DNA from: a virus
Taxonomy: Duplodnaviria; Heunggongvirae; Uroviricota; Caudoviricetes
Length of the DNA stretch: 35,583 nucleotides
Reading direction: 5' to 3' (one strand)
Virus record (IMG/VR): IMGVR_UViG_2711768048_000005
Location: 1-35,583 of that record
Shown: positions 1 to 35,583 of the stretch, one piece after another
How the letters are laid out: the number at the start of each line of letters is the position of its first letter
Numbering within the stretch: the stretch's first letter is position 1
Program-made: the position numbers and the translations under genes
The notes under the pieces: generated by a model
The model's input: the letters and a program-made list of their open reading frames with translations, nothing else
What the model was told of the DNA's origin: nothing
The model's database searches: none

Positions 1-8700: not shown

Positions 8701-9499
8701 CTTGTTTACGTACTTTCAGGAATGAATCAACGTTAATGTTTTCAATTGGTACGGATAAGCCATATTTTTCATTTGTTAGGTAGTGGAAAATCTGATCCAC
8801 GCCGTTAGTGCTAGCCTCAATAGCATTGGTTTCAAGGTTACGGATTTTAAGGCCGCAAACGTCTACTGCTACCTGGCTATTTGGCTGGAGAATATCAACA
8901 CCAGCAGCAAGAGATTTGTCATCACGACGCAACACAATACACATGGTCGCAATGCCGTTACCCTTGAAAGCGTCGGTCCAGTCTGAGCCTAAATGACGTT
9001 TTGCCAGCGACAAAGCGGTGTTAGGATTCTTGCCCGTGCGGAACTCGACTTCTAATACTTTACGATATTCTTCTTTAATGTTGCCCTTATCGAGAATACC
9101 ATCACGGATCGTCATGTTCTTACCAACAAGAACATTTTTATTATCAATAAAGAGTGCTTTGTAATGGTCGATTTCACCCTCGGCTACAGAGAAGATTTGC
9201 ACTAGCTTATTGTTTTCTTGCTTAGAAACTGCTTTGTAAACACAGTTTGTGCCAGTGCGGGTAGTACCGAAAACGACTGGTATCACCGCTTTCGGATCGT
9301 TTGATGTTCCTAGTGTCACCGCATTATCTGGGCTTTGTACTTTAGGTGTTTTTGGTGCGCCTACAGTGGAAGCGATCAAGGTCATTGCACCAGCAGCCAT
9401 ACCGATAGCGACTGCGGTCATAACAGAAAATGTTGCAGCAGCAGCCATCCCAGCAGACGCACCAGCAATAACCGCGCCTACCAATATTTCAAATCCCAT
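5723..9499 (-). CDS. central tail fibre / host-specificity protein (lambda J-like)
   Basis: 1258 aa directly downstream of M/L/K-like genes. The C-terminal ~150 aa resemble the lambda J receptor-binding region as I recall it. The N-terminus has a Gly/Ala-rich hydrophobic segment. Confidence 0.8.
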   Translation of the reverse strand: MGFEILVGAVIAGASAGMAAAATFSVMTAVAIGMAAGAMTLIASTVGAPKTPKVQSPDNAVTLGTSNDPKAVIPVVFGTTRTGTNCVYKAVSKQENNKLVQIFSVAEGEIDHYKALFIDNKNVLVGKNMTIRDGILDKGNIKEEYRKVLEVEFRTGKNPNTALSLAKRHLGSDWTDAFKGNGIATMCIVLRRDDKSLAAGVDILQPNSQVAVDVCGLKIRNLETNAIEASTNGVDQIFHYLTNEKYGLSVPIENINVDSFLKVRKQVRQMDLHSNGACDPNASFKENLTNLMQTFGGVMFESFGRITLKLDAPDIVKHTFNEDNIMMGKVSLKTGGTNGYFNTINAMYQEPSIDYSEQMLRYPADAENDATVRADGRIIAKDVEYRFVKSKDQIDKLASIERNKSRITQVISFMTTDAFTAEVWDVISVTYDELKLNNSLWRITAIDRSIDSGIAGMMTITATEYNSQVYTDLNYAATPDNRPSGLPDSMTVQKPTNFRIKATGETIYGKNVTLTWDAPEDFNRYGFQIDYRVSGSPNWIKLGQTSQQIFSVNALAKDRSYDYRVCAFGIIARSDWVELVNQNPTVTYELPTPVIRIKNQGSTPGTFEGNDLIIEWENQQQLDVMINGETNKFSDLFEAYIIKVTNKAGKSIQYRTRDPESWTYTLDMNQFNGLSRQLTVEVSAKGYNNSESAPARLVAINPQHKPMKGFNARGGFNTAFVSWADDVEHDYAGSIIQYATDNTFSDARAVSTNSVSHTSFDIADGDYYIRGAHYDIFGMDDAVWSEPYFMQMKSTISWDDQDKEALEDLIGLQDRLDETIADAIAQAGANADAKIDAMHKQITTETGKTVQASADTLKSLIASGDKASSTKIDQVKAELKGDITKEVSASATTLKQAIATSEAASASKIDQVRVEMDGKIAGVNQEADVKIDALKGTINSKYNLAVNADGRVAGIHMSATNDPAQPTKIIFTADKIAVAPQNGTDVCPFGIEGNKVYLDNAMIRNAAIGTAQINDAAITTAKIGNAAINSAKIQDGAITNAKIVNGAIDNAKIGNYIQSSNWNGSTGWHINKNGSATFMNATVKGNITADSGTLNNVTINSSCVIKGMLEATQVKGDFVKVIGRKFPHRDVNVDNGYAGYPQGTVTVRVEDDHKFDRQIVIPAISFGGLRAREGSNNNTYYDTCRLIVRKNGSELYNRAYGGNTGLYSGVIDMPAGKGAVTLTFEVQSSAINNWTPSTWISDLTVMVTKKATTGITVS

Positions 9500-10074
9500 T
9501 ATTCACCCCCGAATCTATAAACTTGTTCATAGTCAATGTCTGAAACAGGAATGGTCATCCAGATACCATCTTCTTCAACGAGGCCATAACCGGAATAATG
9601 AGGAACTACAGAATAATAATTACGGTTTCCTAATTTGTGGGCTGTGACCAGTAAATCGCCGTCCTGTAAATCATCAGTGACTAATTTGAAATGTTTCTTA
9701 ATTGGTTGAAGGATATTTGAATACCCGCTTAATTCTTTGCAGATTTTCAAGCCTTCTTCTTTAGTTGAATATTTTTTATAAAGAGAATTATATAGGTCAG
9801 TACCAGCGAGAATATCGATGATCTTACATGCAATGAGATTGCAATCATTCTCGCCTTGAACGAACTCCTGACCTATTAAAGAATTGATGTAATCGGTGAT
9901 AAGCCTAGTTTTTAGCATGTTGAATACCTCCATGCTGTTATTTACTAGGCTTAGGGTGAAGGGATTATTTCTTCGATGAATGCCACTTGCTTTCTGAGTT
10001 CCACTTCCCGGCACGGGAGAAGAATAGATCGTTCTCGTTTCCAACATAGGATCGGTGGATACCATCGGAGGCAT
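9499..10074 (-). CDS. tail-tip protein with NlpC/P60-like domain (lambda K-like)
   Basis: Cys-containing motif ENDCNLIACKII with downstream His, resembling NlpC/P60 papain-like hydrolases. Its stop overlaps the J-like start (TAATG). Real start probably downstream of the track start. Confidence 0.55.
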   Translation of the reverse strand: MPPMVSTDPMLETRTIYSSPVPGSGTQKASGIHRRNNPFTLSLVNNSMEVFNMLKTRLITDYINSLIGQEFVQGENDCNLIACKIIDILAGTDLYNSLYKKYSTKEEGLKICKELSGYSNILQPIKKHFKLVTDDLQDGDLLVTAHKLGNRNYYSVVPHYSGYGLVEEDGIWMTIPVSDIDYEQVYRFGGE

Positions 10075-10672
10075 GACTACGAGCGTTTTTATCTAGAACT
10101 TCCCAGATACTATTAAGCTGAAATTCTGATTCGTTTTTACACTCATCATCTTCATGTTCGATGTTAATCCCGATGGAATCGACTACCCCACGGAAAACAG
10201 GGTAAGTAGTTTCAACCTTGCCCGTGTTGGGGTTAAGGAAAACCATCTCGATTTTCACATCAGATTTATCGAATTGCTTGTTTCGAATCAGGGTAATGTA
10301 TTCTTCGCGAACGTTAGAAACAGTTACGTTGATCCCGTTGTTGTTGATCTCCTTCTCTTCGGTATTCGATGAGATTTGAAGAAAATCACCCGTTGCGAGA
10401 TACGTAAATCCGTTATAGTCCAAATCGAAATACCCATCTGTAAGCCGTAGAACGTCCCCTGACGCTGTTATCACTTCGATAATGTGAAACATCGATCCAG
10501 TAGAGAAAAGTTGCGGTAGCGTCAATCTGGTAACGTTCTGCCCTGTCTGGTCGTTGTATACCTCGATGAAGTCCAGATTTGTGCATAGTTTGCTGAATGA
10601 TTCCTGAATAGTTGCCATTATACATTCTCCACTAATTCGAATTTCATCTTGCCAATCTGGGCGATCTTCCAA
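9965..10672 (-). CDS. minor tail protein (lambda L-like by position)
   Basis: Positional call within the M-L-K-J-like block. Track start overlaps the upstream gene, so the true start is probably an internal ATG (MATIQES...). Confidence 0.45.
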   Translation of the reverse strand: MEDRPDWQDEIRISGECIMATIQESFSKLCTNLDFIEVYNDQTGQNVTRLTLPQLFSTGSMFHIIEVITASGDVLRLTDGYFDLDYNGFTYLATGDFLQISSNTEEKEINNNGINVTVSNVREEYITLIRNKQFDKSDVKIEMVFLNPNTGKVETTYPVFRGVVDSIGINIEHEDDECKNESEFQLNSIWEVLDKNARSHASDGIHRSYVGNENDLFFSRAGKWNSESKWHSSKK

Positions 10673-11214
10673 TCGATGTTTTCAGTTTTGAGAACAAATT
10701 CACCTTCTACGTTCTGATACTTGATCACCTCACCAGCCAGGACGTTTTGACGCAAGTTAGGGAAGAGTTTCATTTCACCACCTGATTTCACGTCTTCGGT
10801 GATCGTGTAGATTTTCTTGTGGTTCTCAAACTGGATGATAGTTCCCGCTTTCAGTGTTCCGGTGAAGTTGGAGAGTCTTACCTTGCGTCCACCGCGAGCA
10901 GTACCAGCAGCAGCCGTTACCATCTGGCGTACATCACCTGTATATTTTGAAAAGTAAGACAGTGGCACACTAAAAGGACGACCAAAAAGGTGACGTGCTA
11001 CAAATTCTTTTACTTCGTTAATATCCTGAGCCATGTAATTCGCGGTAAATTCTGCTTCGTAAAAATGGATGCCAGTAAAGCGACGCTGGAACTTACCGGA
11101 GATAGATTGCGCCTTGAAGAAAGGTTGTTTTGATTTAAGAGTAAAATCTGTGATTTTAATATTCTTGGATTTGAACATAGAAAAAGCCCCCATAGTTTTA
11201 TGATTATTTATCAC
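10618..11214 (-). CDS. distal tail protein (lambda M-like by position)
   Basis: First gene after the tape-measure gene. Track start is a GTG inside a hairpin; likely start is MFKSKNIKI at about 11175. Confidence 0.45.
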   Translation of the reverse strand: MINNHKTMGAFSMFKSKNIKITDFTLKSKQPFFKAQSISGKFQRRFTGIHFYEAEFTANYMAQDINEVKEFVARHLFGRPFSVPLSYFSKYTGDVRQMVTAAAGTARGGRKVRLSNFTGTLKAGTIIQFENHKKIYTITEDVKSGGEMKLFPNLRQNVLAGEVIKYQNVEGEFVLKTENIDWKIAQIGKMKFELVENV

Positions 11215-11223
11215 TATGGGGGC
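11186..11223 (-). promoter_or_regulatory. strong intra-operon stem-loop between tape-measure and distal tail genes (attenuator-like)
   Basis: 10-bp inverted repeat gcccccatag / ctatgggggc with an 18-nt loop, followed on the minus strand by TTTTT and then the next gene's ATG. Confidence 0.5.
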
Positions 11224-11229
11224 TTTTAA

Positions 11230-13662
11230 TTACATCTTACGGCGTTGTGCGTCTTCTACCGCCTGAGCAACTAACTTAGCGTGACGTTTGATAGCATCCA
11301 TGACCATCTTGTCTGAGCTATTAACGTTGCCGTTAATGTTCAAAGGTGCGTTAACTTCAATCGGCTGAGAGTTGCCACCGCCTGATTTTTGAGCAGCAAG
11401 GAAGTCTTTCAAATCACCGTTAGTACGCTGATCAACTACTCGTTCACCCTTATCAAGCAACCATGTACCCTCACGAGGGATGTTATCAATACCATCATGA
11501 GCCATACCGCTAACGTTAGTAGACTTGATGTTTGCGATGTTCCCCATGTTCTGAGAAACAGCCAATGCAGCAGCAGCAATTTTTTGACCTGTGGTGACGT
11601 TGGTCGGATCGTTCCATGCATCGGTAGCAGCCGTCCACATGTTCACCGTCGCTTGTCCAATGGAGAATGCCTTATGAGCATTGAAAGCCATCTGCATAGC
11701 CTTTGTGTTTTCCTGCCCGAAGAGAGTCATTGCAGCAGCAAAACCGCCGTACATATCATCAGCTATAGACTGGCGAGCATCAGCATATTTCTTCTCAATT
11801 GCAGCCATTCGTTTTTGATGGTTTTCATTGAGTTTTTCTAATGCTTCCATCCGTTTAGCCGGATCGGTGATCCCATCAATCTTGAGTAGTTTATCGGTCT
11901 TATAATCTTGTTCCGCTTCCGATTTCTCTTTATCGATTGCATTAAATTTAGCAAACGGATTATTTGAGTCTTGATAGTCTAAGCTATTGGTCAACTGATT
12001 GGTTTTAAAACCATCCATTCCCTGTAAAGCATTGCCAATTTGACTATAATTCTGATTGGTATCATTCACACGACGCATATATTCATCGTAGGAGATAGCC
12101 TTACCATCAAGTAACCGTTTATGGCTTTCTAACTCATTGTCCCTGATTTGTTGCAATTGTGTTAAAGCATTCAGCGCATCAACAGGATCAGCACCTAAGA
12201 CCATTTTGTATACGTTTTCAGTATTCTGATCGATTAGCGCCTGGCGTTTCGCGGCTGCGTCTTGTTGAGAGATTAAGCCCAGATCTAAAGCAGTATCCAA
12301 ATCTTTCAAGCTGGCTTCTAACTGCTTGTTTTGAGAAGCAATAGACGCTGCAACTTGCCCTTGCAATTTAACATCAAGTGCATTCAGACGCTTGATTGCA
12401 TCCTCACGTTCTTTCTGTGCTTTTTCTGCGGCTTCCTTAGCCTTTTTAGCTGCCTCTTCCGCTTTCTTGCGTGCTTCTTCCTCGGCTTTCTTCTCGTTGC
12501 CAGATTTACCCAATGATTCTGGTCTTACTGGTTTATTTGGTAGAGTTAAATCAGTGTTAGGATCTGCCTTGCGTGTCAGATGTTCACCAGCATCTACGAC
12601 AATCAGAGCACCATTTTTCTTATAAGACCCACCAAAACGTTTCTTAAATCCTTCTACATCAAAGCCAGCAGTACGAGGATCGACACCAGCACCACGGATC
12701 GCGGCCTTTTCCCAATCTGCTAGATTATTCCAACGCTTTTCTTTATTGTACTTGTCAATAATCTTTTGAGCGTCTTTATGGTTGGCGTTAAGAATACCAC
12801 CCGTAGCGGTCGCACCTTCTTTATTCAGTCGGTCTAATGCCCTGAATAGAGAACTCTTTTCCCAATCAATATTAAACCAGTCAAATAACCAGTTTAAGCT
12901 ATCAACCAAAGGACCAGAAATGGTCATAGCTGCGCCTTTCAGGTTATTTTCCAAAGTATCGATATTCTTAGAGAATTTATCAAATTTCTTTGCGTTTTCT
13001 TCGGTGACTTTAACAGATTGATTCTGGATAGCGGTCATCGCTTCTTGAGCATTATTATATTTCTCAAGCTGACTGGTCATATGACTTGAATCGCTGGCTA
13101 AAGATTCCATCATGAATTTGATTTCAGCCATTGATTTTCCGGCTTTCTTCATGTCATAGAACACTTGGATCGCCGCTTTCATACCACCTTGCGGATCTGT
13201 CATGAAGTGAGCATAGTTTTCTAACTTAAGCCCAACCGATTCTAAGTCATCGGCAATACCACCACCGTTAGCCCATGCATCCCCCATTTTATCTAAGGTG
13301 TCTTTGTTGATATCACCAAATTTTTCAACTGTTAGGCCAGTGCCAGAAAATTCCTTTTCTAGTCTTTGAAGGGATTCAATCGAGAGTCCGGTCGCCTTAG
13401 ATACTTCTGAATACTGTTTAACGTAATCAGCACCAACTTTAACCAGTCCAACCATTGCCCCCGTGACACCTAGAACACCACCAACGGCAAGACTAGCAGA
13501 TCCACCCAATCCCCTAAGAGAGCTACCTAAACTAGATAAGCCACCAGAAAAATCAAGTTTAGATGCCTTATCCGCAAGGTTATCAAGCATATCAATTGCT
13601 TGATTTGTGCTTTTCCTTAAGCCGCTATTATCCCCTTCCATTGTTACTATATGTCTTGTCAT
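11230..13662 (-). CDS. tail tape measure protein
   Basis: 810 aa with long coiled-coil-like stretches (EEARKKAEEAAKKAKEAAEKAQKERE) and a Gly-rich N-terminus; immediately downstream of a chaperone-like gene pair. Confidence 0.85.
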   Translation of the reverse strand: MTRHIVTMEGDNSGLRKSTNQAIDMLDNLADKASKLDFSGGLSSLGSSLRGLGGSASLAVGGVLGVTGAMVGLVKVGADYVKQYSEVSKATGLSIESLQRLEKEFSGTGLTVEKFGDINKDTLDKMGDAWANGGGIADDLESVGLKLENYAHFMTDPQGGMKAAIQVFYDMKKAGKSMAEIKFMMESLASDSSHMTSQLEKYNNAQEAMTAIQNQSVKVTEENAKKFDKFSKNIDTLENNLKGAAMTISGPLVDSLNWLFDWFNIDWEKSSLFRALDRLNKEGATATGGILNANHKDAQKIIDKYNKEKRWNNLADWEKAAIRGAGVDPRTAGFDVEGFKKRFGGSYKKNGALIVVDAGEHLTRKADPNTDLTLPNKPVRPESLGKSGNEKKAEEEARKKAEEAAKKAKEAAEKAQKEREDAIKRLNALDVKLQGQVAASIASQNKQLEASLKDLDTALDLGLISQQDAAAKRQALIDQNTENVYKMVLGADPVDALNALTQLQQIRDNELESHKRLLDGKAISYDEYMRRVNDTNQNYSQIGNALQGMDGFKTNQLTNSLDYQDSNNPFAKFNAIDKEKSEAEQDYKTDKLLKIDGITDPAKRMEALEKLNENHQKRMAAIEKKYADARQSIADDMYGGFAAAMTLFGQENTKAMQMAFNAHKAFSIGQATVNMWTAATDAWNDPTNVTTGQKIAAAALAVSQNMGNIANIKSTNVSGMAHDGIDNIPREGTWLLDKGERVVDQRTNGDLKDFLAAQKSGGGNSQPIEVNAPLNINGNVNSSDKMVMDAIKRHAKLVAQAVEDAQRRKM

Positions 13663-13665
13663 AAA

Positions 13666-14016
13666 TTACCCCGTTTGTGCGCTTCTGAGTTTCTCAAGCA
13701 AAGATGGATCGAACATGCTCAATGTTGCAGCTTTACGTTCTTCTTCTTTCTTGCGTGCAAGTTCTTCCAGTTCTTCTTTAGTTTTAAAGAGTTTTTCTTC
13801 TCTAATTAATTGGAATTGGCTAGGCTTGAGTTTCTTTGCAGTTTCACGAGTCATTCCTTGCGACGTCATATACATGGAATATTGCAACATCGCATTCTGC
13901 ATATCATGAAACGCGGGGCTTTGTGGTTCTAAGTAGGTGTCGAAAATATATAATTTCCAAAACAGAGTGATTGGCATATTATCCATTTCATCTTTACTAA
14001 GCCCCGATCGCATCAT
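13666..14016 (-). CDS. tail assembly chaperone, frameshift partner (lambda T-like)
   Basis: Its frame is open upstream across the stop of the preceding gene in the -1 frame, consistent with a G-T type fusion. Confidence 0.5.
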   Translation of the reverse strand: MMRSGLSKDEMDNMPITLFWKLYIFDTYLEPQSPAFHDMQNAMLQYSMYMTSQGMTRETAKKLKPSQFQLIREEKLFKTKEELEELARKKEEERKAATLSMFDPSLLEKLRSAQTG

Positions 14017-14045
14017 TTGCCGAAAATAGAAATTCAGAAGCGGGT

Positions 14046-14354
14046 TTACTTTACCTCGTTTTCAATTACTGCCGGATCTTGCATCAATGATGCTTGAGCA
14101 ACCAAACCGATTAATTCACTGCGGACGTTAGTATACAGTGCCTTAACTTGTTCCATAGATTCAAATACTGGCTTACCATCTTCATCTTCAATACAACGAA
14201 GAATAGAACGTTCATCACGGTCTTCTTTATCAGTATTGAAAACATGTTCGTTAAATTCTTTTACTGACATAGGGCGAGCATAGAAAGTAAATCCACCGAT
14301 GGTCAGAGATTCACGTTTCGGGGAAAGAGCTTTCAGCATTTCATTAATATTCAT
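14046..14354 (-). CDS. tail assembly chaperone (lambda G-like)
   Basis: 102-aa acidic protein immediately upstream of the tape-measure region. Ends ...GTA AAG TAA, with the -1 frame continuing into the next ORF. Confidence 0.55.
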   Translation of the reverse strand: MNINEMLKALSPKRESLTIGGFTFYARPMSVKEFNEHVFNTDKEDRDERSILRCIEDEDGKPVFESMEQVKALYTNVRSELIGLVAQASLMQDPAVIENEVK

Positions 14355-14396
14355 TCTTGTTTCCTCTTAAGTTAATTAGATATGTTTATTTAGAAT

Positions 14397-14903
14397 TTAA
14401 GAGATTTTCAAAGTCTGCTTAGTACCAGTCTTCTTAATGTTATTGAGGAAAGCAGCCGGAGGATTGCTTAACCAATAGTAATGAAAACCATTTTGCATAC
14501 TGTTATAAGGAACAGTGACAGCAGCACCACCCAAATTAACGGTTATATTCCCTGCTCTACCGTTCTGGAGATATACAGCCATAGTAGGAGTACCACCATT
14601 GAATTGACCAACGATAACGCCTATCAGACGCCCTACGCCCACGTTTTCGGGGTTCTCCATAGATCCTTTACCGCGCATGTCAGTTACTGGATAGTTTGAA
14701 GCAGTTACACCCCAGTTATTACCCAATGAAGTAGACCATGCAGCAGTAGTTACAAACGTGTCCATACCACGACCACACATCGCGCTCATATTGGCAGGAC
14801 GACTAACCTTTAATGCGTTCATTGCTGCGCTCATCCACCGTTGACCAGTTACAGAAACAGCCGATGATCCGACCCAACCGGGCTTATTAACGACATTTGC
14901 CAT
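14397..14903 (-). CDS. virion structural protein (168 aa, Gly/Asn/Ser-rich)
   Basis: Track ORF between the putative tail tube gene and the chaperones. No motif recognised. Confidence 0.4.
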   Translation of the reverse strand: MANVVNKPGWVGSSAVSVTGQRWMSAAMNALKVSRPANMSAMCGRGMDTFVTTAAWSTSLGNNWGVTASNYPVTDMRGKGSMENPENVGVGRLIGVIVGQFNGGTPTMAVYLQNGRAGNITVNLGGAAVTVPYNSMQNGFHYYWLSNPPAAFLNNIKKTGTKQTLKIS

Positions 14904-14916
14904 TTTGATTACTCCA

Positions 14917-14946
14917 ATAAAAAAGCCCCACCATTAAGGCAGGGCT
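14917..14946 (-). terminator. rho-independent terminator after the tail tube gene and its extension
   Basis: Minus-sense agccctgccttaatggtggggct followed by tttttt. Near-identical to the terminator at 20788-20815. Confidence 0.6.
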
Positions 14947-14951
14947 TAAAA

Positions 14952-15077
14952 TTAATTCTTAGCCTTGCGGCCTCGTTTTGCTGTGGCTTTCGCCGTAACT
15001 TCTTCTACTTCTGGAATCACCACCGCTTCATGTTCCGGTAGTGGTTCCGGTTCTATTAAAGGAAGTTCTTCGTTAGT
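14952..15077 (-). other. in-frame 41-codon extension downstream of the TGA stop of 15078-15551 (candidate read-through C-terminal extension)
   Basis: Translation past TGA (15078-15080) gives TNEELPLIEPEPLPEHEAVVIPEVEEVTAKATAKRGRKAKN, ending at TAA 14952-14954. Shares the VTAKAT-plus-basic-tail ending and a 19-nt identity with 20821-20949. Confidence 0.45.
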
Positions 15078-15551
15078 TCATCCGGCAGTGAAGATTTCCT
15101 GTTTGATCGGCTTTCCGTCCACCGCGAAGGTAAACTCTTTAGTTACCACTTCTTCATCGCCACCGTTCATAGCAACTTTAGAAATAAAGCCGTTGAAAGC
15201 GGTGCGAATACCAGTCTGTTTTGCTGCATCAACATAGTATTCAATCTTGATCTGAATACGAGTACCGTCTTCGGCAGCTTTAATGAGCTTCTCGTGTACC
15301 GCATCGCCAGGAATGTAGTTAACGGTCAGAGTCAGATCAGGAACGTTCAGTTTACCTACCAGCTTACGGTTATACTGAGAAGAGAAGGATTTAACTTCTA
15401 CAGTGCCGCGCTCGATACCAGTTTCAGGAAAACCAGCACACTCTTTAATTTCTTCGTAGCTTTCGTGATTGAGAGCGGTGTTAGTGGTATCGGCGTGATA
15501 GAACAGACTTACCAGACCACCAGTAAAAATATCTTTAAATTGCTGAGACAT
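15078..15551 (-). CDS. putative major tail (tube) protein, 157 aa
   Basis: Small structural protein upstream of the chaperone/tape-measure block, followed by a strong terminator. Ends in TGA where nearly all other genes use TAA. Confidence 0.5.
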   Translation of the reverse strand: MSQQFKDIFTGGLVSLFYHADTTNTALNHESYEEIKECAGFPETGIERGTVEVKSFSSQYNRKLVGKLNVPDLTLTVNYIPGDAVHEKLIKAAEDGTRIQIKIEYYVDAAKQTGIRTAFNGFISKVAMNGGDEEVVTKEFTFAVDGKPIKQEIFTAG

Positions 15552-15608
15552 AGAATTACCCCTTAATTAAAATTGTTTATAACGGGGGAGCTAGTCCCCC
15601 GACTTTTA

Positions 15609-18600
15609 TTATTTAGTTGCTTTCAGCTCGGCAATCTCTTTATGTAATGCTTCGATCTGCGCTTTATATTTGGCGTCCATTTCCTGCATTGCTTTAATAA
15701 TCAGAGCATTGACAGCAGAGTTAGAAATAGTCTTGATTGCTTCTGGATGTTCTGGATCTTCTGTGGATTGAATACCTACTGCTTCCGGCAATACTTTTTC
15801 CAGATCCTGAGCAATAATACCTACTTCGCGTTTAATCACCGTGTCATCGGAAAGAGATTTAACTTTATCGTAGGTGTAGACTTTCAGTGAGTTTACTTTC
15901 TCTAATGCACCGTCCTTTAATTCTTCCTTGTTAATTTTCAAACGGGAGTCAGAGCGAATGTAAACATCGTTAAAGCTACCGTTACGACCTGCGGTAAAGT
16001 CACCAGAGGCGTTAAAGTCAAAGTTAGTATCATGAACATGGAGACGAACAAGAGCGTTACCGATAGTACCGCTAGGAACATGTACACCCATTGCTGCAAT
16101 GTGATATTGACCCCAATGAGTAGCTTTCCAGATGTTATGTGCTGAATCTTTTGATTGGGGGCAATCAACTTGCAAACCGGAAGCACGGTCACGCCAACTA
16201 GACCAGCTACCACCAGAAACGTTACCACGAATCAAACCTTTATCAGATCCACCGACGCTACCAGATTCAAGATGAATCATCTTATCCGCAAGTTTCCACA
16301 CCTGGGCTTGTTTCTGACCACGGAAGCGAATAACACCAGCATCATCGGAATACATCAAACCTAGTTCTAATCCAGTTGGATCTCTAAACCAGATATGCTT
16401 ATTACCAGTGCGACGAAATTCAATATCAGCACCGTTCAAAAGAATATTGCCGCCAGTGTGAATTGCTTGAGGCTTAACAGTACCGTTGATGGCAAACTCA
16501 ATTGCCGTAGTACCCGGACCGCCCGGACGTTGGGTATACCAATGCCAACCACTTTCATCTACACACTCGAAAACCTGTTTACGGGAATCACTATTACCCC
16601 AAGCACGAATATTGAAACTAGAAGTAGCTGTACCCTTACCCCACGTTAATTTTCCTTCGGTAGTTAAATCCCCTCGGAAATGAGCAAGCAAACCACCAGA
16701 TCCGTTGCGTTCAGTGGTAAAGTGAGTTCCGCTAGTGTCCTGGAATTGCAAAACGTTATATCGATCGGCATTACTATTCCCCCAATGGTTAATCGTGAAA
16801 GAATCCATCGACTGATTCCCACCCGCAGAGAAAGTAAGCAATCCTTTTTCTAAGAATACGTTGTTGCTAAAACGGGCAGCACGGCTATCTCTTTCAAGAA
16901 TTAATGCACCTTCGTTACCATCACCGCCTAAAGTAACTTTACCGTTAGTCAAATCGTAAATGAACGGTCTGTTTCCATTCCACCCGCCCAATTTATCATT
17001 TTCGGCAGTAGAAAGAAGATAAACTTTAGTGCCGTCATTACGCCAGAATGCACCATAATTACCGTAGATCATGCGGTAAGCGTCGCTATTCATTGAGATG
17101 AATTGAGCGTTAGTATAAACTCGCTTCATGTTACCTGTCTGAAATTCGATCTGCCCGTCGATGTGGTGACGAATAGAACTACCACCCACATCGCTATACC
17201 ATTCAAAAACGTTAGTATCAGCATTGGCATAACCGATCCAACCTTGACGCGTAATATCTCCAGTCCGGTTATCTTGAAACGCAATGTGGTTAGATTGACC
17301 AGCAGGTCGGCGTAGTGTAATGGCATTAGATCCGCCATTTAACAGCATACGACCAGAAATAATATTACCTTTATGAGTTCCGGCAATTGAGCTACTAGAT
17401 TCAATAGTCATAATTTCCTGAGCATCAGTGCTACCAGTAGCCAGACGATAACTGGAACCTTGAACCGTCTCATGCCAGATCATTTCATTATAGTTACTAC
17501 GGAATTTACGAATATATTTCCGTCCAGTACCTCTATCATTGCTTAGATGAACAATGTCATAGCTGTTTTGTGTATTGTCGTCAAAACTCAACACACCACG
17601 TTTATTTTCTGTATTGAATAGAGTAATGATGCGCCCACCAATAACACCAACAGAAGGTTTAATTAACGTGGCTTCCGGTGTATCGTGAACAGTCAGATTA
17701 ACATAAACACTTTTACCAAATTCAACAATAACGTTATCAGTGTAACGCTGATATTTCACATAAATGTCATAGTTATCACCGGATGTATTGACGGCAAATA
17801 CATCAAAATCTTTGACGGTATTTCGACGATATGCAACTACGTTAAGTCCTTTAGGTCTATCGTTACCACTACGGAGAAGAATTTCTACTACATCAACTTG
17901 GTCATATGCCGTAACGTTGTAACCATTACCACCATGAATACGGAAAAACACACTACGCCCGTTTTGTGGAATTGTTGCGGTTGCCAATTTGAAATATGCA
18001 GATACGTTTTCGCTAGAATTGGGAACAGACATAACGACGTTTTTAACAAACATCTTATCAACTTCGGCTTTGGTGTATGCACCAATCTCGCCAGGAGTCG
18101 GCTTATCACCTTCGTGATACATCTTATAGCTAAAGTTCTTCTGTCCTTCTCTATCAAAACCATAGGTTTCAACACGAGATCCACCAGACGCATAACGGAA
18201 AGTAAATCCGCGACCGTGCGCTTTACCGGAAGAGTGAGGAACGTTAAGAGTTAGATCCATGAGTCCATCTTGACCATTGGTACGGAAAGCACCAAAGTAG
18301 TTAAGATCTCTCGCTGTCTGGTCTTCCAAATAGTTAGCTGTCTTGCTTAACAGATACCCACCATGCTTAGTATTGGTATTCTTCTTGATGTAAGCAGCAT
18401 CGGCACTACCTTCAATAGAATCAATTCGCTGGTTAGTTGCGGCAATTGCGGCATCGGCACTGGCCTTGTTATTTGCAACAGTTCTTTCAATGGCTGTCTT
18501 ATTCGCAGAGACCGTACTAGTAAGATTGGTGATCTTCGTGTCCGCATCTTTCTTATTATCCGCTACCGTCTTTTCTATTGCTGATTTATTTGCTGAGACA

Positions 18601-19139
18601 GTATTCGTTAAGTTAGTAACGTTGGTATTAGTCTGATCAACTCGTGCATTAATATCTGTCTTGTTCTTGTTAATTGTTGCGTTGATAGTATCGCGGGTTG
18701 AAGTAATAGTCTGATTCAGTTCAGTCTTAGCAGCCGCCAGAGCGTTAGCCGCTTCGGTTTTATTGTTACCTACTGTGGTAGTCAAAGCATCAATTCGTTT
18801 GTTGGCTGCGGTGTCGCCAGCAGTGATTGAAGCATTGAGAGCATCACGGGTAGAAGTGATAGTCTGATTCAGTTCAGCTTTAGCACTAGCCAGATTATCA
18901 GCAGCTTCTTTCTTATTTGCTGCAATAACCTTATCTGTGTTGGCCTTGTTGGTGTCTACTTTCGTATTCAGTTCAGCGTGTTTTTCTGGAGAAACACTAA
19001 TTTGAACTACGTTATTATTTTTGTCTTTGGTGTAAATCACATGATCCGCCAGTTGTAAGGCGATCTCACCCTGTGATAATTGTTCCGGCGTTGGTTTTTT
19101 ACCAGCCGTTTGTGTGCGTTTAAATTGGATCGACTGCAT
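15609..19139 (-). CDS. long tail fibre (L-shaped-fibre-like) with C-terminal intramolecular chaperone-like domain
   Basis: 1176 aa. N-terminal repeated heptad-like segments (NQTITSTRD..., TNLTSTVSANKTAIERTVANNK). The C-terminal ~130 aa (SDSRLKINKEELKDGALEKVNSLKVYTYDK...) resemble the self-cleaving chaperone domain of endosialidase-type fibres. Confidence 0.75.
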   Translation of the reverse strand: MQSIQFKRTQTAGKKPTPEQLSQGEIALQLADHVIYTKDKNNNVVQISVSPEKHAELNTKVDTNKANTDKVIAANKKEAADNLASAKAELNQTITSTRDALNASITAGDTAANKRIDALTTTVGNNKTEAANALAAAKTELNQTITSTRDTINATINKNKTDINARVDQTNTNVTNLTNTVSANKSAIEKTVADNKKDADTKITNLTSTVSANKTAIERTVANNKASADAAIAATNQRIDSIEGSADAAYIKKNTNTKHGGYLLSKTANYLEDQTARDLNYFGAFRTNGQDGLMDLTLNVPHSSGKAHGRGFTFRYASGGSRVETYGFDREGQKNFSYKMYHEGDKPTPGEIGAYTKAEVDKMFVKNVVMSVPNSSENVSAYFKLATATIPQNGRSVFFRIHGGNGYNVTAYDQVDVVEILLRSGNDRPKGLNVVAYRRNTVKDFDVFAVNTSGDNYDIYVKYQRYTDNVIVEFGKSVYVNLTVHDTPEATLIKPSVGVIGGRIITLFNTENKRGVLSFDDNTQNSYDIVHLSNDRGTGRKYIRKFRSNYNEMIWHETVQGSSYRLATGSTDAQEIMTIESSSSIAGTHKGNIISGRMLLNGGSNAITLRRPAGQSNHIAFQDNRTGDITRQGWIGYANADTNVFEWYSDVGGSSIRHHIDGQIEFQTGNMKRVYTNAQFISMNSDAYRMIYGNYGAFWRNDGTKVYLLSTAENDKLGGWNGNRPFIYDLTNGKVTLGGDGNEGALILERDSRAARFSNNVFLEKGLLTFSAGGNQSMDSFTINHWGNSNADRYNVLQFQDTSGTHFTTERNGSGGLLAHFRGDLTTEGKLTWGKGTATSSFNIRAWGNSDSRKQVFECVDESGWHWYTQRPGGPGTTAIEFAINGTVKPQAIHTGGNILLNGADIEFRRTGNKHIWFRDPTGLELGLMYSDDAGVIRFRGQKQAQVWKLADKMIHLESGSVGGSDKGLIRGNVSGGSWSSWRDRASGLQVDCPQSKDSAHNIWKATHWGQYHIAAMGVHVPSGTIGNALVRLHVHDTNFDFNASGDFTAGRNGSFNDVYIRSDSRLKINKEELKDGALEKVNSLKVYTYDKVKSLSDDTVIKREVGIIAQDLEKVLPEAVGIQSTEDPEHPEAIKTISNSAVNALIIKAMQEMDAKYKAQIEALHKEIAELKATK

Positions 19140-19218
19140 CGAATCACCTCACTATAAAACAGGAATAAGGGAGGCGTTAACCTCCCAGCGTTCATGTTTT
19201 ATTTAGGTAGGAGAATCC

Positions 19219-20052
19219 TTAGTATTCGCCGAAATCGATCCGGTCAGTCTTAGCCACTGCGCCAATTTCGCTAGGTGTCGGTTTCTCATTGGAGGAATAT
19301 ACCTTGATCCATTCAGAGCGACCGTTTTCCTGAATATTTCGGACGCGTAAACGTGGTGCGCCAGAAGTATTACAGGTTAATTGCCATGCGCCATGCTCAT
19401 CAGCTTGAAGGTGAATTAATGCTGTGTCGGTTGAATATGGATTACCGCTAGCAGTTCCCTTGTAAGTTACGAAACGGTTTCCGGCTAATGCCTCGCTATC
19501 AATCGGACCCGTGAATGGATTTACACCAGCACCCAAACCAAAATCACCCTGACGTAAGATCCGGCCTTCGGTAGCAATACCCCTTGCCAAAATCCCGCCA
19601 TCTGGTTCAAGTTTAAATTCCAGTGTTACAGCTTTGTTATCTGCGCCACGGGTTTTGTGACTAGTGACATAAGCGTCATAGATGACATAGTAACCAGTGT
19701 TAGCAGCACTATAGCCAGAGTTCACAACATAGAACATACGGAAGCGTAAAGGTGTTTTATCCTCTACCGCTTTCATCAACATTGCTTGATGTTCATCGTC
19801 AAGAACACGGTTTAATGTGAGTGTTGTCGGTTCCAGTCTACGATAACCAGCAAGTTTCCCCGTAGCGTCCTGATCGTACTCTTCCAGAGTTTCTATCTCT
19901 GTGGATTCGGTTAGCGTAGGGAATGCTGCGATGTTCTCCATAGAACTAAAGCTAGGATCGAAAAAGTCGACCTGATTGTCTATCTGGTTAGAGATCGACA
20001 CTTCAACATGTGATCCAGTGAAAATATCTAAGTTATCTTGTGTAATATTCAT
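19219..20052 (-). CDS. tail/fibre-associated structural protein (277 aa)
   Basis: Shares a KPTPxEIGA motif with the long fibre (KPTPSEIGAV here, KPTPGEIGAY in the fibre). Position between head-tail connector genes and the fibre. Confidence 0.45.
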   Translation of the reverse strand: MNITQDNLDIFTGSHVEVSISNQIDNQVDFFDPSFSSMENIAAFPTLTESTEIETLEEYDQDATGKLAGYRRLEPTTLTLNRVLDDEHQAMLMKAVEDKTPLRFRMFYVVNSGYSAANTGYYVIYDAYVTSHKTRGADNKAVTLEFKLEPDGGILARGIATEGRILRQGDFGLGAGVNPFTGPIDSEALAGNRFVTYKGTASGNPYSTDTALIHLQADEHGAWQLTCNTSGAPRLRVRNIQENGRSEWIKVYSSNEKPTPSEIGAVAKTDRIDFGEY

Positions 20053-20061
20053 TATTACCCC

Positions 20062-20532
20062 TTAAAAACGCGCTAGATAAGAAAATTTAAGGCTAAGTGT
20101 CCCAACGATACCCCCATCACTAGAATCATCGTCATAATCGGTATTAGAGGCTACTGGAGTGATATCTGAAATAGAGAAGCCCAAATCTTTAAATCGTGGG
20201 TTATCCGGCTGAATCTGGATTATCTGGCAAATACCCTCATGAATTTTCGTTTCATGAATCTGAGAATATAACTGCATTTCGATAACGCATTCAGCTTGGA
20301 TTGCATTACCGCCACGAACACGCGTATAAGTTTCATTCATTCCAGTAATCCAACAAACCACATCATCACTAAAGCCTTGCTGAGTTTGTTCTACGTTTAA
20401 AGCCAGACCTAAATCTTGTTCGATAATATCTTGCAAGGCGCGTTTGATTTTCAGTCTAGGCATGTTATTAACGGTAGCGAGCATGTGTACCCCCTGCCAG
20501 AGTAATAAAGCAATCAGTGGTATTATCACCAT
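20062..20532 (-). CDS. head-tail connector / tail completion protein (positional call)
   Basis: Small ORF between capsid and tail genes. Track start overlaps the upstream gene, so the true start is probably internal. Confidence 0.35.
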   Translation of the reverse strand: MVIIPLIALLLWQGVHMLATVNNMPRLKIKRALQDIIEQDLGLALNVEQTQQGFSDDVVCWITGMNETYTRVRGGNAIQAECVIEMQLYSQIHETKIHEGICQIIQIQPDNPRFKDLGFSISDITPVASNTDYDDDSSDGGIVGTLSLKFSYLARF

Positions 20533-20758
20533 TGCGCTTAACGTATTGAACTTTGAAACGCTGATTTTCTACAGTGACAACATCACCCTGATTTAAGTCT
20601 CCCTCACGACAGAATAGAAATTCTGTTTCTGTCATTACCCCTTGTTCGTCGGTAGTAGTAATTTCATGATAAGCACGAATTGATTTACCACCTTCCACCG
20701 AAAATACAGGAGCACTCTTAAACATTCTTGATAATTGTGATTCTGATAATTTGAACAT
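20468..20758 (-). CDS. head completion / head-tail adaptor protein (positional call)
   Basis: 96-aa ORF immediately downstream of the capsid gene terminator. Confidence 0.35.
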   Translation of the reverse strand: MFKLSESQLSRMFKSAPVFSVEGGKSIRAYHEITTTDEQGVMTETEFLFCREGDLNQGDVVTVENQRFKVQYVKRNGDNTTDCFITLAGGTHARYR

Positions 20759-20787
20759 AGTTACCCCCTTTATGGAGTATTTACATA

Positions 20788-20815
20788 CAAAAAAGCCCCA
20801 CCGTTAGGCAGGGCT
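20788..20815 (-). terminator. rho-independent terminator after the capsid gene and its extension
   Basis: Minus-sense agccctgcctaacggtggggc followed by tttttt. Near-identical to 14917-14946. Confidence 0.6.
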
Positions 20816-20820
20816 AATTA

Positions 20821-20949
20821 TTATTCTTTAGTTTTACGTTGTTTTTTAACTGTGGCTTTCGCCGTAACCGTCTGGGAATCTTCTTCCGGTTTAGGAATCA
20901 GATTTTCTTCCCCCAAATCGGGGGAAGGTTCAGAAGGTTCTACGCTAGT
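20821..20949 (-). other. in-frame 42-codon extension downstream of the TGA stop of the capsid gene (candidate read-through C-terminal extension)
   Basis: Translation past TGA (20950-20952) gives TSVEPSEPSPDLGEENLIPKPEEDSQTVTAKATVKKQRKTKE, ending at TAA 20821-20823. Same TGA-ACT-A context as the tail tube gene. Confidence 0.45.
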
Positions 20950-22956
20950 TCAGTCAGCGGAGATGTGAAGAACTTTCAGCGCTTCCGGCTGGGTTACAAC
21001 GTAATCCAGATCTACCCAGATACGCGGAACGATAGCAGACTGTGCGCGGTAGGTAGTGTCATCAATGTCAAGTTCCAGACCACCCCATTCACCGATGGTA
21101 ATAGCGTCGAACGATCCCAGAACGATGTGGTCTACCGGAATAACACCTGAAGTAACTACGTCGTAACCAGCCAGTTTACCGTTTTCGATGATATAACCGG
21201 AAACACCGTTATCTTTCAGGGTAGATTCCAGTTCAGCAGCAGTTGCACCGCTCATTGCAAACTTGATCGCCTGAGCAGGAACGCCAGCGTCGGTCAGTTT
21301 AGCAATTTCTTTCAGGAAGTCTTTATAAGAGAAAGCAGCTTTCTTCTCTACGCGACCAGCATCTACCAGTTGTTTAATCACACCAGCCGGACCACGAGCA
21401 TTTTCTTTATCGGACAGAATCAGTTGTTCCAGTTTGATGCGAACAGCCTGGTTAATGTGATCAGTGATCAGGGTAGCGATCCCAGGAACGGTCTTGAGGC
21501 TAGCCCTAGAAATTGGGTTGCCACCAGCAAAAGTTTTCGGAGCCATTTTCACGTTCGCAAATTCGGCTTTACCTTCCGGTGCAGCACCGTTTTCATCAAC
21601 GAAGCCGAAAGATTCAACGCTAGAAGCGGTCATTTTCGGAATAGCGGTCGGCGAAGTCAGACCAGACAGGACTTTCACACCCAGACGACCCAGAACGGAT
21701 TCCGGCATCAGCATCGCTACATAGGAATCATTCAGCAGTTTTTCGTCAGTTACAGCGGTCAGAGTAGCTTTGGTGTTACCATCAGCAGCAGCACGCATAG
21801 CAGCAGTAGGAACGAATACGGAGCCACCGCGAGCAGCACGACCACGCTGCATAGTTGCAGTAGCAGCCATTGCAGAAAACTCGGCTTCGTTAGCACCCAG
21901 AGCTTCACCATCTACCAGAGAGCGAATTACGTTGTTCAGGTCAAAAGTTTTTTCCATTTTAGAGTCCTTAATTTGTTGTTCGTTATTACGTTGAGCATTG
22001 GTAATGTTATTTAGTGCCTTAGTGCGGAATGCTTCCGGCGTCATGTCTTTAATTGCCAATGCGCGTTCTAATTCTTCGTCGTTAATATTTAGTTCGCGTG
22101 CAATTTCGCGAATTTCTAATTCGTCTTCTTCGGAACGTTCAGCCACTTCCTCGTTTTTTTCTTCTTCAACCGGAGCGGCTTCACGTTCTTCTTTTACTTC
22201 TTCTGTTTCCCGAACAGTTGAACTATCATCATCAACACTTTCAGGATGTTCAGCGTCTTTTCCGTCTTCGAGATTTTCATCTTCTTTATTCTCTTCAACT
22301 TGGCGCTCTTGAGTTTCTTCAACTTCCGATTCTTTATTTTCTTCTACCGGAGTTTCTTCAACCTGAGCGGATTCTTGTTCTTCTTTGATTTCTTCAATTT
22401 GTTCTTTAGTCATATCGCGTTTAGCCTCCAAATTAACTGTGATAGTATTTAGAGAGCGATTTAAACCGACCGTATCGTCTGCGGGAACGGTGACAAATGA
22501 GAGTTCATAGGGTGCCCACTTAGTAACAATCAATTGCCCTTTGGCGTAATCGATGTGATATTCTTTAATGTCATAGCCGACAGAAATTTTTTCCATCGTA
22601 CCTTCAATGACTTTATTACGAACATCATTAGCCAAAGTGCCATGTTTAGAGAATTTAACCAGAGCACGGCCTACGTTATCCGCATCGATTCGAGCGTCGC
22701 AGACTACACCTAAATGATTATCGAAATTATGATTGAACAGCAACGGAGCGTTATTATTCAGACGAGACAGATCAACCGCTTCCGGTGTATGTACCAGAAT
22801 TTCATCTAATACCACCATTTCTTGATTTTGCTCATCCCAGAATTGGCGCTGATAAGGCTGTTCACTGGAGAAAGCAATTTCAAATTCGTATTGATCATTA
22901 TGCCCTTCGTTAATAACTCCACCGTAACCGTTAAGATCGCGGCGAAATTTAAGCAT
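20950..22956 (-). CDS. prohead protease - acidic scaffold-like linker - HK97-fold major capsid protein fusion
   Basis: 668 aa. The N-terminal ~180 aa carry HK97-type prohead protease features (LLFNHNFDNHLGV, ELSFVTVPAD). The middle is an acidic E/K-rich low-complexity region. The C-terminal ~300 aa look like a major capsid protein. Ends in TGA. Confidence 0.8.
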   Translation of the reverse strand: MLKFRRDLNGYGGVINEGHNDQYEFEIAFSSEQPYQRQFWDEQNQEMVVLDEILVHTPEAVDLSRLNNNAPLLFNHNFDNHLGVVCDARIDADNVGRALVKFSKHGTLANDVRNKVIEGTMEKISVGYDIKEYHIDYAKGQLIVTKWAPYELSFVTVPADDTVGLNRSLNTITVNLEAKRDMTKEQIEEIKEEQESAQVEETPVEENKESEVEETQERQVEENKEDENLEDGKDAEHPESVDDDSSTVRETEEVKEEREAAPVEEEKNEEVAERSEEDELEIREIARELNINDEELERALAIKDMTPEAFRTKALNNITNAQRNNEQQIKDSKMEKTFDLNNVIRSLVDGEALGANEAEFSAMAATATMQRGRAARGGSVFVPTAAMRAAADGNTKATLTAVTDEKLLNDSYVAMLMPESVLGRLGVKVLSGLTSPTAIPKMTASSVESFGFVDENGAAPEGKAEFANVKMAPKTFAGGNPISRASLKTVPGIATLITDHINQAVRIKLEQLILSDKENARGPAGVIKQLVDAGRVEKKAAFSYKDFLKEIAKLTDAGVPAQAIKFAMSGATAAELESTLKDNGVSGYIIENGKLAGYDVVTSGVIPVDHIVLGSFDAITIGEWGGLELDIDDTTYRAQSAIVPRIWVDLDYVVTQPEALKVLHISAD

Positions 22957-23001
22957 TTAATCACCTTTAATTAATTGGGGGCATTGCGCCCCCGTTGGTT
23001 A

Positions 23002-24513
23002 TTAGGGATCGGCTGGGGAATTTTTTTCTTCACCCTCGCCATTAACGATAATATTTAGTGCGCTCTTTTCGGCTTGAATCTCTGAGAATACTTTTTCAGG
23101 ATCATCACCACGTTCTAATATAACGGCAGTACGTGATTTAAGTCCTTTATCAATTAAAGCAATATCAGCGTTTACGTCTTTAATAACATCGACAGACTCG
23201 AAACGTGGCCTGATAATAGTAGTGTTATCGATAATATGTGGAATTGCAGTAATACGAATCGGAACAATACCACGCGCGGAATAATGACGCAGATACGCTT
23301 CGAAAATTGGCAATACCACTGTTTCAATCAATTTGTTTTGCAGCGATTTAACACGGTTACGTTGAAGTAGTTCACCGAAACGCGCGGCTGAGTAGTTGAT
23401 TTGTGAACAATCTCCTGTTAAGCCCTGATTGAACACGCCAAGACCCATTGCTATGCTAGTGAACATACCAGCGTTAAAGGAAATGAAATCATCGCCGCTT
23501 TGCGTCGCCTGGATGCTCTTGATCGTTGCCCCTTCCGGCAATTCCTGAATAGTACCCGGCGCGAAATCGTGAATAACTTCCGGCGCTTGATATTGGTCTT
23601 CATCTTCACCAGTATCAAAATCGTCACCAGAATCTTTCGGACGCTCGATGAAACACATAGAGCTAGCTGCAATACGTTTCTGGACCAGTACAGCTTCGCG
23701 GAATGCGTCTTGATGTGCGATATCCTTAATCACTGGCAGGAAGTCAGTCACACCACGCAGAGATTCAGCCGCAAGTGGTTGATAATAATGGCATACTTGC
23801 GAAGCATCTACGCGATAGTTATCACCTGTGTAAGTCTGAGTCAGTAGGTTGATTTTACGAAACCAGTATGCTACGGGCTTCATCGTCTCTACGTCATACT
23901 CCACACCTTGATATATCGCACGGTCTTTGCTTACTTCACGGTTTAGCGCCCAGTCGCACTTATCAGCAGACAGGATAGAAACATTTAACTCATTGTTTTC
24001 TTTGGTTAAAACGATGAAGCACTCACCACCCATAACGCGCTCACGTTCAGCCATTACCAGCAGTTCACGGAAGTTAAAACGACCATTGCGGGAGAAGCGT
24101 TTAGCATTCTGCGCCCACTTCCAGAAAGCATTCTCGATCTGCTTATTCAGTGCGCTATCAAGTTTTCCATTTGATTTAACAACTGACGGCTTCGGATCTA
24201 GGCCAGTACCTACCACCATATCGGTGATGTATTGCGTGTAGCGACTGCCTACGGAAGTGTTTAAGGCCAGAGTACGACCCTGATCATAAAGGCGCTTACC
24301 GTTCGATTTGAGAGCCTTATTGAAGGTTCCTGTGATAGTATCTTGTTGAAGCGATCCATCAATGCGATCACCAACTAAGCCCAAAGAACGCTTAGACAAA
24401 TCTTTCTGGAATTTTTCTACTTGTTTGTCGATAAAGATTTTTTGTTGTTGCTGGCGGTGATTAGTTTTAACTGGAGTTTCTACCGCCTTATTGCGTCGAA
24501 AAAGATTAAACAT
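23002..24513 (-). CDS. portal protein
   Basis: 503-aa ORF between the terminase large subunit and the capsid gene; size and position typical of a portal. Confidence 0.75.
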   Translation of the reverse strand: MFNLFRRNKAVETPVKTNHRQQQQKIFIDKQVEKFQKDLSKRSLGLVGDRIDGSLQQDTITGTFNKALKSNGKRLYDQGRTLALNTSVGSRYTQYITDMVVGTGLDPKPSVVKSNGKLDSALNKQIENAFWKWAQNAKRFSRNGRFNFRELLVMAERERVMGGECFIVLTKENNELNVSILSADKCDWALNREVSKDRAIYQGVEYDVETMKPVAYWFRKINLLTQTYTGDNYRVDASQVCHYYQPLAAESLRGVTDFLPVIKDIAHQDAFREAVLVQKRIAASSMCFIERPKDSGDDFDTGEDEDQYQAPEVIHDFAPGTIQELPEGATIKSIQATQSGDDFISFNAGMFTSIAMGLGVFNQGLTGDCSQINYSAARFGELLQRNRVKSLQNKLIETVVLPIFEAYLRHYSARGIVPIRITAIPHIIDNTTIIRPRFESVDVIKDVNADIALIDKGLKSRTAVILERGDDPEKVFSEIQAEKSALNIIVNGEGEEKNSPADP

Positions 24514-24523
24514 GATTTACCCC

Positions 24524-25018
24524 TTATCGCGTAAGACGTAATTTGATATTTTTAATCGGGCTAATTCCCTGTTTACGTCGTTCGGCTTGAATTAATTTAG
24601 ACAGTTGACGTTCATAATCAGTCTTTAATTGCTGGAGAACACCTAATGACTCATAGGCGAAAGTATTCCCTTTCACGGTCATTTGAGATAATGCGGCTTC
24701 GTCCCCAGATAAACGGGCGAAAATAACTTGCTCGATTGTGGCGATAGTTTCCCGCAGATATTCTTTTTTGGATTGTTTGGCGAATACTGGCAAAACAGTT
24801 AATTCCTGCATTGATACCAGTTCTTCTTCCAAAGTGGTTACGATGGTATATTTACCTTCGGCAAAATCTAAGGTTTTAATCTCATGATTAGCCGGAGAAT
24901 CATCAACCTGATAGATGATACCTTTATTATTTCCTACCTGAATTGTTACACCCTCTTCATTCGCCAGCGTGATTTTTTCGCCTTTACGAATTACTAAGGG
25001 AATTAGTTCTAAACTCAT
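24524..25018 (-). CDS. hypothetical head-morphogenesis protein (164 aa)
   Basis: Track ORF between terminase and portal. No motif recognised. Confidence 0.4.
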   Translation of the reverse strand: MSLELIPLVIRKGEKITLANEEGVTIQVGNNKGIIYQVDDSPANHEIKTLDFAEGKYTIVTTLEEELVSMQELTVLPVFAKQSKKEYLRETIATIEQVIFARLSGDEAALSQMTVKGNTFAYESLGVLQQLKTDYERQLSKLIQAERRKQGISPIKNIKLRLTR

Positions 25019-25090
25019 AATTACCCCTTATTTAATTGTTATTGGATTAACAATATTTAGGAGTAAGCCGCCCCGAAGGACGGCGAGTTA

Positions 25091-26995
25091 TTAGAACGAT
25101 GTTACCCAGCTACGGCCTCTATTTGGGCGTCTGGCGATGTTTTTACGTTGTGGTCGTGTGATTGGCTTAGTTTCTTCGATTTGCTCGTTAGATTGCGATT
25201 TAGGAGCTTCTACGGATTCTTCTGGTTCACGGTTCAAACTATCTTTGATGGCTTCGAGTTTTTCCCATGACATTTTATTGAGTACATGACGAGAAGCAGC
25301 ATAGGAATAAGCCAGGCAGTCCAACGCTTCGTTTCGTGTTTGTCCAACTTTTACCCAACGTGTGGTATTACCCTGCCGTTTCAACTGTTCAGAAAGCAAT
25401 TGCTCGCAATAGTCATCAGGAACGTCACCAATCTGGAAGACAGTGTGAGGATCGCCATCTCTCAAGTTCCGGTTAATCATTTCACGGATCATCGTTTTAA
25501 GGTTGTTTACGCCCAGAATTTTAAGGGTAAAACCACCCGTTCTTGTGTCTTTTACCGGAAGGATTGGTGCATCAACATTGCTTGCGCCTTTAATGGCGGT
25601 TAGATTTTGCCACCGACTACAGAATCGATAGATCACGTTTGTAGCTCGTCCGTTCGATGAGTCCACGAAAGCAGATAACATCGGGATTCGTTCACCGGAT
25701 CGGGTATAGAATTTAGCTTTCAGGAAGTTGTAAAGCTGGTTATATGCTGGTGATTCGTGGCGTTCGCAGTTCACATCATAGAATGATCGGTGATCAACTA
25801 CGCATAGCCCTTTACGAGAAATACCCAGCAAGGTAGATTCCAGACGGTCTTTTTGCTGGTCAACTCCACCTACCAGAGCCAGTACATCATCAGGAATATT
25901 GTCTAGGCTAATATCAGTTTTCAGCGTTTCCAGTTCGTCGGCTGTGCGATCTTCGTTAAGATCATCGAAGGTTTCACCGAGCACCACATTATAGAACGTT
26001 GCCAGCGACATATTCGCGTAGCTATCAGCAAAGTCCACCACACACGCACGGATAGAACTAAACGGAGACATAAGGCGGTTAGCATGAAAACCGATTACTT
26101 CCGCATTTGGTTCGGTGGCGACCCATTCCCCCTGAGCAACAGCACGGAGGCGATCTGGTTCTGACCAATCAGTTTCACATGACGGGCAACGGTAAACGGC
26201 TGTGTCTGGATTCGGCAGTGATTTACCATTGATTACATGCCAATCAAAGAATACTCTACTCCATTCCATTACGTGTTTGTGTCCGCAATGCTGGCAAACG
26301 ACGTGGTATTTTCTTTTATCCGAGAGTTCCCATTGTTGGTTTATCGCCCCATCCCGCGAAGTTGGAGTAGAAGCAATTACGATCCTTGCATCATCACCGA
26401 AAGTGGTTGCGCGTTGTTCCGCTAGCTGGATCGGGTTCCCTTCGTCTGACTCATCAGCCGCATCAACTTCATCCAGAATAATCAAAGGCAGTGTCTTACC
26501 GCGCAAGTGTGATGGACTGTTCAGCGACATGAAATACATGAATGATCCGTTACGAAGCTGAATAATCGATGAGTTGTTAACGGCATTGCGATCTGATTTG
26601 TCGGTGATCATCGCCTTTAATTCTGGGGTTGCCTCTAATACTGGCTTCACCTTACCCGCAATCCATGAGTTCAATTCTCGAACGTTCGCTTGCAAAACAC
26701 CGATATTAGTAGGGTTACTGGCGATCCTGTGAAAGATAATACCGTTTAGCACAAGAGTTTTACCCAACTGCGCCGAGCACTTTAGCACAATTTTTCGCCT
26801 ATCTTCGGTGATCGCGTCCATCATTCCACGTTGGAAGGGATGCAACTTAATTAGAGATCCGGCTTTAACACCATCGGTTGCAACTACATTAGCCTCTACC
26901 CATTCGCTAGGTTTCATCGTTTTAGGTGGGCGAATTGCCGCAGAGATATTTTTAAGAATCTTTTTTAATTTGGCCTTATTAGAAATCAGTTTCAT
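25091..26995 (-). CDS. terminase large subunit (GpA-like)
   Basis: 634 aa. N-terminal ATPase with Walker-A-like LKCSAQLGKT; Cys cluster CQHCGHKH...YRCPSCETD as in GpA-type terminases; C-terminal nuclease-sized region. RBS GAGGGT upstream. Confidence 0.85.
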   Translation of the reverse strand: MKLISNKAKLKKILKNISAAIRPPKTMKPSEWVEANVVATDGVKAGSLIKLHPFQRGMMDAITEDRRKIVLKCSAQLGKTLVLNGIIFHRIASNPTNIGVLQANVRELNSWIAGKVKPVLEATPELKAMITDKSDRNAVNNSSIIQLRNGSFMYFMSLNSPSHLRGKTLPLIILDEVDAADESDEGNPIQLAEQRATTFGDDARIVIASTPTSRDGAINQQWELSDKRKYHVVCQHCGHKHVMEWSRVFFDWHVINGKSLPNPDTAVYRCPSCETDWSEPDRLRAVAQGEWVATEPNAEVIGFHANRLMSPFSSIRACVVDFADSYANMSLATFYNVVLGETFDDLNEDRTADELETLKTDISLDNIPDDVLALVGGVDQQKDRLESTLLGISRKGLCVVDHRSFYDVNCERHESPAYNQLYNFLKAKFYTRSGERIPMLSAFVDSSNGRATNVIYRFCSRWQNLTAIKGASNVDAPILPVKDTRTGGFTLKILGVNNLKTMIREMINRNLRDGDPHTVFQIGDVPDDYCEQLLSEQLKRQGNTTRWVKVGQTRNEALDCLAYSYAASRHVLNKMSWEKLEAIKDSLNREPEESVEAPKSQSNEQIEETKPITRPQRKNIARRPNRGRSWVTSF

Positions 26996-27038
26996 GTAAT
27001 TACCCTCATTACGAAATATGAAGGTATTTATTAAATTG

Positions 27039-27066
27039 TTGATATTTTGATAAATACGGATATTAA
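27039..27066 (+). promoter_or_regulatory. candidate sigma70 promoter (TTGATA-16-TATTAA) for the repeat-containing gene
   Basis: Hexamer match only; it would place the transcript start very close to the SD, so weak. Confidence 0.25.
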
Positions 27067-27082
27067 GATTTAAGGGGGGTGT

Positions 27083-27196
27083 ATGCTAATTAATCAGCAA
27101 GAAAGAGATGAATTAGAATTAGCCTTGTCTTGTCTTGTCTTGTCTTGTCTTGTCTTGTCTTGTCTTGTACCGATCATGAATATCGTTTGCCAGTAA
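27083..27196 (+). CDS. leader ORF: ATG with strong SD reading through (CTTGT)9 and stopping out of frame (current OFF state)
   Basis: SD AAGGGGGG then ATG 27083. The frame passes through the repeat and ends at TAA 27194-27196 (37 aa). It is in a different frame from the 196-codon ORF. Confidence 0.35.
   Translation: MLINQQERDELELALSCLVLSCLVLSCLVPIMNIVCQ
27124..27168. repeat. perfect pentanucleotide tandem repeat (CTTGT)9
   Basis: 45 nt of nine uninterrupted CTTGT units read directly from the sequence. Confidence 0.95.
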
Positions 27197-27720
27197 AACA
27201 TAAGCACTTAAAGACTGATTACACAACATCTGGCTTTAGTCGTGAGGAAGCGAAAGAGATTTTAATAGAGTTTTACCGCGATAATGGTTATACAGACGTT
27301 CACAACTTCTTTAAGAAGCATAGAACATCACATACAGAGTTTCGGAGAGTCCGAGAATGGTTTGATTTTGATATCAAGCGTTATTATCGAGTGGATGACG
27401 GTCCAATCTATCGGTTGCAGTGGAAGCCGATCAGGGAAGTGCTTAAACAGAAGAGATTGAATCATGCCATTACACGCTATCGTAACGTGGCTTTCAAGAA
27501 AGGCTATGGTGATACAAGGGAATTGTTTGTAGAACTCGCTAACGTGCGATATAGCCACTATTACAGGAATCCTAAAGAGTTCTTCGAAGTGCTGCGCAAG
27601 GTTGATATTAGTCGGGGTACATATTATTCACGGTTGAAGAAGTACGGGATTAAGGCAGAGTTCTTTATGTCGGTTGACGATGGAGAACTTTTTCCGATAA
27701 AATGTAAGTCCTCTAAATAA
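27130..27720 (+). CDS. 196-codon open frame with no in-frame ATG (candidate phase-variable gene; basic, Tyr/Arg-rich product)
   Basis: Track ORF begins at a TTG inside the repeat. Its C-terminus shares a motif with the two small paralogues (27756-27980, 31052-31231). Confidence 0.45.
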   Translation: MSCLVLSCLVLSCTDHEYRLPVKHKHLKTDYTTSGFSREEAKEILIEFYRDNGYTDVHNFFKKHRTSHTEFRRVREWFDFDIKRYYRVDDGPIYRLQWKPIREVLKQKRLNHAITRYRNVAFKKGYGDTRELFVELANVRYSHYYRNPKEFFEVLRKVDISRGTYYSRLKKYGIKAEFFMSVDDGELFPIKCKSSK

Positions 27721-27722
27721 AG

Positions 27723-27980
27723 GTGAACATTCACTTTAATTTGGAGAAAATGACTATGACTACTAAAGCTACTCGCGGTCGCCCTGTCCGTTTTAATCGT
27801 GAACAACTGGCAGCGATTGTAAAAGCGTACTATCAAGCGCCGAAAGGTAAAGCCGAAAAAGAACAAGTATTGAGTGAACACGGTATTTCAATTGCTCAAT
27901 TCTACAAATCACTCCATAAAGTTGATTTGAAATTCTTTGTTCAGGTTGACGGTGAAATGGTAGAAGCAACAGGAATTTGA
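27723..27980 (+). CDS. small putative DNA-binding protein, paralogue A (likely start ATG 27756, 74 aa)
   Basis: RGRPVRFNREQLAAIVKAYY...GISIAQFYKSLHKVDLKFFVQVDGE aligns with the product of 31052-31231. Terminator follows. Confidence 0.5.
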   Translation: MNIHFNLEKMTMTTKATRGRPVRFNREQLAAIVKAYYQAPKGKAEKEQVLSEHGISIAQFYKSLHKVDLKFFVQVDGEMVEATGI

Positions 27981-27986
27981 TTCTCT

Positions 27987-28017
27987 AGGCCAATCCTTCG
28001 GGGTTGGCCTTTTTTTA
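27987..28017 (+). terminator. rho-independent terminator
   Basis: aggccaatcc-ttcg-gggttggcct followed by ttttttt. Confidence 0.65.
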
Positions 28018-28084
28018 TGCACATGCGCTTAAAGTTCAGCGCATCTATATTCTTCCGACAAATCCAAATCTGGATGCACCAAAT

Positions 28085-28109
28085 ACAAAAAGCCCCTGAA
28101 ATTCAGGGG
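28085..28109 (-). terminator. rho-independent terminator for the Rha-like gene
   Basis: gcccctgaa-a-ttcaggggc hairpin with a T-tract on the minus strand. Confidence 0.6.
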
Positions 28110-28117
28110 CAAAATTA

Positions 28118-28960
28118 TTACAGTCCGAAGACTTCCAGTGATCCAGCATTCTGACGAATCAGCAAAGCGGTATTATTGACGATTGCTCGCGAGTTATTCG
28201 GTTGTGGCAATTTCAAAGTTGCGGCTTTTTCTTCTTCAAGCAATCCGAGTTTTACAAGATGCGGGATAGCATCAGCAGTGAACTCAATCTGACCGTGTGC
28301 CGACATACGAGCGAACATATAGCCAGGAGGAAGCAGATCATAGCCTTTAGGCTTACCAGAAGCATCCAGACGACGCTCAAGAACACCAGCAGCACATAAA
28401 CCTTTCAGAATCATTTGTACCTTCGTAGAGCCTCGTTTTTCGCCTAATAAGCGGCTAAGACTGTGTGTGTCGATAGCTTTACGAACATGCAATTCAACCA
28501 GTTGTTTCTTTTCTTGAATCAGTTGTTCGTTTGCGGCTTCCAATTCCATTGCCTCACGAATCCAGTCGAGCTTAGTCATGTTTGCGTAAGGGTTGATTTG
28601 CTGAGAACGCAGTTTTTCATTTTCTTCTTTCAGTCGCTTCCATTCCTGAATAACAACCATTCGACGCTTAACATCGTAACCAGTGACAAGAGTCAGCGTC
28701 ATTTCTTCGTCTAAGTGATATACTGGTTCTTTAACAGCATATCCTAAGTTATTGATTCTCTCGACAAATTCAGTTTTGAGCTGATCGATAATACCTAAAG
28801 ATTCGTACATTTCGCGAATATCGCGCATTATATTGCTGTGCTTCTTATCGGTAAATTCAGCGATCTGACGAGAAGACATGGTCAGCGGTTTGGTGTTATC
28901 AACAACCAGAGACACAGAAGCAGTTTTAACAGCAGTATTCATAGTAGTAACAGTATTCAT
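28118..28960 (-). CDS. phage regulatory protein Rha-family (antirepressor-like)
   Basis: N-terminal segment LTMSSRQIAEFTDKKHSNIMRDIREM matches the conserved Rha-family N-terminal motif as I recall it. Confidence 0.65.
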   Translation of the reverse strand: MNTVTTMNTAVKTASVSLVVDNTKPLTMSSRQIAEFTDKKHSNIMRDIREMYESLGIIDQLKTEFVERINNLGYAVKEPVYHLDEEMTLTLVTGYDVKRRMVVIQEWKRLKEENEKLRSQQINPYANMTKLDWIREAMELEAANEQLIQEKKQLVELHVRKAIDTHSLSRLLGEKRGSTKVQMILKGLCAAGVLERRLDASGKPKGYDLLPPGYMFARMSAHGQIEFTADAIPHLVKLGLLEEEKAATLKLPQPNNSRAIVNNTALLIRQNAGSLEVFGL

Positions 28961-29050
28961 AGTAAAATCCCCCTTAAACGGTTTTGCGATTTAATCCTCC
29001 CTGTTCCGGCAGCATCACCGGAACAATTTTATTTATAAGAAGTTTTTATC

Positions 29051-29197
29051 TCATTTAGATTCAGCAATCGCGCGATCAATTTCTTCTTGAATGCGACGCT
29101 GGCGTTCATGGAAGTCAACCATTGAGAAATTCAGGTTTGGGGTCCACGGTTTGCGGTTCGGGTTTTTACGTCCATCAATTTTCTTAGTAGTGTTCAT
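29051..29197 (-). CDS. small basic protein (48 aa), speculative
   Basis: ATG with AGAGGG 9 nt upstream; product MNTTKKIDGRKNPNRKPW...; sits between a predicted promoter and the Rha-like gene. Below the track cutoff. Confidence 0.25.
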   Translation of the reverse strand: MNTTKKIDGRKNPNRKPWTPNLNFSMVDFHERQRRIQEEIDRAIAESK

Positions 29198-29255
29198 AAT
29201 TAACACCCTCTTTACAAATCTAGGTCAAGTAGGTTCAAAGTTGTCAAGTGCGATA

Positions 29256-29283
29256 ATCATAAAAAAGTCATAAAATTTGTCAA
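29256..29283 (-). promoter_or_regulatory. sigma70-like promoter on the minus strand (TTGACA-16-TATGAT) with flanking palindromic operator-like sites
   Basis: -35 TTGACA is the reverse complement of 29278-29283 and -10 TATGAT of 29256-29261. Flanked by TTGTCAA-N6-TTGACAA (29277-29296) and TAGGTCAAGT (29221-29230). Confidence 0.5.
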
Positions 29284-29318
29284 TACTCCTTGACAAGACG
29301 CCAAAGGGTTGACCTAAC

Positions 29319-29786
29319 TTACAGCATATCTAAGCCTTCGTCGTAACCGTAGAAGCCATTCTGAGAAGAGAAACAGATTGGTGCGTAGTCGTCGTCATCT
29401 TCGTCTTGTTCATCTTCTTCTGGGGCTTCCTGAGCGGTTTCTTTGCCGTAGTTAAACATTGCTTCATCCAGTTCATAGACAGTAACGAAGCTACCCAGAT
29501 CAATGTCACCGGAACGAACTTGAAACGGCAGATCATCACGAACAATAATTGCTGGTAGATTCTGGTACTTTAAGCGTTCTTCATCGGTGAAGACGTTAAC
29601 AACAATGGTCGGCTTCTTATTACGGCAAAACGCATACCATGCACTAGAGAAATGAGATTCATCAGAGTTGAAAAGAATGTTGTAACCACGTTCACGGAAC
29701 ATCTTCATTAACTTGTCATTGTGGAAGCTATCAGCATCAAAACCTAACAGGATGAAAGGAGTAGTGGTAGTCATTTTATGGTTCAT
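29319..29786 (-). CDS. hypothetical protein with acidic C-terminal tail (155 aa)
   Basis: Track ORF with RBS AGAGGA; C-terminus EEDEQDEDDDDY. No motif recognised. Confidence 0.45.
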   Translation of the reverse strand: MNHKMTTTTPFILLGFDADSFHNDKLMKMFRERGYNILFNSDESHFSSAWYAFCRNKKPTIVVNVFTDEERLKYQNLPAIIVRDDLPFQVRSGDIDLGSFVTVYELDEAMFNYGKETAQEAPEEDEQDEDDDDYAPICFSSQNGFYGYDEGLDML

Positions 29787-30361
29787 AGTGGAAATCCTCT
29801 AAAAGAAAGTGAATCAATCTAATATTATTTATAAAGAGAAAATTCTTGTTATTATGAAAAGAGTGATTGTATTCAGTCGGGCAAAGCCCTCCTTCATGAT
29901 TTGATTAAATCATCATCAAAACGAAGAAGTATCTTTAGAATATAAGAATCTTTCTTTTGGAGAAATAATAATAATCAGGAAGCAATTTAGCAACCGAAGG
30001 TTGCAATCCCGAAGGGATACCAATACCTTTCTAGAAAGTGATTGTTACTCACTTCGTTCGTTTACTAGAATCAGTTAGTAACTAGTATTAAATCCCTTTC
30101 TAAGAAAATCCTTTCAAAAGCGAGTGAACGCCGTAGGCGTGAACGTGAGCGAAGCGAACTATCCAATCCCTTTCGAATCCTGCTTGCAGGTCTTAGAAGG
30201 TGTTGATGGGCGCTTCGCGCACGGCTACGCCGTATTCTTTTTGCGAGATCTTTCTTGAACGTAGTGAGAGAAAACGAGCAAAAAGGAGAACGTTAGTTCG
30301 AATTTTATATTCTATGGTCTGTGGGGTGAAATGTCTTTCAAGATCATACAATTATGAGATT

Positions 30362-30486
30362 GAAGTGTAGGGTTAGTGTAGGTGTGTAGGTTTCATAGTG
30401 TAGGTTTGAGGGTGTTATAGTGTAGGTTTACTGGCTAGTGTAGTGTAGGCCAATCCCTTTAAAGCGTAGGTTTGTAGTGTAGGTTT
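30362..30486. repeat. iteron-like array: about 8-9 copies of (TA)GTGTAGG(TTT) at irregular 8-23 nt spacing
   Basis: GTGTAGG (one copy GCGTAGG) read at about 30365, 30376, 30384, 30398, 30420, 30442, 30465 and 30475, with a partial GTGTAG at 30437. Lies inside a 1.25-kb stretch with no ORF of 60 aa or more in any frame. Confidence 0.7.
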
Positions 30487-30680
30487 TTCATCAAAAATTT
30501 TGATAGAAAATCCTTGTGTATTATTTAACCGGAAAATCACCAAAAATCGCTGTAAATGCATGATTTAAAAAGAATTATCAAAAGGTCGCCGTGCTATAAT
30601 AGGTTATAAAGGTTGATAATCGTTATCCGCCATTTTCACATAAAAATTTTGATAGTCATTTCTCGCTTAGGTCAAGTGTA

Positions 30681-30709
30681 TTGACAACTGTCAAGGATTA
30701 TTTTATACT
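30681..30709 (+). promoter_or_regulatory. near-consensus sigma70 promoter (TTGACA-17-TATACT) overlapping a palindrome TTGACA-AC-TGTCAA
   Basis: Hexamers and spacing read directly. The same TAGGTCAAGT 10-mer (30668-30677) occurs at 29221-29230. Confidence 0.6.
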
Positions 30710-30844
30710 TTTTCTCTTTGATAGGGGTTGAAATTTTCGAAACAATCCCCATATTGATGATAAGCAAGATTTTTTCGTGTATAAATACATGCATGAAATG
30801 ATTGTTCACTTCTGAAAATCCCCTGATTCACTGTTAACACATAC

Positions 30845-30872
30845 GGCACTGGTTAAACATACAGTGCCTTTT
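30845..30872 (+). terminator. intrinsic terminator/attenuator in the leader downstream of the 30681 promoter
   Basis: ggcactg-gttaaacata-cagtgcc followed by tttt. Confidence 0.45.
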
Positions 30873-31036
30873 CGATTGAATAATGTACGAATTGATTAAT
30901 TATTAATCTTCTCTTTAGCAATTCGTGCTCCCACTGATCAGATATACAGTGGTTTTACAGGGTTTTCTGAAATGACTTTTATAAATAGAAGTATCGAGGG
31001 CGAAAAGCTCTTTTTATTGTCCTTATTAATCCACAT

Positions 31037-31231
31037 TTGAGGAATCTACTTATGGCTAGACCTGTTAAGTTTACTCGTGAAATGATTGTTGATATTGCTA
31101 AACGCTTTTATGGCGATACTGAACGAGGCGGCGAGAATTTCTTTAAGAAGGAAGGAATTGATAGAAGCGGATTCTATAAGCTAATGAAGAAATACGAAAT
31201 TCAGATAAAGATTAACGTTCAAGTTTGTTAA
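31037..31231 (+). CDS. small putative DNA-binding protein, paralogue B (likely start ATG 31052, 59 aa)
   Basis: MARPVKFTREMIVDIAKRFYG...GIDRSGFYKLMKKYEIQIKINVQV aligns with the product of 27756-27980. RBS GAGGA 8 nt upstream. Confidence 0.5.
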   Translation: MRNLLMARPVKFTREMIVDIAKRFYGDTERGGENFFKKEGIDRSGFYKLMKKYEIQIKINVQVC

Positions 31232-31347
31232 TCCACTTTCACTGAGAATTATATGATGGCTTTAAAAATAAAAAGCCTCCCTTGTTGCAGCAAAGGAGGC
31301 TTGAAATGAACAATTAAAACTAACACAGCATTCAGGAGTATTTATAA

Positions 31348-32349
31348 ATGAAAAATTCTAAGCGCATCACCTTCAACCTGTTTATTAAATCCAACGGCAA
31401 ACTGAACATTACCGTCATGGAAGGTAAAGCAAGCAAACAAGACAAATCCTTTGAAGTAGTATCCGGTAAGACTCTGACCGAAATGCGTCAGAATGCTGGC
31501 ATCAAAGACGGTGCTGAATGGCAGATCACTAACCGTTTCGACAAACGTCACGTTAAACCTACACTGGTAGAAGGTGAATCCGTTTATTGCTTCGCTCGTG
31601 CTGTTAAAGCCGATGAAACTTACTATCTCGCTGTTGTTAAAACTGCTTCCGGCTTCCGTGCTGTAATGCATCACAAGAGCAAGCGTAACGAATACGGCGT
31701 AGAGACCCAGGAAGTCGCAAAACGCTTCCGTACTGTTGCTACTGAATCCACTGTAAAGGATGTTTCTGGTACTGTTAACACCGCTAAAGGCGGTTCCTTC
31801 TACAACCACGCATTACAGGTTACTTCCTCCTTCTTCTGCAAAAAAGAAGCACAGAAAGAAGTTGCTCCGGTAGTAGTTGAAGAAGTTAAAGAAGAAGTTG
31901 CAGTGGTTGAATCTTCCGAAGTTGAAGCACTGAAAGCACGCATTGCTGAACTGGAAGCTGAAAACGCATCTCTGAAAGCTGAACTGGCAGCGCAGGAAAC
32001 CACTTTCGAAGTAGCAGCGGTTGAAGTTGAAGCAGTTGAAGAAAAATCCATTGATGAAGAACTGGAAGAACTCCTTAACTATCGCTGGGGTAACGGTGAA
32101 AAAGTAGAACAGGAAGAACAGAAAGAAGCTGATCCGGTAGTAGTTCCGGTTGAAGAAAAATCCGCACCTGTTACTAACTTTGAATCCCTGCGCAATAACT
32201 TTATGGCTAAATTCAAAACCACTTGGGAAGATACCGAAGAAGAACAAGAAGAGATTGAAGTAAACGAAGACGAGATCCGCGAAGCACAGATGGCACTGCA
32301 TGACGCTATCTACGACACCAACTACAGCGCCTACGCATACGCAGCTTAA
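31348..32349 (+). CDS. hypothetical protein, basic N-terminal domain plus long acidic coiled-coil C-terminal half; strong codon bias
   Basis: 333 aa with RBS AGGAG. Codon choice (cgt, ggt, ctg, tcc, acc, gaa, aaa) looks like highly expressed E. coli genes, unlike its neighbours. C-terminal half is E-rich. Confidence 0.6.
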   Translation: MKNSKRITFNLFIKSNGKLNITVMEGKASKQDKSFEVVSGKTLTEMRQNAGIKDGAEWQITNRFDKRHVKPTLVEGESVYCFARAVKADETYYLAVVKTASGFRAVMHHKSKRNEYGVETQEVAKRFRTVATESTVKDVSGTVNTAKGGSFYNHALQVTSSFFCKKEAQKEVAPVVVEEVKEEVAVVESSEVEALKARIAELEAENASLKAELAAQETTFEVAAVEVEAVEEKSIDEELEELLNYRWGNGEKVEQEEQKEADPVVVPVEEKSAPVTNFESLRNNFMAKFKTTWEDTEEEQEEIEVNEDEIREAQMALHDAIYDTNYSAYAYAA

Positions 32350-32364
32350 TAGAGGGGTGAATCT

Positions 32365-32607
32365 ATGATGAATCAAAACAAAGAATTTCTGGGTAATCTG
32401 ATGTTAGAAATTACCAGAATGAAAGAAAGAATGGTAGCGATGGAATCAGAGATTAAAACTCTTAAAGCTGATAATAAGGCGTTGAGAAAGTCCTTAAAGC
32501 TGATTGATGAGACTAATGCGGTTATGATGGATCATGTATTCCCTGAGTGGCGAAATGAAACTAAACCTACACAACATAAGAAACTTACACTTCGAATTGT
32601 TGCATAA
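32365..32607 (+). CDS. small coiled-coil protein (80 aa)
   Basis: Track ORF 12 nt downstream of the previous stop, with a GAGGGG RBS. Confidence 0.45.
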   Translation: MMNQNKEFLGNLMLEITRMKERMVAMESEIKTLKADNKALRKSLKLIDETNAVMMDHVFPEWRNETKPTQHKKLTLRIVA

Positions 32608-32632
32608 AAAAAAGGGACTCCGAAGAGTCCCT
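32606..32632 (-). terminator. terminator (A8 / agggactc-cgaa-gagtccct)
   Basis: Hairpin with a T8 tract on the minus strand. Ends minus-strand transcription coming from the terminase small subunit side. Confidence 0.55.
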
Positions 32633-32709
32633 AGTAAGTTTAGGTTAGGTTTGCACAACAAAGATGAGGTTATAATGAACATAATGCTACATTATTCTTT
32701 AAAGCCAGA

Positions 32710-32733
32710 AAAATAACCGCCCCGAAGGGGCGG
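32710..32733 (-). terminator. GC-rich hairpin terminator (ccgcccc-gaa-ggggcgg)
   Basis: Stable stem with a T-rich tract on the minus strand. Confidence 0.5.
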
Positions 32734-32882
32734 GAGGATTAATACTCAATCTATACTTGTTATGTTTTTGTGTTGTATGGATCACTGACTATGAAAACAC
32801 TGTTTTTATGGCTTTTAATCGGGAACTCTCTTTCGAAAATTCCCTGTTAAAACCACATAAGGAGAAAAGGCAGATTACAATA

Positions 32883-33056
32883 TTATTTAGTGTCTGATTT
32901 ACAGCAACTAAAAAGAATAAACAGGATTAAACATACCCAGCCGTAAGGCGTACCGATTAGAAATTTGAAAAACACCACCAGCGATATAAAAATCAATTTA
33001 ATGCCAGCGACGATAGTCAAAAACAGCAGAGTAGCAAAGTAGACAAAAAGATCCAT
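32883..33056 (-). CDS. small two-helix membrane protein (57 aa), speculative
   Basis: ATG with GAGGAT upstream; product MDLFVYFATLLFLTIVAGIKLIFISLVVFFKFLIGTPYGWVCLILFILFSCCKSDTK is highly hydrophobic. Below the track cutoff. Confidence 0.3.
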   Translation of the reverse strand: MDLFVYFATLLFLTIVAGIKLIFISLVVFFKFLIGTPYGWVCLILFILFSCCKSDTK

Positions 33057-33109
33057 AGATAATCCTCTTTGAAAACGACCATCATCTATAGTTCAATTCA
33101 TCGATTTAA

Positions 33110-33211
33110 TTAATGATACTTGAAAGCATTACACACAGCAGAAATGCCAATGTGAGCAAATGAATATACGATAGTTAATCCTACAGCCAGATAAATCAAA
33201 AATTCAACCAT
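33110..33211 (-). CDS. small hydrophobic peptide (33 aa), speculative
   Basis: ATG with GAGGA 8 nt upstream; product MVEFLIYLAVGLTIVYSFAHIGISAVCNAFKYH. Confidence 0.25.
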   Translation of the reverse strand: MVEFLIYLAVGLTIVYSFAHIGISAVCNAFKYH

Positions 33212-33241
33212 AGGTAAATCCTCAAATAAGAAAAAGGTTAG

Positions 33242-33260
33242 CGGGGGATGTTCTCCCCCG
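33242..33260 (-). terminator. hairpin terminator downstream of the terminase small subunit candidate
   Basis: cggggga-tgttc-tcccccg with a T-tract on the minus strand. Confidence 0.45.
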
Positions 33261-33307
33261 TAGACGTTGACCATCAACATCTTTCATACATTTATTTATA
33301 ACGCGTT

Positions 33308-33862
33308 TTAAGACACATCAAATTCATCGTCTTCTTCTGGTTCTTGTTCCGGTTCATCCATTAATGGTAATTCTTCTTCCTCGTCTTCTCCCAAATCAGC
33401 ATTTTCGAACAAGTCCCCTACTTCATTTAAACGACGCTCGATGATCTCCCTTAGCTTATTCTTCAATGTTTTCTGATCGGTAGCAGATTCGAGAATTTCT
33501 AAAGCATCGATCGTACAAATCTGCAAGATAGTCTGCTTCACCTTCCCACAATATTCAGCTAGCTCCTGTTCTACATAACCGACCGGAATCAGGAGGTTCA
33601 TCGCTTCCTGGTTCTCTCGTTCGGCTGCATCTGCTAAAGCACGTTCACGGCGTAATTTCTCTACATCGATTTGTTCTTTGATAGAAGTTTGTTTAAGCGG
33701 GTTGATAATATTTTTCAAGACCCATTCTGTTCCTTCTTTGGCTGGCACGCGGCGGGTATTGGTGTTAAATGGCAATCCCCTTTCTATCCATCGCTTAGCG
33801 CCACCATTCAATGAATAGCCGTATAAACGGGAAATTTCTGTAAGGGTTAATTCTTCTTTCAT
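33308..33862 (-). CDS. terminase small subunit candidate (Nu1-like HTH protein)
   Basis: 184 aa. N-terminal HTH-like segment (LTLTEISRLYGYSLNGGAKRWIERGLPF), central EKLRRE motif and acidic C-terminus, matching lambda Nu1 architecture as I recall it. Unusually, it is 6.3 kb from the terminase large subunit. Confidence 0.5.
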   Translation of the reverse strand: MKEELTLTEISRLYGYSLNGGAKRWIERGLPFNTNTRRVPAKEGTEWVLKNIINPLKQTSIKEQIDVEKLRRERALADAAERENQEAMNLLIPVGYVEQELAEYCGKVKQTILQICTIDALEILESATDQKTLKNKLREIIERRLNEVGDLFENADLGEDEEEELPLMDEPEQEPEEDDEFDVS

Positions 33863-34220
33863 TGGTTATCCTCCATTAAATTTGCGTAATTTTATTTATT
33901 GGTTTTACGCACAATCTAAGCGCCTAAATCGCATTCTAACGAAGGGAAAGATCCAGTAATGGTAAGGGTTAGGAAGTGGGTTAATAGTCGCGTAGCGACC
34001 GCGCCATGAGTGAAGTGATCACGTTTTAGATCCTGACGCGCACATGAAACACCGCCGTGCCGAAAACTCCCTTTATTTCATCCGTGGAACAGTACCTTTT
34101 TAATTTGTCAAGCATTAATTTCTTAATTTAATTACTAAATCTCATCCCAATAATTGAAAAAATATCAAAAATCAATAAAGTAAGCATCTAAAAGTCAGTC
34201 CATACCAAAAGAGGTATAAA

Positions 34221-35000
34221 ATGAAAAACATTATCGCTGCTATCGTGCTTTCTGCTACTGCTTTCGGTGCTGATGCTGCGTCCTTTGATTGCACTAAGGC
34301 TACTACCAAATCAGAGAAGTTTATTTGTGCTAACGAGTCTATCTCCGCGCTGGATTCTAAACTCCATGAGGTATATGTTAAGGCTGTTAAGATTGATCCG
34401 TCGCTTAAACAAGAGCAACGCAACTGGAATAAAACTGTTCGTGATACAATGATCAATATCGGGCAGATTCAGCCACTGGAGGCTGTATACAACGCTCAAA
34501 TCCAAAACTTGATGAATGTATTATCTAAAGAAGAAACCGCGTCAGAGAGCGATTCAGAGACTTCTGCGAAGGTTGAAGAAGAACAACCGAAACAGGAAGA
34601 AGTAAAGAAACTGAATGTTACCGCGATTTACGCATGTACTACAAAATTTACATGGAAAGTTATCGATGGTGAGGAAACAGAAGCTGTAAAAGATAAACTC
34701 TACGGAAACAAAACTTTTGATAATAACGGCGGTAAACTTAAGATCAAAATGGTAGACGATGTTCCGGTATCTTTTGTGTATTCCGACAAGTATGATGTTT
34801 ATAAATCAAGTCTCAAGCCATCTAAAGAGAATCCAAACGCAATGGAAGGTAAATCCAAACAGGATACTATTGGACGTGTTAACACTTATAACATCTGGGT
34901 AAGCAAAAAAGGTGACATGCGTCTTGAAGTAATTGAACCAAAATTTGATTCTGAATATAAACACACTCAATTTGCATGTGACATGGTAGACGCAGAGTAA
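34221..35000 (+). CDS. secreted protein with N-terminal LprI/DUF1311-like (lysozyme-inhibitor-like) domain; moron
   Basis: Signal peptide MKNIIAAIVLSATAFGADA. The following FDCTKATTKSEKFICANESISALDSKLHEVY resembles the Cys-containing LprI-family N-terminal motif. Confidence 0.55.
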   Translation: MKNIIAAIVLSATAFGADAASFDCTKATTKSEKFICANESISALDSKLHEVYVKAVKIDPSLKQEQRNWNKTVRDTMINIGQIQPLEAVYNAQIQNLMNVLSKEETASESDSETSAKVEEEQPKQEEVKKLNVTAIYACTTKFTWKVIDGEETEAVKDKLYGNKTFDNNGGKLKIKMVDDVPVSFVYSDKYDVYKSSLKPSKENPNAMEGKSKQDTIGRVNTYNIWVSKKGDMRLEVIEPKFDSEYKHTQFACDMVDAE

Positions 35001-35008
35001 GAGGTGAA

Positions 35009-35089
35009 ATGATGCAATTCAATAGCATGAAGATTACTCAAAAATGGTGGGATGCGATGAAAGCTAACCACCAGAACGATATTAATTAA
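35009..35089 (+). CDS. small ORF (26 aa), speculative
   Basis: Strong RBS AAGAGGTGA then ATGATG; product MMQFNSMKITQKWWDAMKANHQNDIN. Confidence 0.2.
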   Translation: MMQFNSMKITQKWWDAMKANHQNDIN

Positions 35090-35232
35090 GTAACATTTTA
35101 GATATACAGCACCCAGCTAACAGATCACCTTTTATGGATTTCATTATAACCCCTTTGATCTGGAAACTATGTTAATTAGTTGATTTCTAAGCCTTGTCCT
35201 TGTGATGGGGCTTTTTATTGCAAAATTTTTAG

Positions 35233-35583
35233 TTATTTTGGGTTGACTACATTCGGGTTGCCAATTCGCCTGGCTAACTCTTGCTGAGTGATTTCTGACT
35301 GTAAAAAAGCATTTAACAGCAATACCTTAGAGGCGACGCTCAAAGGTACTTCAATAAAGTGATCGTGACTATTTAATGGCGAAGGTAAAGGGATAAGCTC
35401 GTTATCTTCAAAATAAAAATCAAATGCGGTCAGTAAAGCATCTTTTGCCGCTTCCATCGCTTCAGCGACAGTTTCGCCCTGGGTCAACGCTTCAGGGATA
35501 TCCACAAAAGAAACCATATAACCGCCTTCCGGCGCGGGTGTAAGAGTGACGGGATAACGCATAATTTCGACTGTCTCTCGCAT
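35233..35583 (-). CDS. hicB: HicB antitoxin, 3'-truncated at the prophage junction (host gene; real start MRYPV at about 35562)
   Basis: Translation MRYPVTLTPAPEGGYMVSFVDIPEALTQGETVAEAMEAAKDALLTAFDFYFEDNELIPLPSPLNSHDHFIEVPLSVASKVLLLNAFLQSEITQQELARRIG matches E. coli HicB as I recall it, then diverges into NPNVVNPK-stop at about codon 101. Confidence 0.75.
   Translation of the reverse strand: MRETVEIMRYPVTLTPAPEGGYMVSFVDIPEALTQGETVAEAMEAAKDALLTAFDFYFEDNELIPLPSPLNSHDHFIEVPLSVASKVLLLNAFLQSEITQQELARRIGNPNVVNPK

Follow-up and report, generated by a model that had tools for sequence, protein, structure and literature searches.

The tail tube gene and the capsid gene in the 35,583-nt stretch of DNA analysed here (hereafter the window) pose a common question. 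Both end in TGA, and behind both the same frame stays open until a TAA placed shortly ahead of a terminator. Is this downstream region translated in a fraction of the products, or does it act as untranslated RNA? The observation holds up, and the feature shows strong conservation. We read it as a probable read-through cassette that has an RNA structure embedded in it, and the original prediction, which proposed a translated read-through extension, is supported by the open frames, the codon usage and the division of gene ends between TGA and TAA. The window is, by its sequence, an E. coli prophage.

Tube and capsid genes and their downstream regions

The tube gene (positions 15081-15551 on the minus strand, where all features described below also lie) encodes a protein of 157 aa. 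Its putative identity as a tail tube protein, assigned at first from the sequence of the window alone, holds. The protein matches PF16460 (29.1 bits, cut-off 28.4) and phrog_158 (8.7e-22), and a Foldseek search with its AF2 model retrieves the lambda gpV tube domain (7t2e, E=4e-7), with the whole domain covered. The 157-aa product is a lambda-type tail tube protein with a gpV-like tube domain.

The stop codon TGA of this gene (15078-15080) lies in the putative leaky context UGA-A (UGA ACU, 15077-15080), which is invariant in at least 17 distinct tube cassettes. An in-frame extension of 41 open codons follows (14955-15077; TNEELPLIEPEPLPEHEAVVIPEVEEVTAKATAKRGRKAKN). It comprises an acidic Pro/Glu linker and then the basic tail KRGRKAKN, and is closed by TAA (14952-14954). 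The intrinsic terminator (14923-14947) has a 10-bp stem and a U-tract, begins 4 nt past the TAA, and is strand-specific because of its G-U pairs. The layout proposed for the tube gene is confirmed down to its coordinates. In the AF2 model, residues 159-198 of the extended product have pLDDT <50 and no secondary structure, and are predicted to be disordered.

The capsid gene (20953-22956) encodes a prohead protease-major capsid protein fusion of 668 aa that matches PF04586, PF05065 and phrog_617, as well as the solved capsid structure 8gta. It had been described as having the same arrangement, and it does. Its TGA (20950-20952) forms the putative leaky context UGA-A (20949-20952), and the in-frame extension behind it counts 42 open codons (20824-20949; TSVEPSEPSPDLGEENLIPKPEEDSQTVTAKATVKKQRKTKE). 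A tandem TAA TAA (20818-20823) closes this frame, and an intrinsic terminator nearly identical to that of the tube gene follows (20794-20815). The capsid UGA-A is invariant in at least 29 distinct capsid cassettes, among them cassettes placed behind a capsid type only ~39% identical.

Both downstream regions have TGA-ACT-A, a 19-nt core and near-identical terminators in common. Copies of the core (GTTACGGCGAAAGCCACAG) occur in the window at two places only, with none expected by chance. The tube copy (GUUACGGCGAAAGCCACAG, 14981-14999) encodes VTAKAT and includes a predicted GNRA mini-hairpin, which the capsid copy (20850-20868) also has. The linkers of the two cassettes share ~50% nucleotide identity and are separated by several indels, and both are open and of the same composition. 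The claim that the linkers differ in nucleotides and keep their character is therefore borne out, together with the shared TGA-ACT-A context and VTAKAT core. In both cassettes the TAA of the extension stands 4-8 nt ahead of the terminator, and the two terminators are the top-ranked minus-strand terminator-like sites (GC-rich hairpin plus U-tract) of the structural region.

TGA was noted as an unusual stop relative to TAA, and the count agrees. A non-overlapping set of 39 ORFs in the window ends in 33 TAA, 4 TGA and 2 TAG, and two of the four TGA stops are those of the tube and capsid genes. The median in-frame open run after stop codons in the window is 7 codons. Taken alone, the single window would be only mildly unusual; the comparative data place the cassettes far beyond chance.

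Two specialised routes of recoding were also considered. ARAGORN finds no suppressor tRNA; its one call, a doubtful tRNA-Glu, falls on the other strand. Rfam families, including SECIS, give no match either at the gathering threshold or at E<=10. Bacterial selenocysteine insertion is ruled out by this lack of a SECIS match and by the post-UGA sequence, which varies between cassette classes.

Reading frame of the extension among relatives

Of 5,426 complete E. coli genomes, 56 match the 8.7-kb structural segment of the window, with identities of 85-95%. Isolated phages (INPHARED) include no close relative of the lineage and match only in a gp37-like fibre gene. Loci of relatives were drawn from E. 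coli genomes, from contigs with tube homologues and from IMG/VR by means of the 19-nt core, and further IMG/VR loci were obtained through capsid homology, independently of that core. Among the E. coli carriers are strains H2 (NZ_CP028733) and CE0007a (NZ_CP119011), the latter with an identical tube cassette. The sample holds ~45 distinct cassette variants from ~100 related prophage loci, falling into four sequence classes and five tail types; the variants are related, recombinant and mosaic, and their counts are not independent. Two wider scans complete the survey. A search of genome contigs with the capsid alignment is uninformative: it recovered only 12 distant relatives, at 25-45% identity, all of which lack an extension. 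The terminator pattern, used to scan IMG/VR, picked out more than 118 contigs, most of them unrelated, and no new cassette type.

The position of the cassette follows a strict rule. It is found in frame and with zero spacer behind three gene ends, namely the tube gene, capsid type A and capsid type B, the last of which is ~39% identical to the window capsid in the C-terminal domain. TGA-A, with ACT or AAT as the next codon, is present in every distinct cassette, and the terminator accompanies the cassette in all variants. Relatives without the extension retain the same homologous final codon, which is then followed by TAA or TAA TAA and by a different terminator; FTAG before TGA in genes with the extension, as against FSAE before TAA TAA in genes without it, is an example. 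Without exception, TGA goes with the extension and TAA with its absence. All RefSeq records inspected end the tube or capsid CDS at TGA. Because relatives without the cassette appear to be intact prophages, the extension seems dispensable, and these relatives show the cassette to be an accessory feature.

Stops or frameshifts within the extension of homologous phages had been named in advance as evidence against translation. Across ~45 variants there is no in-frame stop, and only in-frame indels are seen. Frame 0 of the distinct extensions contains 0 stops, compared with 2-4 stops each in frames +1 and +2. Nine length classes, spanning 84-135 nt (28-45 codons), are all multiples of three. The homologue test favours translation across this whole set; a caveat is the capsid copy in a distant relative (Edwardsiella), described below.

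Codon usage agrees with a translated frame. When scored against the phage's own genes, frame 0 reaches a log2-odds of 0.31-0.45 per codon in all four classes, and real CDS windows score 0.34 +/- 0.18. The same log-odds are negative for the other two frames and for intergenic DNA. Independent initiation inside the extension is rejected. No in-frame start codon within it is conserved across the variants, and conservation starts at the first codon past the TGA.

The substitution record is more equivocal. Single-nucleotide codon variants (n=69) divide into 30 synonymous and 39 non-synonymous changes, with 23% synonymous expected, and in the tail part of the extension 7 of 12 changes are synonymous. 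The pN/pS of the extension is 0.46 behind the tube gene and 0.69 behind the capsid gene. Nucleotide diversity by codon position is 0.036/0.065/0.074 in the extension and 0.06/0.07/0.30 in the adjacent capsid CDS. This flat profile means that the substitution pattern alone is no proof of coding, and it fits a constraint at the RNA level; the overlap of the ORF with a conserved RNA structure explains why the extension lacks a third-position excess. The probability of finding no stop among the 69 single changes is 0.045, a value that we count as limiting the coding case.

Protein searches yielded no lineage in which the TGA has changed to a sense codon. A 198-aa "fused" tube protein (P0001) is a gene-caller artefact, produced with code 4, and its DNA retains the TGA. 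The corresponding search for a fused capsid protein gave no match; its query was weak, with the upstream part taken from the alignment consensus.

The Edwardsiella relative is of a different kind. There, the tube protein runs straight into a homologous peptide (VIPEAVAAKEK; …NVIPEAVAAKEK), without an intervening stop codon. The capsid gene ends in GGG TGA, and its copy of the peptide (VIPTGREEVSVKSGRKPKTDN) is in the -1 frame relative to that gene; this copy is either decayed or dependent on frameshifting.

Pfam assigns no domain to the extension peptides, the only hit being a sub-threshold AT-hook match in a tail variant of relatives. That tail, KKVGRPPKAK, scores 13.3 bits against PF02178 (cut-off 17.4, E=0.078), and the window's own tails, KRGRKAKN and KKQRKTKE, do not match this family.

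Predicted RNA structure and competing explanations

The nucleotides of the extension carry a second layer, a predicted RNA fold, which the original prediction did not mention. Both window extensions fold far better than their dinucleotide shuffles. Behind the tube gene, the predicted extended stem-loop (14997-15067, z=-4.2) is closed by the helix AACUUC...GAAGUU, which starts 10 nt past the UGA. Behind the capsid gene, it likewise begins 10 nt past the UGA (20866-20939, z=-4.5) and encloses two hairpins, the first of which (CUUCCCCC-GAUUU-GGGGGAAG, 20907-20927) has an invariant stem; the second lies at 20877-20904. Folding z-scores of 36 distinct variants range from -1.2 to -6.2, compared with a mean of -0.18 for CDS windows.

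A common fold emerges from the per-sequence MFE predictions. It consists of the UGA, a 10-nt spacer, the closing helix, 2 nt and a GNRA mini-hairpin. The GUU of the 19-nt core supplies the last bases of the helix's 3' arm, and GGC-GAAA-GCC forms the mini-hairpin. The closing helix begins 10 nt past the UGA in 18 of 23 capsid-long variants (the remaining 5 have an extra outer helix), in 12 of 14 tube type-1 variants and in all 5 of the capsid-short variants that were folded. Tube type-2 variants share the fold as well, as seen for L043, and the closing helix is absent from the MFE fold of two tube cassettes, L164 and L006, which are recombinant or variant. The spacer of bacterial recoding stimulators is usually 5-9 nt, and the 10 nt predicted here is longer. 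On the tube alignment, RNAalifold did not recover the large helix, owing to linker classes that cannot be aligned with one another, and the per-sequence MFE folds were used in its place.

Five sequence versions of the closing helix occur: AACC.UUCUG/CAGA.CGGUU, AACCUU…/…AGGUU, AACUUC/GAAGUU, AACAACC/GGUUGUU and AAUUGCCGGAA/UUCCGGUAGUU. Variation in the capsid-long class concentrates outside the predicted stems, affecting 23 of 49 unpaired columns versus 5 of 56 paired ones (p=1.5e-5). The same holds for third codon positions, variable at 8 of 16 unpaired versus 2 of 19 paired sites (p=0.02). The 8-bp hairpin CUUCCCCC/GGGGGAAG is invariant, with a loop that occurs in four versions, and the second capsid hairpin has five loop versions. 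The first hairpin contains two codons that E. coli uses rarely, CCC and GGG. Compensatory changes are seen once in the mini-hairpin (GGC/GCC to GGA/UCC) and once in the tail hairpin (GGUGG/CCACC to GGCGG/CCGCC), each as a single event. Within one class there is no covariation, as the stems never vary there.

These observations bear on a first alternative, in which the region is a structured and untranslated 3' UTR. Such an element would confer stability on the mRNAs of capsid and tube, serve as a protein-binding site or be the source of a 3'-derived small RNA, and its open frame would be a relic of a coding tail in an ancestor. The strong conserved fold, with invariant stems, variable loops and compensatory changes, is what this explanation predicts; the absent third-position excess and the constant company of the terminator fit it equally. 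However, it does not account for in-frame indels, or for the absence of stops in a GAA/AAA-rich frame that is prone to them. Gene-like codon usage in four classes, synonymous enrichment, the strict use of TGA where other gene ends have TAA, and zero-spacer junctions with three gene ends are likewise left unexplained, and no Rfam family matches the region. On balance, we consider a purely untranslated role rather unlikely.

A second alternative keeps translation and shifts its purpose. In an attenuation-like scheme, the peptide would be a by-product, and the read-through ribosome arriving at the TAA would mask or melt the terminator, coupling the downstream minor-protein genes to the frequency of read-through. 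The extension stop does lie just ahead of the terminator in every case, the terminator is part of the cassette, and the genes that precede the cassettes are exactly those of the two most abundant proteins. Amino-acid constraint is weak, and an open frame with good codon usage would be needed anyway. Yet the geometry is marginal: judged from footprint sizes, a terminating ribosome would cover a few stem bases at most, as 5-11 nt separate the first stop from the stem. The acidic-then-basic character is also kept across unrelated nucleotide solutions, synonymous changes are enriched in the tail, and the Edwardsiella tube protein bears the peptide constitutively. Taken together, these points make attenuation a poor candidate for the main role of the cassette.

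Chance or a recent duplication, with a 3' region copied from capsid to tube and variants too young to have gained stops, is very improbable: near-identical terminators, an identical 19-nt core, low within-class diversity and visible mosaic recombination among the variants would suit it, but the linkers are ~50% identical with indels and still open with their composition kept, four classes and five tail types are all in frame, the cassette stands behind 39%-identical capsid genes, and the codon-usage signal is present.

Precedents and possible role of the proposed read-through extension

The reading that we favour, with fair though not high confidence, is programmed UGA read-through in a Qbeta-like UGA-AC context, which would place a disordered peptide with an acidic linker and a basic tip on a small share of the subunits of capsid and tube. 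Recoded C-terminal extensions have so far been known from frameshifting in tailed phages and from read-through in RNA phages. The leaky stop of Qbeta (AB971354) reads UAU UGA ACA, and its UGA-AC context is common to both window genes. Qbeta A1 involves a capsid protein, low-frequency UGA read-through and E. coli, as proposed for the cassette. Its extension is likewise in frame 0 and starts with a Pro-rich flexible segment. Qbeta is, in contrast, an RNA levivirus with a 195-aa folded extension annotated as a minor protein, whereas the window belongs to a tailed dsDNA prophage and its cassette type encodes a disordered peptide of 28-45 aa. Unlike in Qbeta, the same cassette follows two genes, and the unit also includes a terminator and a 3' stem-loop that is conserved.

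Among tailed phages, the nearest parallel lies in the Listeria phages A118, A500 and PSA, where capsid (cps) and tail (tsh) proteins are extended by frameshifting (PMC5009743). The same pair of genes there acquires C-terminally extended minor forms by recoding. The Listeria extensions require a +1 or -1 frameshift, whereas here the extension is short, unstructured and in frame 0 behind a stop codon. Frameshift extensions, often with Ig-like or FN3 domains, are also described for T7 gp10A/10B, the T3 capsid, Lactobacillus phage A2 and SPP1 gp17.1* (PMC5009743). These are mostly folded domains, in contrast to the cassette peptides, which have no Pfam domain and are disordered according to AF2. 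Such extensions are proposed to spread through non-homologous recombination, with chance deciding whether expression is in frame or depends on recoding (PMC5009743), and the in-frame tube and -1-frame capsid copies in Edwardsiella fit that picture. Membership of the cassette in the frameshift-extended group is ruled out by its frame 0 directly past the TGA, the Edwardsiella capsid copy being the sole -1 case. A folded extension of the Ig-like or FN3 type is ruled out as well, on the lack of a Pfam domain and pLDDT <50.

In alphaviruses, furoviruses, tobraviruses and coltiviruses, an extended 3' stem-loop stimulates UGA read-through (Firth et al. 2011, PMC3159437). These elements have a 7-9 nt spacer, stem arms around a less conserved region of ~100 nt, and enhanced synonymous-site conservation near the stop (PMC3159437). 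The cassette has a similar layout, with a 10-nt spacer, arms that enclose 26-75 nt and suppressed variation at synonymous sites. The viral elements, however, act on eukaryotic ribosomes in UGA-C or UGA-CGG contexts; the cassette has UGA-A, and stimulation is proposed by analogy. We know of no bacterial precedent for structure-stimulated read-through other than SECIS. A full-text literature search found neither stop-codon read-through yielding capsid or tail-tube variants in tailed phages nor any paper on this prophage lineage.

The proposed mechanism treats the cassette as a portable recoding module that follows directly on the natural last codon of a virion polymer gene with high expression. 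The majority of ribosomes would stop at the UGA via RF2. A small fraction would decode it instead; as in Qbeta, the near-cognate tRNA involved is presumably Trp-tRNA, in competition with RF2 (PMC10570021). Read-through ribosomes would then continue for 28-45 codons to the strong TAA just ahead of the terminator. Each virion would thereby contain a few subunits, of capsid and of tube, that carry the disordered C-terminal peptide, with an acidic Pro/Glu spacer and a Lys/Arg-rich tip that is AT-hook-like (GRPPK) in some variants.

The location of the peptide can be approached through lambda gpV. The C-terminal Ig-like domain of gpV is an appendage that leaves the homologous tube domain at the tail exterior, although every lambda subunit bears it constitutively and as a folded domain, unlike the cassette peptide. 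Because the extension in the tube model exits where this outward domain attaches, the tube peptide is expected on the virion surface. Its role may be weak electrostatic adhesion to polyanionic surfaces or another form of low-copy decoration.

The stem-loop and GNRA hairpins formed by the same nucleotides could tune or stimulate read-through, or could stabilise a mostly untranslated 3' end. By analogy with the eukaryotic viruses, the RNA structure possibly stimulates read-through at the UGA. A more ambitious version of the proposal combines the UGA-A context, the 10-nt spacer, the extended stem-loop, the GNRA hairpins, the strong stop and the terminator into one mobile, self-contained module. 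In it, the RNA structure would stimulate read-through on E. coli ribosomes, and the product would be a low-copy polycationic, AT-hook-like tether on head and tail of a temperate siphophage, for adhesion to polyanions. We put this version forward tentatively, as less likely than not.

If confirmed, the cassette would represent stop-codon read-through in a dsDNA tailed phage, and in two genes at once. Current annotation would then miss a virion component in ~1% of complete E. coli genomes. The cassette would also provide a site for low-copy display on the capsid as well as on the tail, and a natural bacterial test bed for 3' RNA structures that modulate UGA termination, as they do in eukaryotic viruses. 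Should the RNA structure indeed stimulate read-through, it would be the first structure-assisted signal of this kind in bacteria outside selenocysteine insertion.

Homologues of the extension and similar tails in relatives

The Edwardsiella tarda prophage (loci L007/L008; 3760-3860, 10490-10530) carries peptides homologous to the extension of the tube and capsid genes, placed differently in the two. Its tube gene has the homologous peptide fused in frame. Its capsid gene ends in ...AAG CAA GGG TGA, and the peptide (VIPTGREEVSVKSGRKPKTDN, followed by a stop codon) lies in the -1 frame, ending directly at the 5' side of the terminator. The capsid peptide could therefore represent either a copy that has decayed or a site of -1 frameshifting.

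Capsid genes that lack the cassette, present in Salmonella and other relatives (L009, L213/L214), encode short, constitutive basic tails that end in …VEASKAK or …AEAKSKA before the stop. These tails recall the VTAKATAKK motif of the extension.

The terminator stem and a tRNA call

The terminator stem AGCCCTGCC...GGTGGGGCTTTTT occurs in more than 118 IMG/VR viral contigs (L062-L159), mostly unrelated and many of them from environmental metagenomes, a number far above chance expectation. Many copies stand 3' of a recurring sequence whose translation ends in ...NSTSLY and a stop. In L016, a third copy of the terminator follows another gene that lacks any extension.

ARAGORN reported a 91-nt tRNA-Glu (UUC) at 20207-20297 on the plus strand, antisense to the gene for a 156-aa head-tail protein. 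The call is probably spurious and is irrelevant to how UGA is decoded.

Tail genes around the tube gene

The window harbors a T-even-type long tail fibre pair within a lambda-like siphovirus tail module. Both fibre genes lie on the minus strand and are split by the tube gene: upstream of it stands a gp37-like distal fibre gene (15609-19139; 1176 aa; approximately 80% nucleotide identity to RB49-group phages), and downstream of the tube cassette a gp38-like adhesin gene (14397-14903; 168 aa; PF21721). Relatives carry other fibre types at the same position, namely Peptidase_S74 or pyocin-knob fibres, in place of the window's fibre cassette.

Just upstream of the fibre gene, and kept in all relatives, is the gene for a second tube-like protein of 277 aa (19219-20052, minus strand). 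Over its N-terminal 150 aa it matches phrog_158 'major tail protein'; an additional C-terminal region follows. This protein may serve in fibre anchoring or as a neck protein.

Database annotation of the extension

PGAP annotations in RefSeq (L001-L005 and L164-L169) stop both the tube and the capsid gene at TGA in all records, leaving the 150-190 nt past this codon without annotation. The TAC-like downstream gene is sometimes called 'cytochrome' in these records, which looks like a misannotation.

One public gene call, P0001 (198 aa), on L006 (ENA contig ERZ27280761 k141_243218), reads TGA as Trp. For this short contig of an E. coli phage, the caller therefore picked genetic code 4, likely because the extension looks coding.

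Follow-up and report, generated by a model that had tools for sequence, protein, structure and literature searches.

A cassette open in frame behind UGA-A in the capsid and tail tube genes of an E. coli prophage family: a candidate for opal read-through

Results

Capsid and tail tube loci of the window

The window, by which we mean the whole 35,583-nucleotide stretch analyzed here (IMG/VR record IMGVR_UViG_2711768048_000005), carries a protease-capsid fusion gene and a lambda-type tail tube gene, each ending in TGA and followed by an in-frame extension and a terminator (Table 1). The fusion gene runs on the minus strand from an ATG at 22956..22954 to a TGA at 20952..20950. It is the single 668-codon gene that an earlier, sequence-only reading had described, leaving the strand unmentioned, and the three parts recognized there are borne out: the protease-like part matches Peptidase_S78, the acidic middle (residues 171-300) has 41% D+E and a net charge of -37 by composition, and the capsid-like part matches Phage_capsid. 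In the profile search suggested by that reading, Pfam supports both the capsid fold and the protease fold, the latter with an E value of 2.6e-10 and 41.1 bits against a 21-bit cut-off for PF04586; TIGR01543 also matches the protease part, but below its own cut-off. PHROG 617 matches the fusion protein end to end (profile search, E 1e-87), the roseophage R4C capsid (PDB 8GTA) aligns to residues 410-661 (E 2.3e-23), and E. coli annotation includes an identical 668-residue fusion protein. These profile and PDB sequence matches settle the protease and capsid folds. His56, His76, Ser125 and Ser153 are invariant among relatives. A megablast of the fusion gene against 50,697 phage records gave no match, and a scan of genome contigs with a capsid alignment found no relatives.

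Table 1. Features of the capsid and tail tube loci, with positions in the window
Feature	Coordinates	Strand	Basis
Prohead protease / scaffold-like linker / major capsid protein fusion gene	20950..22956	-	668 codons, ATG..TGA; ORF list and translation
Prohead serine protease domain, aa 40-162	22471..22839	-	Pfam PF04586 Peptidase_S78
Acidic repetitive linker (aa 171-300) and helical scaffold-like stretch (aa 301-400)	21757..22446	-	Composition, imperfect repeats D1/D3
HK97-fold major capsid protein domain, aa 410-664	20965..21729	-	Pfam PF05065 Phage_capsid, E 1e-22
Putative leaky stop UGA-A (TGA ACT) of the capsid gene	20949..20952	-	Sequence
42-codon in-frame capsid extension TSVEPSEPSPDLGEENLIPKPEEDSQTVTAKATVKKQRKTKE	20824..20949	-	Translation
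19-nt core block GTTACGGCGAAAGCCACAG (VTAKAT)	20850..20868	-	Identical to tube-cassette copy
Tandem TAA TAA closing the capsid extension	20818..20823	-	Sequence
Intrinsic terminator AGCCCUGCC-UAAC-GGUGGGGCU + U6	20789..20815	-	9-bp hairpin, G+C-rich; repeat family D4
Lambda-type tail tube gene, 157 codons, ends TGA ACT	15078..15551	-	Pfam PF16460/PF16461 (Phage_TTP_11/12); PHROG 158, E 9e-22
41-codon in-frame tube extension TNEELPLIEPEPLPEHEAVVIPEVEEVTAKATAKRGRKAKN	14955..15077	-	Translation; closed by TAA at 14952..14954
Second copy of the 19-nt core block	14981..14999	-	Identical to capsid-cassette copy
Tube-cassette terminator AAGCCCUGCC-UUAAU-GGUGGGGCUU + U-run	14919..14947	-	Hairpin

The protease-capsid fusion is a known type

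The sequence-only reading had considered the three-part fusion an unusual arrangement for capsid assembly. Instead it proves to be an ordinary, curated type, represented by NCBIfam NF045541 ('prohead protease/major capsid protein fusion protein', scaf_prot_MCP2), PHROG 4523 ('major head and protease protein') and PHROG 617, and the fusion itself is nothing new. Protease-capsid fusions are annotated in many phages, including phiHAP-1, RcCronus, FoX, ep3 and Murka, and the fusions of these families (phiHAP-1, RcCronus, FoX, ep3, R4C) have the order found here, an S78 protease followed by an acidic linker and an HK97-type capsid domain. Against NF045541, where the curated cut-off is 525 bits, the window protein reaches 127.6 bits and aligns over residues 22-345 only; it therefore shares the architecture without belonging to that exact family. 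More than 120 protein clusters of 666-670 residues each have the same three-part architecture, and hence the fusion gene bears no sign of the ORF-splitting sequencing error that had been named beforehand as grounds for rejecting it.

We propose that the fusion gene encodes a self-processing capsid precursor, in which the S78 protease and the acidic linker would co-assemble with the capsid domain and then be cut off, probably near residues 385-400, leaving a mature shell protein of ~270 residues (~29 kDa). The linker and the scaffold-like stretch are presumably lost on maturation. We infer this cleavage solely from the solved R4C capsid, which holds the C-terminal part alone: the deposited chain has 268 residues, and its alignment begins only at fusion residue 410.

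Homologous cassettes follow the TGA of both genes

Behind the capsid TGA lie exactly 42 sense codons, as the sequence-only reading had stated, and the terminator that it took to be common to the capsid and tube genes belongs to a pair of near-identical terminators within homologous cassettes. Over 14 kb of the minus strand, these two hairpins rank highest among terminator-like sites. The capsid extension is laid out as an acidic, Pro-rich spacer (net -7), the VTAKAT core and a polybasic tip (net +5). In the window the capsid tail is KKQRKTKE and the tube tail KRGRKAKN; an AT-hook motif was rejected for these tails since neither has GRP, and KK(A/V)GRPPKAK occurs in some relatives only. We likewise rejected an Ig/FN3-like folded domain, as the extensions are 28-45 residues long and Pro/Glu-rich, then Lys/Arg-rich. 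The 42-residue extension has no match among 1.84 billion representative proteins, and a protein search in which W linked the capsid C-terminus to the extension returned four truncated matches only and no fused form. The exact 19-mer core was found solely in this E. coli prophage family, and matches in a scan for degenerate VTAKAT(A/V)K were mostly chance. PGAP annotation ends at the TGA in 55/55 complete E. coli genomes with the prophage. The extension is invisible to annotation pipelines, and similar modules may therefore be overlooked elsewhere.

The usual stop codon in this setting is TAA, which closes 28 of the 31 ORFs in the window and 31 of the 35 PGAP genes of one related prophage. A third ORF that ends in TGA (876..1358, minus strand) looks spurious, being of low complexity and overlapped by a plus-strand ORF. 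Global recoding of TGA was rejected, since the standard code leaves long ORFs uninterrupted. A tRNA search of the window found none, so there is no phage suppressor tRNA.

The cassette is conserved in frame across relatives

TGA-A with an in-frame cassette is present in 57 distinct contexts in related E. coli prophages, comprising 33 of capsid allele A, 3 of capsid allele B and 21 of the tube gene, and the +4 base is A in all 57, as ACT or AAT. Conservation in frame behind UGA-A thus covers three gene contexts, including allele B, which is only 37-38% identical to allele A and has the same TGA ACT and in-frame cassette (L155 and L157). Among IMG/VR relatives, 32/32 have a capsid gene with TGA-A and an open in-frame extension of 28, 42, 43, 44 or 45 codons. 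Capsid-type extensions overall come in lengths of 28, 33, 42, 43, 44 and 45 codons, with every length change a whole number of codons; the tube extension occurs in 15 related loci and in the window, with 36, 39 or 41 codons. In all of the 18 + 11 unique DNA variants frame 0 is open while the other two frames have 1-7 stops each, and no conserved internal start codon was found across them. The stop is never swapped for a sense codon, since the >120 protein clusters are all 666-670 residues long.

The arrangement goes beyond chance: frame 0 is open in each of the four non-homologous cassette types, for which shuffling gives probabilities of 0.08-0.22 each (product 2.6e-4). The charge pattern is kept over four non-homologous spacer types, with an N-terminal part of -4 to -9 (2-5 Pro) and a C-terminal part of +5 to +6, and GRPP is preserved in the unique variants through synonymous codon changes. 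In one exception, locus L154, the cassette lies in the -1 frame after an A-run shorter by 1 nt; this may be a homopolymer error, one that breaks the frame instead of making it. Thirteen relatives have a tube allele that ends in TAA and lacks the cassette, so the tube extension is dispensable. Together, we read the comparative data as favoring translation of the cassette.

Substitution patterns and RNA folding

Constraint at the protein level is weak by substitution patterns. The tube extension has a pN/pS of 0.41-0.44 in frame 0, with 0.84 and 1.58 in the control frames, whereas the capsid extension, at 0.75 against 0.27 in the gene body, does no better than control frames. In 58 contexts the VTAKAT core has four non-synonymous variants and no synonymous ones, indicating that it is conserved at the nucleotide level. 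An Rfam search gave nothing at the gathering threshold and only noise at E <1. The hairpins after the UGA start 13, 25 or 32 nt downstream, depending on cassette type, and with spacing this variable we rejected an RNA stimulator at constant distance.

Discussion

A model of low-level opal read-through

We are moderately confident, on comparative grounds, that low-level opal read-through yields minor C-extended forms of the capsid and tube subunits. The proposed cassette is modular, with the order leaky UGA-A(C/A)U, acidic Pro-rich spacer, VTAKAT, Lys/Arg tip (AT-hook-like, with GRP, in some variants), UAA and terminator. Most ribosomes would stop at the UGA and a small share would continue, probably through competition between Trp-tRNA and RF2, giving subunits ~4.8 kDa longer, set against 17.4 kDa for the normal tube protein. 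With Trp at the UGA, the predicted junctions are VLHISAD-W-TSVEPSEPSPDLGEENLIPK for the capsid and (K)QEIFTAG-W-TNEELPLIEPEPLPEHEAVVIPEVEEVTAK for the tube. UGA read-through of 2-4%, with Trp-tRNA set against RF2, has been measured in K-12 E. coli reporters (PMC10570021), and RF2 binding to UGAA is weak (PMC5373646). No read-through product of either of two native UGA genes could be detected in E. coli carrying wild-type RF2 (PMC5373646), and with this form of RF2 read-through may be very low.

Each extension is probably displayed on the virion surface. The C-termini of HK97-fold capsid proteins and lambda-type tube proteins point outward, and the extension would therefore give the head and tail surface a small number of flexible tails with positively charged tips. 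The C-termini of T7 10B and lambda gpV both serve for display (PMC11197292). The most likely role of such tails would be weak electrostatic adhesion to polyanionic surfaces such as LPS, capsule, mucus or extracellular DNA.

Alternative explanations

The rival that fares best, although we consider it unlikely, is that the cassette is an untranslated RNA module, a terminator with upstream hairpins that determines where transcripts end, how stable they are or whether transcription partly terminates behind the two most strongly expressed late genes. Several of its features suit such a role. Within the structural operon no terminator-like sites are stronger than the cassette hairpins, the nucleotide-conserved 19-nt core contains a GGC-GAAA-GCC mini-hairpin, and each spacer type folds better than its shuffles (z -3.0 to -5.4). 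The pN/pS of the capsid extension, the out-of-frame cassette tolerated in L154 and the efficient termination at UGAA by wild-type RF2 (PMC5373646) also fit. The in-frame openness would then have been left over from a coding past or have arisen as a side effect of recombination. However, an RNA module gives no reason for frame 0 being open and the others closed in 29 unique variants, for length changes in whole codons only, or for the rare TGA-A sitting exactly on the junction in each of three gene contexts, among them the ~37%-identical capsid allele. Nor does it account for the acidic-then-basic pattern over non-homologous spacers or for GRPP kept through synonymous changes. An RNA role is compatible with read-through.

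Far less probable is expression of the extension by another route, either as an independent small gene inside the cassette or by frameshifting or hopping. In relatives of the DCP80 group, K/A-rich tails do follow TAA in the -1 frame, with a small overlapping ORF in DCP80, and Listeria phages frameshift at the ends of their capsid and tail genes (PMC5009743). Here the cassette is in frame 0 and so needs no shift, there is no slippery heptamer upstream of the stop, and a small gene would have neither a conserved start nor a Shine-Dalgarno sequence in the cassette, the TTG at codon 12 being missing from the 28-codon variant. We give even less credence to selenocysteine insertion directed by a SECIS-like hairpin: E. 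coli has the Sec machinery and every cassette type has a hairpin 13-32 nt past the UGA, yet these hairpins are non-homologous, differ in distance and loop, match no Rfam family, and capsid or tube biology makes no call for Sec. The comparative data refute an artifact in which a longer gene is truncated or split, whether by sequencing error or by recent nonsense mutation, as the stop has an identical position in >120 protein clusters and 57 distinct DNA contexts from independent assemblies.

Significance

Returning to read-through, the broadest form of our proposal is that a family of tailed dsDNA coliphages decorates its head and tail tube with the same short, flexible polybasic tail, AT-hook-like in some variants, by programmed opal read-through rather than frameshifting. 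Signal, spacer, tip and terminator would travel together as a portable 3′ cassette, which recombines among its own sub-modules as well as between structural genes that are unrelated. It would be the first read-through module of this kind in structural genes of Caudoviricetes and would amount to a natural display system at low copy number. We hold the chances of this full proposal to be evenly balanced. In the literature searched we found no described case of stop-codon read-through in a capsid or tube gene of a dsDNA phage. Should the cassette be translated, tailed phages would have read-through, alongside frameshifting, as a means of producing minor, surface-decorated forms of their major structural proteins. 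Properties of the virion surface would then be tied, through the level of read-through, to the physiology of host RF2 and tRNA-Trp, and with the cassette, head and tail alike would come with a ready-made site for low-copy display.

Comparison with known systems

Of the more distant relatives (L104-L117, DCP80), none of those examined has the TGA cassette that the window phage carries. A close parallel is that of Listeria phages PSA, A118 and A500, where recoding occurs at the 3′ ends of cps (capsid) and tsh (major tail) (PMC5009743). In these phages the capsid and tail tube proteins each exist in a normal and a minor C-extended form, an arrangement that we propose for the window phage as well. 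The Listeria phages use +1 or -1 frameshifts (for example at CCC_UGA, or with a pseudoknot) into another frame, whereas the window extension is in frame behind the UGA, without a slippery site. The window phage also differs in having one homologous cassette of 28-45 residues on both genes, without a folded domain.

At the coat/A1 read-through site of the Qbeta group (NC_001890), also an E. coli phage, a leaky UGA annotated as ~5% leaky stands in an identical TGA ACT hexamer, and a few percent of coat subunits are extended at the C-terminus, with the added part exposed on the capsid. In Qbeta, an ssRNA levivirus, this extension has 196 residues, is folded and is essential for infectivity. The window, in contrast, is from a tailed dsDNA prophage, with a tail that is short and predicted to be disordered and a second copy of the module on the tube gene.

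T7/T3 10A/10B, Lactobacillus phage A2, SPP1 gp17.1*, frameshift-added Ig-like domains and the C-terminal Ig-like domain of lambda gpV are further cases in which a capsid or tube protein has a C-terminal addition that is minor or optional. As we propose for the window phage, these additions lie on the virion surface, and they are dispensable for assembly. They arise mostly by frameshift or direct fusion, usually adding a folded Ig/FN3 domain, and we know of none in this group with an opal read-through cassette common to head and tail genes.

The capsid gene is a protease-scaffold-capsid fusion of known architecture

The sequence-only reading proposed that one gene combines a prohead protease-like N-terminus, an acidic middle and a capsid-like C-terminus, and our searches bear this out. 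Pfam profiles place Peptidase_S78 and Phage_capsid domains in the product (Table), while residues 171 to 300 are 41% Asp+Glu with a net charge of -37. PHROG 617 ('major head protein') covers the protein end to end (E 1e-87), and the protein's other profile matches include PHROG 4523, named 'major head and protease protein', and NCBIfam NF045541, named 'prohead protease/major capsid protein fusion protein'. Scoring below the NF045541 cut-off, the window protein has this architecture but falls outside that exact family. Using tblastn, the same fusion was found in phiHAP-1, RcCronus, FoX, ep3 and other phages, and one of these carries the annotation 'major capsid protein and protease'. Given the named families and the fusions in other phages, the protease-scaffold-capsid fusion is real but ordinary and already known, and the earlier view of it as an unusual capsid-assembly arrangement does not stand.

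The capsid part aligns with the solved capsid chain of roseophage R4C (PDB 8GTA, E 2e-23), a 268-residue protein present in 415 copies in a T=7 HK97-type shell, so the mature capsid protein is most likely the C-terminal ~270 residues of the fusion. Neighboring genes encode a lambda-type portal, a gpA-type terminase and an FII-like protein (Pfam). The intergenic region adjoining the terminase gene also carries a run of pentamers (repeat family D6).

Features of the window, with positions on the minus-strand genes and the basis of each assignment
Feature	Position	Strand	Basis or remark
Capsid fusion gene, 668 codons	ATG at 22956, TGA at 20952..20950	minus	ORF list, translation
Peptidase_S78	aa 40-162 of capsid fusion protein	minus	Pfam
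Phage_capsid	aa 410-664 of capsid fusion protein	minus	Pfam
Capsid extension, 42 codons	directly 3' of TGA 20952..20950	minus	translation
TAA TAA ending capsid extension	20823..20818	minus	sequence
Capsid-cassette hairpin AGCCCUGCC-UAAC-GGUGGGGCU and U-run	20815..20789	minus	fold / terminator scan
Tail-tube gene, 157 codons	15078..15551	minus	then TGA ACT, 41 open codons, TAA, near-identical terminator (repeat family D4)
19-nt core block GTTACGGCGAAAGCCACAG, two copies	20850-20868 and 14981-14999	minus	exact match
Gene for 277-aa protein	19219..20052	minus	N-terminal half tail-tube-like, PHROG 158, aa 10-154, E 6e-8
Gene for 168-aa protein	14397..14903	minus	T4 Gp38 adhesin N-terminal domain, PF21721, E 1.8e-15
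Long ORF with TGA end	876..1358	minus	overlaps plus-strand ORF 1020..1439
CTTGT pentamers, about ten	27124-27173		family D6

The capsid and tail-tube genes share a TGA cassette

Both genes end in TGA followed by A, in-frame extension codons, TAA and an intrinsic terminator, a unit we refer to as the cassette. Translation past the capsid TGA reproduces exactly the 42-residue extension quoted in the earlier reading, and the terminator said to be common to both genes recurs as a near-identical copy after the tube cassette. The tube extension is TNEELPLIEPEPLPEHEAVVIPEVEEVTAKATAKRGRKAKN, and the tube protein itself has its C-terminus at the point where the tube domain of gpV stops (Pfam Phage_TTP_12). 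The 19-mer core block is absent elsewhere in the window. TGA is a rare stop here, as TAA closes 28 of the window's 31 long ORFs and also 31 of the 35 annotated genes in a related prophage. The sole other long ORF ending in TGA translates to a hydrophobic sequence of low complexity and is overlapped by an ORF on the opposite strand, and is therefore probably not a gene.

Two other genes touch on the tail. The 277-aa protein, encoded just upstream of the 1176-aa tail-fibre gene and remote from the real tube gene, has a C-terminal domain of ~120 aa after its tube-like half. A second tube-like paralogue is one possibility, perhaps forming a ring that bears fibres; its counterpart in strain PK8568 ends in TGA TTG. 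The gene for the 168-aa protein comes next after the tube cassette and its terminator and separates the tube gene from the tail-chaperone genes; this region holds other genes in relatives with the alternative tube allele.

The extension frame is kept open among relatives

The element is a ~35-kb prophage present in 55 of 5,426 complete E. coli genomes, where the NCBI pipeline closes the capsid gene at the TGA and leaves the extension unannotated. We compared 32 related prophage loci taken from IMG/VR, and in all 32 the capsid gene ends in TGA then A (ACT or AAT), followed by an open in-frame stretch of 28, 42, 43, 44 or 45 codons, TAA and the terminator (32/32). Lengths in more than 120 protein clusters all fall at 666-670 aa, so the capsid TGA is never swapped for a sense codon. 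The cassette-bearing tube allele occurs in 15 related loci and the window, with 36, 39 or 41 codons. Another 13 of the 32 loci (L003, L007, L008, L013, L014, L024, L026, L027, L029-L032 and L034) carry a tube allele of 60% identity that ends in TAA without a cassette. Since this allele is found in about half of the related prophages, the tube module is mosaic and its extension dispensable.

Across 18 + 11 unique DNA variants of the cassette, frame 0 is free of stops while the other two frames always contain 1-7 stops each, and no conserved internal start codon occurs among these variants. For the four non-homologous types of spacer, the acidic N-terminal part of the extension, the chance of an open frame is 0.08-0.22 each, with a product of 2.6e-4. 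A second capsid-fusion allele (B) in some E. coli genomes has only 37-38% identity to the window allele (A), and it ends ..QKKVD TGA ACT with 42 in-frame codons in locus L157 and ..QKKGE TGA ACT with 33 in locus L155. In all, the cassette stands in frame after TGA-A in 57 distinct contexts, of which 33 belong to capsid allele A, 3 to capsid allele B and 21 to the tube gene. The sole exception is the allele B locus L154 (E. coli ETEC1703, NZ_CP122923, 2590-2620), where A5 replaces the A6 run of L157 just before the stop, so that the capsid frame reaches a TAG and an otherwise intact TGA-plus-cassette lies in the -1 frame; the cause is either a genuine frameshift mutation or an error in assembling the homopolymer. 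The prediction that the extension is translated is well supported by this conservation of frame.

Protein-level and nucleotide-level signals

Unrelated spacer sequences keep the same charge pattern, with an acidic, proline-rich spacer of net -4 to -9 followed by a Lys/Arg-rich tip of +5 to +6, and GRPP, a motif of some variants, is retained despite synonymous changes. Other signals count against translation. The capsid extension has a pooled pN/pS of 0.75, no better than its control frames, and the gene body one of 0.27; the tube extension scores 0.41-0.44, with 0.11 for the body and 0.84 and 1.58 for control frames. These values suggest evolution of the kind expected for a disordered linker under weak constraint. 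The core block, which encodes VTAKAT and contains a GGC-GAAA-GCC mini-hairpin, has four non-synonymous and no synonymous variants in 58 contexts, so its conservation is at the nucleotide level. It may anchor recombination between the spacer and tip modules, which are shuffled freely, or act as a small RNA element formed by GGC-GAAA-GCC.

Every spacer type also folds better than shuffled sequences. A role for the cassette as RNA only would accommodate this folding and the core; set beside the open frame and the charge pattern we consider it unlikely, and it is compatible with read-through. The spacer hairpin is disfavoured as a read-through stimulator or SECIS by its variable spacing of 13, 25 or 32 nt past the UGA.

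A proposed read-through model for the cassette

We consider read-through the probable explanation of the cassette. Most ribosomes would stop at UGA-A, and a small share would insert an amino acid, most likely Trp carried by near-cognate tRNA-Trp, the route taken when UGA is read through elsewhere in E. coli (PMC10570021, PMC5373646). These ribosomes would run on to the TAA just ahead of the terminator, yielding capsid and tube subunits ~4.8 kDa longer. TGA ACT is the coat/A1 read-through hexamer in a Qbeta-group record (NC_001890), annotated there with ~5% read-through, and E. coli K-12 reporters give 2-4% at UGA (PMC10570021). Baggett et al. reported that UGAA is bound weakly by RF2, and that with wild-type RF2 the read-through products of two native genes are undetectable (PMC5373646), so the level in the natural host may be well below that of the reporters. 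The T7 10B C-terminus is on the capsid surface and the lambda gpV C-terminus is a dispensable display site (PMC11197292). With the tube protein ending at the gpV domain boundary, we would expect the tails to sit on the outside of both head and tail, with a few copies on each particle. Judging from composition only, we speculate that they provide weak electrostatic adhesion to polyanionic surfaces.

Distant relatives and similar tails

In the DCP80 group (L105, L109, L113, L104, L106-L108, L111 and L001, which is DCP80 itself), the capsid gene is 40-43% identical and ends in TAA. Several of these capsids have short A/E/K tails fused directly, e.g. ..GTPAEAKAAKQ, in other loci a K/A-rich tail lies in the -1 frame (NTGEQASPAKVKKPRALKVK; RKAKAKAKAKAETAE), and a small overlapping ORF of DCP80 ends ..APVKKSKSASG. 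From the fused and -1-frame tails, the basic C-terminal tail may be older than the read-through solution. The DCP80 record (PQ671644, Escherichia phage DCP80) is 141 kb and classified as Straboviridae/Gaprivervirus (T4-like); its first 17 kb hold a lambda-type terminase, portal and protease-capsid fusion, nearly all annotated as hypothetical, and its taxonomy or assembly looks questionable. In another record, L150, an unrelated major head protein (PHROG 422; reverse strand, 288-1130) ends in a direct fusion, ..AKAEVTAKATAKK, followed by a terminator. The VTAKATAKK motif thus recurs on a different capsid family, which may be a coincidence.

Comparison with known systems

The literature searched held no account of read-through at either the capsid or the tube gene in tailed dsDNA phages. 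The closest functional parallel is in Listeria phages PSA, A118 and A500, where the capsid and major tail genes both yield minor C-extended forms, however, these arise through frameshifts (PMC5009743). T3/T7 10B, phage A2, SPP1 and Ig-like domains are further cases of frameshift or fusion. Qbeta A1 is a parallel in read-through, but it belongs to an RNA phage and its extension is a folded, essential domain. The shared TGA cassette, the translation of which we infer, would be a previously undescribed form of recoding-derived C-terminal extension of phage structural proteins.

Follow-up and report, generated by a model that had tools for sequence, protein, structure and literature searches.

Lambda-type terminase genes on either side of a putative early control region in a prophage of Escherichia coli and its relatives

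Organization of the locus

The window analysed here, a stretch of 35,583 nucleotides (IMG/VR record IMGVR_UViG_2711768048_000005), represents a complete temperate prophage of the siphophage type, ~35 kb long, which resides in E. coli. It is integrated in hicB, its integrase is a large serine recombinase, and it has complete sets of structural, lysis and integrase genes. Among 5426 complete E. coli genomes, at least 64 carry a member of the family. The hosts of the lineage are E. coli, Salmonella and Proteus, and no cultured phage of this lineage was found in the phage collection searched. In some genomes the element is interrupted by IS or mcr-1 insertions.

A minus-strand head-tail-lysis block begins with the gene for the large terminase subunit (TerL), which RefSeq annotates as 'terminase gpA endonuclease subunit' (Table 1). 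The gene for the small subunit (TerS) is located on the same strand, and the two are separated by the interval 26996-33307, which comprises 6312 bp. Starting from TerL, the interval holds plus-strand genes (27084-27980), minus-strand genes (28118-29786), a stretch devoid of ORFs (29787-31036) and again plus-strand genes (31052-32607), before the minus-strand segment that ends with TerS (32883-33862). The direction of transcription, as read from the ORF list, therefore switches four times, in agreement with the initial annotation, which had described terminase genes separated by 6.3 kb of mixed orientation. As the path between TerS and TerL the other way round the circular genome would measure ~29 kb, permutation of the prophage does not account for their separation. 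Terminator-like sites are numerous in this region (16, against 6.4 +/- 2.3 in shuffled sequences). The terminators and small membrane ORFs initially reported to follow the TerS candidate are indeed present, the two strong minus-strand hairpins closing its transcription unit, and a further conserved hairpin lies directly past the TerS stop codon (~33262-33244).

Table 1. Features of the terminase genes and of the interval between them (positions in the window)
Feature	Position	Strand	Basis and remarks
Large terminase subunit TerL, lambda gpA type	25091-26995	-	Pfam GpA_ATPase 1.4e-59, GpA_nuclease 3.3e-45
Divergent control region between TerL and 200-aa gene, 88 bp	26996-27083	.	inverted repeat GTATTTAT-N17-ATAAATAC read from the sequence
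~200-aa protein, two copies of a ~55-aa HTH-like domain	27084-27720	+	ATG 27084 after Shine-Dalgarno AAGGGGGG
Perfect pentanucleotide repeat (CTTGT)x9	27124-27168	+	TRF 9.0 copies, 100% match; in 5' coding part of 200-aa gene
74-aa HTH-like protein	27756-27980	+	RefSeq 225-nt CDS; paralog of 59-aa protein
Rha-family regulator or antirepressor	28118-28960	-	Pfam Phage_pRha 6.5e-12; PHROG anti-repressor families 1e-16
51-aa ORF upstream of Rha	29051-29206	-	ORF list, RefSeq annotation; in many, not all relatives
155-aa protein, acidic C-terminus, first gene of leftward unit	29319-29786	-	ORF list; conserved core gene
ORF-free control region, 1.25 kb	29787-31036	.	from left: CTTTCTAGAAAG-type conserved boxes and hairpins, iterons, AT-rich stretch, rightward promoter
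Seven direct iterons, core GTGTAGG, fuller form TAGTGTAGGTTT	30365-30483	+	motif and tandem-repeat analysis
Best sigma-70-like promoter of the region, TTGACA-17-TATACT	30681-30709	+	11/12 consensus positions
59-aa HTH-like protein, Cro-like position, first gene past rightward promoter	31052-31231	+	RefSeq 180-nt CDS
333-aa ORFan: beta-rich N-terminal domain (~residues 1-175), coiled coil, acidic tail	31348-32349	+	Fop 0.85; iteron co-variation
80-aa coiled-coil protein	32365-32607	+	only in loci with type-A 333-aa allele; weak bZIP/YabA-like coiled-coil matches only
Two strong intrinsic-terminator-like hairpins	32632-32613, 32733-32717 (7 GC pairs)	-	end of TerS transcription unit
Two small hydrophobic ORFs, 57 aa and 56 aa, downstream of TerS	32883-33056, 33110-33280	-	ORF list; unannotated in RefSeq
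Small terminase subunit TerS, Nu1 type, 184 aa	33308-33862	-	PHROG/Pfam family profiles, hhalign, AF2
Conserved ~260-bp non-coding region upstream of TerS	33863-34120	-	candidate cos site and TerS promoter

The 88 bp between TerL and the 200-aa gene would function as a promoter/operator region. An intact CDS of 200-201 aa is annotated in DEC5A and C325, and the protein is 87-97% identical among the E. coli relatives and 69-72% identical in Salmonella and Proteus. In the window, the nine CTTGT copies shift the frame of the ATG into a TGA at ~27177, and the window copy may be impaired by this frameshift. Among 24 distinct sequences, the window included, 16 have two copies of the pentanucleotide, six an interrupted in-frame variant, and one relative seven copies. 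The repeat-containing gene of the initial annotation in fact starts at the ATG given in Table 1. The 74-aa protein, whose gene is followed by a terminator-like hairpin (27987-28010), matches the ORF of the 59-aa protein (31037-31231) with a BLASTP E-value of 7e-9. The 59-aa protein is in turn paralogous to both halves of the 200-aa protein and shows weak similarity to HTH domains of the Fis/Hin type; a hairpin is found past its gene as well (31273-31302). Genes of this HTH-like, phage-specific family form two divergent pairs in the interval.

The Rha-like antirepressor mentioned in the initial annotation is supported by the Pfam match, and a terminator (28110-28092) accompanies its gene. This slot represents variable cargo, with 41-98% identity among the E. 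coli relatives and a different protein in DEC5A. The two small hydrophobic ORFs are likewise variable cargo, with full-length versions in no more than about half of the relatives. The 155-aa protein has a positional ortholog in Salmonella, Proteus and L045 and occurs in at least three allelic types; it had no match in any family library searched, Pfam, PHROG and NCBIfam among these.

All relatives have a stretch without ORFs, ~1.2-1.6 kb long, at the position of the ORF-free control region, which matches no Rfam family. The iterons reported there in the initial annotation are confirmed as seven copies of GTGTAGG, all on the plus strand, with none elsewhere on the plus strand of the window. They are spaced by 11, 8, 14, 22, 23 and 34 bp, and just past the array A+T content reaches 80% (30487-30527). 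The array is flanked by promoter-like sites directed leftward (30337-30302) and by the rightward promoter, which would drive the 59-aa, 333-aa and 80-aa genes. A palindrome, TTGACAACTGTCAA, overlaps the -35 element of this promoter, and no variation is seen in the block TTGAC...CAAGGATTATTTTA between the sequences of E. coli, Salmonella and Proteus.

The non-coding region upstream of TerS contains the G+C-rich motif GCGGTGTTTC (34055-34046), GCGGTCGCTACGCGAC and the inverted repeat TGCGTAA...TTACGCA. It retains 78-86% identity even where the upstream cargo of the relatives differs, and its motif blocks are common to Salmonella, Proteus and L045. By analogy with the order cosN-cosB-Nu1 of lambda, this region probably carries the cos site.

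The small subunit and the conservation of the interval

Identification of the 184-aa protein as TerS is based on profile comparisons. The window sequence matches phrog_57 'terminase small subunit' (E=1.2e-11, residues 2-169), while alone it gave no Pfam or NCBIfam match above threshold. Within its family, phrog_57 matches 14 of 14 members (best 1.3e-22), Pfam Phage_Nu1 eight of 14 (best 8.6e-5) and the TerS family phrog_141 five of 14. In hhalign comparisons, the family profile aligned with TerS of phage Pyei1 (88%, E 3e-6, columns 6-153) and of ECO1230-10 (93%, E 3e-7, columns 6-143), both encoded next to a gpA-type TerL. Three of the 11 matches in a PDB profile search are TerS DNA-binding domains, although weak ones, and the name 'terminase small subunit' is already given to homologs in some sources. 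In the AF2 model, a winged HTH at the N-terminus is followed by long helices and an acidic tail that is disordered. No other TerS candidate was found in the prophage, the gene after TerL matching a head-tail joining family. At the level of sequence comparison the call of a Nu1-type TerS is sound, and the initial suspicion that it might be wrong was not borne out.

All relatives examined have the same gene order; they comprise 25 distinct loci, which come from E. coli, Salmonella, Proteus and one unassigned assembly and include TerS identities as low as 54%. Nine IMG/VR contigs show TerS-TerL distances of 6.05-7.16 kb; the corresponding values are 5.6 kb for Proteus, 6.5 kb for Salmonella and 7.4 kb for L045. 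Only Rha, the small membrane ORFs and the cassette alleles differ between relatives. Searches of Pfam, PHROG, NCBIfam and PADLOC revealed no recognizable replication, repressor or defence family anywhere in the prophage. Because of this, and because Rha and the HTH-like paralogs lie inside an interval whose G+C content (0.34-0.43) is similar to that of the remaining prophage, the interval is, judged by its content and synteny, the lineage's own conserved early control or replication region, and neither a recent nor an accessory insertion. The module proposed initially was thus correctly described as regulatory, but not as an inserted accessory island. Similarly, the possibility raised at the same time, that related phages would show this layout as an ordinary early region with conventional replication genes, agrees with our data in regard to the layout, but not in regard to such genes, none of which is recognizable.

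Several other explanations of the arrangement were considered. The 184-aa protein could be a MerR- or excisionase-like DNA-binding protein, acting as a directionality factor of the serine integrase or as a transcription regulator, with the true TerS unrecognized or absent. Its gene lies near the prophage end, a frequent site of excision functions, phrog_66 'excisionase and transcriptional regulator' is matched by two of the 14 family members as well, the window sequence lacks a Pfam match, and a Foldseek search with the N-terminal domain gave as its best matches, all non-significant (E>1), RacA, the RdfS excisionase, BldC and Pukovnik Xis. However, the homology to small subunits is nearly full-length and extends beyond the HTH into the central helical region, Phage_Nu1 is matched by more than half of the family, no alternative candidate adjoins TerL, and the length and the order of winged HTH, long helix and acidic tail fit Nu1, which has 181 aa in lambda. 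This explanation is therefore regarded as improbable. An accessory or moron island inserted between once-adjacent terminase genes would be consistent with distant gpA-type phages, where TerS lies directly upstream of TerL, so that adjacency is probably ancestral, and with the variable part of the interval (the Rha slot, the small membrane ORFs, and the IS/mcr-1 insertions of some genomes). Nevertheless, core genes and their order are kept across three genera and down to 54% TerS identity, which argues against an island, as does the unremarkable G+C content. Furthermore, the prophage has no second candidate for an early, replication or control region, so that without the interval only structural, lysis and integration genes would remain; we give an inserted island very little credence. 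Just as improbable is a meaningless scar of inversion or rearrangement in a defective, non-functional prophage. The repeat expansion that frameshifts the 200-aa gene of the window, IS insertions within the element in several genomes and the lack of a cultured representative could all be taken in its favour. On the other hand, the structural, lysis and integrase sets are complete, and 25 distinct loci from three genera share the arrangement with intact ORFs and protein identities of 54-100%, which points to purifying selection on both layout and genes.

Iterons and the 333-aa protein

As initially noted, the gene of the 333-aa protein is the most codon-optimized in the window, with a frequency of optimal codons (Fop) of 0.85, the highest among 39 ORFs, compared with 0.70 for the major capsid and ~0.4-0.6 for most others; the list of optimal codons follows general E. 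coli usage. Other allelic types of the gene have values of 0.59-0.76, in comparison with 0.41-0.53 for TerS and TerL of the same loci. With the bias maintained in this way, the protein would be very highly expressed. Only six matches at E<=0.001 were obtained among 1.84 billion representatives, two of which (P0194 and P0196) cover most of the N-terminal domain, and there was no family match in Pfam, PHROG or NCBIfam and none in PADLOC. The AF2 model has a mean pLDDT of 53, and a fold search with it gave no significant match.

Across the 25 distinct loci, four types of the N-terminal domain pair one-to-one with four types of iterons. TerS N-termini are identical across loci with different iteron types, and the alleles of the 59-aa and 155-aa proteins assort independently of iteron type, the former even though its gene is located between the iterons and the 333-aa gene. 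Since the pairing is perfect while TerS and the intervening gene are unlinked to it, the 333-aa protein is most likely an iteron-binding protein, and probably a replication initiator or organizer, with the iterons as the putative origin; no other origin candidate was found in the prophage. The initial proposal of an abundant early or anti-host protein is not favoured by these data, which tie the protein to the iterons.

The interpretation as an origin has weak points, as the protein is unlike any known initiator, its predicted expression is above that usual for initiators, no more than a single near-DnaA box was found, and iterons between divergent promoters would suit an immunity repressor/operator system equally well. 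Iterons and protein could accordingly form an immunity or regulatory pair, with the protein as a repressor or activator that acts on several sites between divergent early promoters and defines hetero-immune types, or the protein could be some other abundant DNA-organizing or anti-host protein, in either case with no origin involved. In lambdoid immunity regions the specificity protein is exchanged together with its sites, and here protein and sites are also swapped as a cassette, while the array is flanked by promoter-like sites on both sides and no repressor is recognizable elsewhere in the prophage. Initiators do not usually show codon adaptation as high as this, and a coiled coil with an acidic tail is unlike the known Rep or O families. 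However, operators are usually palindromic, whereas an AT-rich stretch adjoined by seven repeats in the same orientation, at multiples of ~11 bp, is found more typically at origins or centromere sites. In addition, a separate conserved palindrome already lies on the rightward promoter, and the prophage would be left without an origin candidate. We consider such a pair rather unlikely, yet worth keeping in mind.

Comparison with known systems and proposed function

In lambda, cosN-cosB lies upstream of Nu1, and Nu1 adjoins A, with which it is transcribed as part of the late operon. The terminase described here resembles that of lambda in having both gpA domains in TerL, a TerS of the Nu1 type by profile with a predicted winged HTH, helices and an acidic tail, and G+C-rich motifs ~130-230 bp upstream of TerS, comparable to cosN-cosB. 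It differs in that the genes belong to separate units and have a whole early region, 6.3 kb in length, between them, and in that cos is a candidate only. In P2, the terminase genes M and P are split by capsid genes. Terminase genes are adjacent and on the same strand in nearly every tailed phage, while ORF2 and ORF18 of Yersinia phage PY100 are widely separated on opposite strands, and orf1 and orf3 of Pseudomonas phage PaP3 are split by a lysozyme gene (PMC3488191). Split terminase genes are thus rare, yet already documented in other phages, and the present lineage joins PY100, PaP3 and P2 as an exception to the adjacency rule. It is distinguished from all three by a terminase of the lambda gpA/Nu1 type, from PY100 by the location of both genes on one strand, and from PaP3 and P2 by a complete early/control region with four strand switches in place of one lysis gene or capsid genes.

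In regard to replication, the locus shares with the lambdoid O/ori iterons and with RepA iteron plasmids the direct repeats adjoining an AT-rich stretch, and an N-terminal domain whose types co-vary with those of the repeats, the pair being swapped as a unit among similar phages. In contrast, the 333-aa protein resembles neither O nor RepA nor any other known initiator in sequence or fold, and the iterons lie ~0.9 kb upstream of its gene, with an independently assorting gene between, instead of inside or next to it. Also, unlike in lambdoid modules, no partner resembling P or DnaC and no helicase is present, and the predicted expression is unusually high. The Rha protein exceeds the threshold of its Pfam family (PF09669), but is found in a variable slot and not in the core of the interval.

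Taken as a whole, a split lambda-type terminase with the family's own early region between its genes, and with the 333-aa protein as a probable iteron binder, is a fairly probable explanation of the locus and the best one available. TerS, located 6.3 kb upstream of TerL, would then be expressed from a short transcription unit of its own, closed by terminators, and the two subunits would assemble after translation, making gene adjacency dispensable. The 333-aa protein would bind the iterons as initiator or organizer of the origin, in a replicon that would otherwise rely on host proteins.

Identity and separation of the terminase genes

The large terminase gene (TerL) encodes both gpA domains, the N-terminal ATPase (PF05876, 1.4e-59) and the C-terminal endonuclease (PF20454, 3.3e-45). 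The small-subunit candidate (TerS) of the window had no match on its own in Pfam and NCBIfam, and matched PHROG 57 ("terminase small subunit") with an E value of 1.2e-11 over residues 2-169. Homologs of this protein are restricted to E. coli, Shigella, Salmonella and Proteus. When 14 of them (51-92% identity) were aligned, all 14 members matched PHROG 57 (best 1.3e-22), eight matched Pfam Phage_Nu1 (PF07471, best 8.6e-5), and five matched a second small-subunit PHROG. The family was also compared by hhalign with the TerS proteins of Paracoccus phage Pyei1 and Escherichia phage ECO1230-10, whose gpA-type TerL are distant relatives and have an annotated TerS directly upstream. These comparisons gave 88% probability (E 3e-6, columns 6-153, 145 columns) and 93% probability (E 3e-7, columns 6-143, 132 columns), respectively, and both alignments take in the HTH and the central helical region. 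Among 11 sub-threshold matches in a PDB profile search, concerning the N-terminal region, three chains are named terminase small subunit; lambda gpNu1 (1j9i) is one of the sub-threshold matches, at E 0.15. The AlphaFold model (mean pLDDT 71) predicts a small strand-helix-helix-strand unit, a 49-residue helix, more helices and a disordered acidic tail. Judged by this homology, 33308-33862 very probably encodes the terminase small subunit. An excisionase-like identity of the 184-aa protein is a minor rival only, because the small-subunit homology is nearly full-length and no other gene of the prophage resembles a small terminase subunit.

No match was obtained in a tblastn search of cultured phages with TerS, or in scans of genome contigs with the TerS alignment and with the TerL protein. 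The nearest TerL in any cultured-phage record belongs to Escherichia phage DCP80 (PQ671644.1, locus L001; 44% identity), which has no Nu1-type gene upstream of it. There, TerL lies beside portal- and capsid-sized genes in the first 1-13 kb of a 141-kb record classed as T4-like Straboviridae, and this record may be chimeric.

The initial annotation had described the two genes as lying apart across a region of mixed orientation, and this is borne out. TerS is located on the same strand as TerL, 6312 bp upstream, the coding strand switches four times in between, and the TerS unit is closed by its own terminator-like hairpins, while others close inner units (16 terminator-like sites in the region, against 6.4 +/- 2.3 in shuffled sequence). 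Since the att sites lie at the window ends and the other circular path measures ~29 kb, the separation is real in any permutation of the genome. In IMG/VR this TerS is present at 22 loci and this TerL at 13, and the distance is 6.05-7.16 kb where both share one contig. Relatives with TerS at 54-58% identity keep the same order, with gaps of 6.5 kb in Salmonella (loci L040/L041), 5.6 kb in Proteus (L039) and 7.4 kb in an unassigned Logan assembly (L045). In these relatives TerS is followed by opposite-strand genes of ~320-390 and ~60-70 aa, an ORF-free stretch of ~1.4-1.6 kb, a ~150-aa gene, usually a gene for the Phage_pRha-family regulator (Rha), an opposite-strand ~200-aa gene, usually with a 74-aa partner, and finally TerL. 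A second Proteus-like contig (L046) contains the TerS-proximal part of this order and ends short of TerL. Adjacency, which is usual for Nu1-type TerS without defining it, is absent here and in all relatives. As it is found in distant gpA-type phages it is probably ancestral, and the split is fixed within this lineage.

The initial annotation had offered a choice between a wrong small-subunit call and an accessory or regulatory module inserted into the packaging region. This reading is supported in part. The interval is indeed regulatory, but the profile searches speak against a miscall, and the synteny comparison, with the same order in Salmonella, Proteus and L045, makes the interval native rather than inserted. 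It is not an accessory (moron) island either, since its core is found in all relatives and its G+C is not deviant; cargo-like behaviour is limited to Rha, the small membrane ORFs and IS/mcr-1 insertions.

In nearly every tailed phage the two terminase genes are neighbours on one strand, the exceptions including Yersinia phage PY100, where they are widely separated and on opposite strands, and PaP3, where a lysozyme gene lies between them (PMC3488191). Split terminase genes as such are therefore known, and what is new is the arrangement, a lambda-type terminase divided around a whole early region. Genes M and P of P2 are a further split case, and the present lineage differs from P2, PY100 and PaP3 in that a lambda-type terminase is concerned, with both genes on the same strand and the early region between them.

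In regard to the mechanism, the two subunits would assemble after translation, as in lambda, and linkage of their genes would therefore be dispensable. The partner still linked to TerS would be its probable DNA target upstream. Identity over the ~260 bp upstream of TerS stays at 78-86% even in relatives with other cargo next to it, and the region contains G+C-rich blocks (GCGGTGTTTC, GCGGTCGCTACGCGAC) and an inverted repeat common to Salmonella, Proteus and L045. By analogy with the similar geometry of cosN-cosB-Nu1 in lambda, this conserved region is a probable candidate for the cos target of TerS. TerL would head the late block and would need a promoter of its own within the 88-bp divergent region.

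Organization of the prophage and of the interval

A single complete prophage makes up essentially all of the 35.6-kb window, and in it the interval, TerS and a cargo gene follow to the right of the structural block.

Main features of the prophage, with positions in the window
Feature	Position	Strand	Remarks
Small unknown genes	left end
Large serine recombinase	1488-3182		Pfam Resolvase, Recombinase, Zn_ribbon_recom
Structural/lysis block		-	endolysin, tail fibres, tape measure, tail proteins, protease-capsid fusion, portal, head-tail joining, TerL
TerL	25091-26995	-	gpA type
Interval	26996-33307
~200-aa gene	27084-27720		ATG at 27084; divergent from TerL
(CTTGT)x9 tract	27124-27168		perfect; 5' coding part of ~200-aa gene, beside TerL
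Rha gene	28118-28960	-	Phage_pRha family
155-aa gene	29319-29786	-	acidic tail
ORF-free region	29787-31036
RB49-like-matching stretch	29900-29977		~75 nt
Palindromic CTTTCTAGAAAG-like boxes	30029, 30098, 30172		equivalents in L039/L040 (Proteus, Salmonella)
GCGTAGGCG-type repeat, equivalent position	~30125-30145
GTGTAGG iterons	30365-30483		seven, same orientation
A+T stretch	30487-30527		80% A+T; adjoins iterons
DnaA box	31027		8-of-9 match
59-aa gene	31052-31231
333-aa gene	31348-32349	+
Terminator-like hairpins of TerS unit	32733-32717, 32632-32613	-
TerS candidate	33308-33862	-	Nu1 type, 184 aa
LprI-family gene	34221-35000	opposite to TerS	lysozyme inhibitor; between TerS and attR
hicB, N-terminal part	35233-35583		right end
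TATAAATA motifs	978, 29030, 29826, 30780, 30980, 31339, 33293

Near-identical copies are present in the RefSeq genomes of E. coli O55:H7 DEC5A, FDAARGOS_946 and C325, those of DEC5A and FDAARGOS_946 matching the window at 98.3% over 25000-35583 and at 99.9% over 31037-33862. In these copies the insertion site is the toxin-antitoxin gene hicB, and the remnant of its C-terminal part is found immediately to the left of position 1. hicA adjoins the insertion, and the N-terminal part of hicB forms a 116-aa ORF with a short phage-encoded C-terminus (window and related loci L037 and L038). Of 5426 complete E. coli genomes, at least 64 carry a prophage of this lineage, which also occurs in Salmonella and Proteus. 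Its G+C is about 0.41-0.42, far under the host value, with the interval at 0.34-0.43 being no outlier. The region of the LprI-family gene is a cargo slot, because sequence past ~34112 differs in many relatives. In some strains the prophage region acts as a landing site for mobile DNA, both IS elements and chromosomal mcr-1: mcr-1.1 flanked by ISApl1 was found within the matched region of two E. coli genomes (H86, NZ_CP041628.1; H88, NZ_CP044443.1), one of which additionally has ISKpn26, and in other genomes IS421, IS3 or a GIY-YIG nuclease is inserted. A 91-nt tRNA-Glu (anticodon ttc) called by ARAGORN at 20207-20297 (+), inside the minus-strand structural gene 20062-20532, is probably a false positive, as it lacks Rfam support; no RNA family was found in the window at Rfam gathering thresholds, nor in 26900-34300 at E<=1. 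Profile methods recognised no replication, repressor, antiterminator or defence family anywhere in the prophage, and a literature search by protein accession gave no match. The interval is the only place in the prophage able to encode early functions.

Next to TerL, the ~200-aa gene is followed by a 74-aa gene. Their products belong to a phage-specific family of ~55-aa domains with the motif RPxxF-RE...GIsxxxFYKxLKKY, weakly similar to Fis/Hin-type HTH motifs; the 200-aa protein has two copies of the domain, and the 59-aa protein is a third member (BLASTP E 7e-9, 2e-6, 4e-4). As for the (CTTGT) tract, among 24 distinct sequences including the window 16 have two copies and six an interrupted variant, all in frame, and out-of-frame tracts are found in one relative with seven copies and in the window with nine. 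The tract could be a slipped-strand on/off switch or a plain disrupting expansion. The leftward unit comprises the 155-aa protein, a 51-aa ORF and Rha, the latter being variable cargo. In the rightward unit a hairpin separates the 59-aa gene from those for the 333-aa protein and a coiled-coil protein of 80 aa. About half of the relatives have the two small hydrophobic ORFs that lie downstream of TerS.

In the ORF-free region, the left half has palindromic CTTTCTAGAAAG-type boxes together with hairpins, and both are found again in Salmonella and Proteus. Conserved in three genera, unlike the lineage-specific iterons, the boxes may be where a conserved regulator acts. Also in this region, the RB49-like-matching stretch shares 81% identity with an intergenic segment that carries no annotation in T4-type coliphages of the RB49 kind (locus L042, 1501-1573; 56 phage records) and contains an inverted repeat TTTGAT...ATCAAA. 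The GCGTAGGCG-type short tandem repeat is expanded in two related loci (a 9-mer x6 in L006 and x11 in L037), and represents a second unstable simple repeat in the prophage element. To the right of the A+T stretch lies a near-consensus promoter, TTGACA-17-TATACT, whose -35 element is overlapped by the palindrome TTGACAACTGTCAA, and this block is invariant in E. coli, Salmonella and Proteus. The motif TATAAATA occurs seven times in the window against 2.4 expected (seven were reached by one of 100 shuffles), six of the copies being inside 29030-33300 and mostly 15-70 nt upstream of early genes; considered as T4-type late promoters, they are instead probably ordinary -10-like elements in AT-rich DNA.

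Co-variation of the iterons with the 333-aa protein

The relatives are mosaic, which makes a natural test of co-variation possible. Across 25 distinct loci the gene in the 333-aa slot has four types of N-domain, each with exactly one dominant iteron: type A, in this window, with GTGTAGG (6-9 copies), type B, a 313-319-aa allele, with CAGGGGCA (4-8 copies), type C, in the related locus L009, with CGGGGA (14 copies), and type D, in Salmonella and Proteus, with TAGGGAT (13-16 copies); a fifth allele of 386 aa, in L045, was left out of this classification. The four types share a common architecture and are distantly alignable. Alleles of the 155-aa gene assort freely relative to the iteron and slot-protein type, and so do those of the 59-aa gene, though it sits between the iterons and the large gene. 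That the pairing is kept through recombination on either side of the gene in between points to a functional coupling and not just to physical linkage. Identical TerS N-termini are found with type A and with type B iterons, for which reason the iterons were rejected as cosB-like binding sites of TerS. In one relative (L009, 680-2710) two tandem 333-aa genes occupy the slot of the putative iteron-binding protein.

The 333-aa gene is the most codon-optimised of the window, as the initial annotation had stated, ranking first of 39 ORFs with Fop 0.85, followed by the major capsid gene with 0.70 (Fop being a simple calculation from a list of E. coli optimal codons). Other alleles of the slot are also codon-adapted, with 0.71-0.76 in E. 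coli and Salmonella and 0.59 in Proteus, against 0.41-0.53 for the TerS and TerL genes of these loci. A conserved C-terminal Ala-Ala degradation tag was considered for this protein and dropped, as the type-B allele ends differently.

The ORFan family has a beta-rich N-domain, a coiled coil and an acidic tail, with at least four or five specificity types. An exhaustive search of 1.84 billion representatives with the N-domain yielded six matches (E<=0.001), of which P0194 and P0196 alone cover most of this domain. With a profile of all types, the 120 listed of 608 matches were all hypothetical proteins of Escherichia, Shigella and Salmonella in which no Pfam domain is present. By these searches the family is lineage-restricted. 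The AlphaFold model of the 333-aa protein is weak (mean pLDDT 53, with 72-89 over residues 30-100 of the N-domain) and had no significant fold match. No homology to known Rep, O or RepA proteins was found in Pfam, PHROG, NCBIfam and PADLOC, and the PADLOC defence and anti-defence models gave no match for the 333-aa, 155-aa and 80-aa proteins or TerS, and only marginal ones for Rha.

Candidate functions of the iteron module

Together, the iteron array and its abundant putative binding protein would most simply be an origin and its initiator or organiser, with host proteins supplying all other functions. The array has the features of iteron origins, namely direct repeats in the same orientation, helical phasing (spacings of 11, 8, 14, 22, 23 and 34 bp) and an AT-rich neighbour; for host-factor sites, one DnaA-box match (8 of 9 positions) was found, and no IHF consensus site. 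By analogy, the pair works like the O/ori modules of lambdoid phages or the Rep/iteron modules of plasmids, but without homology to their families, and it is not filed as a member of either. The main rival, which we hold to be rather unlikely, is that the iterons and the 333-aa protein form an immunity or regulatory pair; the array is flanked by divergent promoters, no repressor is recognisable elsewhere in the prophage, and the predicted expression of the 333-aa protein is unusually high for an initiator. Returning to the origin reading, we tentatively propose that the interval might represent an undescribed replicon (or replicon-plus-immunity) design, in which lineage-specific iterons and a very abundant ORFan family replace all conventional phage replication proteins. 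In this design the cos-TerS module would be deliberately kept apart from the late operon that TerL heads, and expression of TerS would be timed differently from that of the other packaging proteins.

The locus offers a clean natural example that terminase subunit genes need neither linkage nor co-transcription. Annotation pipelines that expect the small subunit nowhere but next to the large one overlook such a TerS, and most of its copies in RefSeq are annotated as "hypothetical protein". More notable than the gene split is the combination of a testable ORFan-iteron pair with functions that profiles do not recognise: the finding delimits an uncharacterised lineage of enterobacterial prophages whose regulatory and replication machinery is invisible to profile methods. 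The 333-aa ORFan and its iterons are a directly testable protein-DNA pair that occurs naturally in several specificity variants; should the function be confirmed, these could provide orthogonal DNA-binding or replication parts.

Follow-up and report, generated by a model that had tools for sequence, protein, structure and literature searches.

A frame-shifting pentanucleotide repeat of variable length within a conserved gene beside the terminase of a temperate coliphage

The locus and its product

The window, that is, the whole 35,583-nt stretch of viral DNA analysed here, carries on its plus strand a perfect (CTTGT)9 tract, for which TRF (100% matches) and the sequence read-out agree on the position given in an earlier note on this DNA, 27124-27168 (Table 1). 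No other simple sequence repeat (SSR) of comparable size is present in the window, where the runners-up are di- or trinucleotide repeats of 4 units, and we estimate the chance expectation of a perfect 45-nt tract of period 5 in 35.6 kb at about 1e-19. The window is identical over 6.6 kb (100%) to contig CXXM01000021.1 of GCA_001268845.1, whose record of the protein carries the label E. coli. The tract starts within codon 14 of the open reading frame (ORF) that opens at ATG 27083, behind a Shine-Dalgarno-like site, and fills the codons that follow. With 9 units, this frame reads MLINQQERDELELA-(LSCLV)n-PIMNIVCQ* and stops at TAA 27194-27196 after 37 codons, as had been claimed. Equally correct was the description of a long plus-strand frame without an ATG of its own (27130-27720), which has 196 codons when counted from a TTG within the tract, and whose sole Met codon lies close to the C-terminus. 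When unit counts were simulated explicitly, the full-length product was obtained with 2, 5, 8, 11, and 14 units, including the restoration of the frame that had been proposed for 8 or 11, and any other number resulted in a product of only about 18-42 aa. The 9-unit allele of the window is OFF. One element of the earlier description did not survive: the tract had been taken for a spacer between an ATG and a start-less ORF, and it is instead an expansion within one continuous ORF.

Table 1. Features in and around the repeat-bearing gene (positions in the window).
Feature	Position	Strand	Remarks
Large terminase terL, gpA type	25091..26995	-	GpA_ATPase and GpA_nuclease; divergent neighbour
Divergent intergenic region terL/gene	26996..27082	.	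87 bp, AT-rich
Shine-Dalgarno-like AAGGGGGG	27072..27079	+	G6 run inside
ATG-frame ORF of the 9-unit allele	27083..27196	+	true start of the gene; 37 aa, OFF product
(CTTGT)9 tract	27124..27168	+	expansion of an ancestral (CTTGT)2 encoding L15-S16-C17
Gene body	27169..27720	+	183 codons and stop, +1-shifted frame; frame intact
In-frame TTG, possible re-initiation site	27187..27189	+	177-aa start per NCBI pipeline; no obvious Shine-Dalgarno
74-aa paralogue of the C-terminal domain	27756..27980	+	tblastn/blastp
Terminator-like hairpin, then T-run	27987..28010	+	closes the two-gene unit
Second small paralogue	31037..31231	+	64 aa from TTG, or 59 aa from ATG 31052
Small-terminase candidate, Nu1-like ORF	33308-33862		phrog_57 match, E 1.2e-11; 6 kb off

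The divergent adjacency of the gene and terL is kept in all relatives examined, and this synteny persists down to 43% amino acid identity. Between both genes, an imperfect palindrome at 27024-27057 (GTATTTATTAAA...TTTGATAAATAC) represents a candidate operator, and no match to a strict sigma-70 consensus was found from 26996 to 27082. Farther away, GTGTAGG iterons are located at 30365-30483. The G run of the Shine-Dalgarno-like site counts six residues in the window and seven on the second of the two sequence backbones described below (backbone B), and in relatives without the expansion (L003 and L004) it consists of five, followed by a T. The gene is probably co-transcribed with the 74-aa paralogue that follows it. 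An Rfam scan of the window gave no match. Since the gene lies beside terL, an identity as the small terminase was also considered; it was dropped because a separate Nu1-like ORF is present at 33308-33862, the gene having no TerS match in PHROGs or Pfam and being divergent to terL.

The product is basic (pI 9.5), and its C-terminal domain matches those short ORFs listed as paralogues, 27756-27980 and 31037-31231, with E values of 1e-4 to 5e-6 in tblastn/blastp, both properties being in line with what the earlier note had said of it. Its N-terminus, MLINQQERDELE, is acidic. The predicted structure comprises two domains, each formed by three helices and a beta-hairpin. In the AlphaFold model, pLDDT falls below 50 at residues 16-29, right after a helix spanning residues 5-16, and the site where LSCLV blocks are inserted is predicted to be structurally tolerant. 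The product is a lineage-restricted basic protein that probably binds DNA through tandem helix-turn-helix (HTH) domains. The Pfam search of the product returned only a sub-threshold match to Phage_HCP, those of PHROGs, PADLOC, and NCBIfam returned none, a sequence profile search of the PDB gave 0 matches at E <=10, and a Foldseek search of BFVD gave none at E <=0.001. Membership of the Neisseria Opa family was rejected, given that there is no Opa or OMP match in Pfam, the predicted fold is helical and HTH-like, and the N-terminus is acidic.

Gene family and length alleles

The gene belongs to a family of 41 homologues of about 200 aa found in E. coli, Salmonella, and Proteus, all of which align over 100% of the ATG-fused query and read MLINQQ.RDELELALSCTDHEY (...ELALS-CTDHEY) at the tract site. 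As judged from this alignment, the genuine start codon is ATG 27083, and the protein is a conserved one of about 200 aa. Most family members write codons 15-17 (Leu-Ser-Cys) as CTTGTCTTGT, a two-unit proto-repeat, and the relative L003 shows a degenerate CTGGTCTTGC at the same site. The expansion was found in 2 of the 54 complete E. coli genomes with the locus, and in the sequences sampled it is limited to a minority lineage of the gene family. Since it is confined to such a small lineage, the tract would be young rather than an anciently maintained device. Every pairwise comparison, including that of the two backbones, gives a dN/dS of about 0.1, a value that probably reflects an older divergence predating the tract and that, by itself, does not prove selection after the expansion.

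Neither a DNA search of positions 26500-28200 nor a tblastn search with the protein found any match among 50,697 phage records, whose best TerL match is only 44% identical; therefore, this seems to be a prophage family without a sequenced isolate as reference. The full-library profile search matched 14 representatives, nearly all of them fragments of the same family, and found no distant annotated relatives. Scanning 100,044 species representatives for (CTTGT)5 yielded at least 120 unrelated loci, mostly from metagenome-assembled genomes (Endomicrobium, Brachyspira, Desulfomonile), with no enterobacterial locus among the matches listed.

The two-unit ancestral state also bears on whether the tract acts on terL, as the earlier note had suggested from a distance of about 130 nt. 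The distance holds, as the tract begins 129 nt ahead of the start codon of terL (26995, minus strand), but an effect on terL is unsupported, the tract lying inside the coding region of the neighbour and having 2 units in most relatives. A role in cis would consist in spacing or bending the DNA ahead of the terL promoter, or in forming a binding array for the terminase or a regulator, so that tract length tunes the late operon instead of, or besides, the neighbouring gene. Such an upstream element is geometrically possible, since the terL promoter must fall between the Rha terminator (28092-28110) and 26996. However, most relatives keep the two units as Leu-Ser-Cys codons, and hence no conserved array, L003 has only the degenerate version, 6 kb separate the tract from the small-terminase candidate and the region that this probably recognises, and no promoter-like site was found adjoining the tract, all of which make a role in cis very unlikely. 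The idea of a cos site or terminase-binding array was likewise rejected because relatives hold just two units.

In the comparison across related prophages that the earlier note had proposed, tract length varies on DNA that is otherwise almost the same. On backbone A, the type of the window, 9 units are present in the window itself, 7 units in six loci (L006, L008, L009, L011, L013, and L015), and 6 units in five others (L007, L010, L012, L014, and L018). Outside the gene, 0-2 SNPs separate these loci from the window over 1-8.8 kb. Both 6 and 7 units occur on the haplotype with T at 26129, and both 9 and 7 on the one with C. On backbone B, a 3.8-kb comparison shows 100% identity between two complete genomes, PI7 with 7 units and 24AR0357 with 6 units, and the IMG/VR contig L145 has 7 units. 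The 6-, 7-, and 9-unit alleles were all verified at the DNA level in public assemblies, the remaining sequence showing 0-2 SNPs per 3.5-8.8 kb.

These unit counts could, in principle, be the product of mis-assembly or polymerase stutter. Logan assemblies are built from short k-mers (k=31) and cannot cross tracts of 8 or more units, and the contigs counted may include clonal relatives, both of which bias allele counts. In one Logan contig, L019, the sequence breaks off after exactly 30 nt of tract; therefore, assemblies of this kind would fail at tracts of 36 nt or more, which leaves long alleles under-sampled. This break is the only hint of a switching that would be frequent and reversible within a clonal population. 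However, by the logic of de Bruijn graphs, tracts of 30-35 nt, being shorter than k+5, should assemble unambiguously. Furthermore, alleles of 6 and 7 units turn up repeatedly in independent sources, namely two finished RefSeq chromosomes, drafts at NCBI, metagenome contigs of ENA and JGI, and IMG/VR, and the 8- and 9-unit alleles stem from NCBI assemblies. We consider an artefact extremely unlikely.

The census of ON and OFF alleles was made by exact-sequence protein look-ups, and the in-frame 5- and 8-unit alleles are known as protein records alone. The 5-unit ON product (205 aa) was found in 10 contigs on backbone A and 1 on backbone B, and the 8-unit ON product (210 aa) in HFI6703716.1 on A and in EFK1569391.1 / WP_440226395.1 on B. 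The OFF products comprise one of 191 aa (11 contigs on A and 63 on B), one of 177 aa (6 on A and 31 on B), and one of 196 aa (1 contig). Exact look-ups found no 2-, 3/4-, or 11-unit version on either backbone, including no record of the 186-aa product of a 3/4-unit allele, and no 14-unit version on backbone A, where it was sought. By this tally, roughly 14 ON contigs stand against at least 75 OFF contigs. The earlier note had named, as a reason to abandon its proposal, relatives in which the long ORF is always out of frame; exact in-frame proteins of both 205 and 210 aa occur on both backbones. As far as these sequences tell, some strains have an intact gene and others a broken one, with most sampled alleles OFF.

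A slippage model and its alternatives

We consider, with a probability of about 0.8, that the tract is a hypermutable microsatellite within the 5' part of a genuine phage gene that is conserved, and that it toggles the reading frame of this gene, because near-identical DNA carries 6, 7, and 9 units and exact in-frame 5- and 8-unit products exist. The core of the earlier proposal, in which a genuine gene is switched by slippage of the repeat, is thereby supported, with the conserved start, the varying lengths, and the ON and OFF alleles in its favour. According to this model, a (CTTGT)2 proto-repeat would have expanded in one lineage, and slipped-strand mispairing during replication would add or remove 5-nt units. 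Loops of 5 nt largely escape mismatch repair in E. coli, which corrects those no longer than about 4 nt. Alleles with 2, 5, 8, or 11 units place ATG 27083 in frame and contain 0, 1, 2, or 3 extra LSCLV blocks, entering a predicted low-confidence linker behind the N-terminal helix, whereas with any other count translation would stop after 23-42 codons. The product would be lost in OFF alleles, and the switching would be reversible, with the 9-unit OFF allele restorable by the loss of one unit, giving 8, or the gain of two, giving 11. What is switched would be a basic DNA-binding protein with two HTH-like domains, encoded in a conserved module adjoining the late (terminase-head-tail) operon.

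The same mutational mechanism could, however, act on a dead gene. Here, the gene would be dispensable, the expansion a one-off inactivation, and later lengths neutral noise, and the 5- and 8-unit alleles would be in frame by chance, as about one in three lengths is, with no functional switch. This is a serious possibility, even if a doubtful one. The modal lengths of 6 and 7 units are both OFF, as are most sampled alleles, the expansion is rare among complete genomes with the locus, and one OFF allele, L015 (GCA_003291455.1), has a further disabling deletion of 11 nt at 27525-27535 that resembles decay. Moreover, the window prophage looks otherwise intact with its gene OFF, which suggests that the gene is not needed for prophage persistence. 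However, L015 is the only one of 16 distinct tract-bearing loci with a readable gene to show an extra lesion, the 183-codon downstream frame being intact in the other 15 (and, by definition of the look-up, in the exact-match contigs too). Full-length ON alleles exist on both backbones, and the 5' segment with the tract has reached two gene bodies, which are 8-12% different and have a dN/dS of about 0.1. Membership of a conserved syntenic family also speaks against a dead gene, but that divergence is probably older than the tract. The majority of OFF alleles, for its part, fits a maintained switch no better than neutral stepwise drift around a mode of 6-7 units.

The switch might also be leaky, with out-of-frame alleles yielding a 177-aa N-terminally truncated protein by termination-reinitiation at TTG 27187, in which case the tract would toggle only the N-terminal helix. 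This TTG is a possible re-initiation site because it lies 5 nt ahead of TAA 27194-27196, where the short ORF of the 6- and 9-unit alleles stops, and the NCBI pipeline annotates exactly that 177-aa ORF in out-of-frame alleles. Nevertheless, no Shine-Dalgarno precedes it, TTG is a weak start, and the short ORF of 7-unit alleles stops sooner, at TGA 27177-27179, so we find this reading improbable.

Even further, though as a speculation that we would give little chance of being right, the hypermutable, frame-toggling tract may control a regulator or DNA-binding factor needed for the late (packaging-head-tail) operon or for the choice between induction and silence, making the prophage itself phase-variable. 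If so, lysogen populations would be composed mostly of "grounded" prophages, plus a minority regaining competence by slippage. This would represent a microsatellite-built bet-hedging device of a temperate phage in E. coli, where SSR switches count as rare.

Regardless of the role of the product, the locus offers a natural series of 5, 6, 7, 8, and 9 units, frame-shifting and on near-identical DNA, in a conserved gene of a temperate coliphage. It would be an easily manipulated system for studying 5-nt slippage in a mismatch-repair-proficient enterobacterium, as well as the use of reversible frameshifting by prophages. The tract is a ready typing marker for strains with such a prophage. Annotation pipelines, in turn, break the locus into "hypothetical proteins" of 177, 191, and 196 aa with false starts, and clustering masks the alleles.

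Comparison with known systems

SSR contingency loci are textbook examples of phase variation in Neisseria, Haemophilus, Campylobacter, and Helicobacter. Three of the features that characterise them are found here: a tandem repeat within an ORF whose unit number sets an intact or broken frame, unit numbers that vary between otherwise near-identical sequences (localized hypermutation), and natural ON and OFF lengths with the rest of the ORF intact, the in-frame alleles being protein records only. The locus is of an already known type, and what is unusual is to find a pentanucleotide repeat of this type in a temperate coliphage.

The (CTTGT)n tract resembles the (CTCTT)n of the Neisseria opa genes, located in the coding region of the leader peptide, in that a pentanucleotide repeat a few codons past the start is translated (here as the hydrophobic LSCLV) and one third of lengths are ON. 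However, Opa is a secreted outer-membrane adhesin, whereas the product described here is predicted to be basic, HTH-like, and cytoplasmic, its N-terminus being acidic, and is encoded by a prophage gene in an E. coli host and with a recent expansion in one lineage. E. coli also has the VNTR loci used in MLVA, whose copy number varies between close relatives and several of which lie in prophage or ORF sequence. In-ORF MLVA repeats mostly have unit lengths divisible by three and, hence, do not shift the frame, contrary to the 5-nt unit of this tract.

A closer parallel comes from the (GACGA)n of H. influenzae hsdM (Zaleski et al. 2005), which is summarised in PMC2651432 as an in-ORF pentanucleotide tract whose length decides ORF integrity (2-4 units there, 5-9 here), differs between strains, and is tied to phage-host conflict. 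According to that paper, hsdM tracts of just 4 units switch at high rates. There, hsdM belongs to a restriction-modification system of the host, and its switching rate has been measured, whereas here a phage gene is known from allele surveys.

For E. coli, the examples that a 2025 review on phase variation (PMC11868660) gives are switches of the invertible or epigenetic kind. In phages, the claims of contingency loci made so far, in a 2025 preprint (bioRxiv 10.1101/2025.10.21.683753), concern only homopolymer runs of virulent T-even phages. The lytic coliphages T2 and T4 of that preprint share with our locus the E. coli host and the presence of SSRs in phage genes, with reversible frameshifts and population heterogeneity. 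Their repeats are homopolymers of at least 6 nt in virulent phages and were demonstrated by experiment, whereas the one described here is a pentanucleotide in a temperate phage, its switching being deduced from allele surveys only.

A CTTGT tract inside a continuous gene

The perfect (CTTGT)9 tract (TRF score 90, 100% matches), which is also visible in the sequence itself, is the only sizeable simple sequence repeat in the 35.6-kb window, where the runners-up have 4 units of a di- or trinucleotide. The ATG at 27083, preceded by AAGGGGGG, opens a frame of 37 codons, and the long frame has no ATG near its start. According to TRF, the ORF calls and reconstruction, the earlier note had placed tract, ATG, stop and long ORF correctly, frame arithmetic included. 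Its statement that 8 or 11 units restore the frame is borne out by explicit reconstruction of alleles with 0-14 units, in which a full-length product results from 2, 5, 8, 11 and 14 units only (ON); the 9-unit window allele is OFF.

Features of the window discussed in the text
Feature	Position	Strand	Remarks
Large serine-recombinase-type integrase	1488-3182	+	phrog_95
Endolysin	3717-4070	-	phrog_894
Protease-capsid ORF	20950-22956	-	668 aa
terL	25091-26995	-	gpA ATPase and nuclease domains
Imperfect palindrome	27024-27057		34 bp
Sequence preceding the ATG	27072-27079	+	AAGGGGGG
Shine-Dalgarno G-run	27074-27079	+	G6
(CTTGT)9 tract	27124-27168	+	45 nt
Long frame	27130-27720	+	196 codons
Stop of the ATG frame	27194-27196	+	TAA
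Small neighbouring ORF	27756-27980		
Terminator-like hairpin	27987-28010		
Non-coding gap	29800-31036		
GTGTAGG(TTT) copies	30365-30483		seven copies
Small neighbouring ORF	31037-31231		
Small terminase candidate	33308-33862	-	Nu1-like, phrog_57, E 1.2e-11
HicB-like antitoxin	35233-35583	-	window edge

The layout first proposed, in which the tract separates a start codon from an orphan ORF, proved wrong. When the ATG frame fused to the long frame (8-unit version, 210 aa) was used as a query, a search of 5.8 billion proteins gave 41 matches in E. coli, Salmonella and Proteus, most of them of about 200 aa and covering 100% of the query. These homologues are continuous from ATG 27083, share the N-terminus beginning there (MLINQQ.RDELELALS-CTDHEYRLPVKH in the alignment), and have Leu-Ser-Cys alone at the site of the window tract. 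The DNA of a close relative, E. coli PE15, reads GCC TTG TCT TGT TGT ACC, that is (CTTGT)2, and E. coli BS74R-D has a degenerate CTGGTCTTGC at the site. The common N-terminus and the two-unit site show a real gene, in whose continuous ORF a two-unit proto-repeat has grown by seven units (35 nt), shifting the frame.

Expanded tracts are found on two gene bodies, backbone A (the window type) and backbone B (E. coli PI7 and 24AR0357). Since dN/dS is 0.07-0.13 in every gene pair, A versus B included, the gene has evolved as a protein-coding one, with most of the divergence probably older than the tract. The two backbones are identical in the tract-bearing 5' segment, which runs from the intergenic region as far as about 27260; 3' of this point their gene bodies differ by 8-12%, and the window is there nearest to the 2-unit allele of PE15. 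The simplest reading would be that the expansion arose once and was then carried by recombination to different gene bodies. Within the Shine-Dalgarno sequence, PI7 and 24AR0357 have a G-run of G7, where PE15 and BS74R-D have G5 and then a T; the run does not vary within backbone A and is thus not obviously hypervariable.

Unit number and frame state among related prophages

The locus is present in 54 of 5,426 complete E. coli genomes, two of which have an expanded tract: PI7 (7 units) and 24AR0357 (6 units), 100% identical across the 3.8 kb compared, one tract unit aside. On backbone A, a JGI metagenome contig has 7 units and one SNP relative to the window over 8.8 kb. Further backbone A loci were found by exact look-ups of the ORFs expected from out-of-frame alleles, with contigs from NCBI, ENA and Logan; inspection of their DNA gave 7 units in L008, L009, L011, L013 and L015, and 6 units in L007, L010, L012, L014 and L018, each with 0-2 SNPs relative to the window. 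At position 26129, the T haplotype occurs with 6 and 7 units, and the C haplotype with 9 (window) and 7 (L008). A further 7-unit allele on backbone B comes from an IMG/VR viral contig. From such differing counts on near-identical loci, tract length changes at least as often as one substitution arises across the surrounding several kb. That the differences are an assembly artefact is extremely improbable, being excluded by the many independent sources.

Alleles on record, sought as exact protein sequences among about 15 billion proteins; in-frame alleles are known from protein records alone, and contig counts are not independent of clonal kinship
Units	Product	State	Backbone A	Backbone B
2	200 aa	ON	not found	not found
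3 or 4	186 aa	OFF	not found	not found
5	205 aa	ON	P0042, 10 contigs, several NCBI accessions	P0074, 1 contig
6 or 7	191 aa	OFF	11 contigs	63 contigs
8	210 aa	ON	P0059, HFI6703716.1, 1 contig	P0077, EFK1569391.1 / WP_440226395.1, 2 contigs
9 or 10	196 aa	OFF	1 contig (window)	not found
11	215 aa	ON	not found	not found
14	220 aa	ON	not found (look-up on A only)	
Any OFF allele, pipeline TTG start	177 aa	OFF	6 contigs	31 contigs

Comparison across related prophages, which the earlier note had suggested, thus revealed both ON and OFF alleles, in what these look-ups indicate to be a series of 5-6-7-8-9 units with its mode at 6-7. Long alleles are under-counted, since graph logic implies that Logan assemblies (k=31) cannot traverse tracts of at least 36 nt. 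This fits the origin of all 8- and 9-unit records in NCBI assemblies, and the Logan contig L019 (ERR13369776), in which the CTTGT repeat at the contig end measures exactly 30 nt (k-1). This implies that the sample contained either mixed lengths or a tract of at least 8 units. The 90%-identity protein cluster with the 5-unit allele includes thousands of IS3-family transposase fragments, and clustering therefore hides repeat alleles from homology searches; its representative (P0043, 276 aa, ENA) presumably arose as a chimeric ORF when an IS inserted next to the gene.

The best-supported reading, with a probability of about 0.8, is a hypermutable pentanucleotide microsatellite, in which slipped-strand mispairing would change the unit number and so toggle the reading frame. 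Comparative genomics supports the slippage switch originally proposed, once the origin of the tract is corrected. The main rival accepts the same mutational mechanism with another meaning, namely that the gene is dispensable and decaying in this lineage, its in-frame alleles arising by chance. The excess of OFF alleles fits this view, as does a second lesion in L015 (GCA_003291455.1, 7 units), an 11-nt deletion at window-equivalent 27525-27535 that splits the gene into ORFs of 114 and 81 aa, possibly as decay after inactivation and the sole such sign among the loci read. However, ON alleles on two backbones, intact downstream frames and conserved synteny speak against it, and we regard it as somewhat doubtful. 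OFF alleles may be subject to leaky re-initiation at a candidate TTG (27187), which the NCBI pipeline annotates as a start and which lies 5 nt before the short-ORF stop; this is possible, if rather unlikely.

Gene neighbourhood and predicted product

The gene and a 74-aa paralogue form one unit, closed by the terminator-like hairpin and divergent from terL across an AT-rich spacer of 87 bp that contains the palindrome. Beside the latter, at window-equivalent ~27040-27050, BS74R-D has an extra 8-nt copy (TTGATATT), the second small polymorphism of the tandem-duplication type close to the promoter region. The start of terL lies 129 nt from the tract, and length changes had been thought to affect this gene too; we found no evidence for such an effect, and a cis action on terL, lacking support, is very unlikely. 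The annotated terL has a frameshift and an internal stop in PI7 and is intact in 24AR0357, the two being identical over the 1.5 kb compared; the PI7 lesion is either real prophage decay or an error of sequencing that lies outside the part read.

Capsid, portal, a 164-aa ORF and terL share one strand; the 200-aa and 74-aa genes come next, on the opposite strand, and after them Rha, the non-coding gap, a small paralogue, an ORF of ~320 aa and, lastly, terS. Relatives in Salmonella, Proteus and other E. coli, with protein identities of 43-66%, keep this order, and the gene is therefore a core member of the prophage family, not cargo. The terS candidate and the gpA-type terL are about 6.3 kb apart, with genes in alternating orientation; the interval holds Rha, three HTH-like paralogues, a 333-aa acidic protein and the 1.2-kb gap. 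As this separation is kept in the Salmonella and Proteus relatives, terS and terL are non-adjacent in this phage family. The direct GTGTAGG(TTT) copies inside the gap, on one strand at irregular spacing (8-34 nt) and followed by an AT-rich stretch, look like an iteron cluster, a candidate replication origin or regulator-binding array; the window has no Rfam match. Integrase, endolysin and edge antitoxin suggest that the prophage is compact, about 32 kb long with limits at roughly 1.4 kb and 34 kb; neither cI/cro genes of the classical kind nor replication genes were recognised in the window. Head-maturation protease (Peptidase_S78 in relatives) and major capsid protein (Phage_capsid) share a single frame.

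The product has no Pfam, PHROG, NCBIfam or PADLOC family, no PDB sequence relative and no homologue in 50,697 phage records, and a full-library profile search (1.84 billion proteins) gave 14 representatives, mostly fragments of its own family. In the AlphaFold model (mean pLDDT 73), a helix at the N-terminus (residues 5-16) leads into a low-confidence linker (16-29) that includes the tract-encoded residues, and then come two similar units of three helices and a beta-hairpin each (42-99 and 134-193). The family profile weakly matches proteins built of HTH_23/HTH_28 repeats (E about 2e-4). As described earlier, the product is basic (pI 9.5) and its C-terminal unit recurs in the two small neighbouring ORFs. 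Model, profile match, composition and paralogues together point to a probable DNA-binding protein, at moderate to low confidence.

Comparison with known contingency loci

T2 and T4 have contingency loci at homopolymer runs, and according to the same preprint none had previously been reported in phages (bioRxiv 10.1101/2025.10.21.683753). The E. coli cases given by a recent phase-variation review are of the invertible or epigenetic type and not SSR-based (PMC11868660). The gene has no homology to Neisseria opa or H. influenzae hsdM, and the likeness to opa drawn in the earlier note is one of layout: the locus is arranged like the in-ORF pentanucleotide switches of opa, (CTCTT)n, and hsdM, (GACGA)n (PMC2651432), in what is for such a layout an unusual host and setting, an E. 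coli prophage.

Follow-up and report, generated by a model that had tools for sequence, protein, structure and literature searches.

A family of small, probably DNA-binding helix-turn-helix proteins in the control regions of an enterobacterial prophage lineage

Three short open reading frames (ORFs) of a tailed-phage genome raise the question of whether their products belong to one family of DNA-binding proteins and, if so, which DNA they act on. The window analyzed here is the whole of IMG/VR record IMGVR_UViG_2711768048_000005 (35,583 nt). An earlier sequence-only reading had described the ORFs, here called A, B, and C, as paralogous small regulators of no recognized family lying next to repeated operator-like sites. 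All three are present where that reading had placed them, including C as an ORF of 196 aa. The features discussed below are collected in Table 1.

Table 1. Positions of genes, domains, and control elements in the window
Feature	Position	Strand	Basis or remarks
Large serine integrase	1488-3182		Sole resolvase domain in the window
TerL/C divergent control region	26996-27082	.	Two outward-facing ATAAATAC boxes
First ATAAATAC box	27024-27031	-	
Second ATAAATAC box	27050-27057	+	
Gene C	27083-27720	+	N-terminal conserved peptide, then two tandem HTH domains; frameshifted here in the repeat tract
(CTTGT)9 tract in 5' end of C	27124-27168	+	TRF
C domain 1 (HTH + hairpin)	about 27199-27426	+	Family HMM, 105.8 bits
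C domain 2 (HTH + hairpin), the copy seen in the sequence-only reading	about 27463-27708	+	Family HMM, 93 bits
Gene A	27756-27980	+	74 aa, one HTH, N-terminal RGRP arm; ORF, orthologue starts, AF2
Intrinsic terminator closing the C-A transcription unit	27987-28018	+	10-pair stem, then T run
Hairpin-rich region	29940-30345		z = -4.3 as ssDNA
Seven GTGTAGG(TTT) iterons	30365-30483	+	Assigned to R
Sigma-70 promoter	30681-30709	+	Near-consensus TTGACA-17-TATACT; promoter scan, 11/12 matches
TATAAATA box, then terminator-like hairpin	30980-31020	+	Directly 5' of B
Gene B	31052-31231	+	59 aa, one HTH; arm is the N terminus (MARPVKFTRE); first gene of the B-R operon; ORF
Gene R	31348-32349		Gene after B; 313-339-aa protein across loci
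Nu1-like TerS	33308-33862		phrog_57, E = 1e-11

Four copies of one domain in three paralogous proteins

A, B, and C are true paralogues within a single phage. BLASTP aligned A with B at 33% identity over 58 aa (E = 5e-9), bearing out the claim that the two proteins align over most of their length, and aligned B with both the C-terminal and the N-terminal halves of C (C2, E = 1e-6; C1, E = 2e-4); A against C gave an E value of 0.008. The motif noticed at the C terminus of the 196-aa ORF is there, and C holds a second, N-terminal copy as well. Smith-Waterman scores of the pairs were compared with those of 2,000 shuffles, a check that the sequence-only reading had itself proposed, and gave z values of 12.6 (A-B), 9.1 (B-C2), 7.0 (B-C1), 6.8 (A-C2), and 4.2 (A-C1). 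The real score was matched by 4 of the 2,000 shuffles for A-C1 and by none for the other four pairs. As a noncircular test, HMMs built from the orthologues of A or of B alone were run against 507 six-frame pieces of the window. The A-orthologue HMM found B (E = 1.2e-8) and C (E = 1.2e-7), with the next piece at 0.9, and the B-orthologue HMM found A (E = 1e-9) and C (E = 7e-7), with the next piece at 0.4. A family HMM detected no fifth copy of the domain in the window, giving a count of one in A, one in B, and two in C.

In the AlphaFold2 models, the domain that these proteins have in common consists of three helices, which form a basic helix-turn-helix (HTH), and a beta-hairpin on the C-terminal side. 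The A model (pLDDT 78) has helices at residues 15-27, 32-41, and 46-55 and a hairpin at 61-70. The 183-aa C model has two such units, with helices at 25-39, 44-50, and 55-65 and strands at 69-75 and 80-83 in domain 1, and helices at 117-129, 135-144, and 149-158 and a strand at 163-169 in domain 2. All three proteins are basic (pI of about 9.5). In hhalign comparisons, A2 matched repeats that Pfam calls HTH_Tnp_1 (IS3-OrfA-type) with a probability of 97.7% (E = 2.5e-12), and resolvase-type (HTH_7) repeats with GRPS arms matched at 93.4%, the comparators having been drawn from our own profile hits, so that these high probabilities partly reflect selection. Taken together, the charge, the models, and these matches make it very probable that A, B, and C are DNA-binding proteins, as the reading had supposed.

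Searches of family databases returned little. Pfam gave no family for A or B at E values up to 10 and, for C, a subthreshold Phage_HCP match and nothing else; a PHROGs scan of the three proteins found nothing significant, and a sequence profile search of the PDB yielded noise. None of the three reached the Pfam gathering threshold of HTH_Tnp_1 (PF01527) or matched the Pfam models HTH_7 (PF02796) and HTH_17/Xis, nor did HTH_3, Phage_CI_repr, or the TerS families match in Pfam or PHROGs; the Mor model (PF08765), which matched none of them either, was touched solely by a distant multi-HTH protein. When the distant multi-repeat matches of an exhaustive profile search were scanned with Pfam, nearly all were HTH_Tnp_1, HTH_23, HTH_28, or HTH_7, with Sf6_terminase among the matches of one distant relative, and the best BFVD fold match was an IS3-type transposase. 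Rather than a new fold, the domain represents a diverged offshoot of an HTH class that is very common. The family was thus rightly called unrecognized insofar as Pfam and PHROGs currently miss it, but its class is a familiar one. We hold it to be highly likely that A, B, and C constitute a paralogous family of HTH DNA-binding proteins.

Several known systems come close, among them the bipartite HTH DNA-binding regions of Tc3 transposase, CENP-B, and the paired domain. The OrfA/InsA proteins of IS3-family elements are small promoter-proximal repressors whose N-terminal HTH (HTH_Tnp_1) is, as in the present family, a small basic three-helix unit with a basic arm before it; in both, helix 1 starts with F-x-x-E (RPVKFTRE in B versus KxRFSxE). 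Unlike OrfA/InsA, however, A, B, and C have no Pfam match and no adjacent DDE transposase or IS ends, have the extra C-terminal beta-hairpin, and are fixed phage core genes. The C-terminal domain of Hin and the resolvases (HTH_7) has a G-R-P-type arm just before the HTH, as do A (RGRPVRF) and B (ARPVKF), but A and B stand alone without a serine-recombinase catalytic domain, and the hairpin extension is again peculiar to A, B, and C. By analogy to Hin, the (G)RP arm of A and B would probably lie in the minor groove; the C domains lack this arm.

Core genes of a prophage lineage and the frameshift in C

The three genes belong to the core of an uncharacterized lineage of Enterobacterales temperate phages of about 35 kb, which has a serine integrase and a gpA-type terminase. 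They occupy fixed positions in prophages of E. coli, Salmonella, and Proteus, in the order TerL (leftward), C, A, a noncoding stretch of 1.2 to 1.45 kb, B, R, and TerS (leftward), which holds in 29 IMG/VR loci plus divergent E. coli and Proteus prophages. The three genes are under purifying selection, with dN/dS values of 0.05 to 0.28 (0.08 to 0.28 for A). This type of prophage was present in 58 of 5,426 complete E. coli genomes (about 1%) and also in Salmonella, Shigella, and Proteus strains. Among 50,697 phage records, tblastn found no match to A or to the B and R of a T4-like phage (see below), and megablast of the region against phages found none; no locus could be confirmed in the GTDB species-representative genomes with the A or B patterns, which were used separately, the mixed alignment being too diverse for a pattern search. 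Nothing on the ycdX integration site was found in a literature search. Every control-region gene of the lineage has so far been annotated as "hypothetical." Recognizing that A, B, and C form one HTH family provides first handles on its regulation, to which the revised gene structure of C and the attribution of the iterons to R add.

The body of C is out of frame with its start codon in the window because of the (CTTGT)9 tract. Full-length C orthologues (194 to 207 aa) begin MLINQQERDELELALSC, which corresponds to ATG 27083 here, and the frame opened by this ATG ends at a stop at 27194-27196 and differs from that of the C body. The "MSCLVLSCLVLSC" N terminus of the 196-aa ORF is an artifact of read-through of the tract; a C-orthologue profile located the N-terminal 17 aa of C in the other reading frame (piece 27074-27193, E = 2.5e-6). 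C stays in frame with 2, 5, 8, or 11 copies of CTTGT. Most relatives have two copies, three loci (L055, L063, and L064) have seven, and L065 has six. Loss of the reading frame, both here and at four further loci, means that C is dispensable for prophage maintenance, and a role as maintenance repressor was rejected on the grounds that the gene is frameshifted in stable prophages.

For A, the start is most likely ATG 27756 and not GTG 27723, judging by the orthologues, which start MTTKATRGRP; the SD is GGAG at 27743-27746. The arm and recognition helix are invariant across alleles just 60 to 70% identical overall, the RGRP arm being invariant in all of them. On the other side of C, the TerL/C region is near-invariant in 28 of 30 loci, even with TerL only about 58% identical, and its ATAAATAC boxes are retained in Proteus. 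A 16-nt box within it, AATAAATACCYTCATA (27017-27032), recurs exactly at 4448-4463, before the endolysin-containing operon. TerS lies 6.3 kb from TerL, behind terminators, and TerL therefore needs a promoter of its own. The TATAAATA/ATAAATAC boxes number 7 versus 2.4 expected, a count reached by 1 of 100 shuffles, and may be ordinary AT-rich -10 elements. We found no covariation of A alleles with neighbors, leader, or promoter type.

The B-R module and its iterons

B and R are adjacent, in the same order, in every locus. The first 10 residues of B are identical among the orthologues in the alignment, including the T4-like phage copy, while a few other alleles have single conservative changes within them; the arm is usually ARP, with AKP in one allele and ART in another. 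The promoter at 30681 overlaps the palindrome TTGACA-AC-TGTCAA, is conserved in leader-type-I loci, and drives transcription of a structured, roughly 310-nt leader in the direction of B (folding z = -4.2). Hairpins at the same position as the one before B were also found before B-like genes in type-II leaders, in the T4-like phage, and in L061. Rfam gave no match at gathering thresholds in the whole window, nor any with an E value below 1 in 29750-31100.

GTGTAGG occurs 10 times in the window versus 1.9 expected, with seven of the matches clustered in the iteron array. The sequence-only reading had taken such repeats for operator-like sites next to the paralogous regulators, but the comparison of loci does not support operators of the HTH family. 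In all 27 loci compared, the kind of repeat matches the type of R (GTGTAGG with R2, TCAGGGGCA with R1, neither with R3 or R4), whereas B alleles are shuffled with respect to both repeats and R, even though the B gene sits between the two. Because B alleles covary with neither leader, iteron, nor R type, no operator can be assigned to B, and it is unlikely that the GTGTAGG repeats are operators of the HTH family. Of the diversified regulatory module that had been proposed, the true paralogy and the probable DNA binding stand; the operator-like repeats follow R.

R itself has no recognizable Rep or HUH motifs and no family match, and a homologue search with its N-terminal domain returned near-identical fragments alone. 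The whole arrangement of hairpin-rich DNA, iterons, promoter, hairpin, B, and R recurs in a T4-like phage between genes 3 and 2, which are adjacent in T4 itself. This cassette is not T4 oriE/repEA/repEB, which are 45-50-aa ORFs antisense to gene 5, elsewhere. That it is common to the T4-like phage suggests a portable DNA-binding module and a possible origin. The layout is the same as that of copG-repB and the double-strand origin of pMV158, in which a hairpin-rich region is followed by direct repeats, a promoter, a small regulator gene, and the gene of a repeat-specific protein. The parts differ, however: CopG is a ribbon-helix-helix protein and B an HTH protein, and R, without Rep/HUH motifs, has a putative role in replication.

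Possible functions of A, B, and C

Sequence-specific regulation of transcription is the most likely function of A, B, and C. Taken as a whole, the explanation that they are paralogous, sequence-specific HTH proteins, encoded by core genes and acting as transcription regulators of the phage, stands at slightly less than an even chance. R would be the iteron-specific protein of an origin-like module, and B, preceded by a strong early promoter and then by the structured leader and terminator-like hairpin described above, would control the B-R operon in the manner of a small Cop/Cro-like repressor of a rep operon. C and A would be cotranscribed, divergently from the terminase/late operon, and one or both would target the 87-bp TerL/C region, which is invariant and carries the ATAAATAC boxes, and control the late (TerL, lysis) promoters, or their own. 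These particular roles, in which both targets and direction of regulation are inferred, are tentative and, as a set, rather unlikely to be right. A functional analogy is offered by phage Mu, whose middle and late promoters are activated by two small HTH paralogues, Mor and C: here too the proteins are small paralogous HTH proteins, plausibly serving promoters without a good -35, and C and A adjoin the late operon. There is, however, no detectable sequence relationship to Mor/C, and activation by A, B, or C is conjectural. The biology of the three proteins is likely to be conventional; the family is real and of a familiar kind, and its members are probably unnamed, conserved regulators of an unstudied enterobacterial prophage group. 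A far bolder scheme, in which the (CTTGT)n tract is a reversible ON/OFF switch gating late gene expression, A, B, and C replace CI, Cro, and Q for the whole program, and the hairpins, iterons, B, and R form an origin cassette mobile between temperate and T4-like virulent phages, seems to us very improbable.

The proteins could instead bind DNA without regulating transcription, B as an accessory or architectural protein for R at the origin and C and A as aids to packaging or cos recognition. Even in the T4-like phage, B goes together with the iteron-R module, and the hairpin-rich region looks like an origin, but iteron type follows R, not B, which argues against a helper of R. A part in packaging would suit the position of C and A next to TerL and the occurrence of HTHs of the same class in small terminase subunits, as well as the Sf6_terminase match noted above; a Nu1-like TerS is already encoded, however, the cos-like GC-rich region adjoins TerS and not C and A, and several prophages that otherwise look intact have a frameshift in C. 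These considerations leave DNA binding of a nonregulatory kind an unlikely explanation. That A, B, or C is itself the TerS was rejected, TerS (phrog_57) having been found elsewhere.

Somewhat less probable still is that the lysogeny (immunity) repressor is among the three proteins, with A or B as the most plausible candidate, acting at TTGACA palindromes and GTCAAG repeats. No CI-like repressor, and no Cro or Q homologue either, was recognized among the ORFs scanned. Almost every prophage has intact A and B genes, and strong early promoters that face left at 29283 and right at 30681 have in common TTGACA-containing palindromes, GTCAAG repeats, a 28-nt element, and inverted repeats. But B lies downstream of one of the promoters to be shut off and behind a terminator, a position more Cro-like than CI-like, A alleles do not follow leader or promoter type, and the frameshifts speak against C. 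RNA-based immunity is equally possible, given the length and the structure of the noncoding region.

Small basic HTH or winged-helix proteins are often Xis or recombination directionality factors (RDFs), and this phage has a serine integrase with no annotated RDF. Excisionase-like action of A, B, and C on that integrase is nonetheless highly improbable, as the genes lie 24 to 28 kb from int, their products do not match HTH_17/Xis, the T4-like genome in which B recurs is of virulent type and has no integrase near the gene, and known serine-integrase RDFs mostly bind the integrase rather than DNA. Finally, the notion that the similarity stems from chance or composition, or that the ORFs are decaying, functionless IS OrfA remnants, to which the short, lysine-rich proteins, the transposase HTH domains as nearest recognizable relatives, and the frameshift of C in the window might seem to point, is already refuted by the shuffle and cross-profile statistics and by conservation, with synteny kept from E. 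coli to Proteus, dN/dS of 0.05 to 0.28, and TerL, Rha, and R, not a transposase ORF or IS ends, as neighbors.

A family of three small paralogues with four domain copies

The sequence-only reading had proposed that A and B, two small genes (74 and 59 aa), encode related proteins and that a third, longer ORF, C, carries the same motif at its C terminus. The similarity proved real and statistically solid. BLASTP aligned A with B (E 5e-9), A with C (E 0.008), and B with two separate segments of C, residues 129 to 182 (E 1e-6) and 36 to 83 (E 2e-4). The motif in C was thus confirmed, but a second copy had been missed: C contains the domain twice (C1 and C2), and the three proteins therefore comprise four copies. 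Against shuffled controls (2000 shuffles), Smith-Waterman z scores were 12.6 for A-B, 9.1 for B-C2, 7.0 for B-C1, 6.8 for A-C2, and 4.2 for A-C1. Profiles built from the orthologues of a single gene were also run on all 507 six-frame pieces of the window, and each recovered the other two: the A-only profile found B (E 1.2e-8) and C (1.2e-7), the B-only profile A (1e-9) and C (7e-7), and the C-only profile B (3.8e-8) and A (6.9e-6). Background in these searches began at E ~0.4 to 0.9, and no fifth domain copy was found within the window. The best start codons are ATG 27756 for A and ATG 31052 for B (see table).

Coordinates of features in the prophage and of expanded repeat tracts in related loci
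Feature	Coordinates	Strand	Remarks
Large serine recombinase	1488-3182		Resolvase, Recombinase, Zn_ribbon_recom domains
M15-type endolysin candidate	3717-4070		
gpA-type large terminase (TerL)	25091-26995	minus	then portal, protease-capsid, tail genes
C, 196-aa ORF	27130-27720	plus	
A, ORF	27723/27756-27980	plus	
Early-promoter regions sharing a 28-nt element	29221-29297 and 30668-30695		
155-aa protein	29319-29786	minus	C-terminal tail very acidic
TATAAATA boxes, six at 29-33.3 kb	29030-29037, 29826-29833, 30780-30787, 30980-30987, 31339-31346, 33293-33300		
B, ORF	31037/31052-31231	plus	
Nu1-like small terminase (TerS)	33308-33862		phrog_57
Expanded (CTTGT)n tracts, related loci	L055 9379-9413; L063 4105-4139; L064 826-860; L065 826-855		

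Pfam and PHROGs returned nothing significant for A, B, or C, and a PDB sequence search gave no match for the family. AlphaFold2, run for A on a 16-sequence family alignment, predicted helices at residues 15-27, 32-41, and 46-55 plus a β-hairpin at 61-70 (pLDDT 78). For C it predicted two three-helix-plus-hairpin units separated by a helical linker (pLDDT 75), so that the same unit appears once in the A model and twice in that of C. The top BFVD match was an IS3-type transposase. When 1.84 billion cluster representatives were searched exhaustively with HMMER, only 34 proteins were recovered; the matches scanned outside the family were nearly all multi-repeat proteins of Pfam types HTH_Tnp_1, HTH_23, HTH_28, or HTH_7. 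Profile-profile comparison with those repeats scored 97.7% (HTH_Tnp_1 type) and 93.4% (HTH_7 type), figures that are inflated because the comparators had been picked by the family's own profile. All three proteins have a pI of ~9.5. An arm precedes helix 1, invariantly RGRP in A and usually ARP in B, an arrangement shared with Hin, where a comparable arm occupies the same position. The reading of A, B, and C as a family of DNA-binding paralogues is supported, and we place the domain in the common transposase/resolvase-type HTH class, as a divergent and uncurated branch that carries an extra C-terminal hairpin. The A, B, and C proteins are thus a new, uncurated member of a very familiar class.

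The family, annotated throughout as hypothetical, is restricted to Enterobacterales (E. coli, Shigella, Salmonella, and Proteus), and the region is present in 58 of 5426 complete E. coli genomes. Divergent E. coli and Proteus prophages share one constant locus order with 29 IMG/VR contigs: TerL (leftward), C, A, variable leftward genes (usually Rha), 1.2 to 1.45 kb of non-coding DNA, B, R (a protein of 313 to 339 aa), and TerS (leftward). Alleles are mosaic, with A falling into classes of 100%, 70%, and 60% identity, B into at least four classes, and TerL into classes of 96% and 58%. Across A, B, and C, dN/dS is 0.05 to 0.28. Both the arm and the recognition helix of A are invariant, and residues 1-10 of B (MARPVKFTRE) almost so.

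Iterons, protein R, and an apparently portable cassette

The seven GTGTAGG iterons at 30365-30483 had been read as operator-like sites beside paralogous small regulators; a link between the two is not supported. Repeat type matches the type of R, the protein encoded after B, in 27 of 27 loci. GTGTAGG occurs six to nine times in each of the eight R2 loci (the type of p333, the R of the window), which lack TCAGGGGCA; each of the 16 R1 loci has four to eight TCAGGGGCA copies; and both repeats are absent from the R3 and R4 loci. B alleles, in contrast, are shuffled with respect to both repeats and R, even though the B gene sits between them. These repeats thus most plausibly belong with R rather than with the HTH family. 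R (31348-32349) is an acidic coiled-coil protein. An N-terminal domain of ~115 aa is common to R2, R3, R4, and an R-like protein of a T4-like phage, and R1 and R2 share the C-terminal motif LHD-x-x-Y-x-TN-[YF]-S. R is likely to be an initiator-like protein that binds the iterons and has no known family.

The non-coding segment 29940-30345, in which no ORF or Rfam family was found, is hairpin-rich (z=-4.3 as ssDNA) and includes C-GAA-G triloop hairpins such as GCGAAGC; it could serve as the single-strand or unwinding portion of an origin. Further right, a near-consensus promoter at 30681 leads into a conserved structured leader of ~310 nt (30710-31025; z=-4.2) that ends in a terminator-like hairpin just 5' of B. 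The leader had no Rfam match and could be an ncRNA, an attenuator, or a put-like element. This rightward promoter and the leftward one at 29283, both strong early promoters, share a 28-nt element with GTCAAG-N13-GTCAAG and inverted repeats that contain TTGACA; these are candidate operators of a repressor.

The same layout as in window positions 29940-32349 was found in a 168-kb T4-like metagenome contig (L059 4900-6625), placed between homologues of genes 3 and 2, which are adjacent in T4. There, GC-rich hairpins are followed by about ten AGCGATTAC iterons, a promoter, a terminator-like hairpin, a gene for a 64-aa B homologue (MARPVKFTRE...), and an R-like gene (E 3e-10 versus p333 and 3e-16 versus Proteus R). 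It thus seems that the module can pass between temperate and virulent phages. A third, weaker case, locus L061, combines a hairpin with a B-like gene and a coiled-coil protein. B is thus linked in function to R and to the DNA carrying its repeats. In its arrangement the module resembles plasmid cop-rep operons, which adjoin their origins; R has no recognisable Rep motif. Hypothetically, B would regulate the B-R module in a Cop/Cro-like manner.

C, A, and a putative late-gene control region

TerS and TerL lie 6.3 kb apart in this ~35-kb prophage. Between them are Rha, the B-R operon, and the origin-like non-coding region; no replication genes were recognised elsewhere in the prophage. Lambda-type packaging modules are not usually arranged in this way. 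Given this distance and the terminators near 32.6-32.7 kb at which the TerS transcription unit stops, TerL must have a promoter of its own. Of 30 loci, 28 have an almost invariant 87-bp TerL/C intergenic region, including loci in which TerL identity is as low as 58%. The region contains two outward-facing ATAAATAC boxes, each ~26 to 30 nt from a start codon, and in Proteus both are retained while the spacer between them has diverged. The TerL-side box AATAAATACCYTCATA (27017-27032, ~23 nt 5' of the TerL start codon) is repeated exactly over 16 nt at 4448-4463, ~22 nt 5' of the start codon of the endolysin-containing operon, both on the minus strand. AATAAATACCYTCATA is a candidate late-promoter element, and its core resembles the T4 late promoter, TATAAATA. 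Related TATAAATA boxes number seven in the window versus 2.4 expected; they mostly precede genes (Rha, p155, B, and TM56) in the sense orientation, and their positions are conserved in divergent E. coli and Proteus prophages (L056 and L058). None of the TATAAATA, ATAAATAC, or AATAAATACCYTCATA boxes has a good -35 element, which would fit dependence on an activator. From position alone we infer that C and A would be the obvious candidates, and we hypothesise that they regulate the late/TerL control region.

C orthologues are 194 to 207 aa long and begin with MLINQQERDELELALSC, which in the window matches ATG 27083, preceded by a strong SD (AAGGGGGG). Near this 5' end is a (CTTGT)n tract, with nine copies in the window (27124-27168) and two in most relatives. 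With nine copies, the body of C lies in a different frame from ATG 27083, whose frame stops at 27194-27196. A C-orthologue profile matched the conserved N-terminal peptide in the frame of ATG 27083 (E 2.5e-6), indicating that the apparent 'MSCLVLSCLVL...' start is repeat read-through and not protein sequence. Four other loci carry expanded tracts, of seven copies (L055, L063, and E. coli PI7) or six (E. coli 24AR0357), and all five expanded alleles (9, 7, 7, 7, and 6 copies) are out of frame; alleles with 2, 5, 8, or 11 copies would be in frame. PI7 and 24AR0357 differ by one CTTGT, with the downstream protein identical. Possible explanations are a slippage-prone tract that works as a phase switch and prophage decay. 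Since C is frameshifted in stable prophages, a role as maintenance repressor is unlikely.

The right end of the prophage in E. coli and Proteus relatives lies against ycdX, a truncated PHP-domain gene beside ghrA (L001 14262-14666; L058 15087-16285), suggesting site-specific insertion into ycdX. At the right edge of the window (35233-35583) there is a HicB-like gene. The 155-aa protein gave no family match; it occurs in two allele classes, ~95% and ~60% identical, that assort independently of its neighbours.

Follow-up and report, generated by a model that had tools for sequence, protein, structure and literature searches.

A 28-bp unit composed of two short boxes occurs three times, with every copy exact, in the window (the whole stretch of 35,583 nucleotides analysed here), and all three copies sit on its two strongest predicted promoters, P_A and P_B, which face in opposite directions. 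The number of copies is beyond chance, and among related prophages the boxes are selectively conserved while the DNA inside the unit varies; the comparison of sequences makes a strong case that a cis-element common to the two opposed promoters is under selection. With moderate confidence we take the three units to be operators of a prophage-encoded regulator that would repress P_B, where the unit lies over the -35 hexamer, and P_A. Control of phage genes through operators and promoters is already known, and the present case comes from an uncharacterised prophage family. Coordinates are collected in Table 1.

Table 1. Units, promoters and genes discussed in the text, with positions in the window.
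Feature	Position	Strand	Remarks
U1	29221-29248	+	TAGGTCAA GTAGGTTCAAAG TTGTCAAG; about +29..+2 of P_A, start site and early 5'UTR
U2	29289-29316	-	TAGGTCAA CCCTTTGGCGTC TTGTCAAG; about -40..-67 of P_A, two bases past the stop codon of the 155-aa gene
U3	30668-30695	+	TAGGTCAA GTGTATTGACAA CTGTCAAG; about -48..-21 of P_B, -35 hexamer within N12
P_A	29256..29283	-	-35 TTGACA 29283..29278, 16-nt spacer, -10 TATGAT 29261..29256; inferred start ~29249
P_B	30681..30709	+	-35 TTGACA 30681-30686, 17-nt spacer, -10 TATACT 30704-30709; inferred start ~30716
Large serine recombinase, 564 aa	1488-3182		Resolvase, Recombinase and Zn_ribbon_recom domains; next to interrupted hicB in strain DEC5A
Lysis, tail, capsid, portal and gpA-type TerL genes	3717-26995	-	
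TerL	25091-26995	-	
p196, ~200-aa protein with two HTH-like domains	27083..27720	+	frame lost after ATG 27083 through (CTTGT)9 at 27124-27168; ORF from TTG 27130 remains
Paralogue A, ~75 aa	27750..27980	+	single domain of the same HTH-like type; alternative candidate binder
Rha-family/anti-repressor-like gene	28118..28960	-	second P_A gene; Pfam PF09669 E = 6.5e-12, PHROG anti-repressor E ~1e-16
48-aa ORF	29051..29197	-	first gene after P_A; RBS GAGGG 8 nt 5' of ATG
155-aa gene (p155)	29319..29786	-	ends 2 nt upstream of U2; predicted alpha/beta fold and disordered acidic tail
P_B leader, 336 nt	30716..31051	+	hairpin 30724-30750; terminator-like hairpins 30845-30872 and 30996-31016; then RBS of paralogue B
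Paralogue B, 59 aa	31052-31231	+	
333-aa protein (p333)	31348-32349	+	
80-aa coiled-coil protein	32365-32607	+	
TerS	33308-33862		

The window is a complete Escherichia coli prophage of about 35 kb whose insertion site is hicB. Its final ~330 bases are E. coli hicB, and in strain DEC5A the same element splits the gene, with pieces of hicB at both ends. Its TerL is only 44% identical to that of the nearest sequenced phage. Every candidate regulatory and replication function is seated in the 6.3-kb interval between TerL and TerS, an island flanked by the terminase genes just as the first-pass annotation had described it. For comparison, 29 related loci were retrieved from IMG/VR. Of 5426 complete E. 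coli genomes, 53 (~1%) carry region A (the ~110 bp at P_A) and 26 a P_B of the window's type, chromosomal in every case. The prophage family also occurs in Shigella and Salmonella, and more distant relatives are found in Salmonella and Proteus. Megablast detected no counterpart of the region among 50,697 phage records, and a search of phage records in distant mode matched only 73 nt of Krischvirus intergenic DNA. Rfam returned no match at the gathering threshold and only chance-level matches at E <= 5, and the literature searched yielded no relevant account of the motif or of a prophage with this hicB site and serine recombinase.

The unit has the form TAGGTCAA-N12-(T/C)TGTCAAG. Its two boxes are related 8-bp direct repeats, (TAG)GTCAA(G) and (TT)GTCAAG, which share the core GTCAAG; some two helical turns (20 bp) separate their centres. 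Scored as the composite TAGGTCAA-N13-TGTCAAG, it has three exact copies in the window against an expectation of 0.08 with up to two mismatches, and none of 100 shuffled sequences reaches three. The exact octamer TAGGTCAA itself occurs three times in the window, each time inside one of the units; a further TTGTCAAG lies at 34105. The annotation had described a 10-mer, TAGGTCAAGT, at 29221-29230 and 30668-30677, with palindromic half-sites beside each copy (TTGTCAA-N6-TTGACAA at 29277-29296, TTGACA-AC-TGTCAA at 30681-30694), and had read these as a shared motif. All of these positions are exact and the sharing is real, but the conserved entity is the two-box unit rather than the 10-mer. Taken alone the 10-mer is not surprising (with one mismatch allowed, at least two copies appear in 51 of 100 shuffles), and neither is TTGTCAA, found seven times in the window against 8.0 expected; four of the seven lie inside the two promoter regions of ~100 bp. 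The identity of the 10-mer also proved peculiar to the window: U1 reads TAGGTCAAAT in nearly all relatives, and in some of them U3 reads TAGATCAA or TAGGTCAT. Both copies that had been claimed are present, yet a third, U2 on the minus strand, had been missed, and with it the symmetry at P_A, where U1 exactly mirrors U2 across an axis at 29268.5, within the promoter spacer. The N12 segments of the three units are unrelated (U1 and U2 agree at 1 of 12 positions), and the boxes are therefore not the remnant of a recent duplication.

A scan of both strands of the whole 35.6-kb window with the sigma-70 consensus gave only two sites with 11 of 12 matches, P_A and P_B, so that the motifs do lie, as had been proposed, at two oppositely directed promoters, and these are the strongest in the window. 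The two are divergent and 1.4 kb apart. Leftward P_A is bracketed by U1 and U2, and rightward P_B has its -35 hexamer straddled by U3. The -35 and -10 hexamers of P_A are conserved among E. coli and Salmonella relatives. At both promoters the half-sites overlap the -35 hexamer (minus strand at P_A, plus strand at P_B), as the annotation had stated, and the "palindromes" can be taken apart accordingly: each combines the -35 hexamer with a box 2, that of U2 in the palindrome at P_A and that of U3 in the one contained in P_B. The half-sites are oppositely oriented, TGTCAA..TTGACA at P_A versus TTGACA..TGTCAA at P_B, and one symmetric dimer therefore cannot read both alike. Considered as palindromes they also differ in standing. 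At P_B the arms are conserved into Salmonella with a variable centre, but at P_A the spacing is either N6 or N7 among relatives, so TTGTCAA-N6-TTGACAA is not a rigid dyad. The P_B dyad, TTGAC(A/T)-NN-(A/T)GTCAA, occurs once in every locus with this promoter type, six Salmonella loci included; its central dinucleotide is free, with ac, ag, tg, cc, ct and gg all seen among the E. coli and Salmonella loci, and its right arm falls in the promoter spacer, where sigma-70 RNA polymerase imposes no constraint.

Comparison of relatives separates the boxes clearly from what lies between them. In 26 distinct sequences from E. coli, variation affects 4 of the 32 columns in the boxes, against 32 of 52 columns in the N12, spacers, discriminator and gap between box 2 and the -35 (Fisher p = 1e-5). 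Minority cells amount to 0.5-1% in the boxes, as in the -35 and -10 hexamers, and to 3.5-10% in those other segments. The length of N12 is constant in every copy over about 40 loci; its sequence is replaced outright in some, such as L025 with ATATAATAAAAG. Complete pairs of U1 and U2 persist next to much-altered genes: in the E. coli loci L033 and L034 the first P_A gene is unrelated, p155 is 59-62% identical and the p196 homologue 51% identical, and in the Salmonella locus L037 the module proteins are 26-79% identical. Such a pattern supports purifying selection on the boxes and would fit putative operators of a common regulator.

Not every box is kept. In the Salmonella loci L038-L040 U2 is complete and U1 is reduced to box 2, and in L035 and L042 only two copies of box 2 are left, flanking the core promoter. 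Box 2 of U3 is invariant in the relatives, and its box 1 is eroded in some lineages of E. coli, to TAGATCAA, TAGGTCAT or TAGATCAT. From these alignments box 2, with its heptamer, is the universal element, and box 1 an accessory at a strict distance from it. The decay of U3 box 1, the absence of P_A box 1 from two Salmonella loci, and the existence of three alternative P_B cassettes without U3 (L007, L033 and L029) all count against reading the units as operators.

The conservation invites another explanation, in which there is no dedicated regulator and the boxes are -35-like hexamers (TTGACA, TTGACC) plus promoter context that modulate the binding of RNA polymerase, as decoy or tandem -35 sites or through upstream contacts, or parts of a mobile promoter cassette shared by descent. 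TTGAC or GTCAA is present in every box, so that part of the conservation could reflect contacts with RNA polymerase; both real -35 hexamers read TTGACAA, and GTCAAG stands 4-5 nt upstream of the -35 at both promoters. Region A as a whole does move as a conserved cassette among diverged flanking genes, being 92-96% identical among E. coli relatives even where the flanking Rha gene is 41-70% identical. However, the additional TTGAC elements all lack a usable -10 at 16-18 nt, and the TAGG/CCTA positions of box 1, which lie outside the TTGAC core, are just as invariant in the 26 E. coli relatives. A strict N12 and a mirror symmetry are irrelevant to sigma-70 recognition, and N12 segments that differ wholly among the copies argue against simple shared descent. 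We regard this explanation as rather doubtful.

Alternatively, the sites may be read by a transcription factor of the host, for example by a dimer of the FNR/CRP family acting as a repressor from the P_B palindrome, centred at about -28.5; early transcription of the prophage would then be tied to host physiology. A conserved host protein, common to both E. coli and Salmonella, is the kind of partner expected where exact boxes outlast strong divergence of the module proteins (26-79% identity in L037, 48-69% in L033 and L034), and TTGAC-N4-GTCAA at P_B, with its free centre, matches 8 of 10 positions of the FNR consensus, TTGAT-N4-ATCAA. The conservation nevertheless goes beyond what FNR would need, since TGTCAAG is kept and the fifth positions are always C/G, never drifting to T/A. 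The boxes at P_A, moreover, are direct repeats 20 bp apart and are everted, not inverted, relative to the -35, and some Salmonella prophages have lost box 1. We know of no E. coli factor motif that matches TAGGTCAA-N12-TTGTCAAG; the consensus sequences of IHF, LexA, RutR, ArcA and PhoB, compared by eye, include none that fits all boxes. A host factor thus seems unlikely.

The mirror symmetry at P_A could in principle belong to nucleic acid rather than to a bound protein, with U2 and U1 pairing, box 1 to box 1 and box 2 to box 2, in a long RNA or single-stranded DNA hairpin around P_A in read-through from the 155-aa gene and serving as a terminator, a processing site or a translational element. 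When 29325..29212 (minus strand) is folded to minimum free energy, the boxes of U2 do pair with those of U1, but the fold does not surpass shuffled sequence in stability (z = -0.67, with 50 of 200 shuffles folding equally well). Pairing is impossible between the N12 segments, U3 lacks a counterpart, and the Salmonella loci L038-L040 carry U2 box 1 with no U1 box 1 to pair with it. No compensatory changes are seen, because the boxes hardly vary. A hairpin is the explanation to which we give least credence, and we consider it extremely unlikely.

Protein operators, the reading that we favour, would work as follows. At P_B the boxes, at -48..-41 and -28..-21, flank the -35, and box 2 supplies the right arm of the palindrome; a protein on U3 would occlude sigma region 4 and turn off the rightward transcript, which carries the leader followed by paralogue B and the iteron-associated 333-aa protein and is probably an early or replication unit. 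At P_A the mirrored pair, at -67..-40 and +2..+29, brackets the core promoter, and a pair of proteins on U2 and U1 would obstruct the start site and hold the promoter in a clamp, so that the operon, with its small ORF and Rha/anti-repressor-like gene, would be silent. Both promoters are near consensus and should need no activator. The distance between U1 and U2 (68-70 bp) and the gap from box 2 to the -35 (5-6 nt) vary among relatives, so a rigid cooperative geometry across P_A is not conserved. As a docking site for a regulator the units would make a plausible on/off switch of a familiar kind.

The genes that would come under this control match the earlier description in outline. The leftward unit does consist of a small ORF followed by a Rha-family, anti-repressor-like gene, whose product scores above the Pfam cut-off for Phage_pRha (46.3 bits, cut-off 29.9) and scores under the cut-off of TIGR02681 (31.3 bits, cut-off 45.95). 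The small ORF is swapped for unrelated small genes in L033 and L034 despite the presence of U1 and U2 there. On the right, paralogue B and the 333-aa protein lie downstream of P_B as had been claimed, but a 336-nt structured leader with terminator-like hairpins intervenes, and P_B may therefore not drive paralogue B directly. The fold of the leader is significant (z = -3.8, with none of 100 shuffles as stable), and its last hairpin is kept with an altered stem sequence in L007 and L036. Upstream of P_B, at 30360-30490, lies an iteron-like array. Its repeats and the ~310-350-aa protein change type together (GTGTAGG accompanies the p333 family, GGGGCAA a family of 309-313 aa, and TRGTGCA occurs in Proteus), which suggests that p333 is probably an iteron-binding, initiator-like protein and, in turn, that the rightward unit is probably an early or replication unit. 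The p333 homologues that could be retrieved are all at least 94% identical.

A common repressor operating a lysogeny switch, as proposed in the first-pass annotation, is in keeping with a shared and conserved motif, but no CI/Cro/LexA-type protein can be recognised in the prophage. Searches of the 35.6 kb with Pfam, PHROGs and NCBIfam likewise gave no recognisable Arc/Mnt or P2 C-like protein. The switch would accordingly be a presumptive one, as would its repressor and the negative sign of regulation at P_A and P_B. When the module proteins were compared with Pfam, PHROGs, NCBIfam and PADLOC only the Rha domain was matched, and a PDB sequence search with p196, p333, p155 and Rha gave no match.

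Candidate binders can nonetheless be sorted by their distribution. The Rha protein is an unlikely binder, its N-domain being 34-99% identical across loci while the boxes are unchanged. The 48-aa protein is missing from L033 and L034, which keep the units; p155 has a predicted alpha/beta fold with an acidic tail and is unlikely to bind DNA; p333 co-varies with the iterons and not with the boxes; and paralogue A is absent from the Salmonella locus L037, where U1 and U2 remain. With these eliminated, p196 is the only HTH-like gene in all unit-bearing loci. It contributes two of the four module copies of a tri-helical HTH-like domain of ~55 aa, the other two being in paralogues A and B, and its AlphaFold model (pLDDT 76) has two tri-helical bundles with a beta element after each. 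The C-terminal domain of p196 is 68-100% identical in all loci examined and 69-100% identical where complete units are kept. Paralogue B and the products of a 90-aa and a 145-aa gene at 1-710 are further candidate proteins. A profile search with the p196 alignment over contigs of species-representative genomes found no relative, because those genomes lack the prophage.

Since two tandem homologous domains fit two related direct-repeat boxes, our best guess, a tentative one, is that p196 is the binder, with one domain per box and with dimerisation accounting for the mirrored pair at P_A. Whether box 1 is kept or lost in the Salmonella relatives is not cleanly tracked by any of the module proteins. 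The p196 gene contains a pentanucleotide tract that is (CTTGT)2 in most relatives, with seven repeats in L013 and nine in the window, both out of frame, and several database variants of p196 are truncated. These frameshifts and truncations are hard to reconcile with an essential maintenance repressor, and from the truncated variants it follows that p196 is not essential for stable carriage. On a bolder reading, p196 would bind the units and be switched on and off by slipped-strand changes in (CTTGT)n, so that control of P_A and P_B is phase-variable. We think this very unlikely; were it true, inducibility or immunity of the prophage would be phase-variable via the tract. To our knowledge no heritable stochastic switch on a lysis-lysogeny circuit has been described for a temperate coliphage.

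The C operators of the P2 family are the closest analogue in geometry. The operator in P2, P2 Hy dis and W-phi consists of two non-palindromic direct repeats of 8-10 bp with centres 22, 26 or 34 bp apart; the repeats lie on either side of a hexamer of the early promoter Pe, the -10 in P2 and W-phi and the -35 in P2 Hy dis, and a small HTH repressor binds them (PMC1904268; PMC2995052). The 8-bp direct-repeat boxes of U3 similarly flank the -35 of P_B, at a spacing of 20 bp that is slightly under that of any described member. The likeness has limits: the prophage has no recognisable C-like protein by Pfam, PHROG or NCBIfam, and the boxes are unrelated to the P2 sequences. Two mirrored units at one promoter, as at P_A, are undescribed for P2-like phages, and P_A and P_B are divergent and well apart, whereas the switch promoters of P2, Pe and Pc, are convergent and stand face to face, and the P2 switch has a C repressor of ~100 aa and a Cox-like second repressor.

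Other systems resemble parts of the arrangement. In the immI region of P22 the strong promoter Pant drives the very small arc gene and then ant, and operator sites for Mnt and Arc overlap the promoter. P_A, with its small first gene, an anti-repressor-type gene after it and operator-like sites at the promoter, is similar in gene order only. The 48-aa protein has no Arc/MetJ ribbon-helix-helix signature detectable with Pfam, and its gene is replaced in relatives that keep the putative operators; a divergent mnt-like gene is absent, the downstream gene belongs to the Rha family and not to Ant, and the sites are two bipartite units 68 bp apart instead of adjacent dyads of 17-21 bp. The lambdoid OR and OL offer a second partial parallel, in that TTGACA-NN-TGTCAA at P_B is a 14-bp dyad overlapping a promoter, with conserved arms and a free centre, and the first P_B gene encodes a small HTH-like protein in a Cro-like position. 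Here, however, there is a single dyad and not tandem O1-O3, the half-sites of P_A have no fixed dyad spacing, a divergent repressor gene is absent, and the 35.6-kb prophage encodes no CI protein of the HTH_3/Peptidase_S24 kind. Sites of the LytTR type (AgrA/ComE-like) are paired direct repeats of ~9 bp with a spacer of ~12 bp, upstream of or overlapping the -35. The units share the paired direct repeats and the ~12-bp spacer, a likeness offered as a lead only. The prophage encodes no LytTR-domain protein, and P_A and P_B, being near consensus, would not depend on an activator; the LytTR regulators of E. coli, BtsR and YpdB, recognise other sequences.

Conserved boxes on the only two consensus promoters of this prophage provide a precise entry point to the silencing of "repressor-less" prophages. 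The system comes with operator mutations that can be specified exactly, a small set of candidate binders belonging to a new family of tri-helical HTH paralogues, and a natural frameshift allele. If the operators are confirmed, they would represent a second, unrelated case of direct-repeat operator recognition beside the C family of P2.

The two-HTH-domain gene (window 27083-27720, plus strand), whose product is the candidate binder of the two-box units, carries at its 5' end a perfect pentanucleotide tract, (CTTGT)9, at 27124-27168. Among its relatives, 27 have (CTTGT)2 and an intact ORF of 197-201 aa; in the window (n = 9) and in the related prophage L013 (n = 7), reading from the ATG is out of frame. 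This difference in the length of (CTTGT)n would reflect either slipped-strand phase variation or else a frameshift pseudogene. The homologous proteins P0018, P0022, P0026, P0028 and P0035 are database variants that are truncated or frameshifted, and because the internal positions at which this happens differ from one to another, they suggest that natural lysogens have repeatedly inactivated this gene.

The prophage itself, about 35.3 kb and contained whole in the window, is integrated within hicB, an antitoxin gene (window 1-3182 and 35250-35583), and the agent of insertion is a large serine recombinase (1488-3182). Integration has divided hicB in two and has left the adjoining hicA toxin gene intact. 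A 91-nt tRNA-Glu (anticodon ttc) called by ARAGORN at 20207-20297 on the plus strand, within minus-strand structural ORFs, is probably a false positive.

At the leftward promoter P_A, one relative (L026) shows a deletion or replacement, its positions 4177-4341 corresponding to window 29040-29687. This change takes out the 48-aa ORF, P_A with both flanking units (U1 and U2) and the greater part of the 155-aa gene, so that the Rha gene of this relative stands without P_A. Elsewhere in the window, a fourth exact copy of the box, TTGTCAAG, lies at 34105-34112 in the intergenic stretch that separates TerS from an LprI-family gene; it is solitary, with neither a TAGGTCAA partner nor a clear promoter.

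The non-coding DNA at 29900-29977 includes a stretch of some 50-75 nt with 81-86% identity to an unannotated Krischvirus intergenic element, which is present in two copies in phage RB49 (L043 1501-1573 and approximately 1690-1740, between ORF165c and ORF164c) and occurs also in about 55 other Krischvirus genomes. Next to it, at 29980-30300, inverted repeats form a G+C-rich cluster in otherwise A+T-rich non-coding DNA; examples are the pair 30136-30156 and 30211-30231, and the hairpin gcaaccgaaggttgc near 29991-30005. Variant loci, the related prophage L007 among them, have part of this cluster replaced.

The leader of the rightward promoter P_B (window 30716-31051) is unusually structured (z = -3.8), has no match in Rfam, and contains hairpins at 30845-30872 and 30996-31016, with U-runs after them, ahead of the first gene. 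In the prophage relatives L007 and L036 the last hairpin is kept with an altered stem sequence. These features suggest attenuation or antitermination control, or a non-coding RNA of roughly 150-300 nt. About 100 bp upstream of P_B, TGCTATAAT (30592-30600) resembles an extended -10 promoter element; it is kept in Salmonella relatives, where a further TTGTCAA heptamer, TTGTCAAAAGGTC, lies immediately upstream.

Iteron-like arrays upstream of P_B in the window and in two prophage relatives
Locus	Coordinates	Location
Window	30360-30490	Upstream of P_B
L007	3990-4200	
L036	13180-13290	

The sequence type of the iterons and the type of the downstream protein of about 310-350 aa swap together: GTGTAGG iterons pair with the p333 family (that of the 333-aa protein), and GGGGCAA iterons with a family of 309-313-aa proteins, TRGTGCA iterons being the Proteus type. 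Together, array and protein have the look of an origin/initiator (or partition-like) cassette that can be exchanged.

Follow-up and report, generated by a model that had tools for sequence, protein, structure and literature searches.

The stretch of DNA analysed here (35,583 nucleotides, hereafter the window) contains a complete prophage of about 35.3 kb inserted in hicB. This prophage family was found in 58 of 5426 complete E. coli genomes (about 1%), where all of its 61 places are chromosomal, and no match to the prophage was present in the plasmid collection. Integration proceeds via a serine recombinase, the large terminase belongs to the gpA (cos) type, and a TerS-like gene (33308-33862; phrog_57, E 1e-11) is preceded by an intergenic region of its own. 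The phage encodes three small HTH-like proteins that are paralogues of one another (p60, p85 and p196), neither CI nor Cro of the classical kind could be recognised, and no ORF matched replication, partition or repressor families in Pfam, PHROGs, NCBIfam or PADLOC. No relevant work on this hicB-integrated prophage was found in the literature, the phage collection searched held no cultured representative of the family and no early gene could be named, and a scan of genome contigs with TerL gave no match. A tRNA scan returned one implausible match, outside the region described below.

This region, a gap of non-coding control DNA at 29787-31051, separates the leftward operon p155-p51-Rha from the divergent rightward operon p60-p333-p80, and is bordered by the 155-aa gene (29319-29786, minus strand) and by a 59-aa gene with its ATG at 31052. 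The first-pass annotation of this DNA had described it as free of ORFs, which was confirmed, the longest ORF being 56 aa, with none of 60 aa or more and none conserved. Six ORFs of 44-56 aa are present, each with stops or frameshifts in close relatives, and the gap is therefore considered truly non-coding. RefSeq annotation is empty at this position in nearly all of the 58 E. coli genomes, and a gap length of 1.1-1.45 kb is retained in every relative examined, including one with a TerL only 51% identical. The gap is the central control region of an uncharacterised E. coli prophage.

The gap holds an array of type-A repeats (iterons) at 30365-30483, plus strand, which comprises seven exact GTGTAGG(TTT) copies (at 30365, 30376, 30384, 30398, 30420, 30443 and 30477), one GCGTAGG (30464) and one overlapping partial copy, GTGTAGT (30438). 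The earlier claim of about eight to nine iterons is upheld by seven exact and two near copies in 119 bp, all of them direct repeats with a G-rich top strand. The other 34 kb contain just three more GTGTAGG copies; chance predicts 1.93 for the whole window, and none of 100 shuffles attained 10 copies. The repeats are helically phased (best period 11.2 bp, R 0.83, p 0.012), as are those of three independent repeat types altogether, with periods of 11.2, 10.7 and 10.5 bp (p 0.012, 0.007 and 0.005). Next to the array come a palindrome and the stretch of the gap with the highest AT content (GC 25-33% over 30470-30650 versus about 41% for the window), and repeats followed by AT-rich DNA is also the order found in lambda ori. 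No DnaA box (TTWTNCACA) was found within the gap and no GATC cluster in the window, such a cluster being seen only in the distant relative L041. GC skew tracks gene orientation in the window and is therefore uninformative as an origin marker.

In related prophages, the same position holds other repeat types (TTCAGGGGCAAAA, CGGGGAT, GGAATCTTGGGGATT and GTGCAGGG), the array being swapped for types B, C, D and a GTGCAGGG variant, always with a matching N-terminal domain of p333 (31348-32349, plus strand). Repeat type and p333 N-terminal type agree in 30/30 loci (10 A, 16 B, 3 C and 1 D), and p333 N-terminal identity is at least 98.8% inside a type and undetectable across types. Since the modules are nearly clonal within each type, these 30 loci correspond to few independent events. 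The change is also graded: a p333 that is 78% identical goes with retention of GTGTAGG and one that is 46% identical with GTGCAGGG. The array is separated from p333, encoded downstream, by about 860 bp whose sequence does not depend on type, and p196, p85, Rha, p51/p110, p155, p60 and the TerS-like protein assort independently of repeat type. Because the repeat type follows the p333 N-terminus in every locus and no other neighbouring gene does so, we infer that p333 is the repeat-binding specificity factor; it is also a candidate initiator. The array had previously been guessed to bind protein, with the 333-aa protein among the candidates proposed for EMSA, and the covariation of its variable domain with repeat type is consistent with both suggestions. 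This covariation argues for a cognate protein-DNA pair, not for replication as such, swapped specificity cassettes being just as typical of immunity regions.

The N-terminal domain of p333, about 135-170 aa long, is variable; a coiled coil and an acidic linker follow, and the C-terminal tail is conserved. Searches of Pfam, PHROGs, NCBIfam, PADLOC and PDB sequences, a word-based search and exhaustive phmmer recovered its own small family only; likewise, comparison with 1.84 billion representative proteins gave no match outside that family and none to a known Rep/O family. AlphaFold2 predictions of the full protein and of the N-terminal domain (from a 4-sequence alignment) reached a pLDDT of about 45 with no usable fold. 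With this low-pLDDT model, Foldseek gave no match at E <= 0.001, and the weak matches to PUR-alpha (E >= 1) were not used.

To the left of the array, seven short GC-rich hairpins lie in 29870-30240 where 0.42 are expected at the window's own rate (Poisson p 3e-7). The mini-hairpin class GCGNAGC/CCGNAGG is defined in PMC13037366; published examples lie where primase starts in G4, St-1 and alpha3, and ssiA of RSF1010 contains one as CCGAAGG (PMC13037366). Six of the 27 heptamers of this class in the 35.6-kb window fall within 261 bp (binomial p 4e-8), a significance that applies only to the class and its clustering, GCGAAGC alone being not enriched window-wide (6 versus 3.5 expected). Four of the six are on the top strand and the following two on the bottom strand (+ + + + then - -), and this switch from top to bottom strand is also found in the relatives L005 and L040, in the distant L041 (TerL 51% identical) and in phage RB49.

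The first hairpin, GGGC-AAA-GCCC in the p155 upstream region (29879-29889, no strand assigned), is kept in relatives with a varied stem and loop (GGC-TTC-GCC, GGGC-TAAA-GCCC or GCCCC-GTA-GGGGC). It is followed by two adjacent plus-strand mini-hairpins at 29990-30018, GCAACC-GAA-GGTTGC and ATCCC-GAA-GGGAT, each of which includes the ssiA heptamer CCGAAGG (at 29994 and 30009). The stem of the former is wholly replaced in relatives while the place of the hairpin is unchanged (GCCCC-GTA-GGGGC, GCAGC-TTC-GCTGC or GACGCTC-CCTA-GAGCGTC), its RB49 counterpart being CTCC-GTA-GGAG. Two more top-strand mini-hairpins, ACGCC-GTA-GGCGT (30128-30140) and GC-GAA-GC (heptamer GCGAAGC), occupy 30128-30155, and the central hairpin CCTG-CTTG-CAGG (30179-30190, no strand assigned) marks the dyad centre of the cluster. 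On the other side, the bottom-strand mini-hairpins GCGC-GAA-GCGC and ACGGC-GTA-GCCGT (minus-strand reading) lie at 30210-30233, with a T-run after them on the plus strand; read on the plus strand, ACGGC-TAC-GCCGT at 30221-30233 and its T-run form a terminator-like hairpin at 30221-30243. GCGAAGC is thus found at 30149 on the plus strand and at 30212 on the minus strand, and the inverted repeats reported earlier are real, their coordinates being off by a few bases only. The long-range pairing proposed for them, on the other hand, fits less well than local hairpins: each hairpin is perfect alone while the two halves of the cluster are inexact complements of each other, and in L039 and L040 GCGAAGC is changed to ACGAAGT, which keeps the local pair and breaks the long helix.

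Among these hairpins, a 73-nt motif bounded by TGATTA...TAATCA (29900-29972, plus strand) has 81% identity to a unique intergenic element of RB49-type phages (Krischvirus), and is the most conserved part of the gap across all 58 E. coli genomes although its consensus RNA fold is weak (-2.4 kcal/mol). The shared motif occurs at 1-2 places per RB49-type genome. In RB49 the element follows a terminator-like stem in the space that separates RB49p165 from the DprA-like gene p164, and resembles the prophage gap in that the 73-nt motif is followed by GTA- and GAA-loop mini-hairpins, the hairpin of the second copy being on the other strand, while it differs in having neither a repeat array nor an adjoining p333 homologue. 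No similarity of p155 was detected to the RB49 DprA-like protein or in all phage records. RB49 and phi1 also carry the PeSL cassette, a sigma-70 promoter with a GGGG...CCCC stem-loop present in many copies in hyperplastic regions (PMC2839356); the shared motif is not a PeSL, being a single-locus element devoid of the promoter and of the GGGG/CCCC stem (PMC2839356).

The remainder of the gap is rich in regulatory-type signals. The palindrome ATCAAAA-A-TTTTGAT (ATCAAAAATTTTGAT; 30490-30504, no strand assigned) stands at the start of the most AT-rich stretch and includes the first copy of AAAATTTTGATAG, a motif noted before as occurring twice and found exactly twice, at 30494 and 30643; a half-site copy of the palindrome spans 30643-30655. 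Since the palindrome is conserved in types A, B, C and D, it is probably bound by a type-independent factor. Exact copies of the motif CCAATCCCTTT lie at 30163 and 30450 and a copy with one mismatch at 30020, and four of the six CAATCCC copies in the window are inside the gap. Two rightward promoter-like sites were identified on the plus strand, an extended -10 element TGcTATAAT (30592-30600), conserved in an alignment of 12 distinct right-hand segments, and TTGACA-17-TATACT (30681-30709), with 11/12 matches, also conserved and with a palindrome, TTGACAACTGTCAA, over its -35 element. They are followed by a plus-strand leader before p60 (30845-31020) with three terminator-like hairpins (30845-30872, 30931-30956 and 30996-31012), the third of which keeps its pairing in the window through a G-U pair and on the plus strand only. 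In the right-hand segment of the L007 type, an inverted pair GTGTAG...CTACAC is found inside a TTGACA-17-TACACT promoter.

Since no ORF matches the replication, partition and repressor families, the origin of the phage and its initiator must be among the parts left unassigned. The gap core may well be this vegetative origin, of the iteron kind, served by a new orphan initiator and equipped with hairpins of the priming type, a proposal for which we judge the chances to be evenly balanced; of the options first offered for the gap (origin, centromere or ncRNA locus), origin is the best supported, whereas a centromere is disfavoured by the lack of a partition NTPase and by the chromosomal position of all places. 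According to this proposal, p333 would bind the eight to nine direct GTGTAGG repeats, on one face of the helix, via its variable N-terminal domain, as the covariation suggests, and the nucleoprotein complex would open the flanking AT-rich DNA and recruit the host replisome, by analogy with lambda O/ori and plasmid Rep-iteron origins. Recruitment of the host replisome is proposed because the phage encodes no helicase, primase or polymerase. Once single-stranded, the C-GNA-G hairpin cluster, 130-370 bp left of the array, would fold and mark priming sites on both strands, in the way of ssiA/ssiB of the RSF1010 oriV and of hairpin I of the G4 phage origin. We infer this priming role from the sequence class and the dyad arrangement of the hairpins. 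The rest of the gap would supply divergent promoters, conserved operator-like palindromes and a terminator-studded leader controlling the p155-Rha and p60-p333-p80 operons. Besides the lack of DnaA boxes in the gap and of a GATC cluster in the window, the observations counting against an origin include the absence of a phage-encoded primase and the presence of this hairpin element in RB49, where no iteron array accompanies it.

The main rival explanation, possible but on the doubtful side, is a type-specific regulatory array akin to immunity. Here p333 would regulate transcription of the divergent early operons, by repression or activation, through operators formed by the repeats, and types A-D would be variants differing in immunity or regulation, in the manner of lambdoid imm regions. 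The exchange of specificity cassettes among otherwise near-identical phages, the position of the array between divergent operons and close to promoter-like sites, and the absence of a recognisable classical CI or Cro are all consistent with it, as is strain UTME-9, whose genome contains one type-A and one type-B prophage. The GTGTAG...CTACAC pair within the L007-type promoter has an operator-like layout too, but this pair is of type A while the p333 of L007 is of type B. In the window, about 110 bp separate the end of the array from the nearest good -10 element downstream, and no strong promoter found there is overlapped by it. Arrays of 8-19 phased direct repeats are what Rep or Par sites, and not operators, typically show, and the switch has better candidates in p60, p85 and p196 and in the type-independent palindromes (30490 and 30681).

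A role of the hairpins at the RNA level is equally conceivable, and RNA of the plus strand folds far better than shuffles (z = -5.6). It is nevertheless improbable that the left half (about 29975-30245) is transcribed into one or more structured ncRNAs acting as sRNA, leader, bidirectional terminator or stabiliser, in which the repeated AATCCCTTTC motifs would be anti-Shine-Dalgarno-like. The plus-strand fold (-93.5 kcal/mol, versus z = -2.8 for the minus strand), the terminator-like hairpin with its T-run at 30221-30243, the resemblance of AAATCCTTTCAAAAG to the complement of the p155 ribosome-binding region, and the conservation of hairpin positions with replaced stems, seen qualitatively across types, point in this direction. 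However, Rfam gave 0 matches at gathering score for the whole window, the best E-value in the gap being 1.2, far below family cut-offs; the RNAalifold covariation term of +1.48 gave no support, the long helix and the local hairpins were both within shuffle controls (in an A-family alignment that varies too little to separate the two), and no conserved promoter was found upstream. The T-runs are shifted by 11-13 nt in type B, and the GNA loops change strand midway, which suits hairpins on two DNA strands and not a single transcript.

A cosB/pac-like packaging site with p333 as the true small terminase is very improbable: small terminases have a domain order similar to that of p333 (a DNA-binding N-terminus, then a coiled coil and a C-terminal tail), TerL is of gpA type and packaging specificity types exist among lambdoid phages, but a separate TerS-like gene is present, p333 belongs to an early-type divergent operon 4.3 kb from TerL and on the opposite strand, and 8-19 phased direct repeats are unlike known cosB sites. 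A centromere-like partition site bound by p333 is hardly credible, as phased short direct repeats and a coiled-coil binder recall parC or tubC but the prophage has no ParA, ParM or TubZ-like gene, integrates through a serine recombinase, and is known from chromosomal places only, with no plasmid record matching.

Returning to the origin proposal, a speculative and rather unlikely extension is that p333 could found a new class of origin-binding initiators, in which an exchangeable, mostly beta-strand N-terminus would read G-rich repeats and the C-GNA-G dyad cluster would be a portable priming module by which a phage devoid of replication enzymes captures host primase on both strands, exchanged with lytic RB49-type T4-like phages and marking an unmapped origin there. 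The cognate pairing of p333 with its repeats, of which nature supplies four or more specificity variants, gives a direct experimental handle on phage replication or switching, and these pairs offer orthogonal DNA-binding modules ready for use. The layout of the mini-hairpin cluster is conserved although its sequence is not, and RB49-type phages have it too. If the priming role is true, ssi-type signals, described for IncQ plasmids and ssDNA phages, would be extended to dsDNA phages of the temperate and T4-like kinds; if not, the cluster points to an unrecognised function of such hairpins.

Comparison with known systems places the gap closest to several of them in part. It shares with lambda O/ori and the iteron plasmids (pSC101, P1, F and R6K) helically phased short repeats beside AT-rich DNA and a palindrome, a cognate protein encoded nearby, where it follows a small HTH-like gene in a rightward early operon, an N-terminal specificity domain, and related phages with different repeat/protein pairs. 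It differs in that no similarity to O, RepA/RepE/Pi or any Pfam or PHROG family was detected for p333, the gap has no DnaA boxes and no P-like helicase loader is recognisable; compared with lambda, its repeats are direct, of 7-16 bp and outside the gene instead of 19-bp inverted repeats inside it. With heteroimmune lambdoid immunity regions the prophage has in common a matched cassette of DNA site and protein domain exchanged among otherwise similar phages, but its sites are long phased direct-repeat arrays off the main promoters and p333 is no HTH repressor as far as visible.

In the RSF1010 (IncQ) oriV, iterons bound by RepC occur together with ssiA and ssiB, which lie on complementary strands (PMC8567376). 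The prophage gap likewise has an iteron block and hairpin-forming candidate priming signals on complementary strands in inverted arrangement, including two copies of the ssiA heptamer, but with six or seven short hairpins instead of two 40-nt signals; the phage encodes no RepA helicase or RepB' primase, and host DnaB and DnaG would therefore have to act. Finally, the C-GNA-G hairpins (GCGAAGC, CCGAAGG and CCGTAGG), with stems of 4-6 bp and 3-nt loops, resemble those of the G4, St-1 and alpha3 origins and of the N4 virion-RNAP promoters, for which the published cases act in single-stranded DNA. Those are single sites in ssDNA phages or promoters of a virion RNA polymerase, whereas the prophage hairpins form a dyad-symmetric cluster in a dsDNA temperate phage without virion RNA polymerase.

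The window was approximately one complete prophage, with 99.4% identity to a 35.3-kb insertion splitting hicB in E. coli O55:H7 DEC5A. This antitoxin gene is the insertion site of the ~35.3-kb prophage, hicB fragments being found on both flanks in DEC5A and the 5' part at the right end of the window (35233-35583). The left end comprises two small genes and a large serine recombinase of 564 aa (1488-3182), which effects integration, while lysis, tail and head genes and a gpA-type large terminase occupy the minus strand up to 26995. The 6-kb 'early' block contains, in order, p196 and p85 (proteins named by length in aa; plus strand), a Rha/Ant-like gene, p51 and p155 (minus strand), a 1.25-kb gap (29787-31051), p60, p333 and p80 (plus strand), a TerS-like gene (minus strand) and an LprI-like gene. 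No window ORF matched replication, partition, classical repressor or known defence-system families. Of 5426 complete E. coli genomes, 58 carried related prophages, in every case on the chromosome, and none turned up in the plasmid collection; the phage collection searched held no resembling isolate, the best TerL match being 44% identical. In the tail module, a 235-aa minus-strand ORF (9965-10672) lies where RefSeq places a NUMOD3-domain gene in the DEC5A copy; that gene, whose correspondence to the ORF is putative, is possibly a homing-endonuclease remnant. A 91-nt tRNA-Glu(ttc) called by ARAGORN (20207-20297, plus strand) is probably a false positive, lying inside minus-strand structural ORFs (20062-20758).

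The gap, proposed in the first-pass annotation as an ORF-free origin, centromere-like site or ncRNA locus, proved truly non-coding, as 6 of 6 ORFs of 44-56 aa were interrupted in close relatives, and every element listed for it was present within a few bases of its assigned place. Its length was 1.1-1.45 kb in every relative fetched, including one with a terminase only 51% identical, and it held four of the six CAATCCC copies of the window. The iteron array was likewise borne out, with seven exact and two near copies of GTGTAGG at 30365-30483 (1.93 expected in the whole window). In related prophages this type A array is replaced, at the same position, by ~9 copies of TTTCAGGGGCAAAAAT (type B), 15-20 copies of (A/G)CGGGGAT (type C) or 5 copies of GGAATCTTGGGGATTT (type D). 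All array copies were direct repeats with a G-rich top strand, and repeat starts were helically phased in three independent types (best periods 11.2, 10.7 and 10.5 bp; p 0.012, 0.007 and 0.005). E. coli UTME-9 (NZ_CP157110.1) carried two prophages of the family, of type B and type A (2804936-2805377 and 3412435-3413671). Stray repeats were also observed among the fetched loci, namely a D-like copy inside the B array (L005, L007), three GTGTAGG after the B array (L007, L011, L012), one D-type copy ahead of the promoter in A-type L006 and three TGTAGGT(A/C)T upstream of the C array (L010), which may be scars left by recombination or sites of cross-talk. An IS element (IS3, ISKpn26) lay inside the gap in two genomes (L013 3367-4529; L036 1552-2532), with loss of the array and part of p333 in L013; both prophages are probably defective.

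The N-terminal 135-170 residues of p333 (31348-32349, plus strand) fall into four classes mutually unalignable by BLAST, and the C-terminal half, formed by a coiled coil, an acidic linker and a conserved tail, is common to all. The p333 class corresponded to the repeat type in 30 of 30 loci. The ~860-bp interval between array and p333 was type-independent (~90-95% identity across A, B and D), and p196, p85, Rha, the small gene, p155, p60 and the TerS-like protein assorted independently; recombination has therefore left matched pairs together. Two more distant syntenic relatives showed a graded correspondence, in that GTGTAGG was retained with a p333 N-terminal domain 78% identical, and the repeat was GTGCAGGG with a domain 46% identical. 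From this covariation, the array is very probably the p333 binding site, the independent events being few because each repeat type is nearly clonal. In one strain, the p333 C-terminus (...YAYAA) had grown to 11 consecutive YA dipeptides (L008 4601-5656), a coding tandem-repeat expansion. Types C and D carried, instead of the 80-aa gene (32365-32607), a 286-333 aa protein (L010 5604-6605; L038 5357-6217) with its own N-terminal domain and a C-terminal end as in p80 (...RPTLRLVA vs ...LTLRIVA in p80); p80 therefore looks like the tail-only form of a second modular protein. Residues resembling an ssrA tag (YAYAA, RKAA, LVA) terminate several proteins of this kind.

A 371-bp stretch left of the array contained seven short GC-rich hairpins, where 0.42 would be expected (p 3e-7). 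Six of them carried a GCGNAGC/CCGNAGG heptamer, so that 261 bp accommodate 6 of the 27 such heptamers in the window (p 4e-8), on the top strand at 29994, 30009, 30131 and 30149 and on the bottom strand at 30212 and 30224, the GNA loops changing strand halfway through the cluster. This top-then-bottom order was also found in type B, in L040, in an intergenic element of RB49 and in L041, a distant relative with no other resemblance in sequence. Hairpin position was kept among relatives and stems were swapped wholesale, GCAACC-GAA-GGTTGC becoming GCCCC-GTA-GGGGC, GCAGC-TTC-GCTGC or GACGCTC-CCTA-GAGCGTC. The arms of the long-range pairing suggested earlier do exist (21 nt, 81% complementary) and dominate the minimum-energy RNA fold, but the local hairpins are favoured: each is perfect, the two halves of the long pairing are inexact complements, and where GCGAAGC has become ACGAAGT (L039 and L040), the local hairpin still pairs and the long helix is disrupted. 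This preference stays qualitative because formal covariation tests across related prophages were not above controls for either structure. The 1110-bp gap of L041 (5485-6594; TerL 51% identical; represented by 427 blocks in the contig collection) held only three TTTGCGATGCA repeats, two direct and one inverted, and 9 GATC in 1.1 kb vs 1.7 per kb across the whole locus. GATC clusters are a feature of Dam/SeqA-controlled origins. Hairpins of the GCGNAGC/CCGNAGG class occur at primase start sites of phages G4, St-1 and alpha3, in RSF1010 ssiA (CCGAAGG) and in N4 virion-polymerase promoters (PMC13037366).

A 73-nt motif was common to the window and RB49-type phages; its identification as PeSL was rejected. 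The 1176-aa tail-fibre gene (15679-19100) and the LprI-like gene (~34221-35000) showed 77-88% nucleotide identity to RB49-type (Krischvirus) T4-like phages, the counterparts being gp37 and genes adjoining holin gene t. Three separate segments (tail fibre, LprI-like, 73-nt motif) have thus been exchanged with lytic phages. The RB49 p165/p164 intergenic element (positions 2417-2829 of L003, which covers RB49 95191-100263) contained two tandem motif copies. Top-strand hairpins CTCC-GTA-GGAG and TCGC-GAA-GCGA come after the first copy, and a bottom-strand hairpin with a GTA loop after the second; the element is unannotated, confined to a single locus and present in 58 Krischvirus records.

After the array lies a palindrome, ATCAAAAATTTTGAT (30490-30504; half-site copy at 30643), and the most AT-rich DNA of the gap follows. 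Next are two rightward promoter-like sites, TGcTATAAT (30592-30600) and TTGACA-17-TATACT (30681-30709; palindrome over the -35 element), and finally, in front of p60, three terminator-like hairpins. Since these features are conserved across types, they are probably recognised by type-independent factors, for which the paralogous small proteins p60, p85 and p196 are candidates. Between p60 and p333, a strong minus-strand terminator-like hairpin (31273-31302, 12-bp stem and T-run) would halt leftward antisense transcription from the TerS-like operon short of the gap.

An origin is indispensable to a temperate phage, which as a rule also has an initiator; here no candidate is recognisable. What the phage does have is an array of phased direct repeats and, following a small HTH-like gene, the gene for its cognate, modular binding protein. 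The array is adjoined by AT-rich DNA, a palindrome and hairpins of the priming type on both strands, an arrangement that corresponds to an iteron-origin layout. The gap may, with moderate confidence, be considered an iteron-type replication origin. The main rival, which we regard as rather unlikely, casts p333 as a type-specific regulator and the types as immunity-like. The swapped cassettes fit it equally well, and both an inverted repeat pair inside a promoter in one right-hand segment variant and the presence of A and B prophages together in one genome favour it; against it, in the window the array is clear of the promoters, and operators do not usually consist of 8-19 phased direct repeats. 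The hairpins could conceivably act as RNA (RNA fold z = -5.6), but no Rfam match, covariation support or promoter support was obtained. Packaging or partition roles for the region are unlikely.

Homology to known Rep or O families was tested and not found, thus the region cannot be assigned to any of them; by analogy, chances are about even that it works like an iteron origin. It brings together an orphan modular site-specific protein, with at least four natural specificities, and a dyad cluster of mini-hairpins that is conserved; the prophage family concerned is widespread though unstudied. We take the gap to resemble lambda in gene order and RSF1010 in its combination of elements. In RSF1010 oriV, iterons to which RepC binds occur together with ssiA and ssiB, the two signals lying on complementary strands (PMC8567376).

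Follow-up and report, generated by a model that had tools for sequence, protein, structure and literature searches.

The control region of the rightward operon that begins with p59 is probably an SOS-gated leader, in which two or three LexA boxes are predicted to lie between a strong promoter, P1, and the first gene. The window (the whole stretch of DNA analysed, 35,583 nucleotides) is a 35.5-kb prophage integrated in hicB; about 1% of complete E. coli genomes carry it. It represents a widespread yet uncharacterised prophage family with hosts among E. coli, Shigella and Salmonella. No close relative of the family was found among sequenced phages, and searches of phage and plasmid collections with DNA of the region revealed no similarity. 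A pattern scan of genome contigs returned only two matches, both in Bacteroidetes, which were taken as chance. The segment 30681-30872 (192 nt), for which a sequence-only reading had proposed a small RNA or an attenuated leader, is best explained as the upstream portion of the operon's control region.

The gene order of the operon is p59-p333-p80. Gene p59 (31052-31231, + strand) encodes a small three-helix protein of DNA-binding type, and its ATG at 31052 is the next annotated gene start in the RefSeq annotation of the same prophage. No sequence match was found for p333 in Pfam, PHROG, NCBIfam or PDB, and every one of its homologues is annotated as 'hypothetical'. The label 'early lytic operon' for p59, p333 and p80 is an assumption. 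The leftward genes are p155, for which the same kind of homology searches gave nothing, a Rha-like regulator and structural genes. Among the scanned ORFs, which were the non-structural ones, no CI/Cro-type or S24-type repressor was recognised.

P1 (30681-30709, + strand) is composed of the -35 hexamer TTGACA (30681-30686), a 17-nt spacer and the -10 hexamer TATACT (30704-30709), with a predicted transcription start around 30716. It matches the consensus in 11 of 12 positions and was the top-scoring promoter in the 3-kb region. Approximately 1.1 matches of at least 11/12 are expected per window of the same composition (a second one lies at 29283 on the - strand), so the match in a single window was not above chance and was rejected as evidence in itself; the weight of P1 rests on conservation. 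TTGACA-17-TATA[AC]T (TAAAAT in Proteus) retains its spacing in all relatives examined, including Proteus, Salmonella and the L010-type loci, and the hexamers thus have the 17 ± 1 spacing of a sigma70 promoter kept in relatives. The -35 hexamer is overlapped by the core palindrome TTGACAACTGTCAA (30681-30694), which lies within a set of operator-like half-sites, GTCAA(g)-N5-TTGAC-N4-GTCAA(g) (30671-30695), with conserved arms. TTGAC/GTCAA was constant in 20 promoter variants, with ATCAA in one further variant, and ten different 4-nt centres were found (AACT, ATGT, AAGT, AATA, ATCT, ACTA, ACGC, AAGA, ACCA and TCCT). Both the promoter and the likely operator named by the sequence-only reading were found in place, and constant arms around a varying centre are what an operator would be expected to display. 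In the best explanation P1 is a sigma70 promoter, conserved and close to consensus, that carries an operator-type palindrome of its own.

The LexA consensus is CTG-N10-CAG within a 20-mer resembling TACTG(TA)5CAGTA (PMC2994835, PMC12527982). The window was scanned with a LexA PWM built from 24 known E. coli sites, the consensus alone being verified against papers; under this PWM the known sites spanned 6.3-24.9 bits in leave-one-out scoring. The best match on both strands of the whole 35.6-kb window was CACTGGTTAAACATACAGTG (30847-30866; box 1) with 20.4 bits. This value exceeds the maximum of all 200 shuffles, whose maxima averaged 11.5 and peaked at 19.2 bits. Box 2 (14.7 bits) was the second-best match; both boxes fall inside the range of the known sites and fit the CTG-N10-CAG core, and no other sequence in the 35.6 kb scored near them. 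The pattern ACTG-N10-CAGT occurs three times in the window, two of them in the leader, against 0.34 expected, and none of 100 shuffles reached three.

Box 1 coincides with the stem-loop that had been described as a terminator: the hairpin (30845-30868) and its T-tract (30869-30872) are present as reported, as is the ORF start at 31052. Conservation was assessed on 25 distinct leader variants, in all of which box 1 scored between 15.3 and 23.3 bits. CTG-N10-CAG was unchanged across the 25 variants, as was the ACTG/CAGT of box 1; the contact positions CTG/CAG were kept while the centre drifted inside A/T-rich sequence. In the Salmonella relatives L141 and L142 box 1 was improved to TACTG...CAGTA, and the outer stem pairs and the T-tract were gone (-4.0 kcal/mol). 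The stem dropped to -3.4 or -4.0 kcal/mol in four variants, and in these the box score went up. In 7-kb loci of the relatives the leader boxes were the sole PWM matches of at least 12 bits, and their distance to the p59 start codon was constant. Judged by this alignment, the conserved entity at 30845-30872 appears to be the LexA box and not a terminator, and the hairpin most likely represents a LexA binding site. The Proteus and L010-type relatives have no SOS boxes at all, which makes the boxes a lineage-specific module outside the core of the family.

Two further sites belong to this module. The remnant box 0, CACTGTTAACACATACGGCA (30829-30848), overlaps box 1 by 2 nt. It scored 11.4 bits in the window, where an A to G change at 30845 turns the CAG triplet into CGG, versus 12.9-21.3 bits in the 23 of 25 relatives in which it is intact (…ACAGCA). 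Box 2, CACTGATCAGATATACAGTG (30932-30951), lies 85 bp downstream of box 1 and corresponds to hairpin H3 (30931-30952); the box 1 and box 2 palindromes are mutual copies with 76% identity. Among the 25 variants box 2 scored 8.5-19.4 bits, the highest value being that of the Salmonella variants, where it was improved to CTGT-N8-ACAG. Its CTG/CAG was constant, and H3 stem pairs were disrupted in 6 and 8 of the 25 variants. The spacing from box 1 through an AT-rich block and a 16-mer to box 2 is fixed, whereas the distance to P1 varies. Downstream of box 2, TTTACA (30954-30959) and TATAAATA (30980-30987) on the + strand were both constant in the alignment, and the latter occurs in the leaders of Proteus and L010 as well. 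A rightward promoter composed of the two was rejected as a normal sigma70 promoter, since its spacer of 19-20 nt would be too long.

In a lysogen, LexA dimers on the boxes would keep the operon weakly expressed; once DNA is damaged, self-cleavage of LexA, stimulated by RecA, would clear the leader and the early genes would be expressed. From the sequence we infer LexA binding, the rightward direction of regulation and which polymerase is blocked. The usual site of action of LexA is at promoters. The boxes are located 113-235 nt downstream of the P1 start, with just weak promoter-like sites (6-8 of 12) near them, and promoter scans of the leader gave no convincing sigma70 promoter overlapping any SOS box. 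The boxes might block transcription from P1 by a roadblock, with the box-1 hairpin and a second hairpin, H4, adding partial termination. To our knowledge, repression by a LexA roadblock has little precedent. Action on P1 transcription appears slightly more likely than action on a weak internal promoter.

As RNA, the box-1 palindrome would form hairpin H2, made up of GGCACTG (30845-30851), a 10-nt loop and CAGTGCC (30862-30868) and followed by TTTT (30869-30872) and CGATTG. The 7-bp fold has a stability of -12.6 kcal/mol (z = -3.96), and none of 200 shuffles was as stable. Intrinsic terminators combine a stable GC-rich stem and a loop usually of 3-8 nt with U-rich sequence immediately 3' of the stem. 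The consensus terminator scan, with a loop limit of 8 nt, did not list the hairpin because of its 10-nt loop. A stem of about -10 kcal/mol with U5 was retained in 21 of 25 variants. The stem was lost in L007, L155, L141 and L142. In L141/L142 TAAAATCG stands in place of the U-tract, and in L009/L155 the tract is weakened to CTTATT. At the outermost pair (30845-30868) the window has G-C and 21 variants have A-U; this double, compensatory change, together with the T-tract kept in 21 of 25, suggested some selection on the hairpin itself. The structure and covariation test named by the sequence-only reading thus yielded a stable fold and one compensatory pair on one side, and a stem missing from 4 of 25 variants on the other; its terminator stands as a stable hairpin with U4, but what appears to be conserved there is the LexA box. 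In the window's own lineage the palindrome would be a reasonable intrinsic terminator too (7 bp, U4), at which P1 transcripts may partially terminate, and therefore a P1 transcript of about 155 nt may exist as a by-product.

The leader contains other hairpins. H4 (GAGGGC GAAAA GCTCTT, 30996-31012, + strand), with a T-run extending to 31015, lies directly before the ribosome-binding site and was picked up by the terminator scan (-9.2 kcal/mol). Every relative, Proteus among them, keeps its GAGC/GCTC stem and T-run, with loops that vary. A G.U pair in the window takes the place of the A-U of the others, a variation that fits an RNA read from the + strand only. By sequence comparison, H4 is a conserved terminator-like element just ahead of p59. 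H3 folded no better than shuffles (z = -0.63). H1, at the 5' end of the P1 transcript (GGGGTTG...CAATCCCC, 30724-30750, + strand; -9.0 kcal/mol, z -0.6), is a weak candidate for an RNA element; in L008 both sides of it were changed with pairing retained, and in the L010 leader the H1 module is located elsewhere.

These hairpins could be taken to mean that the leader is attenuated without LexA, H2, H3 and H4 acting as serial terminators or antitermination targets that set the read-through from P1 into p59. Each of the three is followed by a T-run on the + strand, the full leader RNA has a predicted fold of -85.3 kcal/mol (z = -3.79), and the ubiquity, position and strand-compatible variation of H4 are in line with such a role. 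Nevertheless, we regard this as a possible but rather unlikely account of the whole leader: 6-8 of 25 variants have a disrupted H3 stem, four do without H2, and the agreement of both palindromes with the LexA consensus, which they approach as the stems decay, is left unexplained. A long-range helix between ACGAATTG and CAATTCGT was rejected, its pairs being lost, uncompensated, in 8 of 25 variants, which also counts against attenuation. The attenuated leader suggested by the sequence-only reading thus has a counterpart in a conserved terminator-like hairpin, but in the one at 30996-31012 and not in the one it named. The part assigned to H4 is compatible with LexA control, which remains the best explanation.

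The AT-rich block TTGAATAATGTACGAATTGATTAA (30876-30899) between the boxes is conserved in the 25-variant alignment. It contains part of the 16-mer as an inverted copy (GTACGAATTGATTAA) and weak -10-like hexamers, AATAAT (+ strand, 30879-30884) and TACATT (- strand, 30887-30882); its promoter candidates reach just 6-8 of 12. The 16-mer itself, AGCACGAATTGCTAAA (30914-30929, - strand), was constant in 25 of 25 variants and is marbox-like (GCACGAATTGCTAAA). The marbox of MarA/SoxS/Rob is GCAHWWWWTGYYAAA (PMC6900184), to which the 16-mer conforms in 14 of 15 positions (30914-30928, - strand). In the window alone such a match is not above chance (1.44 expected) and was rejected as evidence by itself; it gains weight because the 16-mer is constant in the variants and shared with repeats of T1-like phages.

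These phages carry a 21-nt intergenic repeat, aaATAGCACnnnTTGnTAAAA, whose function a 2024 paper counted among the open questions (PMC11447400). The 16-mer is identical to its 'G-group' form, and L028 and L040 have the 'T-group' form, with a marbox match of 15/15. Activators of this type bind class I sites in reverse orientation at about -56 to -85 and class II sites in forward orientation at about -36 to -55 (PMC12052159, PMC10268841). The repeat precedes roughly 20 genes per T1-like genome, all 358 instances share one orientation, and 247 are placed exactly 20 nt before a -10 (at least 5/6), which is the class II position. Unlike in the T1-like phages, the 16-mer in the window has no -10 at 20 nt on either strand and no clear promoter at class I or class II distance, and a T1-like promoter cassette was rejected there, as the profile aligned the 16-mer alone. 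In the L010-type relatives the 16-mer occurs twice, and the second copy is followed after 20 nt by TATGAA, a T1-like promoter geometry directed leftward. A search of the window and the T1-like loci for a phage-encoded MarA-like protein gave none; the sole protein common to both is p90 (1-273), and it lacks a DNA-binding signature. The marbox match and the class II distance in 247 instances make the question of the T1-like repeat directly testable, and this side observation is possibly worth more than the LexA finding.

With these elements the boxes could be envisaged to control a leftward promoter inside the module, so that SOS induction would switch on a transcript antisense into P1. It would have the -10 TACATT/TACAAT at 30887-30882, the -35 AAGATT (TTGATT in Salmonella) and a start around 30875. 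Upstream would be the marbox-like 16-mer, oriented forward; boxes 1 and 0 would occupy +9 to +46, much like colicin operators, and box 2 roughly -57 to -76. The transcript would head to p155, the Rha-like regulator and the structural genes, and its antisense partner would be the P1 RNA that ends at the box-1 hairpin. The fixed spacing of the module, set against its variable distance to P1, favours this arrangement, as do the TTGATT-17-TACATT of the Salmonella variants (8 of 12), the change of the -10 to TACAAT in five E. coli variants, and the leftward geometry of the L010-type second copy and the single orientation in T1-like phages. We nonetheless hold it to be rather doubtful: the candidate in the window, AAGATT-17-TACATT, matches 6 of 12 positions and is below the scan threshold, the 16-mer is 26 and not 20 nt from the -10, L141/L142 have TTTATT with the key A missing, and there is no leftward terminator or gene within 1 kb.

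Quite unlikely, in our estimate, is a dual-code, face-to-face switch that would combine a LexA operator in the DNA with a terminator in the RNA and an opposing transcript driven by mar/sox/rob. Constitutive P1 would then produce a short RNA stopping at the operator, and DNA damage together with a MarA/SoxS/Rob-type activator on the 16-mer would turn the opposing transcript on. If this were true, a virulent phage family and this prophage family would both couple early transcription to the mar/sox/rob stress regulators of the host.

That P1 gives rise to a discrete, functional small RNA of about 155 nt (30716-30872) ending at an intrinsic terminator, as the sequence-only reading had it, is very unlikely. 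The strength and conservation of P1, the stability of H2 with its UUUU, the stem and U5 of the 21 variants and the compensatory pair at the stem base would agree with it, and a 160-nt RNA folds at -36.9 kcal/mol (z = -2.3). However, the stretch between P1 and the box ranges from about 48 to 135 nt across relatives and is composed of differing sequence modules, H1 being absent from some relatives and a piece of the p59 gene duplicated, and Rfam gave no family match at the gathering threshold and nothing credible at E<=5. This variability of length and content and the lack of an Rfam match argue against a conserved small RNA: neither a conserved body between promoter and terminator nor a described family was found. 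Moreover, the 10-nt loop is atypical of terminators, hairpin and U-tract are missing from the variants named above, and the five inner pairs are the constant ACTG/CAGT of the LexA box, thus uninformative on RNA pairing. Most improbable is a coincidental likeness to LexA sites of palindromes that would serve as phage-protein sites or origin elements, the 1.26-kb non-coding region being a replication origin: iteron-like GTGTAGG repeats (30361-30486), DnaA-box-like TTAATCCAC motifs on both sides of p59 and the 76% identity of the two palindromes would suit an origin, but both palindromes have scores within the span of authentic LexA sites, nothing else in 35.6 kb scores comparably, and the variants drift toward the LexA consensus (TACTG...CAGTA, CTGT-N8-ACAG) and not toward each other.

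If LexA binds the boxes, this prophage family would be induced through direct control by host LexA and not through a cleavable phage repressor, and an annotation as small RNA would be wrong; palindromic operators in 5' leaders are easily taken for terminators.

LexA-controlled prophage switches include tum of coliphage 186 and the Gifsy-type antirepressor genes. In Bacillus phage GIL01, LexA is reported to bind SOS boxes at promoter P1 (PMC4551915). As in these three systems, the predicted SOS boxes here adjoin an early or regulatory gene and induction is predicted to be tied to host LexA, and, as in GIL01, no CI-type repressor is recognisable, here among the scanned non-structural ORFs of the prophage. 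In contrast to all three, the prophage boxes are off any recognisable promoter, 113-235 nt past the only strong one and inside the leader, and p59 does not detectably resemble Tum, Ant or gp7. With phage early-leader terminators and attenuators the region shares a GC-rich stem and U-run between a strong promoter and the first gene. To this class H4 is a good fit and the box-1 hairpin a moderate one, the latter differing in its 10-nt loop, its LexA-box conservation and its decay in four relatives; no antiterminator is known. The colicin operons have overlapping double SOS boxes (PMC2994835). Their boxes directly follow the -10 of a defined promoter, unlike those of the prophage, the overlap geometry differs (the prophage boxes have a start-to-start spacing of 18 nt), and box 0 of the window is degenerate, with CGG for CAG. 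As in the colicin operators, however, boxes overlap: boxes 0 and 1 share 2 nt in 23 of 25 relatives, an arrangement that would be expected to accommodate two adjacent LexA dimers.

The window is a complete prophage of 35.6 kb, with fragments of hicB at both ends; E. coli O55:H7 DEC5A has this element inserted within hicB. Its genes include one for a large serine recombinase (1488-3182). Those for lysis, tail, head and terminase functions form a leftward block (3717-26995), and a Rha/Ant-type regulator (28118-28960, minus strand) and a small-terminase-like gene (33308-33862) are present as well. Among the scanned ORFs of the window, none could be recognised as encoding a CI/Cro-type or S24-type repressor or a replication protein. 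Region 29800-31400 was found in 58 of 5426 complete E. coli genomes, 31 of which carry the leader itself at 86% identity or more. Since no similar DNA was found in the phage and plasmid collections and the best phage match of the large terminase was just 44% identical, the prophage family is regarded as uncharacterised. The first prophage gene, p90 (1-273, phrog_6147), has no recognisable domain and is the sole protein common to the window and T1-like loci, where its homologues are about 52% identical (37-53%, six loci); it is probably a moron. The first ~380 bases (~34215-34601) of an LprI-family gene (34221-35000) share 95-97% DNA identity with genes of RB49-like (Krischvirus) T4-type phages, and the remainder lies outside this match, which suggests a recent exchange between temperate and virulent phage lineages.

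A 1.26-kb non-coding region (29787-31051) separates the leftward gene p155 from the rightward operon p59-p333-p80, whose first gene is p59 (31052-31231, plus strand). The structural model of p333 has a confident N-terminal beta-rich domain and an acidic coiled-coil tail, and neither fold search nor sequence search gave a match. Between the plus-strand genes p59 and p333, the minus strand has a strong hairpin of 12 bp plus T-run (31273-31302), which may terminate leftward or antisense transcription.

The sequence-only reading had placed in the non-coding region a sigma70-type promoter (P1, 30681-30709), a palindrome overlapping its -35 (30681-30694) and a hairpin with T-tract (30845-30872), and all three were found. 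P1 (TTGACA-17-TATACT) matches the consensus at 11/12 positions and is the top promoter-like site of the region. About one match as good is expected per window by chance; P1 is credible because it is kept with the same spacing across relatives, not by match score alone. TTGACA-17-TATA(A/C)T occurred in every relative collected, including Salmonella and Proteus loci whose p59 is just 52-67% identical (Proteus has TAAAAT). The palindrome arms, TTGAC-N4-GTCAA, were constant in 20 promoter variants, one further variant having ATCAA, and the four central bases occurred in ten different versions. This pattern suggests an operator contacted via its arms, so that both the promoter and the likely operator are borne out by the relatives. 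The other 11/12 match in the window, TTGACA-16-TATGAT at 29283 (minus strand) between p155 and p51, probably drives the leftward p51-Rha genes. About 85 nt 5' of P1 there is an extended -10 promoter-like sequence, TGCTATAAT (30592-30600, plus strand); at the equivalent place Salmonella relatives (loci L136, ~3143, and L139, ~3165) have a sigma54-type TGGCAC-N5-TTGC.

The hairpin was thought to be an intrinsic terminator. Its stem-loop, GGCACTG-N10-CAGTGCC, folds at -12.6 kcal/mol (z = -3.96) and has as its 20-nt core a palindrome of the form CTG-N10-CAG, CACTGGTTAAACATACAGTG. The LexA (SOS) box consensus is CTG-N10-CAG, or TACTG(TA)5CAGTA (PMC2994835, PMC12527982). Both strands of the whole window were scanned with a LexA weight matrix built from a provisional list of 24 E. 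coli sites. The core (box 1, 30847-30866) was the top match, with 20.4 bits, followed by CACTGATCAGATATACAGTG (box 2, 30932-30951), 85 bp further 3', with 14.7 bits. Known LexA sites gave 6.3-24.9 bits in leave-one-out scoring, and the top matches of 200 shuffled windows had a mean of 11.5 and a maximum of 19.2. Independently of the matrix, the window has three copies of ACTG-N10-CAGT, with 0.34 expected; none of 100 shuffles had as many, and two of the three are boxes 1 and 2. The third, TACTGTTATAAGGAACAGTG (14499-14516, 10.2 bits), lies within a tail-region gene and is probably a chance match.

To compare box and stem, 25 distinct leader versions were used, taken from E. coli and Salmonella contigs of viral, metagenomic and genomic origin. 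Box 1 was present in all of them (15.3-23.3 bits), and in boxes 1 and 2 CTG and CAG never changed, while the centres varied and stayed A/T-rich. A further box (box 0, 30829-30848), overlapping box 1 by 2 nt, was detected in 23 variants (12.9-21.3 bits); in the window an A-to-G change at 30845 has made it degenerate by turning CAG into CGG. Overlapping double boxes, as formed by boxes 0 and 1 in these 23 relatives, are a hallmark of colicin operators (PMC2994835). The hairpin at box 2 folded no better than shuffles (z = -0.63), and its pairs were broken in 6 and 8 of the 25 variants. In four variants (L007, L155, L141 and L142) the first hairpin was weakened to -3.4 or -4.0 kcal/mol, and in all four the LexA score went up (21.8, 20.0 and, for both L141 and L142, 23.3). 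The last two have TACTGGTTAAACATACAGTA followed by TAAAATCG, a perfect-ended SOS box without outer stem or U-tract. In the 7-kb loci of the relatives, matches of at least 12 bits were confined to the leader boxes, at constant distance from the p59 start codon. On the side of the hairpin, the window lineage has G-C as its outermost stem pair where 21 variants have A-U, both bases having changed, and 21 of 25 variants have a T-run after box 1. From this comparison we think that the element is primarily an operator, which probably also terminates a fraction of P1 transcripts in most lineages. An SOS operator is thus the best explanation of the hairpin: it matches LexA sites, and CTG/CAG are kept also where the stem is not.

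A leader with terminators, as proposed in the attenuation version of the sequence-only reading, does exist, through another hairpin than the one named. H4 (GAGGGC-GAAAA-GCTCTT plus T-run, 30996-31015) was picked up by the terminator scan and lies directly 5' of the ribosome-binding site in all relatives, including the Proteus and L010-type loci devoid of SOS boxes. Its stem is constant and its loops differ, with G.U/A-U alternation compatible only with plus-strand RNA. The whole leader RNA (-85.3 kcal/mol, z = -3.79) is more structured than shuffles; part of this signal simply reflects DNA palindromes being transcribed. The leader has two copies of TATAAATA (30780-87 and 30980-87), of which the pre-terminator one is invariant in all relatives including Proteus. 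TTAATCCAC, similar to the DnaA box TTATCCACA, is found on both sides of p59 (31026-31034 and 31228-31236).

The alternative proposal, a small-RNA gene, was not supported. From P1 to the boxes the leader is mosaic, with a length of ~135 nt in the window, ~105 nt in L141 and 48-54 nt in L140 and L136; the 5' hairpin (30724-30750) is present or absent, and some relatives have insertions of iteron-like motifs. The Rfam search gave no family match. A conserved trans-acting RNA from P1 is therefore unlikely. A short P1 transcript, if it exists, would be a by-product, or act only in cis or as antisense. The window leader also carries a duplicated p59 coding fragment, TGAAATGATTGTT, a 13-nt exact copy (30794-30806 and 31078-31090) lying in the leader inside a short pseudo-ORF (MHEMIVHF*); it resembles the remnant of an earlier recombination or duplication event. 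Instead of SOS boxes, L010 (~3420-3560), L028, L033 and L040 have a second type of leader module, in which two copies of the invariant 16-mer (30914-30929 in the window) are joined by five direct repeats of the type TTAACA(C/T) at ~10-11 bp spacing; Proteus relatives (L134) have neither. The segment from P1 to TATAAATA and the terminator seems to be a regulatory cassette that can be swapped.

At least seven same-strand iteron-like repeats, (A)GTGTAGG(TTT), lie 5' of P1 (30361-30486). Copies occur inside the P1 leader of the Salmonella relatives L136, L141 and L146, in L146 as an inverted pair on either side of TATAAATA. They could be origin iterons or 'stoperator'-type repressor sites. Further 5', a long GC-rich hairpin (30120-30243, plus strand; 21-nt arms 30136-56 and 30211-31; -56.4 kcal/mol, z = -3.86), kept in Salmonella relatives, ends with the terminator-like ACGGCTACGCCGT plus ATTCTTTTTG; a role as structured RNA or as a cruciform element in the DNA is conceivable.

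The 16-mer, TTTAGCAATTCGTGCT (30914-30929, minus strand), was unchanged in 25/25 leader variants and is doubled in L010-type relatives. An exact-match scan of viral contigs gave more than 120 stretches, mostly from 46-53-kb genomes, often with several same-strand copies. One locus is Escherichia phage vB_EcoS_IME347, whose relatives are Drexlerviridae. The 16-mer proved to be the 21-nt intergenic repeat aaATAGCACnnnTTGnTAAAA of T1-like phages, reported for TLS, T1 and Rtp with its function listed as an open question (PMC11447400). Compared in the direction of transcription with the MarA/SoxS/Rob marbox, GCAHWWWWTGYYAAA (PMC6900184), the GAA group of the repeat agrees at 14/15 positions and the TTT group at 15/15. 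Among 358 distinct T1-like instances (loci L013-L132), 150 match the marbox completely and 247 have a -10 hexamer (at least 5/6) exactly 20 nt 3' of the repeat. The box centre is thus at about -40 in forward orientation, the class II arrangement (PMC12052159, PMC10268841); the micF marbox lies at about -41 (PMC8811837). This suggests that the T1-like repeat promoters may depend on host Rob/MarA/SoxS. As no MarA-like protein is encoded in the window or the T1-like loci, a host factor would be the simplest candidate for the binding partner. No paper joining the T1-like repeat to the marbox was found in the literature. In the window no -10 lies at class II distance from the 16-mer, only the 16-mer aligns with the T1 cassette profile, and the lone marbox match is not above chance.

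The boxes lie 113-235 nt 3' of the P1 start, and promoter scans of the region found no good sigma70 promoter overlapping them. LexA dimers on boxes 1 and 2, and on box 0 where present, would hinder polymerases that started at P1. H4 and the box-1 hairpin would add to the block by partial termination, and p59-p333-p80 expression would stay low until LexA is cleaved. Alternatively, the boxes may repress a weak promoter within the module, which we consider somewhat less likely. The segment between boxes 1 and 2 is strongly conserved with fixed spacing while its distance from P1 varies, and -10-like hexamers are found on either strand. The top candidate, leftward, is TTGATT-17-TACATT in Salmonella variants, with TACAAT in five E. 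coli variants; with this promoter, boxes 1 and 0 would occupy +9 to +46, a placement like that in colicin operators. The window, however, has only AAGATT-17-TACATT. We slightly prefer the roadblock to transcription from P1, since no other promoter 5' of p59 is both strong and universally conserved.

Prophage control is wired to LexA in coliphage 186 and Gifsy. LexA-wired control is described for phage GIL01 (PMC4551915). The window would add another case to a known kind of system. Its boxes are unusually placed, inside a leader, and one of them possibly doubles as a terminator.
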